Assembly (NCBI GenBank): GCA_011109175.1
Contig: RDEW01000009.1
Location: forward strand, 1,043,652-1,076,651
Origin: Dicyema japonicum
Taxonomy: Eukaryota > Animalia > Dicyemida
Reading direction: 5' to 3'
DNA: 33,000 bases
Positions 1-33,000 of the stretch are shown here, one piece after another (positions within the stretch are counted from its first letter, which is position 1; every line of letters starts with the position of its first letter). Position numbers and translations under genes: made by a program. The notes below the pieces were generated by a model. The model made no database searches, was not told the origin of the DNA, and worked only from the letters and a program-made list of their open reading frames with translations.

Positions 1-2199
1 GAGGACTATGTTTAAAACACAAAAATACGAAATTTATGCCATAATTCTCATCTAATCTGATACTAGCAGAATAATGGCTCTTTAATTTAGACCACGTGTG
101 CAGGGACGAGTCCATTTGGCCATGTATTGGAGGTGGCTGCAAGAAATGGTGGAAATTGTAGTCATGTTCTGTTTGGTATAAAAACGTGTTGGAAAGGAAA
201 GGTGAATACGAAAAATCTGATATTCCGTGGTCGGATATCATAATTGTGTCTCGGTTTGACCAATTACAAATGTTCAACTCAAAAATCCTTGATTTCTCGA
301 CGACACCAATCACGGAATTTTTCAATGGAGACCAAAACACGGAGAACTTTCCATCAAACGGAATTTTATGTAGCTACACAATCAGTAATGACACGTGCCT
401 GTTTTCACACTTCCGTAAGTCATATATGAGTAGCGACCCATTGGAAATGGCAGAAAACACATGGTCACGTGAGGACTGAAGTTCAATGACTGGGCACATT
501 TGACCTGAGTAAGGTTGATGGTGGATGGTCTCCGCATGTCAATCAAATGAAGAGACCGAGGATGACTGTAAAGAACATTTTTTTTATATTTCTGAGGACC
601 AATTGACAGAATTTTATCGGAGGTGTCTCAATTACAACCCAAAGTACATTTCTGGTAAAACGGAAAAAGAGTTAAGTTTTTCGAATAAATCTGGTCGAAC
701 TCCCAGAAGGAAAGAACCGATGAGATAAAAGGTTCCGGCGGGTCCGCCACACTAATGAGCTAATGTAAGCAAAGAATGTACCCATGGAGAGGAGTAATCT
801 GAGTTCCAGCTAAGTAAACGATTATTCATAGGTTCGCCCCTAAAATAAGTTGACAATAAACCCAAATTGAGAAAAAAGTGAACTCCTTCCCATATGATAG
901 ACTAAAGGTTAGGTCACATAATTACTTGACTAGGTAGGCTTCATTTTTAGAGTTGTTGAAGGCTATCATGTCGTCATAGATGCTCAATTTGAGAAAAGCT
1001 GGATCCTTATAATTATCGATTCAAGCTTAACTTTGACAACACAGTGAGGATTGAAGATCCGAACAGGCCGTGAATGATCTTTCGCGAGGAAATCTCCGAC
1101 TAGCATGAACATGTTGGCAAACATTCTCCATTTGATATTTTTGAGTGTAGAATTTCTTTATACTCAAAGATCTGGATCTCCTCTTCGCACATGAAAAACT
1201 TCTTTGGGGAATTTAGAGGCCAATAAAAATAGTTCATTCTTTTTTCGAATATAAAATTAGAAAAAAAATAAAATAATAATTTAAATTTAAATTTCATTAT
1301 TACTCGTAGAGAAGTGATATGAAGACTTTGAGTTTCTGAAAATTTCGATCAATATCACTCCTGTCAAGTGGCGTGACCTTCAATGGTAATTTTAAAAACT
1401 TTCCACTTTAATCATTTCTAGGCACTAATACAAGATCCAAGAGATTCCGGAGATGGGGGACTATGGGAGACAGCCCACGTTTGTCAAATAATCGAAGCTC
1501 GCGATAGGCCCTCCGCATTTGTCTAGTAATTTAAATTCTTGTTGGTTCCATCAGAATTTGAATTAATGACTTATTTTTATGAAATCCTTGAAAATCTTTG
1601 TAATGAAGAGAAAATTTAATAACTAATAAATTAATCCACTTCCCACACTCGTAAAGTCCGAGAGACTTTCCAAATCACACATGTCCATTCAGAATCGAAA
1701 AGCTGTTGGTATCTCTCCTGCATAGCCCTTTACCCCATTCTCCATGATGTTGATAGGAAATATAGAGTCGACTCAGGTTGTATCTTACACTAAAAGCTTC
1801 TTCTCTTTAGACTGAAAGACTGTAATTTCCTTCTCATACTTTGTCAGAGAGCTTCAGCACGGAGGAATCGGTACTAATTAGGGCTCGGGAATTAAGGAAT
1901 ATTACTTACTGTTTTTTGAAATTCGAACATTAAATAAACCAGAAAATCTGTGATCGATTGTTTGGCACGGTGTAGTATTATTCTCGTCTTTATATCTCAA
2001 AATTTCGAGTTTTTGGAAACAATTAAGCTTTGACGAAAAGCTTTCGAACACATGGTAGAAATTTTTTTTTAATTTTGATTTTTTAATAAAATAATTGAAA
2101 AACATTAGTAAAAATAAATTTTATGTTTTTTAATAATATGTGGCCAATTTGAGAATTGGCCAATTTCTTGTTTAAATGACAGGATCTCTGTCAGTCAAC

Positions 2200-4345
2200 T
2201 GAAGTTAGGCAAAACGATGACTACCGGTATCAACGCATATGCCCAGACTATGGGCTTAGCAATGAAATGTCCAGATGAAGTTGGAAACTTCTACATAGAA
2301 CTCGCGTTGACCATGAACAATATTTGTGCTTCCCCCTTCGTTTTTCTTGCTGGTGACTGTAACGAAAAAGTTGAAACACAAACGAAAATTTTATTGAAGC
2401 CCATAGTAGAGGGGAGAGAAATTCTAATGGTAATGCATTCGCATGATTCTGCTGTGCATTGACCTCTTTCTGTGCAACACGGCGTTCAAACACTTCGCAA
2501 CGCACATGACGAGATGAGTCTGACAAAGAAAAAATCGGAATGGTGAGATTAGTTCCGATTTACAATCAAATCGATTATAACCGTGAAAACGTGAATTCAA
2601 ACGTATTCTTATGGACTCGCCATCTTATGGAGGCACTATTCTACTGAGTGATCATAAGGCGGTCATCTCTCGCTTTAAACTAGGAAGAAGTCAAGGAGTT
2701 AAAGAGGAAACAAAACTAACACAACTCTGGAAGATTGGCGGTGGAAAGTCTGCCACCTACGAGAGATTCGCTGATAAAGTGAAGTCTTCGTTTCAGAGTT
2801 TGACATGAGAGGCCCACTAAGTCAGTTTTGGACTGCAATAATTAATGGACTTGGAAATATTGCCTGGTCACTGTTGAAGGATGTCTCAAGAAGGCCACAA
2901 TCGGCTCGCATATACAATAAACAAATAGACTACTATCGAGAACACAAAAAAAATTTGAGACTCGGGACTAAGAATACAAAATGCCCAAAAAAGAAAACAT
3001 TATGAAAGAAAAAAGGAACTCAATCCTACGGAACTTAAAGAATATAGTACGCTTGCACCACGAAAGTACAAATGTGAATGACAAGAATAAAATACGAATA
3101 CTAGACAAAAAAGAAGTTGAGAAAATAATGCTGATCAATTTGAATCGCTCTGCAGTAGTGACGACGAACGCATAACTCAATTTGTAGGACACCCCAGATC
3201 TTTGACTACACCAATGGCGGTGATACAAACGGCTCTACAAAGCTGAACAACAATAGGGGTCGAGGCACTGATGGTATCAACGGGAAACTTCTAAAACATT
3301 CGCCGCACTGGCCTGTCAAATATGCAACATGTTAAAATACATTTTTATGAAACACAAGCCTGTCTCACTAGGGCATGGAAATCTGATACCTATACGGAAA
3401 CCTGGGAAGTCGGTTGGACCAGTAGAATATCTCAGACCTATGATCCTTCTAACAACTCTACGAAAACTACAATCTTTGGTTGTTCTGGATAGGATTTCCC
3501 ATACTGTTGCCGAATATCTGTCTCTGGGGCAAAGTGAATTCAGAAGAAAAGGTCCACGACGGATATCGTATGGAAACAGATGGATATTCGCTATGACGCA
3601 GAGATTCAAAAAGGCTGTTCACATAGTGGGGATTAATCTCTCCCGAGCTTTAGATACTGTACGCAGATGGAAACTAATATTGTTACTTGGTACGTTGCTG
3701 GACGAGTACAGTCAAAGGATAATCCGGGTCCTCTTGCAGACACTGAAATACAAGTCTGGGTCGGTTTCAGAGTGATCTCGTGAATTTGATACACATATTG
3801 GCACTCCTCAAGGAGATTCTTTATTGCCACTACTATTTGTTATCTATCTGGAAGCTGCCGTTCGGGATCACAGAACTAATTTACGCGGATGACATAGACT
3901 TTGTTTCGGACGACATAAAGCTAAATCATGCTCTCGGAGCATTCGCTGGATGATTTCTGAAATAAACGAAAAAAACGGAGGTCATAAGTGTTAAAAGAGA
4001 AACTCAATTGACAGATGAAATGTAGAACAAGAAAGTCTGCTCAATACTCGGTGATTGAGAAGATGTTCAGCGAAGGAAAATGTTATCGATTCTTGTACTT
4101 AAAAGACTAAAGTCCCGGGGATTATTTGGACATATATTGAAAATGGATCCTGCTGCTCCCGCAAATGACATCATTGAATCATACTTCCTAAGCACCGGTC
4201 CATTTAGGGGCAGACCACAAACAACCCCTCTACTGACCTTAAACAATGACATAAAAAATGTAAAAATGCGACTGGAAAGTTGGCCCAATGTCATCAGAAG
4301 TCTCGCGTTCAGCCAAGAAGGCAAGGATGAAACGATTAGAAAACG
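2200..4345 (+). mobile_element. Degenerate RTE-like non-LTR retrotransposon (APE endonuclease + reverse transcriptase), many stops and frameshifts
   Basis: Motifs occur in the expected order across frames. Endonuclease: INAYA, FLAGDCN, NQIDY, LSDHKAV. RT: LNNNRG.GTDG, LIPIRKPGK...LRPMILLTTLRK, INLSRALDTV, GTPQGDSLLPLLFVIYLE, YADDIDFV. RTE-type C-terminus: LFGHILKMD...FRGRP. Confidence 0.9.
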
Positions 4346-4496
4346 CAAATCAACTCAAAAAATAATAAATTTGTTGAAACAAAGTAATACAAAATATTAA
4401 TTAATAATGTTAAAAATTATTAAAATTAAAAAAAATAAAAATTAAATAATAAAATACTAATTTTAACAGTGTTTGTTGTATGAGCAATCCAACTAT

Positions 4497-4817
4497 TTAT
4501 TTATTAACCCCGGATACACCGAGAAAGAAGTTAAAGTAAACAACTAATTAAGTGTATCCAGTTTCCACTTCTACAGAAACAGAGTCCATCCGGAATCAAC
4601 ATAAAAGGTAAAAGACGTCCATAGTTGCAGTTGTGGAAACCCCTCCAGTGGAGTGGGGGAGAGCAAATGATCCTTTTTCGTGCCGGCCTGGCACTGGGCG
4701 CCACCTAGACAGGTGGATCACATGACGCCACTCTAATAGGAAGAGAGAGGAGGAACAGACGATCAAACAGAAACTTAAACCAATTAGCCACGAAGCACCA
4801 CATGGTGCCACGCGGCC
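4497..4817 (-). mobile_element. Short non-autonomous element, family B, copy 1 (structured head/core + LINE-derived tail type 2)
   Basis: Head and core align by eye with 14241-14430 and 22810-22947. The tail (ggatacacttaattagttgtttac...ttctttctcggtg) matches the LINE 3' end at 13790-13860. Confidence 0.75.
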
Positions 4818-4861
4818 AAAATATATTCAGCAATCTAACTAATGGCAACATAATGAGTTTT

Positions 4862-5559
4862 AAGAAAGTGAAGAAGCGTCGGAGGAGAAATGTATATAAT
4901 AATAGTTATTGTAGTTCAGAAATGGCAATTAATGCAGTGAAAGAAATATGACGAACGTAGAAAGTTGTTTGTTCAAAAATCCAGAAAGGAAAGATGCCAG
5001 CAGAACACGTTCATAAAATAATTAGAGATCATGAAGATACGAGTTCCCGAAAATAAGAAAAGCTTGTATATTTCTGGTAAAAAAGTATAAGTAAAAAATT
5101 AGTGGATTAAACTATATTCCTCATGCAGCATTGAAGCTATTAGAGAATATTCCGATGGCATGGGAACAGATAAAAGATGTTGATCTGTTATATCACAACA
5201 GGGACATAACATTAGTAAATGTGATTCCTTGGGTAATAGAGCATGTATATAGCACAATACGGGTATTTATATGTATAATTAAAGAACACTGTGGATAATG
5301 ATATGAATGGAGAAATGTGATAGACAACACTTTAAGGGAATGAGATTATCACCATTTGATGAGATTACAGTGACAATATAATGGATGTGGAACCATTAGA
5401 GGATATTTAGGAGGAATTACATCCAGAAGAGGTTATTTGTGTTAATGGTTTTATAATCCAAAAATAAAGTATTATTAATTAATATTGTTAGAAAATGATG
5501 GTCATTCAGACTGCCTATTTTTAGTAATTTATACAGATCGGCTAATACTTACAGATTTG
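4862..5559 (+). pseudogene. PRPF8: PRP8 (U5 snRNP splicing factor) pseudogene, N-terminal part, intron-containing
   Basis: Spliced translation gives [126 protein letters not shown], which is the conserved PRP8 N-terminus. Contains in-frame stops and frameshifts. GT-AG introns at 4892-4914, 5077-5102, 5263-5284 and 5469-5491. Confidence 0.95.
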
Positions 5560-5746
5560 ACGAATGGAGTCTTCGGGACCAGGAAGGTCTCTTTCTAAGA
5601 TTGCTTGGGTCAATGATATTGAAAGTGAGTAATGAGCGTGGGGAAACCGAATGGTTCTTCCAAAGGATTTCTCTGGTAGTTGTCAGGGGAAACAACCATT
5701 ACATCTTATCAGTTGGATTATTTTGATTGTCTTGTTTCTTAATAAA
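5560..5746 (+). mobile_element. CRE-clade non-LTR retrotransposon 3' fragment (REL endonuclease end)
   Basis: Translates GVFG...LGSMILKVSNERGETEWFFQRISLVVVRGN, matching the CRE C-terminal motif LFQRLS+A+QRGN. Followed by a stop and AATAAA at 5741. Confidence 0.75.
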
Positions 5747-5844
5747 TGGATTTAAATTAAAAGAAAACTTAATGATTTATTGGATAATAATAATTTTATT
5801 TATTTTATTTAAATTTATTTTTCACAACAAGGGTTTTAAATTTA

Positions 5845-7190
5845 GCAATCAAATCAGAAAAAAACAAACTCATGTGACCCAGACTGAATTACTCTTATTC
5901 TACTGAAACACTTGGGCCCAGCATCAATAAATGCATTAACAATCATCTACAACACATTGCTGAACATAAATACCATACCGACTTTATGGAAACTATCAAA
6001 AATTCGTCCAATATTGAAACTGGGAAGACCGAAGAACGATCCCGGCTCTTACAGACCAGTCTCCTTTATATGTGTTTTGTCGAGGATCTTGGAGAAACTG
6101 GTCCTAAAAGTTATTCGCCCTTCTCTCCCACAACCTACATTCCAACATGGCTTCAAGGAAGGATTATCAACAACCTCCTTCCTAACGACATTAATGAAGT
6201 TCATAACTGAAGGACACAAGAACAAGCCAAAACAGGAAAAATCGTCATATGTACAATCGACATTCGAAAAGCTTTCGACTCTGTCCCAAGGAAGATCCTC
6301 ATAAGAAAAATATTTTTGACAAAAATTGATGCACCACTAAAGTTATGGTTAGCAAATTTCGTAAGTGGACGCCGAGGGAAAGTATCCGTCGGAAACAAGA
6401 GTTCCAGATCGGGATTATTACCCAATGGTGTACCCCAAGGATCTCCTCTGTCACCAATCCTTTTTAATTTGTTTTCGAGTGATCTTCCCGTACCTATGAA
6501 TAATAATGACATGCTACTTTCTTATGCCGATGACATAGTTATCGCATCTAGAGACGTAAATGTCGAACATGCTAAAGAAAGACTACAAGGAATACTAAAT
6601 AACATATTTGAATGGTTGTGCGAAAATCGATTAAATGCATGTTCCGAAAAGTCAGCAGTCACTCTATTTACCAAGAATAGAAAGATGGGAACGCAAACAA
6701 TTGATGTCACGTTAAATGGAGTACCTATACCACAAAAGAAATCGCAGAAGATACTGGGGGTAACTTTTGATACTTTCCTCTGCTTCTCATCCCATGTGGA
6801 ATCTATCATATCAACCTGTGCAAAGAAAATCAATTTTATAAAGGCCTTCCGGGACCCTCTAAAAGCAGTATGTCGAGCCAACAATAGGATATGCATGTGC
6901 TGCATGGGGATCTAACCTGTCGGCAACGAACCTAACAAAAATTCAAGAGATCCAGTCAAGAGAAAAAAAATTACTGGAAAAATATACAGATAAAGAAATT
7001 GCCCCCAGAGCACTCGAGTCTATCATAGAGGCAACTGGAGGCAATTTCAGAAGAGGAAAGGAAAAAGACCCCCTTCCGTATAGAAAATGCGTGGGATCAC
7101 GGTCGGAGCATCGAGAAAAAATGGCCCGATTATTGAGAAATGCCGGGATCACCTGAATATTAGTTATTGGTTAAGACGGTGTTTCTTTTG
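5845..7190 (+). mobile_element. 5'-truncated I/Jockey-group LINE: RT domain, internally deleted C-terminus and 3' UTR, inserted in the PRP8 pseudogene
   Basis: ORFs 5912-6304 and 6316-6915 contain WKLSKIRPILK, SYRPVS, QHGFK, DIRKAFDSV, GVPQGSPLSPILFNL, YADDIVI and KILGVTFD, with a frameshift near 6200-6260. Ends RLLRNAGIT* at about 7156. Confidence 0.92.
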
Positions 7191-7371
7191 CTTAAATAAT
7201 AATAATTCCTGGTGGACCAAAATTTGAACCATTGGTTAAAGTATACTAATGTTTAGAAATGATGATTGGAATGAATTTAATAGTATTAATAAAATAATAA
7301 TCCGTCAATCTGTTAGAACAGAATACAAGATTGCATTTCCTTATGTTCCTTACCAAGTACATCTTTCATGG
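7191..7371 (+). pseudogene. PRPF8: PRP8 pseudogene, continuation after the LINE insertions
   Basis: [50 protein letters not shown]; colinear with the upstream fragment. Confidence 0.93.
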
Positions 7372-7420
7372 TTTTTATTCTAGCTAAGACGGTGTTTTTT
7401 GTTCCAATAAATTTAAAATT
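7372..7420 (+). repeat. Isolated LINE 3'-UTR tail (type 1)
   Basis: tttttattctagctaagacggtgttttttgttccaataaattt resembles 14512-14560, the reverse complement of 22675-22720, and 7160-7190. Confidence 0.6.
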
Positions 7421-7824
7421 TTAAATAACTATACTCAATATTTATTAAATATTATGGCAATGATGTGTTGCCATTAGAACACGTAATAAATATTTTAGAA
7501 TGTAAAGCTTAACCTTAATGTCGATGATATTCACTTGACCACTGTTGAGGGAGAAGGTTTTATTATATTTAGGTGTCTCTACATCCACTGGTAGTAGCTT
7601 ATGTTTCTGCTGGATCATCTTTACTTCATCTTTCTGTCTCAGGAATTGTCATTTGTTCACATTAATTGTAATTCAGATCAGTGATTGTACAATTAGATTT
7701 AATATTGTAATAATTTATTTATTGATTGGATTCTTGAGTAGTGACAGCAGCCTCTCTAAATTAATTCATAACTAGTGCGATTTTTTATTAATAATAATTA
7801 ATTTTATTTAGGAAAGAAAAGGAA

Positions 7825-8072
7825 AAATGGTCATATAGCGGCTGCCCTGACTGTATGGCTTAAGATGGCGAACGAGATTCGCTCAAATAACCAGCAGCGA
7901 TCACGAGGGTCTCCTGATCGTGTATTAATAAGATTCCCTAGACGACTCAAGAATTCCTGCGTCATAGGGGCAAGGAAATCAACCAGGCGTCTCTAAGGCA
8001 AGTAAAACAAAAAATCCTTGGGTAGGACCGCGTACTTTTCCCGTTTCAACTTCTGGGCCATCTCAGCGGCAT
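7825..8072 (-). mobile_element. CRE-clade non-LTR retrotransposon 3' fragment
   Basis: Minus strand reads AAEMAQKLKREKY...LALETPG...FLSRLGNLINTRSGDPRDRCWLFERISFAI (K..KY, ETxG and LFQRIS motifs). Confidence 0.8.
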
Positions 8073-8593
8073 AATAAACATTTCAAACCAACACGTTTAT
8101 AACTTAATTACTATTTCACATGTGATAATTTAAAAAATATATGATTTTCTCATTCTATCCATTGACTCTCGGATAAACAAAGCCACAAATGAGAAAAATT
8201 TATTGAATTGGGTATCTTCCCAAAATAATTCTGACCAGAAAAGGAAATTTTTGAATATTATTGTAAAAATTTTATTGAAGTAAAATTAACTAAGAGTTTT
8301 GATGAAAATTGAATTTTAATTAAAAGATGTTTGGAGCCAATCCATCGAAATGAAATACAGAGGAATTTATCTGCAATATTTGAGACCTGCCATAACAACT
8401 TCACTTTATGTTCATAAATTGTAAAATTATTATGTAAAGACATATATTTTTAAACTGAAAATGTTTTGAATTGCATTATTCTATATTTTAACAAAGTTTT
8501 TTGATTAGCTTTTTTCATATCTCAGGTCAAAATTCGATGTTTAAAAGGTAATAAAGTCAATTTTTAGGTCAAAATTTCGAATTTATAAAGTCA

Positions 8594-8935
8594 AAAAATC
8601 GCCGTAGTCATAACTAATCGTAAATAATAACTTAGTAAATGTTGTTGATCCAGAAGACATAAGAATCTGTATAAGACTTTCTAAGAAATTCAACTTGTAA
8701 AAACATCGAGCTGTCCTCTCTTTAGTAATCCAAAATAATAAAATCCTCATTTTGAAAATTCCATACTGTGACTAAACTCTTCATGGACGACACGAAATTT
8801 AGGACATTCAAAACAAGACATAGTAAATTAGATTATCTTTGCTGTAAACTGATGCAAAGCTTTTTCCCCATAGAATAGTAATAACTGGACGAGCAAGACG
8901 ATCTTTAATATTCCAGGAAGCATTTCGTCTTCTAG
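8594..8935 (-). mobile_element. Possible Tc1/mariner remnant
   Basis: Weak HTH-linker-like text (WNIKDRLARP). A 20-nt motif at 8594-8613 is 18/20 identical to the reverse complement of 28929-28948, which lies next to another Tc1-like remnant. Confidence 0.3.
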
Positions 8936-9044
8936 TTTATAATAAAATCAACAAATTAGCAGTATGCTTGAATTTATTAGGGTTCAAATTTGGATTGCTT
9001 CTTCCAAGTCATGCTGGTTTTCCGAGGCTTCTTAATAATAATCA

Positions 9045-9415
9045 TAACAGCCTTTTCATGAGAGACATAATATTTATAGCTCCGCTTAGGCAGGACACAC
9101 ACTTTATTTAAGTAAAGAAGAGTTAATTTTAACTAATCCAAGGAATGATCTTCACTTCTATTTTTCTTTTTTTTTGTGTGGGTCTTTTCTAGACAATCTA
9201 GTTCCGCAGTGAGTATCCACTGATGACGGCGTCACTCGTCAAACCCTATCTGCATCATAGATGTGGAACCTTCCACCAGGTGAACAGCAGCGAGAATCGA
9301 ACCCGTAACTATGCCACTAATGACGGCGTCACTCGTCAAACTCTTTCTGCATCGTAGATGCGTGGAACCTTCCACCAGGTAAACAGCAGCGAGAATCTAA
9401 CCCGTAACTATGGGA
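9045..9415 (-). mobile_element. tRNA-derived SINE family A, copy 1 (divergent subfamily, 5'-truncated, internal ~97-bp tandem duplication)
   Basis: B box GGTTCGATTC on the minus strand. Core ggttccacgcatc...tgacgagtgacgccgtcatcagtg...cactgcggaac and tail aaataaagtgtgtgt.ctgcct are shared with the other three copies. Duplication at 9217-9313 and 9314-9412. Confidence 0.85.
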
Positions 9416-10079
9416 GGCTTCCTCTTGTGTCATAATTCCAACTCCATTTCTATTTTACCCCATACATAATCCAATTAGAAAAACCGCCAAAATTTGTTTA
9501 ATCTCTTAAATTATAAAATGTCAAAAATCCTTTAATCATTTTGTGTTCGAATAATGATTGTGTTGTTCGTGTTTAGTTTTAATAATCAAGCCCACATGAT
9601 TTCCTGGACGGCAATGGTGGGGTAATGCGTCCCAAAGAAGGCCAATCATTCGTATATTTGTATGTCTTTATCTACCTTCCATCTAGGTTCCTATTCTTTT
9701 TATTAATGTCAATTTTTAAATTGGAAACAATTTTTGATTTAATTTTTAATACAAATTCATTTTAGTTAATTTTTGAACGAATGAAAATTTTGTTAATATT
9801 ATTTAATACAAATTGGAAAAAATAAAAAATTTCATTAACACAAGTATTCATATGCTTTTTTATGTACTTGCCTTACATTAATAAAATATCTCAAATTGAA
9901 ATTATAAAGAAAATTATGCTATTTTGTGCCAGATTTGCTGATTGAGTTGATAGATCTCTCAAGGTTCACAAACAGCTTTGATGATTGTATATTTAAAATT
10001 GGCTGATTAATTTTGATATTTTTTTAATGTGATTTTGATATTAAACTCAAAAATAAAAAAAAGTGAGTTTTACTATAAT

Positions 10080-10250
10080 TGACCACTGCACTACACATTG
10101 TGTACCGCCGAACTTGGAATATGTAAAAATATCGTCTTCCTAAAAATAGAACGGCTTTGCTTCAATCCATGGATATTGGCAATATAAATCTTTAAGAGGA
10201 AATTACCAGATGCAAGTTAATCTAATTGGCAGAATTATTGGATACTTAAA
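10080..10250 (+). mobile_element. pogo/Tigger DDE transposase fragment
   Basis: HCVPPNLEYVKI..LPKNRTALLQSMDIG.IKSLRGNY resembles the Tigger motif FLPPNTTS.LQPMDQGII..FK..YR. Confidence 0.65.
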
Positions 10251-10970
10251 ACATTTCGATATACAATTCTTACAAGAAATTGACTTTAAGGATACGGTTT
10301 TTTATAAAAATTCCTTGGGAAGTCGTACCCGATGATCAGATGATCAGATGATCAGAAAATACAAAACAATATTATTGAAGCAAAGAATAAACAGTTAGGT
10401 ATTAAATATTATTTTAATAAAACTTAAATATGTTTTTTTGTTTATTTGAGGCATTTTCAAAAAATTGCTATTCAAAATTATTGATTTTATTTTTTCTAAT
10501 TGGCCAATAATTCTAAAAAATTTAATAAATAAAATAAAATAAAAAAGAACCAAAAAATAGGCAATTTAAGAGAATTGACTTTAATCATAAGAAAACCTTA
10601 TAGTCAATTTAACCCTCTTCCAACACTGTCTTCCTGTTCTCATAGAATTTTTGGAGTATAAGATATCACATGGATTGATCCTCCTATATACTATGCATCT
10701 TGGTTGCAACTCATAAAAACAATTAAAGTGGGAATCGTCATTTGAGGCTACAAATTCAAAATAGTTATTAAACGTCATTAATGAGTTTATCAACCGTCTC
10801 CTACAGAAGTTTAGTGACCTCGTTTGTTTTATTTAATGTTCTGACAAGTATTCGATGATTTCTTCGATAGTTCTGTACCTTATTTCATGAAAATTTTGTC
10901 CAAGCCTTTAATGTTGCTTTTGGGATCCAATCGGAGGATGTCTAGAAAGTTAAATTCAACAGATTACTTC

Positions 10971-11280
10971 AAAAAAACAATGCACTTTCCGAGGTATCTA
11001 TATCATCTATCGCTCCGCACAAACAGAACATACAATTTATTTAATCAAAAAACAGTAATCGTAGCTAATCGATGAGGGAGAATCTAGGAAAGCTCTTCAT
11101 TTCTTTGTTTTTTTTCCTGGGTGTATGTCCTATATATAAGATCCGGTTCCGCAGTGAAATGTTCACTGATAACGGCGTCACTCGTCAAGCCAGAGCATAT
11201 TGATGCGTGGAATTTTCAACCGAATGTACAGTATCCAGATTCGAACTAGTGACCTTAAGGCCTCTCGCCCGACAACCAAT
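10971..11280 (-). mobile_element. tRNA-derived SINE family A, copy 2
   Basis: B box AGTTCGAATC; colinear with 26690-26989 and 32036-32350 over about 300 nt. Confidence 0.88.
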
Positions 11281-12196
11281 AGATTACTTCGAGTTACTAA
11301 TAATATCCTCGATTGCTTTTATGGTCACTGAAGATGCATCCTTTAGTCTGGATTTGAAGTTGATCAATAATTTAAATTCTGAATATAATGTCCCCCCTCT
11401 CCATCCTCATCCCTGATATGTCTGTACCGAACGGAATGTAATAGTAATGATTTCCGTCGATGTAGGAGACATTGGTTGTATTGCTATGGATGTCGGATCT
11501 AACTTTTTATCAAATATATTTCCATAAAGTCCTAAAAACTGATTCTACTATAAAAAATTTAATTCAAACATGACCATTCCGTCATACTCCAGCACTTTGT
11601 ATCATTCTGTACATAAAGTCGCCTTTTTTTAATTTCTACGAAAAATATCATTCTTTTACGTCAATCGTCAGTTTTTTTAGGTTGGCTAGTTAGACCTAAG
11701 AAAGTTAGACATTCCTAAATTGGCTGTTGAATAACCTGAATAGTACGAAAAAGGTTTGTTTTTCACTTTGCTTTAAAGACCAAAGTATCGACGTGTGTTA
11801 AGACAGAGAATGGTAAATGCGATTCTAAGAATTTTGGGTGTTTGTTCACTGGAAGATCGGTTATGTAGGGAAGAGTAGGATATGGTTGAATTGCTCTTGG
11901 TCTTTGGTAATTAAGGTCACTGAGGTTTGGAAATTGAAATAGTAATCCAATTTGAAGAATTAGGTGATTTTAAGCGTCAGTTTAGAATTGGAGTCTGGTG
12001 CATGTCACTGAGGTGAAGATTGTAAAAGGAGAAGAGGACTATCCACGATGATCAACATGCGAAAAATTGCTGAACCGAGACATATGGAAGTGTTAACAGA
12101 TTTGACCAGTCTCCCACAGAGGAACTTGTAGCCCAAGACATACAGTCATAATGCTAGGAAAGTTACTAGGGAATACTTTAGTTAGGTCTACAGAAA

Positions 12197-12571
12197 CTAT
12201 GCTTTTGAACTTTGGTGCTGGAAGAGTTTACTAAGAATCCCTTAGACTTCCAAATTAACAAACACCGATCTACTCAAACGGGTGGAGACGGACATTTCGC
12301 TAGAAGGAAGAATCGTAAAACACAGATTGGCGTTCTTTGGGCATGTTGTCCGCTCTGATTCCCTGGAGGAGACCATTATGCTGAGCAATATTACTGAGAA
12401 GAGAAGACCTGGTCGACCGAGGACTCGGTGGCTATCCACTGTAGAAGACGTCACGGGAATGTCTATATCAAGGCTACTCCAAATTGCGACGGATCGGGGA
12501 GAGTAAAGAAAATTGGCTCATGAGATCTCCAAGGGTCGGACACGACTTAATTTGAATAACATAACATAACA
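12197..12571 (+). mobile_element. RTE (BovB-like) LINE 3' end with (ATAAC)3 tail
   Basis: AFELWCWKSLLRIP...RLAFFGHVVRSDSLEETIML...RRPGRPRTRWL...ATDR; 3' motif gggtcggacacgact followed by (ataac)x3 at 12556-12570. Confidence 0.9.
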
Positions 12572-12619
12572 GAAACCATGAAAGTTTTTTTAGGTGGAAG
12601 GAATTGTTAAAACCGTTAA

Positions 12620-12990
12620 AATCTAAGTCACGAGGTGGGAGTGGTTTATTGGATAAGAAAAAACCCATGTTGTGATTTAAACTCTCACAAATCTCCAGTA
12701 CTAATGAAAGAATGGAGATAGGTCTGTTGAAGAGATTTTGATAGCTAAGCATGGAAGTATAATGATCGACTTTCTCAACATTTGTATGCAGAATGGAGAA
12801 TTCTAGTTGAGTGCATCAAGTCCGTTGTGTCCGAGGTGATACAAATGGAGAATACATTAGTTTTGGCAGAGGTTTCGAACTTTTTTGATTGAGTGATAGA
12901 TCTCGACTCATTTTTTCCTTGAATTTTACACACTTTCTGTAATCTCGTTGTTCTGCTTGCAATAATTAAATCGTCAGCGACTAAAATCAT
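12620..12990 (-). mobile_element. Highly decayed RT-like fragments
   Basis: RPISILSLVLEICESL...MGF and LVADDLIIAS motifs, but not in canonical order. Confidence 0.35.
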
Positions 12991-13789
12991 TCAAAATTAT
13001 GTTTGTGGTTTGACAAAAATTTGATTCAAAGGTAAAACCAAATTAACTAATTCTTGGACCCTCACATTCAAGCACAGTGATCCAGAGGTGGCATTATCGA
13101 ATCCAGCATACACAGAAGATGCTCAATGTCTGGCCGGTATACAAAAGGATACACATCTTCATTCAACCGGGAGACTATTTTGATTCCTGGCGACAAGTTC
13201 TGCCATCGACCTCAGCTTACTGAACAATTTCCTCTGGATTACTTTGATTGGTAACTTGAAGGAAATCAGTCTTTAGCCAACGATGTAACTAACCACGATG
13301 CCGACACCCTAAGACAGGGGTTGGGAACCTTTTAAGCCAAAGAGCTATTTTTTGGCAATTAAAACAATTGAAGAGGATATGATATGAATCTGGAGTACAA
13401 CTTTTTCAATCCATTATATGAATCTGGTTTGCATGTATTGAAGTATGGCACCGGCAATGTCTTCTCCACGTGTTTGACCCTTTAGCGGAAATAATGCTAA
13501 AAGTTATTCTCTAGGAAAGTCTCGAGAAACATAAAGTATTAATAGAGACACCTAATATATTACTAAGTTCATGAAATCTGGACCGTATCCTTAATGTCGC
13601 ATGACTTATCTACTCCGATCAAAATTGCAGAAGCTATTTTAAGGTCATCAACTTGGTGCATCGTCACATGCAAGCGATCTTATTAGTTCTATTCGCATTT
13701 GTTTTTGCGGATAACGGTGTATTTTTAATTTGATTTAAAATCTCTGTTTTATTCTTAAAATTTTGTAATAGTTGTTATTATTTTTATTT

Positions 13790-14175
13790 AATTAATAATC
13801 CCGAAAAGGGAGCACCAAGAAAGAAGGAGTAAACCAACTAATTAAGTGATTCCGGTACGCCTCAACAGGATCGAGAGGTTTTTCCTGTGTTCCTCCAGAG
13901 TACCCACAACTTTCCTGAATAGACGACGATCATCGTTCATTAGAGTTTGAAGAGGGGTGGGAATAGTTGTTGACAATTTTAGAAAACAGGATTTGATGTG
14001 AATGGTTTTCATATTTTTTAAATCTCATGACTGACATGGTTCCAATAAGTGTTTGATAACGAAAGTCAGAAGAAGAGAAAGATTTATCATTCAACATATG
14101 AAAACCCATTAAATCAACGGGGGTTGATTTGTCCCTACGCATTCTCTGGATTCAATGGAACTGCTGTAACCAGAG
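13790..14175 (-). mobile_element. I/Jockey-group LINE 3' fragment (tail type 2) nested in the hAT element
   Basis: C-terminus FRKVVGTLEEHRKNLSILLRRTGIT* is homologous to YRKCVGSRSEHREK..RLLRNAGIT* of the 5845-7190 LINE. Confidence 0.75.
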
Positions 14176-14240
14176 ATCAATTTTTATTAATAATTTAAAT
14201 AGAAATTATTGTTTTCATGGAATGCAAGGAGCTCTTGAAT

Positions 14241-14560
14241 CCACGTGGCTCCAAAGTTAGTGTGGTCCTATGTGGCTACTTGAATTGAAGATTTTGTGTT
14301 TATTACTTCTGTTTCTACTCTTCCCTTTTTGTCTCCAGGGAGCTTGAATTATTAGCGTGCGTCATGTGGTTCACCATCTCTGGTGACCCTAGATATAATC
14401 CTAAATTATATTCAGAAAGAACCATTGGTCAACAACCATCCAGTGGAGTTCCCGATGGGCGGCACTTCCTTCAAGTCCGAGCAAGTGAAGACTGTTGAGG
14501 GAGGCCTGAAATTTTTCATTTTGTCTATGACAGTGTTTTTTGGTTCAATAAATTTAAATT
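14241..14560 (+). mobile_element. Short non-autonomous element, family B, copy 2 (tail type 1), nested in the hAT element
   Basis: Colinear with 22675-22947 (reverse complement). Head shared with 4497-4817. Ends gtgttttttggttcaataaattt. Confidence 0.8.
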
Positions 14561-15639
14561 TATAGACATAGTTGAAGAGCCACAAACAGAATTTATGATT
14601 AAACGAGTAAGATTGTTAAAATTAAAATATTTAATAATTTAAATAAAAATAACAATTTAATTTAAAATAGCATCTAAATATTATATATAGTCTATACATA
14701 AAAACATTTTGGAAGAACATTATTTTGAAAATGTTTTTATTGGAGATCAAAGTAATCATTTGCGATAATTGAAAGAGCCACATAAAAAATCAATGATCCA
14801 CAATGGCTCTAAAATCCACTGTTGCCGACCCCTGCCCTAGGAAATCCTGTTAATAACAAAAAAATCATTTTTTTTAAATTGCTGAAAATTATTTAAAAAA
14901 TTGTTTATCAGCTGAAATTATTAACTATTTTTTATGAGCGTAATATGACCTTGAAAATTTTGTTTCATTCAAAAGTAATCTGTTCTTAAGGGATAGATGT
15001 AATACTAATTATCTTAATAAGAAGTAAGGTCCCTTCACTTTCATAGTTGTACTTTCCAGTCAACGTCACCACATTCACTGTTTCGCTTTTTGTATTTTAT
15101 CACCATTCCGAATCTACAAATACGATAATGCTGTACACTAAAAATTGAAAAAGTACTAGACCCTATATATTAAACTCAAAAATAAAAAACAGAGGATATA
15201 CATTGACTAAGAATGCCACATCAACAAGTCTGCCTTATTCAACCAGTCTGACAGTTAACAAATCAAAGCCGCTAAGCTAATTTAAGAGTGGATTAGTATC
15301 TGGTTATATACTAAACCATTAAGGTCGTGACCAAACACTAACACGTGACCTATACTACCAAATAAATCAAATAATAATTATATAACATTAAATAAAAGAG
15401 ACACGTGACGACAAATGAATTCAGTTAATAAATAACAAATTTAAAGGTCAACGTGGGGCATAGGGTTTTTCTGTTTTATTTTTTAACGCTTCAGACAAAC
15501 TGGAAGGTGTAACCGGGCTGTTTTTGTGAACTCTTTCAACGTGGAGAATGCTGGAATAACGAAATAAGTCATCGGGTAAGCCTCTTCCCTTTATAAATTC
15601 AGAGGGCCTTCCTGGGGTTTGAAATGAAATGGTACTTAA

Positions 15640-16290
15640 TAATTCCAATTTGATCGTTCTAACAATTCCCTAAATTGATCATCACCATCAGTACCTCAAC
15701 TCATCCAAATCATCTTCATTTCTTAGACTTTTGTTCACAAACTCTAGATCTCCATCAAGTGTTTCTGGAAGTGTAATACGCCGGCGGAAGCACGGTCCCT
15801 GTCTCAAATAGCCTCCAACGCATATCAACAATTTCGAGACTCAGTGGACTCGTACAACATCTTTTATGTAGTGAGTGAATCCTTGTTTATTCTTGTTGGC
15901 CAGTTCAGTCCTAATAATGATCTAAGTTGTCTTCGGTAGAAAGAGTCTACTCCAATTTGTTCGGTTTTGGACGTCCCCCAGGTCGATGAATTGTATATTA
16001 GGATCGGCTTGACAAAGGCTTCATACAGTCTCAAACAAAGTTATGTGCAGGATTGTCGTTTGCCACTCTTTCTTCAACTTGTTCATCGTTATTCAAGCAA
16101 GGGCCTTCCTTCTGCCAATATCTTGGCTGTCTCCAGTAAAAAGCCGAGTTTGTTCTTTTTGCGGCATGTTTCACTTAATCTGCTTTCCATTCTCCTGATT
16201 TCCACAATGTCGTTTTTTGCGGTGTTCATTACGAGGAACCATCTGTTCAGCTCAGCATGTGCCATTTCGGGAGTCGAAGTTTAAAGGTCA
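15640..16290 (-). mobile_element. RTE-like LINE C-terminal region
   Basis: LRLYEAFVKPILIYNSSTWG...DSFYRRQLRSLLGLNWP.RI...RWRLF...RRRITLPETLDGDL...DLDELR. Confidence 0.85.
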
Positions 16291-16759
16291 GTCTCTTCGT
16301 ACTACTCTGAGGATTTTGTACGATTATTTTTGCTTCGCTCCATTCACACTATGCATACCCCATAGAAGGGGAAAGAAGAGAAATCACTCACGTCCATAGT
16401 AAAAGAAATTACTTACTCATTCTCCTCTCGAAACTTATTGGTCGACTTTGAAAAGCACACGTACAGATTCAAACACTATGAGAAGCAAACATCGATTGTC
16501 TCGGAAACACAAAGATTAAAGATTACGGAGCCTTCTGTAGGTAGAATCCGTGCTACCGTGAAGATTCTTCCAAATCAGAACCTTATACTTCAGCCATCTG
16601 AACAGTCCTACGCAGCACTCGTTCAGAGACACCAAATTATCCCATACGTTATAGCAAACCTCCTTCAATTCCACGAATTAATGTGTTAGTTTGAAATCTT
16701 TAATGAATATCCCAATATCACCTACAGTGGTTCTCAATTGCAGCCCATGCGAAGTTCCG

Positions 16760-17000
16760 TTGACTCAAACGATAGCAAGAGATAAACTGGAGAAGCCACC
16801 GAGTTTAACATACGTCGTGGCTTTTTAATGTAGCCAGGCGTCCCAGCTTCTTTAGTAAACGAATCGATTTCCCGCTTATTCCTCCAGTTGTTTCATCTAT
16901 GGGGCAGAAAGTGAATCGATCGTATATTTGTCTCCTTTGCTTTCATTGATTTTTCCGCTCCATACACTGTGTCTACCGCGCTCACGACAATATTGGATGG
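16760..17000 (-). mobile_element. CRE-clade non-LTR retrotransposon 3' fragment
   Basis: K..KY...ETTGGISGKSIRLLKKLGRLA...RWL.Q.ISLAIV, with frameshifts. Confidence 0.7.
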
Positions 17001-17039
17001 TTTTTTACAATAAACTTTGAAGCAGTTATTTATTTGCTG

Positions 17040-18250
17040 GCTATTAGAACGATTAATGCAAGGCTCTTTTGTATAGTGTTAGTAAAATTACAGGGGGGGA
17101 ATTTTCAATCGGCCTTACAAACTTATTTCCTTTTTCAATTAGTGTCAGTAATCCTTTTCCATAACCTGAGATGGTAATGTGGGAAAGTTGTATAAACACC
17201 ATTAAAAGACAGTTAAAGTGATGAGTCATCACTGATGACACTATACGAGTAAAGTTGTCCATAGTCATCTGGTTCACAGGAAACTGATATATTGCATGAT
17301 ATTGGAGGATGTTGTCGATCGAAAGTATAAGCGAAGAAAAATAAATTTTTCATTACTTCAGTAATTCTTTGCAAGTTTCGAATAGTTTAATACGTGCAAA
17401 TTCTGATACCTTCCGATTCTCCTTTCAGAAGAATCCACGAGGAACTCTGGCCACGGATTCGTGTTTTTCTGCAGAGAAAAGGGAAACTTATTGGGTAATG
17501 CGATTATTCGAGCAGAGGAACATCGATCTGTCTTGTAGAAAAACACTCCGATTGAGTTCCTTTGTAAGCATTCAAACAGGCTATACAGTCGGGACATTAG
17601 AAACTCTTTTTAAAATTAAATTTTTATTACAAGATCAACTTTTTGGCTCGATGCTCCTTCCTTGATCCTACACAAACTCATTGTGGTCAGGTTGTGCCTG
17701 ATTACACCTCCTCCGTTATTTCTTGTATTGGGATCTCCAAGAGTTAGAACTAACATGTGAGCTTAAACATTTTCAGATCTGACTTTCAAAACCTGTGATT
17801 TCGGTAAGTATGCGTAGATTCCGGAATATGTTTGTTAGTCGCGGAAAGGATTCCTTTCGCAGTTTCAACCATATTTTGACTAAGAAAAATCCCTGTTTTT
17901 CCAATCCATTCTGACTACGGCTCTTGACACTTTACCCGTAATGTTGTTAATGAGTCATGTGTTCCGTATGATAACATTTCATAAATGACACAGAATTCCC
18001 TCAACTCCTTTGCCCCAATACAGAGCGTATCATTCCGAATTCCGTGGAAACAATTTTGTGGTCACATTTAACTGTAATTCCACAGTAAGATCTTTAATGC
18101 AAAAAAAGTGATTTGTCTTATATGTTACCTACAATCGACCTGATTGGAAATCTTTATGGAAGTTCACATGTAAGTCATGTCAGCAGTCATTCAAGTTGTT
18201 TCGTGCATGGAGAGTGTTGGAATACAGTATTTAAGAGAAATAAGTTAAAA
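17040..18250 (-). mobile_element. Decayed RTE-like LINE, EN/RT N-terminal region; possibly the same element as 15640-16290
   Basis: GKGLLTLIEKGNKFVRPIENSPPVILLTLYKR is homologous to GHGNLIPIRKPGKSVGPVEYLRPMILLTTLRK at 3370-3470; NQVD-like endonuclease motif near 18140. Confidence 0.55.
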
Positions 18251-18672
18251 CCATAGCAGAAGCTCGCCAAGACTGTACTGGGGAAAGTCCTATCCCTCTT
18301 CCATGCACTTTCAATGAAAAATTCAAGTAGGATTAATCTGTAGTCACATGACACTAATTGATTTTTTCTTTGATATTAGCATATATTGATCTGTATTTTG
18401 CCAAATACTGACGTGGTGCCTCTTTAGTCTTTAGACCTCTCCCATTGAAGGTTTGATACCGTATATACGTGGATTAGACTCGTGGAGATTGACTCTACAA
18501 CCACAACCAATAAAGTTAACTACTTCTAGTCTTTAGGGTAAATTCAGCCACTGAAAGCAATACTGGCTGACAAGTTTACGCAAATTTAAAACTGTCAAAA
18601 TTTCGTTGCGAAGACATATAATCCAATTTTAACGTAAAAACACGAAATATATATCAATACTGAGGTTTATTA

Positions 18673-18970
18673 ATGGAGAAGAAAAGGGAGAAGAGAAGAC
18701 TGAGGACAGCCATGGAAAGAGAAAAGATAAAATTGAAGATTAAGGATCTAGAGCATGTATTAGTATGACTTATATTAGAAATTGAGAATTAAAAAAAAGG
18801 AATATTACGAAAAACTGAAGGAAGTTGCTTTTAGAAAGTTCTTGGAGGATATTCTTGAGGAGAAAGAGGCGATGCCGATTGATCGTGAACACATCAGGTC
18901 GATGTCGTACCCTGAGTTTGTTGATTATATTAGAGCTTATTTTGACAATGTTTATTCATCTCTTTCTTAA
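18673..18970 (+). CDS. Putative intact 91-aa charged (Lys/Glu/Arg-rich) protein; exons 18673-18756 and 18779-18970
   Basis: ATG at 18673. Removing the 22-nt intron gtattagtatgacttatattag (18757-18778, containing an in-frame TGA) joins MEKKREKRRLRTAMEREKIKLKIKDLEH in frame to KLRIKKKEYYEKLKEVAFRKFLEDIL...VYSSLS*. Confidence 0.65.
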
Positions 18971-19955
18971 TCAGTTTTTTAGTCTTCTTTTCTGGGTTAA
19001 TGTGGATGCACTAAGATTACTTGAATTTAACTCTTCACATGTTATTATGGTCCTTGAGCATACATTATGTTGTTCACATGGTATGACTTGAAATTGGGGA
19101 ACTTTAATGACAGTAAACCTATAATTCGTTTGAATAAAAATCCTAATTAATGCAATTGAAGATGAATAATTCAATTATAATGACACGTGGTAATTGTGAG
19201 CTATTAAGAGAAGGGCATGTCTCGATAACATATTTAACTCGATGTTCTTTAAGAGTTCGATACACTATCCTTATGTTCTCATTGCAGGTTGGTAGGCTTG
19301 TTTTCTTTATAAAGACCTCGAAGGGGGTTGTTCCAGCCACAGAACTGTGGAAACTGTGTAGCGTCTCGATAGCTGTGGATTGTAGGTTTTTTTTGCTTAT
19401 CCGTCGCAGGAGTCATGCCTTCTTGTATTGTCGAAGAAATTTATTTTAAAAACAAGACTCATCGACAAATTAAAAGAAAATATATGGGCGTTAGGTGATC
19501 TCAGCCTCCTTAAGCAGTCATCTCACCTTTCTTCAGTGTTCGTCCCGAGATCCATATAGTAGTGCATGACTTTTCTGTGCTTGTAGATAACAAGTTATTC
19601 TCTTACCGTTTGCGGGATCAGATCTTGCGTGTCTTATCTATTTATTTTTTTAGCCCAGGGTCACTAAGTTTGAAAAAGTGTCATTTGCTAACTAAGTCCT
19701 CCCGAACTGACAAAAGGAAGGCATAACTTGTTTTTGACAAGGTCCTTTAGTGCTCTTCTCATTTGACACAAAGTCCGGTAGTTTTGAATTTGAGGAGTTT
19801 TAAGTCCGATAATGTCCGGCCTCTCCCATGAATAAGAAAGAGTCCCAAAGGACAATGATTTTTTAAATGCAACCCCGAATCCACGTTCTTCAAATACAAA
19901 TTGAAGAACTTGACAACTGCAGAAGTCACATAAACCAACGTAACATCGGATCCTA
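18971..19955 (-). pseudogene. Possible disrupted host gene with a TBC/Rab-GAP-like motif
   Basis: MLRWFM...IIVLWDSFLFMG (about 19830-19950) resembles the TBC motif RWF...R+WD.FL.EG. Short GT-AG segments lie downstream, but I could not build a clean ORF. Confidence 0.3.
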
Positions 19956-19958
19956 GAC

Positions 19959-20132
19959 GTTAGCCATTAGAATATGTCCGGACCAAAACCTGAGGGAAAT
20001 TTTACTGATAGTGTGTCGCATGGCCGACTGATTACGCATGGGCAGACGGTTACATTTTTTTACCTTGAAAGGTCAATCAAACATCTTCTATTATCAGAAT
20101 TTTATTTTTTAGGGTGGCAACCCTAAATTTCT
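19959..20132 (+). repeat. ~172-bp diverged direct repeat, copy 1
   Basis: Colinear with 20601-20770 (gttagccatt...ggcaaccctaaatttct). Confidence 0.9.
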
Positions 20133-20625
20133 GGTGTCCAGACATTTGGCCAACAGATATTCGACCGACAGAAGTTAGGCCGACAGGACATTTGGCCGAT
20201 AGGACATTCTGGTTTTAAAATTCAGAGAAAAAATTCAAAATAAAAACATTTACTTAAAGGTTATGAGAAAGCGCAGTCAAAAATTCTACTGGAGTGTAAT
20301 CATCATATTTTTCAATAATACTGTTTATCCTTTTGTTCACATCCTAGTACTTCTTTACTTGTCTTATTGTTATTCCGGCCATCACTTGTACTACTGTGAG
20401 TTCCCACTCCGACTGTTCTTTCGTATTTTTGCAACAAGCCGACAAACGGTTGGATGCTTTATAGACACTCTTTGTGAAAAAGATCTGTGCCATCCTTCAA
20501 GTGAATTCGTAGTTCTTGGGAGGCCTTATGCCTGTCTGTCGTGTACATTACACATTTCCAAACTAAACAATAGTGTCGGCTAATGTCCTGTCGACCAAAT
20601 GTTAGCCATTCAAATATGTACGGAC
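20133..20625 (-). mobile_element. Internally deleted MULE/Mutator element with subterminal repeat arrays
   Basis: Minus strand reads NVHDR..GLPRTTNSLEGWHRSFSQRVSIKHPTV..LVAKIRK...FLTALSHNL, a MULE transposase C-terminus. gacatttggccga-type repeats at 20140-20208 are inverted at 20574-20602. Confidence 0.85.
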
Positions 20626-20770
20626 CAAAACCTGAAGAAAATTTGACTGATAGTGTGTCACATGGCCGACTGGCTACGCATGGGTGGTTACATTTTTTAC
20701 CTTGAAATGTCAAATCAAATATCTTTTATTATTAGAATTTTATTTTTTATGGTGGCAACCCTAAATTTCT
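20601..20770 (+). repeat. ~172-bp diverged direct repeat, copy 2
   Basis: Colinear with 19959-20132. Confidence 0.9.
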
Positions 20771-21444
20771 AGCGTGTTTCAGAATACTTTTTGTAGTGGC
20801 TACTTACAGAGGTTTTGTGAAAGATAGTTCGGAGTATGAAAGACGTTTTGCAAAATAAATTCCCTGAACATCTTGCGAGGCAAGGAATATATATGCTAGC
20901 TGAGAAGATTTTTTAGTATAATTAATGAAAGGTATTGTACATTTTTTATTATCAAAAGGATGGAGAGCACGGCAAAAGCCCTACACGAGTGTCCACATGG
21001 AGTCAACTACAGCGATATTTTACTGTTAAGAATGACATTATGGAGTCAACTACAGTAAGGTCCCTTAATTGGCACAATTAACAGCCAAGTTTGTAAATTT
21101 TCGAATGCCTTAAAAGTTTTTATTTCCTTTATTTGTAGATTGGAGATATAAACCACCACGTTTTTGCTTCTTGGCCCAATGGAAGATTAGACGCTAAGCT
21201 TCGTATGTACGCACGTTCCGGAATTTGCTCCCATATTCCTCGTAAACCCAATATGAAGTATTCATTACATATTATTTCTTGGAGAGCTGTCTCTCAGCGA
21301 AAGGATCTTAACAGTCATTGACATATTTAGTAGACTGGTTTTTTATTTTAACAATTAAAAAATAAGTTTTAGTTTTTTTTGTTCATTTGGCTGGTAAATG
21401 TACGGAATTAACGATAATCTTACTAAAAATTACTTTTTAATTTA

Positions 21445-21680
21445 CTCAACCTTTATAATACTTCCAACAACGACCTGAAATTTCCTCTCTACGACAACAA
21501 ACTGATTGTGTGTAACCTTGACCTTAGCATAACTGCGGCTACTGCTCTTTGGCTTTGTTTTTTCAGTAATTCCATTATTTCAACGATGGGTCACTGGCCG
21601 CAAACTGACGACCTCCACCTTTACCAATTGTTTCAAGGTATGGAGCAATCGCATATGTTAACTCCCTACCAGGTGATGGG
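21445..21680 (-). mobile_element. Possible CRE-like 3' fragment
   Basis: PYLETIGKGG...LHTISLLS*RGNFRSLL resembles the ETxG...IS...QRGN motifs. Confidence 0.4.
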
Positions 21681-21752
21681 GCTAATGGTTGTATTGGATT
21701 CGTTAATTTTGTGAGACATGAAAAAGTATGTGCAGCTATTAATGGTTTAAAC

Positions 21753-22559
21753 CAGTGGTTAACCTTTTTTAAGTCAGCGCCCCCTTAAAAATTTTGCTGT
21801 CAACTGCGATATTTTTATGATGCAAAGGTCCTTTTTCAAGTATCCTTGAATTTTTTTGTAAATATTTGATTAATCATAAGACGATTTTCATAATGTGTGA
21901 AAATCCCAGTCCTTAGAAGATCCAATAAGGGTAAGGATTAGACAGTACCTGCAAACGATGTAATGGAAACATATTTTTAATGCATTTGAGAATACGAGGA
22001 CGACCGAGATGAACACTACCGATCTAAGAAGACCTAAAGATTGCCAAAATGAAGATCGATGAAGCGAGGACCTAGATGCTCTCCGCAAAATCGCATTTAG
22101 AGGCATCTCACTGAAAAACTGTCCATGTTACTGCGCAAGCAAAGAGAGGATAATGATCCCCCAAGTTGTCATCAGGTGATATATGCTCTTCTCTTGGTGT
22201 CATCATCGTGCTTTTTTTGAGATTATATTTCAGATTAGAAAAATAATTAACATCTGCATCAAGTTCTCAGGATAAAAAATCTTAAGATGATTTGACATTC
22301 TTGAGGCTTCATTCATTTGTAAAGACCTTCTTCACATAAGAGACATAGGAAGTAATTAGTTATACTCGTAGGGTATCAATCACTCCAAACTTTAAGTATT
22401 CATCCGAATGTATACGTCTTTTACTTTTTTATCACACATCTATAAAATATTAAATTTAATCAATAATAAAAAGTTAATATTTAATAATCACCAACCTTCC
22501 TCGGCTGCCTATTCGTCAGCCCCCCTAATATGTTCCAGCGCCCCCCGCAAGAACCACTG
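21753..22559 (-). mobile_element. hAT (Buster/Charlie-like) non-autonomous DNA transposon
   Basis: Termini cagtggtt...aaccactg; TSD gtttaaac / ctctaaac (6/8); subterminal cgcccccc motifs. Minus-strand BED-finger remnant YSDEYLKFG...CLLCEE....MKP....HL at 22270-22410. Confidence 0.82.
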
Positions 22560-22674
22560 CTCTAAACGAATCAGTACTGAATCAACAGTGGGAAAGACTA
22601 TCTTGGAATAAGTTATATTTACCATGTTTGTGTTATTTACACTTTTGTGATATTAGCGAGTATTTATTTTTTTA

Positions 22675-22947
22675 AATTCATTGAACCAAAAAACACCCTT
22701 ATAGCCAGAATGAAAAAAAATCAGGTGATCCCGGCCTCCCTCAGCAGTCTTGGAATGCTCGGACTTGAAGGAAGTGCCTTCCAGAGGAACTCCTCTGGAT
22801 GGTTGTTGACTAATGGTCATTTTTGAATATAATATAGGATTATATCTGGCCCCCAGAGATGGTTAACCAAATGACGCACGCCAATAAATAATAAATCACC
22901 TCCCTAGAGCCAAAAGGGAAGAGGAGGAACAGAAGAATCAAACATAT
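22675..22947 (-). mobile_element. Short non-autonomous element, family B, copy 3 (5'-truncated, tail type 1)
   Basis: Reverse complement is colinear with 14290-14560. Tail encodes RLLREAGIT* (gccgggatcacctga, identical to 7142-7156). Confidence 0.82.
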
Positions 22948-23449
22948 TAGGAGAACGTGTAATGAACTGTCACCATTATTTCGTGTATTTTAATATATAT
23001 TGTATAATTATTTATTGTGGTTTGTTTAGGATTTGAATAAGTGGAAACCTGATTAATTAGTCGGACGATGATGTACCTCTCTTTCACAAGTGTTTTCATC
23101 GTTTTATAACGGATCAAGTCCATCGTTTTCTTTCCTACTCTGGAGACATTGGAATCTTGTGTTTTGAACCAAGGAAGCATTGGATACGCCTTGGTACTTT
23201 CTTGTCAAAAACTGGAAACCTGGAAAATCTCTCAGAATCGGTTTTTAATTATAGGATTCGACTCCATTATCCTTGTAAGTTTTATATTGAATTGGGGTTA
23301 AAAATCCAGTTTTCTTCAATTTAGATAGAAGTTTGACATCTCATCCTCAATATCATCTGTACTTGGACTTAATCGTGAGGGTCACGGAAAGGAGTCACTA
23401 TTAAGACCAACATTCGTTCTTTTATGGAAGACCTATTTCCCCAGTTACC

Positions 23450-24300
23450 CTACATCTTTTAACCAAATGCGGGAGATACATGGTCAGAACAGGGAAATCG
23501 AAGTGCTTCGTCTCAAGAGAACTGTTCGTTCTAAGTTAATCGAAGATGGACCTCGCGCAGCCATCAAGGCACTTTCTTAAAGTGTACTGAGAAAACCAAC
23601 TCTCGATGACTACAGTATTTTATTGAGAAAGCATCCGTTTCCGTCTCAGAACCTACGCCCAGTCGCTCCCCCGACCAGAGTGAGTCTCCAGACTACATCA
23701 AATTATGAAGTACTCCTCGTAGTAAGGAATTTTGCCCCTAGTAGCAGTGGCAACTCGATGGAATGAGACCTGGCAATCTGAAAGACCTAACTTTTTTTCC
23801 GTTAGAGATCCGGGACGTCGTCTCACGAATTCAATTACCTAACTTATGAATCGGATTCTGTCCGTGATTACTTCTCGAAGTTGCCCCCACGTTCTGTTCT
23901 CCGTCAACTTGATAGTCTTCGATAAGAAAACTGTAGAGTACGACTGGTTACGGTCGAGTTTGTCTTCAGGAAGCTAGCTGCCAAGTCGGAGTTTTTCTAG
24001 GATGCGAGGTCGCTGTATATTCCGTTAGAACATTCTGGAGTCGTGAATTGAAAGATGACCTAATATTTTTGAAATTGTGAATCAGTCTTATAGTCTACCT
24101 TCATCCTTACTATTCGGGGACTACGTAATCCCACCGTCTACCCGAATGCAACATGGAGATCACCTTGAATCCCTTTGTTCTGTCTTTCAATCGAAATAAT
24201 CAACAAACTTCATCACCTGCCCCTCAACCTGTATTATCTGGATGATGGTGTTCTTGGAGGACTCCAAGATACTGTCTTGAGGGATTTGGAGGTTTGATGA
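23450..24300 (+). mobile_element. CRE-clade reverse transcriptase remnant
   Basis: DGMRPGNLKDL, LIVFDKK...VRLVTVEFVFRKLAAK, QHGDHL..PLFCLSI and LNLYYLDDGVLGG match CRE RT motifs. Confidence 0.8.
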
Positions 24301-25449
24301 ATCCTCATGGAAGTAGGCCACACTGCTGGTCTGACTCGGATGGATTGGAAGACTCGGAGGAGCTATTTCTTGAAGATGTAACTTCTGTTTCTAAACGATC
24401 TGAAAAAAACCACAATTTTAGAAATCGGAAATGCTATCGTGGTTTGGAGATCTGGTGATCGACGATGATTTTGACAGCAAACTGTATTTCGAGGGTTAGA
24501 AATTTTTGCAGGCAAATGTGGTTAGTGATAACCTTCATAGAGTTAATTGGAAAATTCTTTGAATCGTCAGCGATAATAGATTAAGGTCCTTTATATGACT
24601 TAAGGGTTGGCCAAGCAGCACTGTTATTCCATGGGAAGGATGAAGTAACCCATTATAGATAGTCGGAGACAAGAGTGATTTTTGGTAGGCTTTCTAGGCC
24701 GATTTGTCTTAAAGCCTGTGAGGTTGACAAAGCACCCTCTTGCTACTGGAGAGTGTCAAAGAGTCCATTGAATGTTCGTGACCGTAATTTTTCTGGTACT
24801 TTAGCACTTAAGTCTCGATTGCAGTTATTGCTCCTGGAAGATGCAGGTAAGTTATCCACAATTGATAAATCATGGTGAGTAGGTACTAGATTGACATTTT
24901 TGCACCTTGAGGATTCATCTAATGGGTAATATAAGTTTTCTTTCAAATCAGTCGGACGCTGTCCTAAGACAAGAAACGCAAAGGAAAGAAGACAGATGAA
25001 GGCGTATCGAGTGTTGTCCTGATATTTTTGATGATCAACCTAAAAAAGACGGCGCTCAGTCGTGATGAATCAAAAGTTAGATAGAGACGAGAGTTGATTG
25101 AGATAAAGACACTTATAAACATAAGATAAGATGAAGACAGGTGAGGGAGAAAGATAATTCCTTTAACGAGAGTCCCCAAGGATGACTGGTGTGACCAGTT
25201 ACAAAGGAATTTGTCGGTCTTTTTAGTCAACTTGTAACATCCAAAATGTCCGACGTTTAAACAATAAAAACATTGTTTCTTCATTCCGAATTGACCCATT
25301 ATAATACGGTCTGCAAGCACAATCTGGTTGAGTTTTCTGTTCAATTAACTTTCGACAAACTTAGACAAACCCCAAAAGACGTATTTTCCATGGTAACGCG
25401 AAAAATTAATAATTTTTAGTAAAAATGATGTTTTTGTGAAAAATTCAAA

Positions 25450-25660
25450 GTAAAGTTTTTATGAAAAGTCTCCATTATGGCCTGAGGCATTGAGCACGGA
25501 TTTACCTCCCACTACGTGGTTGTGAGCCAAATTATCTGTAAAAGCCATCCCGTCATTCTAGCTTCACCCTTCCGATTCTTCGAAATCTGATAAAATAAGT
25601 TCTCGGGCCAATAACGCTAGACAAGGTCAAAGAAAAAATCAAAGTCATTGATGAAAAGCT
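25450..25660 (+). mobile_element. Possible Tc1/mariner C-terminal fragment
   Basis: WP..STDL.P..YVV, resembling WPP.SPDLNP.D; frameshifted. Confidence 0.3.
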
Positions 25661-25733
25661 TAATAGAACTAAAATTAAAACAAAAAGAATACAAAATTTT
25701 ATTATAAAAAGCATAAAAATAATAATTATAATA

Positions 25734-26320
25734 CAGTCGGACCCCGGGTGGAGCATTCGAGTGCCCCAAAAAGTGTGAGTAACTTTAAAATATTATCTTC
25801 GACAAAAGATTTTGTTTGAAATTTTTTGAAAAAAGCTGTTTCGTCACAATTAAATATATTGTTGAGACCAAATGTTCGATAATAATAATTCAAATTATCG
25901 AAAGAAGATTTATTCCCACTAATTGATTTGAAAAACAATTCATGTCTCTTCTTGAACCGTTCAAGCCAACCATTTGACGCTTTGAATTGGGTAAAATTTA
26001 TTTTTTGAAATGTTTTTGTTCCTGAAACTGGAAAATAATTTTCTCTTAAGCGGCGAAAATAACTGTAAATTAGGTCATCAAAAATAGCTTTGATTTAAGG
26101 ACTTTGAATTCAAACTAAATTCAGTTTCTTGATCTTGAACAGATCCCGTATTCAGAACCCAAATATATTTTTCTTTATCCAAATAATGGTACCAATCATA
26201 CATAGAATTTAAGATGGAGCTTTGCTAGTGTTATATTTCTTGACTGGTACTCTCTCTCAGATAATTAATTATTTTCTAATGATTTGGAAAATTTAACTTT
26301 AGTGTCAAAAGTGTCAGGAA
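25734..26320 (-). mobile_element. pogo/Tigger DNA transposon remnant
   Basis: FKASNGWLERFKKRHEL.FKSISG...IFNCDETA; TA followed by the TIR-like end cagtcggaccccg at 25732-25746. Confidence 0.88.
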
Positions 26321-26344
26321 CCTAACAGTAATTATTATAGGCAA

Positions 26345-26515
26345 CTATCGTAAAAACATAATTGTTATATTTCCACACATGCGATTTTTCGGGCCAATCT
26401 CGTCCATCCTCCCCTGTTGCACGATAAACCTCTCATAGCATCCAAATCCTCCCCACTTACGTGCCTCCGATTGATTGCCTTGAGATCCTCATCCAGCACC
26501 CCAAGTAACCACGAT
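26345..26515 (-). mobile_element. RTE-like LINE extreme 3' fragment
   Basis: LDEDLKAINRR..SGEDLDAMRGLSCNRGGW, similar to LDGDL...EDDLDELR at 15690-15770. Confidence 0.55.
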
Positions 26516-26689
26516 GAAAAATAATTTAAAATCACACGTGTAAAGTATATTATAAATAAAATAAGTGTTTAATCATAAAATAAATTAAATAAATTATGGT
26601 ACTTCAAAGTGGGGTTATTAAATTTTTTCATAAATTTAAAAATTGGTAGAAAATGACTTTTACGCACTGAGTTGACCAATTGACTATGC

Positions 26690-26989
26690 GGTCGGATAGC
26701 GCAGTGTAACGGTTGCCGGCAAGAGGCCTTAAGGTCGCTAGTACGAATCCCGATACTGTACATTCGGTTAAAGGTTCCACGCATCAATACGCGGTCATCA
26801 GTGAACTTTTCACTGCGGAATCAGATTGTCTCTATAGGACATACACCCAAAAAAAACAAAGAAGTGAAGAGCATTTCTCGATTTTCCGTCATTGATTAGC
26901 TATGATAACTGTTCTTTGCTTAAATAAAGTGTGTGTTCTGCCTGAAGGTACGATACCTGATATGTCTCCTCAGAAAGTGCATTGTTGTT
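26690..26989 (+). mobile_element. tRNA-derived SINE family A, copy 3
   Basis: A box TAGCGCAGTG at +8; B-box-like GTACGAATCC; shared core (partly deleted) and tail. Confidence 0.88.
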
Positions 26990-27140
26990 AATTGGTAGGA
27001 AATTTGTCATCAGAAAAAAATGCCTCAAATACCGAGGGTGCCCCATAGCCAGGGTGTGCTCCAAACTGAGGTCAGACTGTAGTAAAAATTTGTAGGCCCA
27101 TAACACCCCCCATTAGTATATAATGGATGATAGTCATGGA

Positions 27141-27408
27141 CAATATTATTTCCAAATGCATAAGGACAACCACCATCATGTTTTAATTGTTGATCACATG
27201 CAAATACAGTTTCTTTAAGCATATTGTGTCACATGATGGCATGATGCCTATGGGCAACCTGTTTTTTTCGTGTTCAATATTATTTCCAAATGCATAAGGA
27301 CAACCACCATCATGTTTTAATTGTTGATCACATGCAAATACAGTTTCTTTAAGCATATTGTGTCACATGATGGCATGATGCCTATGGGCAACCTGTTTTT
27401 TACGTGTT
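27141..27408. repeat. Near-perfect tandem duplication, 134-bp unit x2
   Basis: Unit starts caatattatttccaaatgc at 27141 and 27275. Confidence 0.95.
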
Positions 27409-27539
27409 TCTATATTAACAAGATATCAATTGCTAGATTTAACAAAGAATTTATTTAAAATAATAGTAAACAATTATTTTTTTAAGTCTTGACATTAAGA
27501 CCGATCTTCTTCCGTCAGAAAATTCAACCTACAAATAAA

Positions 27540-28155
27540 TTCGAAAAATATATTCGGCGCATTTTCCTTTCTGTAGCACAACGCAATATCCCTGAGCGCG
27601 TTTGGATATCCTTATGGATAGCGCTTACATCACTAGCCATTCCAGAGGAGGGCGCCTGCCTTCTTTCCTCGCAATATCCCTGAGCGCGTTTGGATATCCT
27701 TATGGATAGCGCTTACATCACTAGCCATTCCAGAGGAGGGCGCCTGCCTTTTCTTCTGTAGTACCTTCTCTGTAGCTTTTCGCTACAGGGGGCATCTTGA
27801 ATGGCTCGCCCTGTGTCCTTCCTCGCCACAGTTCACGCACTTGAGAGATCTGACTTTTGATTGGCAGGCCTTCCGCGAACTTGGACCTCCGCAATTTAGA
27901 TCATTTCTGCCTCTGCTCTAGCAAAGCCTGACCTTCATGGTCAAGAGTCTTCTCCCCTTTCTTGTGGAGTTTTTCTTGATGTGTTCGACTACATTATCAT
28001 CCACGAAGTCCAGAGGAACTCCGAAGACTAGCAGTATTGAATCCAAAGCCTTAGGAATGACCCGTGGCATGTTATGTGCCCCGGGCCCAAAAGGTACCTT
28101 AGCATTGACCTTAGCTTTGAAAGCTGACGAGTCGTCCTTTAAAGCATCTCTTAAG
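27540..28155 (-). mobile_element. I/Jockey-group LINE ORF1 (gag-like zinc knuckle) fragment
   Basis: NCGGPSSRKAC and KCVNCGEEGHRASHSRCP are CCHC-type knuckles. Confidence 0.75.
27582..27750. repeat. Tandem duplication, 88-bp period x2
   Basis: cgcaatatccctgagcgcg...cgcctgcctt at 27582 and 27670. Confidence 0.95.
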
Positions 28156-28529
28156 TAAGAGATATGGAAAATTCAACATTCCCATAAAATATTATATTTT
28201 TCTGGAATATTTTTTTGTATGCAAAAATCTTGAACGATCACCATTTACAAGTGGGTTTCATCTCCCTATCATTTTGTAGCATAATTACGTCGTTCATATC
28301 GTGAAATGGCCCCATAATCCAGTCTCATAAATCTATATTCCTTCATGTTTTTCAAGTGTCATTAAATATTAAAGAAAAGAAAACTTTTAAGTTGTTGAGA
28401 TGAAATAGACAACGTGATCTGCAAGTAAGTGTAAAAGAGATTATTAGTTGCCCCTAGAACCTGTATAGTGGTCAAGTGACTGAACGGATAACACAATAGT
28501 TGTTGCTCGTTTCTGTATGAAGAGTGGCG

Positions 28530-28948
28530 GTATTTTTGGAAACAAAGATAACAGCATAAATTGATATATCCCCATTGGAGAACCTGGTGGATGTTGAAAC
28601 AATCCAAGAAAGAACCAAGGGCACCTGGGTCGAAAACATCAAATTACTGAAAGACGTATCCGTCACAGAATGGTACTAGGAATCAGCCACTACGACGTTG
28701 CAAGAATAATTATCAGGAGTTTCCTACAACGAGACCTCACAGAATCAAAAATTGAGATTTTTTCACATCTGCAGAAGAAACAACGGCTACCATCCATGCG
28801 AATCTCTCTCAAATGGCTTCCAATACATTGGTTGCATACCTCTTTTATCAGTGATGGTACAACTGGTGACAATAACCATCGCTGCAATGATTCTCGCGCA
28901 AAAAATTAACCAATGCTTACAAAAACAATCATAACTACGGCGATTTTT
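28530..28948 (+). mobile_element. Possible Tc1/mariner transposase remnant
   Basis: PRAPGRKHQIT...ARIIIRSFLQRDL...KWL...FISDG resembles the GRP linker, second HTH and FSDE region. Confidence 0.45.
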
Positions 28949-29869
28949 GTAGTAAAGTCAAAATTTCATTTTTTTTAATTGTTTAAAACTTATAAAAAAG
29001 TATTTTTTAATAAAAATATTAATATAAATCAAATGTTATAAACTCAAAATTTTTTGTGATGTCAAAGTTCATTGGTTGAATTTTTAAGTTTGCAGCTGAG
29101 GAAAAATTGAAGAAAACACAATTTCCGCAAATTGTGAGTCTATTTGAAAATACAAAAATGAATGTTGAAATTATTGAATTTTCGAATAATGAATATATTT
29201 TAATCTTAAATTTATTTTTTAGCTATAATAATAATTTTCAGAAAAATTACAATAAAATTTCAAAATATTGATAGAAAAATTGGACAATAAGTATCGTAGA
29301 GAATAATCCATTTTTATAGGTTACCGAAATAAATATTTATTTTGATAAAAAACATCAAACTATTTGATGAAACAATAATATATATAATATTTAAGAAAAA
29401 ATATGACAATATAAAAATATGAAAAAACACTAGAAAAATTAAGCATTTTTCTAAAATTTCTAATCGATCCAATTCAATTTTTTTTATTTTTCCATTAAAA
29501 ACATTTATTTACAAGCAATGTTGAAAAAGTGTTTCGTTGGCCATAAACGAACATAAACTATTTAAACATTTCAAGACCACGGTAAAAAATCGAAACTAGC
29601 AATCATGTGGTCTCGATGTGTTCTAATAAAATCCTCATCTTTGCCCGAGTTCCTCTCTCGATCTCACACATGTACGTATCGGGCGGCTGTTTGCAGAGGT
29701 GCATTGAGTCATCCGGGAATCTAGCCGCATGATGACTTCCAGGGGAGTCGGTCTGGTCCGGATCCATGTTCCCAGAGAGTCTTGGTTTTGTCATGAGGTG
29801 CCTCTTTTCATGAAATTTTTCCGTATATCTGAAATGTATTAGCAGTTCCGACCTCGATCAGGTTGAGTC

Positions 29870-30065
29870 CATAGCTTGCAGTAACAGAAGCGACATTTGT
29901 TAGCTCTAATTTTGTAATACATGCCTGTCGCTGTGTCAGCTTAGCCTTTCAATTTTTGAGTCTGAAACACGTATTATCGCAAGATCGGTGGTTAGTTTCT
30001 GTAGTTCCCATTTTTCTTGAAATACCTGCCTTTCTTCAAGTTTTCTTTTCTTAGCTGAAATGTCA
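29870..30065 (-). mobile_element. hAT (Charlie-like) transposase N-terminal fragment
   Basis: KKRKLEERQVFQEKWE...LKAKLTQRQ.....ASVTASY. Confidence 0.55.
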
Positions 30066-31346
30066 TTTTAAATGGGATGTTTGTCCAATTCTTTAAAGGC
30101 AATATAATAACCGGCACGATTTCACAAATTCAATTTATTACTGTTTTGAAATTTGTTAAAATTTTAGGTATCGGAAAACAATTTCAGTATCATATGTTCC
30201 CAGTACTCCGACAAACACATGGAAGCACATATCTTGTGAGACAGTATCTTTGTACTGGGAACGGTCGTATATAAGGGAGAGAGTATATTTTAAGCGTATG
30301 AACATCTTCTGACCAGAAATCTACTGCTTTTCTTTGCTGGTGTCATTTTAATGACACGGTCTTCCCCAATGCCGGACTGTATAACAATCTGGAACTAAGG
30401 ATGGGTCGAAGATTGTATGAATTACAAGTCCATTGTCGTCTGTTTCGTTAATAGTTACTGCTTGCAAAAGGCCACGTGTTTGACATCCTATTCTAAACTT
30501 TCTATAACGAAAGATGTTCGTGTCCTCTCGTGCAAATGATGAGAATTTATCAGAAATTTTTGATTGGTATGCTAAGAGACTTGAAATATGATGATTCCTA
30601 GATTTAAATTTTTGTTCTATAGTTTTTAATATATAAATTGTTTTTTAATAATAATTAATTTAAATTACTAAAAAACTATTTAGCACGCTTTTATTAACAC
30701 GCGACTGATGGTTTTTGTTGTTAATGACCAACATGTTAATGGAACTTCGAGCCAAATATGTCTTTGGTGGACCGCGTTCTCCACGGATACAAAGTCAAGT
30801 AGAGGTAAAAAATAAATTATAAATTTAGATTTAACCAATCAACAAAAAAATGGATTTCCTCCACATCTGCTTCCAGTGGAGAGTATGGGAGCTATGTTTA
30901 TCATTTAAAAAAAATTGTTTTTGATTACAACAATTAGATACTCGAGACAACGAAACAAATGACATTCTTCATACTTATGGGATGTAAGTATTCACAGAAG
31001 CAATTCCGGAGGATTTGTCGAATTTTCTGCCTTATAAAGTGGATGAAGCAAGGGGGAGGCACGAATATATACGCAAATGCAGGACAAAATATGATTGAAA
31101 AAAGAAGGTGGAGAAACGACGAATAAACTTTAAAAGTTGATAAAAAGGTCCTTAAAAGAGGAGATCATGGCGACAATGGTATTGTACGATGAGCTTGACT
31201 GCACCATCTATGAAGTAACCAAAATTGAGGAAGATAATTGTTTTCTCAATAACAATGAGGATGAAAAAATTCAAAGGTCATGCATAAATTAAAGTGATCG
31301 AAAACGCTAAATAAATTAATAAATTATGTTTAATAATTTACACTTT

Positions 31347-31500
31347 TAAGGGTTAGGGTTAATGTTTATAGTTTTTAGTTAGAATTAGTGTTTAAGGTTT
31401 TTTGTTAGGGTTAGTGTTTTGGGTTTTTAGCTAGGGTTAATGTTTAGGTGTTTTGGTTAGGATTTAAGGGTTTTTTGTTAGGGCTGTTTAGAGTTAAAGT
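31347..31500 (+). repeat. 26-bp-period minisatellite containing TTAGGGTTA
   Basis: Units start at 31353, 31379, 31405, 31431, 31457 and 31478; consensus about ttagggttagtgtttagggtttttag. Confidence 0.85.
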
Positions 31501-32035
31501 TTCAGGTATATGGATAAGAGAACAAGGCTTAAATTAATTATTTTGGTAAAGCTATGCTCGTTATTTTAGTAGTTATTTAAATTACTAGATTTTATTTATT
31601 TTATATTTTTTAAACAAAATAAAATTATTTTAGCACGAGGATTACCATTGCTTTGTGACATTTGGTGGTTTATTTTTAATTTTGGTCCTCTCAATTTTTG
31701 CGTTCTACAGAATATTTAATATCAGAGGTAACCTTATTGGGTATATTTAAGTTGATTCTGCTATAGAAAATTTTGTAATTTTATTAGCCTCGACCATGTG
31801 TAGGCCGAGGCAACGTACTGGCCGTGACATATTACAATAATGATCGTAAAAAATACCCTTAAAGTAATTACCACCAAATAATATATTGTAAATATCAGAT
31901 CTCCACTGATTTGAAAAGTGTAATTTTTGAAACCAAATAGTCAACCAAGTGTATCATTTTAATTACTATTCTACAGGTTCACTGATAAAAATTTTTTCAT
32001 CCATCTACCGACTTTTGGATTAATGAGGTCATTAA

Positions 32036-32350
32036 GACTGTGTGGCGCAGTGTGACATTTTGCCGGCAAAAGGCCTGAATTTCGAATCTGGATATTGTAC
32101 ATTTCGAATGAAGGTTCCACGCATCAATATGCTTTGGCTTGAGGAGTGACGTCGTCATCAGTGAACATTTCACTGCGGAACCGGATCGTCTAAGAAAGAC
32201 ATTCACCCAAGAAAAAGAAAAAACCAAAGAAGTAAAGAGCTTTCCTTAATTCTCGTTCATCAATTAGCTGTGATAACTGTTCTTTGCTTAAAATATAGTG
32301 TGTGTTCTGCCTGAGACGAGCGATGGCTGATATGACTCCTCGGAAAGTGC
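32036..32350 (+). mobile_element. tRNA-derived SINE family A, copy 4
   Basis: A box TGGCGCAGTG at +8; TTCGAATC; shared core and tail. Confidence 0.88.
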
Positions 32351-33000
32351 GATAGTCATATTTCAGGGCAAAATTATTATTAAGACTTTTTACTGATGGC
32401 GCGGTAATTTAGCTTCAAATTTACTTTACGAAAAACCATAATTTACAAAAAATCATGCAAAAATTTATATAAAACTGCTCATTTCTGCATTCCTCCAATA
32501 ATAATGAAATTGTTAAGTTCTCAAATACAAAAATTGTTCGTCAATGTTTTAACCATCGACAGCCCTTAGGTTTTGGTCCCAATCGGTCCACTATCATTTA
32601 TGAAGTTGAAATTGACAGAGAAACTACAAATTATCGATGTCACCCAATAGTTGATGCATTCTAATGTTCATTGATCGTTTCGATCTTGACTTTTTGGCGA
32701 TATATTTGTCTGCCGTTGTCTCCTTCTGTCTGAAGTGTGGTGGTCCTCTCAAAGACGAGCTTCAGTTATATAACTATTACCACCAATTCCGACCAATTAT
32801 CAAGTTGTTTGTCATCGCCGAAGTTGTCATTATTACCAACAACGTGGGGGATACTTGGCCGATATCAAACATTTTGACTTTTCCTTTATGATTTGTAACA
32901 TACTGTACACCATCTCCGCTTATTATGGACTGACTGTCATCACAGAATCAAACGAAGTCTAAATTCTCCCAAAAGACTATATTCGGTTTACTGTTTGGAC

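Follow-up and report, generated by a model that had tools for sequence, protein, structure and literature searches.

A conserved RNA fold at the 5' end of a LINE and in its abundant non-autonomous derivatives in Dicyema japonicum

The locus

The window is the whole 33,000-nt stretch of Dicyema japonicum DNA analysed here (contig RDEW01000009.1). It holds copies of a structured RNA module, the family B elements that carry them and pieces of a partner LINE. The features are listed with the source of each call. Copy 1 is broken down into its parts, given in the sense direction.

4495..4817, minus: whole non-autonomous element, copy 1 (subfamily B1); genome searches, target site duplication (TSD) from the sequence
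4663..4736, minus: 5' RNA module of copy 1 (B1); sequence, match to covariance model CM R1 of 73 bits, E 1e-13; exactly the B1a consensus
4736-4730, minus: leader of copy 1, TTAGAGT; sequence
4729-4724, minus: P1 5' strand, GGCGTC; sequence
4723-4722, minus: AT of the AT(G); sequence
4721-4715, minus: P2 5' strand, GTGATCC; sequence
4714-4703, minus: P3 hairpin, ACCT GTCT AGGT (L3 at 4710-4707); sequence
4702-4697, minus: linker/P1', GGCGCC; sequence
4696-4694, minus: J1/4, CAG; sequence
4693-4681, minus: P4 hairpin, TGCC AGGCC GGCA; sequence
4680-4674, minus: A-rich J4/2, CGAAAAA; sequence
4673-4667, minus: P2 3' strand, GGATCAT; sequence
5912..7205, plus: 5'-truncated copy of the partner LINE, with reverse transcriptase (RT) ORF fragments and then the LINE 3' end; Pfam RVT_1 1.4e-16 and 2.6e-05, nhmmer, sequence
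7369..7427, plus: second, isolated LINE/B2 3'-tail fragment; nhmmer, sequence
13080..13168, plus: fourth module copy, old and B3-like, P1 GGCATT/GATGCT; nhmmer match and alignment
14240..14562, plus: whole non-autonomous element, copy 2 (B2); genome searches, alignment
14352..14429, plus: 5' RNA module of copy 2 (B2, old), P1' decayed to GACCCT; sequence, CM match 88.7 bits
22662..22951, minus: non-autonomous element, copy 3 (B2), head largely diverged; sequence, searches
22809..22884, minus: 5' RNA module of copy 3 (B2, decayed), P1' GGGGCC and a 2-nt deletion; sequence, CM match 67.9 bits

In the copy 1 element a head of ~80 nt is followed by the LINE 5' module and a 3' tail (...GGGGTTAATAAATAAATA). 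Its TSD is 14 nt long (4827-4840 and 4481-4494; 12 of the 14 positions are identical), and there are ~9 extra nt at the 5' junction. A sequence-only reading of this DNA had reported that three diverged copies keep the same pairings. Reading both strands confirms this: P2 is GTGGTTC/GAACCAT in copy 2 and TTGGTTA/TGACCAT in copy 3, and both have P3 ACCA/TGGT and an A/U-rich P4. The copy at 13080..13168 was absent from that account.

In the partner LINE the RVT_1 region found by Pfam covers 5912-6915. The LINE 3' end (about 7120-7205) matches positions 250-322 of B2 in nhmmer. Lone fragments at 13786-13872 (minus) and 19438-19525 (minus) match just the 3' ~85 nt of B1 or B2, and are probably 5'-truncated LINE or SINE insertions.

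The window has other repeats. Family A occurs in both orientations (9141-9412, 11024-11269, 26718-26940 and 32103-32292). It is probably a tRNA-derived SINE, since it holds the reverse complement of a tRNA B-box-like sequence, GGTTCGATTCTC (e.g. 9296-9309). It also carries CTGATGACGGCGTCAC...GTCAAAC, superficially like hammerhead boxes, for which Rfam gave no match in the window at gathering score. There are local tandem duplications at 27134-27401 and 27582-27757 (134 nt twice at 98% identity and 88 nt twice at 97%). A segment of ~180 nt is repeated at 19959-20137 and 20601-20775, the copies being 642 nt apart with 83-89% identity.

The parent LINE and its non-autonomous derivatives

Repeat family B was followed through the window's own genome (67.5 Mb); the copy numbers given here are first-look candidates. 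B1 is young and ~317 bp long, with copies 94-97% identical and more than 2000 candidates. B2 is old and ~340 bp long, with ~80% identity among copies and ~520 candidates; it includes copies 2 and 3. B3 is a third subfamily with ~800 candidates. Copies of family B have TSDs of 8-14 bp, end in an (AATA/TAAA)-type tail and carry varying numbers of additional nucleotides where the 5' junction lies. These are the marks of retroposed, non-autonomous elements.

It is worth considering where the module comes from. The B4 and B5 lineages start just a few nt upstream of the motif. When 10 B4 copies and locus L080 are aligned, and likewise 7 near-identical B5a copies, the shared sequence sets in abruptly at its 5' side with (T)TAGCGTG(G)CGTCATGTGG, and the DNA upstream of it is unrelated. 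The ATG within what had been drawn as J1/2-P2 opens an ORF, which in locus L094 reads MWLTGCNNSGGTQNAPKAFPKRAISSFPPGVHVAPGRRITGLATVSRIRN (...SRIRN). This ATG-initiated ORF runs into, and overlaps, the frame of L080, RIRNLHKSKDQISVIQLNVNGIKGKI...LIQESKL. The L080 frame resembles Exo_endo_phos clusters. The endonuclease call is based on protein-atlas features and on motifs read by eye; a Pfam search with the 63-aa endonuclease-like fragment gave no match. Downstream of the endonuclease-like frame there is an RVT_1 match (3.4e-15). The frame of B5a is open for at least 37 codons, and in the B4 leader an in-frame TAG shuts the frame upstream. The LINE ORF begins 13-14 nt from the 5' end, which leaves a 5' UTR of 13 nt.

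The module therefore originates in a LINE and overlaps its coding sequence. Given the sharp 5' boundary, the ATG-initiated ORF that leads into an endonuclease-like frame and the RVT_1 match downstream, it corresponds to nt ~8-85 of an autonomous non-LTR LINE of RTE-like type, and covers the ATG and the first ~26 codons. The motif had been placed 85-115 nt inside the element. That is right for the window copies but not for the parent LINE, where the motif is the 5' terminus. Three further lineages, B6a-c, are known from pattern matches.

The B elements are 317-340 bp long and lack an RT ORF. Their 5' part is homologous to B4 and B5a from nt 1 to at least nt 120, and their 3' tail is common to the RT-bearing fragment at 5912-7205. 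B1, B2 and B3 are internally deleted, non-autonomous derivatives of the LINE and are SIDE/SINE-like. With the motif at the LINE 5' end and the LINE 3' end matching the B2 tail, each is made up of an extra head followed by LINE nt 1 to ~130 and, last, the LINE 3' tail.

The extra heads precede the LINE 5' module and are 55-125 nt long. The B1 head (TAGCCGCGTGGCGCCATGTGG...) is a partial duplicate of the LINE 5' end. The heads of B1 and B2, such as 4738-4817 (minus) and 14240-14351 (plus), open with a near-copy of the LINE 5' end (TAGCCGCGTGGCGCCATGTGG vs TTAGCGTGGCGTCATGTGG), which hints that an element must carry these first ~20 nt at its physical 5' end, either as a promoter/initiator or for 5'-end recognition. 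A head derived from a tRNA, 5S RNA or snRNA was considered and rejected: no convincing A or B boxes are seen, and the head resembles the LINE 5' end instead. The B1 and B2 heads can form a 7-bp stem, UAGCCRC/GUGGCUA, and the B2 head seems to carry two partial repeats of the LINE 5' end.

The subfamilies differ in what remains of the ORF. The B2 consensus keeps the ATG and a 44-codon ORF, MWFTISGGARYNPKLYPKRTISQQPSRGVPPGRHFLQVRACEDC*, that shares the LINE N-terminus. B1 has ATG TGA and B3 is without an ATG. A single copy at G000:C113:134979-135037 (plus), found as a pattern match, is intermediate. It has a P2 of the GUGGUCC type, a short P3, the linker GGCGCU and a P4 (AGCC-UGGCU-GGCU) like that of B1 and B3. 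It may be a relic of a LINE lineage ancestral to B1 and B3.

Helices P2, P3 and P4

A covariance model of P2, P3 and P4 (CM R1) was used to align 86 genomic instances from at least 8 lineages. For these helices 89.6% of cells pair, and sliding the partners lowers this to 33-56%. The helices score 0.25 for covariation, against at most 0.075, and 0 of 500 shuffles reached that score. Double changes are seen at 6 of 7 P2 pairs, 1 of 4 P3 pairs and 8 of 8 P4 pairs. The compensatory pattern proposed from the window is real, and far stronger than three copies could show.

P2 is a perfect 7-bp helix in every lineage consensus and has different sequences:

B1: GUGAUCC / GGAUCAU
B2: GUGGUUC / GGACCAU
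B3: UGGAUCC / GGAUCCA
B4: GUGGCUC / GAGCCAU
B5a: GUGGUUC / GAACCAU
B6a,b: GUGGUCU / GGACCAU
B6c: GUGGUCC / GGACCAU

Cognate P2 strands form 7.0 pairs and non-cognate strands 5.9. P3 occurs as ACCU/AGGU, ACCA/UGGU, ACCG/UGGU, CCU/AGG, CCGGA/UCUGG and CCAG/CUGG. P4 has at least 5 unrelated stems across the lineages:

UGCC/GGCA
GAUAUAAU/AUUAUAUC
GAUAUAGU/ACUAUAUC
AAUGCU/AGCAUU
GGUGCA/UGCACC and AGUGCG/CGCACU

One can imagine a scenario with no function at the RNA level. The conservation would then reflect an N-terminal peptide (MW.T..SGGA....KR.I), a DNA-level internal promoter, or both, and the helices would be incidental. The region is indeed coding in the LINEs, where the linker GGCGCY encodes Gly-Ala and the A-run Lys/Arg, and the first ~20 nt are duplicated where the non-autonomous elements begin, as would suit a promoter or initiator. 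However, paired synonymous sites change together. In LINE P4, GCA/AAT becomes GCG/AAC between B6a and B6c, and in LINE P2 the Arg codons AGG/AGA covary with C/U. Paired positions also change together at the cost of the amino acid: codon 3 goes between F, L and S with T/A, and in P4 a Gly>Ser change accompanies Pro>Leu. The P4 loop C-N-U-A-A is constant in the LINEs while the residue it encodes is Leu, Pro or Arg. Compensation of both kinds and the constant loop mean that selection acts on P2, P3 and P4 as RNA and that the helices are not a by-product of coding. B1 and B3, which are non-coding, keep all the helices in their consensus. Together with the pairing and shuffling statistics above, this makes the scenario very unlikely. 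We argue that a real RNA fold of P2, P3 and P4, kept by compensatory evolution, is strongly supported.

Other approaches say less about the fold. Single-sequence minimum free energy folding is uninformative, since the nested predictions differ between lineages and the z-scores lie between -1.9 and +0.1. An outer helix that pairs the leader with sequence 3' of P2' was rejected; B1 and B5a have it, but it is not kept by B2 or B3. Relatives in other species were sought by scanning metagenomes with GTGGCGTCATGTGGYYY, filtering with CM R1 and reading by eye, which returned chance matches only.

The pseudoknot and the ribozyme question

In every lineage consensus the 5'-UTR hexamer GGCGUC finds its complement in the linker that follows P3 (GGCGCC, GACGCC, GGCGCU or GGCGUC; 5-6 bp). 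This is P1, the pairing that would make the fold a pseudoknot. It had been described as part of a covariation-supported pseudoknot, and that description does not hold for P1. Although 92.5% of its cells pair, 223 of 500 shuffles do as well, and there is no covariation. The P1 changes are all one-sided wobble changes (U-G/U-A, G-C/G-U), and every non-cognate combination of strands pairs as well as the cognate one. When the sequence is shuffled with its composition preserved, chance yields a helix of at least 6 bp in 4-11% of cases if any register is allowed and in 1-4% if the register must be HDV-like.

Several observations support P1 indirectly. It is the sole column-consistent helix picked by RNAalifold. 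The leader next to it varies (UUAGCGU, UUAGAGU, UUUGAU, AAACGU) while GGCGUC is constant. The Gly-Ala codons of the linker are GGC GCY only. The A-rich strand ahead of P2' is suited to forming a minor-groove triplex with a GC-rich stem. P1 had been called good in copy 1 and weak in copies 2 and 3. The first part stands, but the weakness is not a trait of the subfamily: the B2 consensus has GGCGCC, and P1 is weak in these two copies because they have decayed. From the complementarity we judge the P1 pairing, an H-type pseudoknot with HDV-like topology, to be plausible, and we lean slightly towards it.

Two other pairings of the leader were noted. An alternative P1 through the leader, AGCGU/GCGCU, was rejected; it works in B4 only and not in B5a, B1 or B2. 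In LINE and SINE 5' ends (loci L092:80-167:- and L104:118-195:+, and pattern matches) the leader is also complementary to the P4 loop, as UUAG/CUAA in B2, B4 and B5 and as UUAA/UUAA in B6a. B6b and B6c reach just 3 bp. This complementarity could be a tertiary pairing or could be chance in A/U-rich sequence.

The next question is whether the module is a non-canonical HDV-like ribozyme. In such a ribozyme P1 and P2 would form a nested pseudoknot with the C at the start of J4/2 as the general acid. Cleavage 5' of GGCGUC would leave a structured 5' end without a cap, and this end would support translation of the LINE ORF. The strand order P1-P2-P3-P3'-P1'-P4-J4/2-P2' is present, with P2, P3 and P4 supported comparatively, and the junction lengths fit. 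The 5' terminus of endonuclease/RT LINEs is a known site for ribozymes (PMC3774820, PMC3185411). P1 is compatible in every lineage, and the synonymous positions of the Gly-Ala codons GGC GCY never break it. Its first pair is G•U in B4, B5a and B6a-c (GGCGUC/GGCGCU; GCGUC/GGCGU), as at the cleavage site of HDV. The window's subfamilies differ: B1 has G-C there, and B2 has U·C, which shortens its P1 to 5 bp. The earlier drawing is supported in its strand order and in its analogy with retroelement 5' ends; P1.1, covariation of P1 and membership in the HDV-like family are not supported.

P3 is 3-6 bp long and L3 is 4-11 nt long without a conserved base (GUCU, UCUC, UUUC, UACUG; 9-11 nt and unrelated in B4 and B6). 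The proposed P1.1, AG with CT, is not a consistent pairing. J1/4 is CAG, A/AGA, CAA, CAAA or G depending on the lineage, and L3 offers complements of 2 nt only, at shifting positions. J4/2 by lineage is:

B1 CGAAAAA; B2 C/CAAAAA; B3 UCAAGA
B4 UUCCAAAAA; B6a GCGGAAAA
B5a UAAAAA; B6b UAGGAAAA

It starts with C-N-A-A in most lineages (CGAA, CCAA or CUAA after P4), which favours a ribozyme, but the C is not invariant. It is lost in the young B6b through a synonymous CGG>AGG change and is paired or absent in B5a. In both of these the C becomes available only if the closing P4 pair is opened.

The ends of the copies bear on cleavage. A leader of 6-8 nt (TTAGCGT or (TT)AAACGT) lies upstream of P1 in 18 of 18 LINE 5' ends examined. 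BLAST found no start at G1 among the 40 B4 matches, and the same is true of B1 (0 of 424 exact 20-mers with a foreign upstream triplet). Rfam searches, run on the window at gathering score and on the B1, B2, B4 and B5 sequences at E<=10, gave no match to HDV_ribozyme, CPEB3 or drz-* models. The matches obtained (RMST, Six3os1, BSR0626, RT-19) are all chance. With no Rfam match, a hypervariable P3 and L3, a J4/2 C that is not invariant and copies that start 6-8 nt upstream, membership in the HDV-like family is not upheld, and we regard an HDV-like ribozyme as distinctly unlikely.

A ribozyme of another or a new class might instead cut ahead of the leader, at the true boundary. Its helices would be the same but its core a different one, and it might be aided by flanking TSD nucleotides like the twister T-variants of Perere-3. 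Independent insertions all show the same sharp 5' boundary, and there is precedent for LINE 5' ends that carry ribozymes of different classes (PMC8501958). The leader complementarity to the P4 loop in some lineages (UUAG/UUAA with CUAA/UUAA) would fit as well. However, an internal promoter explains a sharp 5' end equally. The same Rfam scans gave no covariance-model match at E<=10 to twister, hammerhead, hatchet or pistol, and no unpaired core nucleotides are conserved besides the linker and the A-run. We consider this scenario very improbable.

Interpretation

The sequence-only reading had allowed for another functional pseudoknot as its alternative, and of its readings this fits best. We argue that the module is probably a non-catalytic, cis-acting 5' RNA module of an APE-type LINE that has been copied by non-autonomous derivatives. 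It is 75-90 nt long and consists of the leader of 6-8 nt, the 5'-UTR hexamer GGCGUC, the AUG and the 7-bp P2. P2 closes a three-way junction made of the variable P3, the linker GGCGCY, P4 (with the loop CNUAA in the LINEs) and the A-rich strand. If GGCGUC pairs with GGCGCY, which is plausible, the junction would become an H-type pseudoknot with HDV-like topology. The autonomous LINE would have a single ORF that runs from an AP-endonuclease-like domain to the RT, in an RTE-like layout, and would mobilise the B elements in trans, giving them TSDs. A candidate role for the module is the presentation of the start codon on an almost leaderless RNA. It might also, or instead, be the place where the element's protein binds or recognises the 5' end.

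In the RNAs that were copied into the genome the module would not act as a 5'-processing ribozyme. The leader is kept and none of the copies examined starts at G1, which argues that productive RNAs are not processed by cleavage at the P1 site. It must be noted that some features run against a non-catalytic module. HDV-like retrotransposon ribozymes show the same strand order, a J1/2 of 2 nt, an A-rich J4/2 and a location at a LINE 5' end. All autonomous lineages open P1 with a G•U pair, and J4/2 mostly starts with C-N-A-A. A ribozyme could act on mRNAs other than the retrotransposition templates.

A bolder reading is a new functional RNA class. This might be a self-cleaving RNA that has HDV-like topology and another core. 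It might also be a pseudoknot embedded at the start codon and required in cis by an APE-type LINE, either to be translated without a cap or leader or to have its 5' end recognised by the LINE's own protein. Either way, the non-autonomous parasites would have to copy the module in order to be mobilised. We think this unlikely. If true, it would mean a 5' cis-requirement of a kind that has not been established among APE-type LINEs.

In R2, L1Tc and Perere-3, the 5' ends of LINEs carry structured or catalytic RNAs that control 5'-end formation and translation, and few are known elsewhere. Here a fold is kept within the first 26 codons of an endonuclease/RT LINE and is faithfully retained by very successful non-autonomous elements. 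Its retention in the abundant B1, B3 and B2 points to a 5' cis-requirement for mobilisation by an APE-type LINE. The lineages, at least 8 with different P2, P3 and P4, are natural "mutants" for separating catalytic, translational and protein-binding roles. The case also shows that an HDV-like drawing can arise without an HDV core.

Comparison with known systems

To our knowledge, the known retrotransposon ribozymes cleave at or upstream of the end of the element. The R2 ribozyme leaves an uncapped, structured 5' end that has been reported to support translation. HDV-like self-cleaving ribozymes occur at the 5' ends of non-LTR elements such as R2, L1Tc (Pr77/L1TcRz) and RTE-type elements (PMC3774820, PMC3185411, PMC4908430). 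The module resembles them in its position at a LINE 5' terminus, its strand order, its variable P4, a P1 of 5-6 bp that starts with G (G•U in the autonomous lineages), the C and then A's before P2', and its presence in both autonomous and non-autonomous elements. In R2 and HDV the most conserved block is P1.1-P3-L3, with a 3-bp P3 and a conserved L3 of ~7 nt that has the U...G reverse wobble and the C's for P1.1 (PMC3774820). L3 and J4/2 form the catalytic core of HDV-like ribozymes (PMC4908430). In contrast, P3 and L3 of the module are not conserved, P1.1 is inconsistent, and J4/2 is 6-9 nt long with a C that is not invariant. In the module, 6-8 nt that belong to the element are always kept 5' of the putative cleavage site. 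The module is coding and includes the AUG, and it has no Rfam match.

The B elements are like the SIDEs of R2 and R1 (PMC3414825), and like the NARTc/RIME-type partners of L1Tc/ingi, in joining a LINE 5' module to a LINE 3' end. They are also alike in spreading by the LINE machinery and in having TSDs and variable 5' junctions. They differ in carrying a head of 55-125 nt that is a partial duplicate of the LINE 5' end, in copy numbers of hundreds to thousands, and in having a partner that is APE-type and not R2-type.

The twister T-variants of Perere-3 in Schistosoma mansoni (PMC8501958) are likewise structured RNAs with which an endonuclease/RT LINE begins; that LINE too lacks a long 5' UTR, and its TSDs abut the element. 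Unlike them, the module lacks the conserved twister nucleotides, has no Rfam twister match and has another arrangement of helices.

The last system to compare is the 5' pseudoknot of R2 RNA. This protein-binding motif is a conserved structure near the 5' end and the ORF start, and it is proposed to be bound by the element's protein. The module is likewise a conserved structured region near the 5' end and the ORF start of a non-LTR element. The endonuclease of R2 is of another type and the two RNAs have no known sequence relation; the module may likewise serve as a binding site for the protein of its element.
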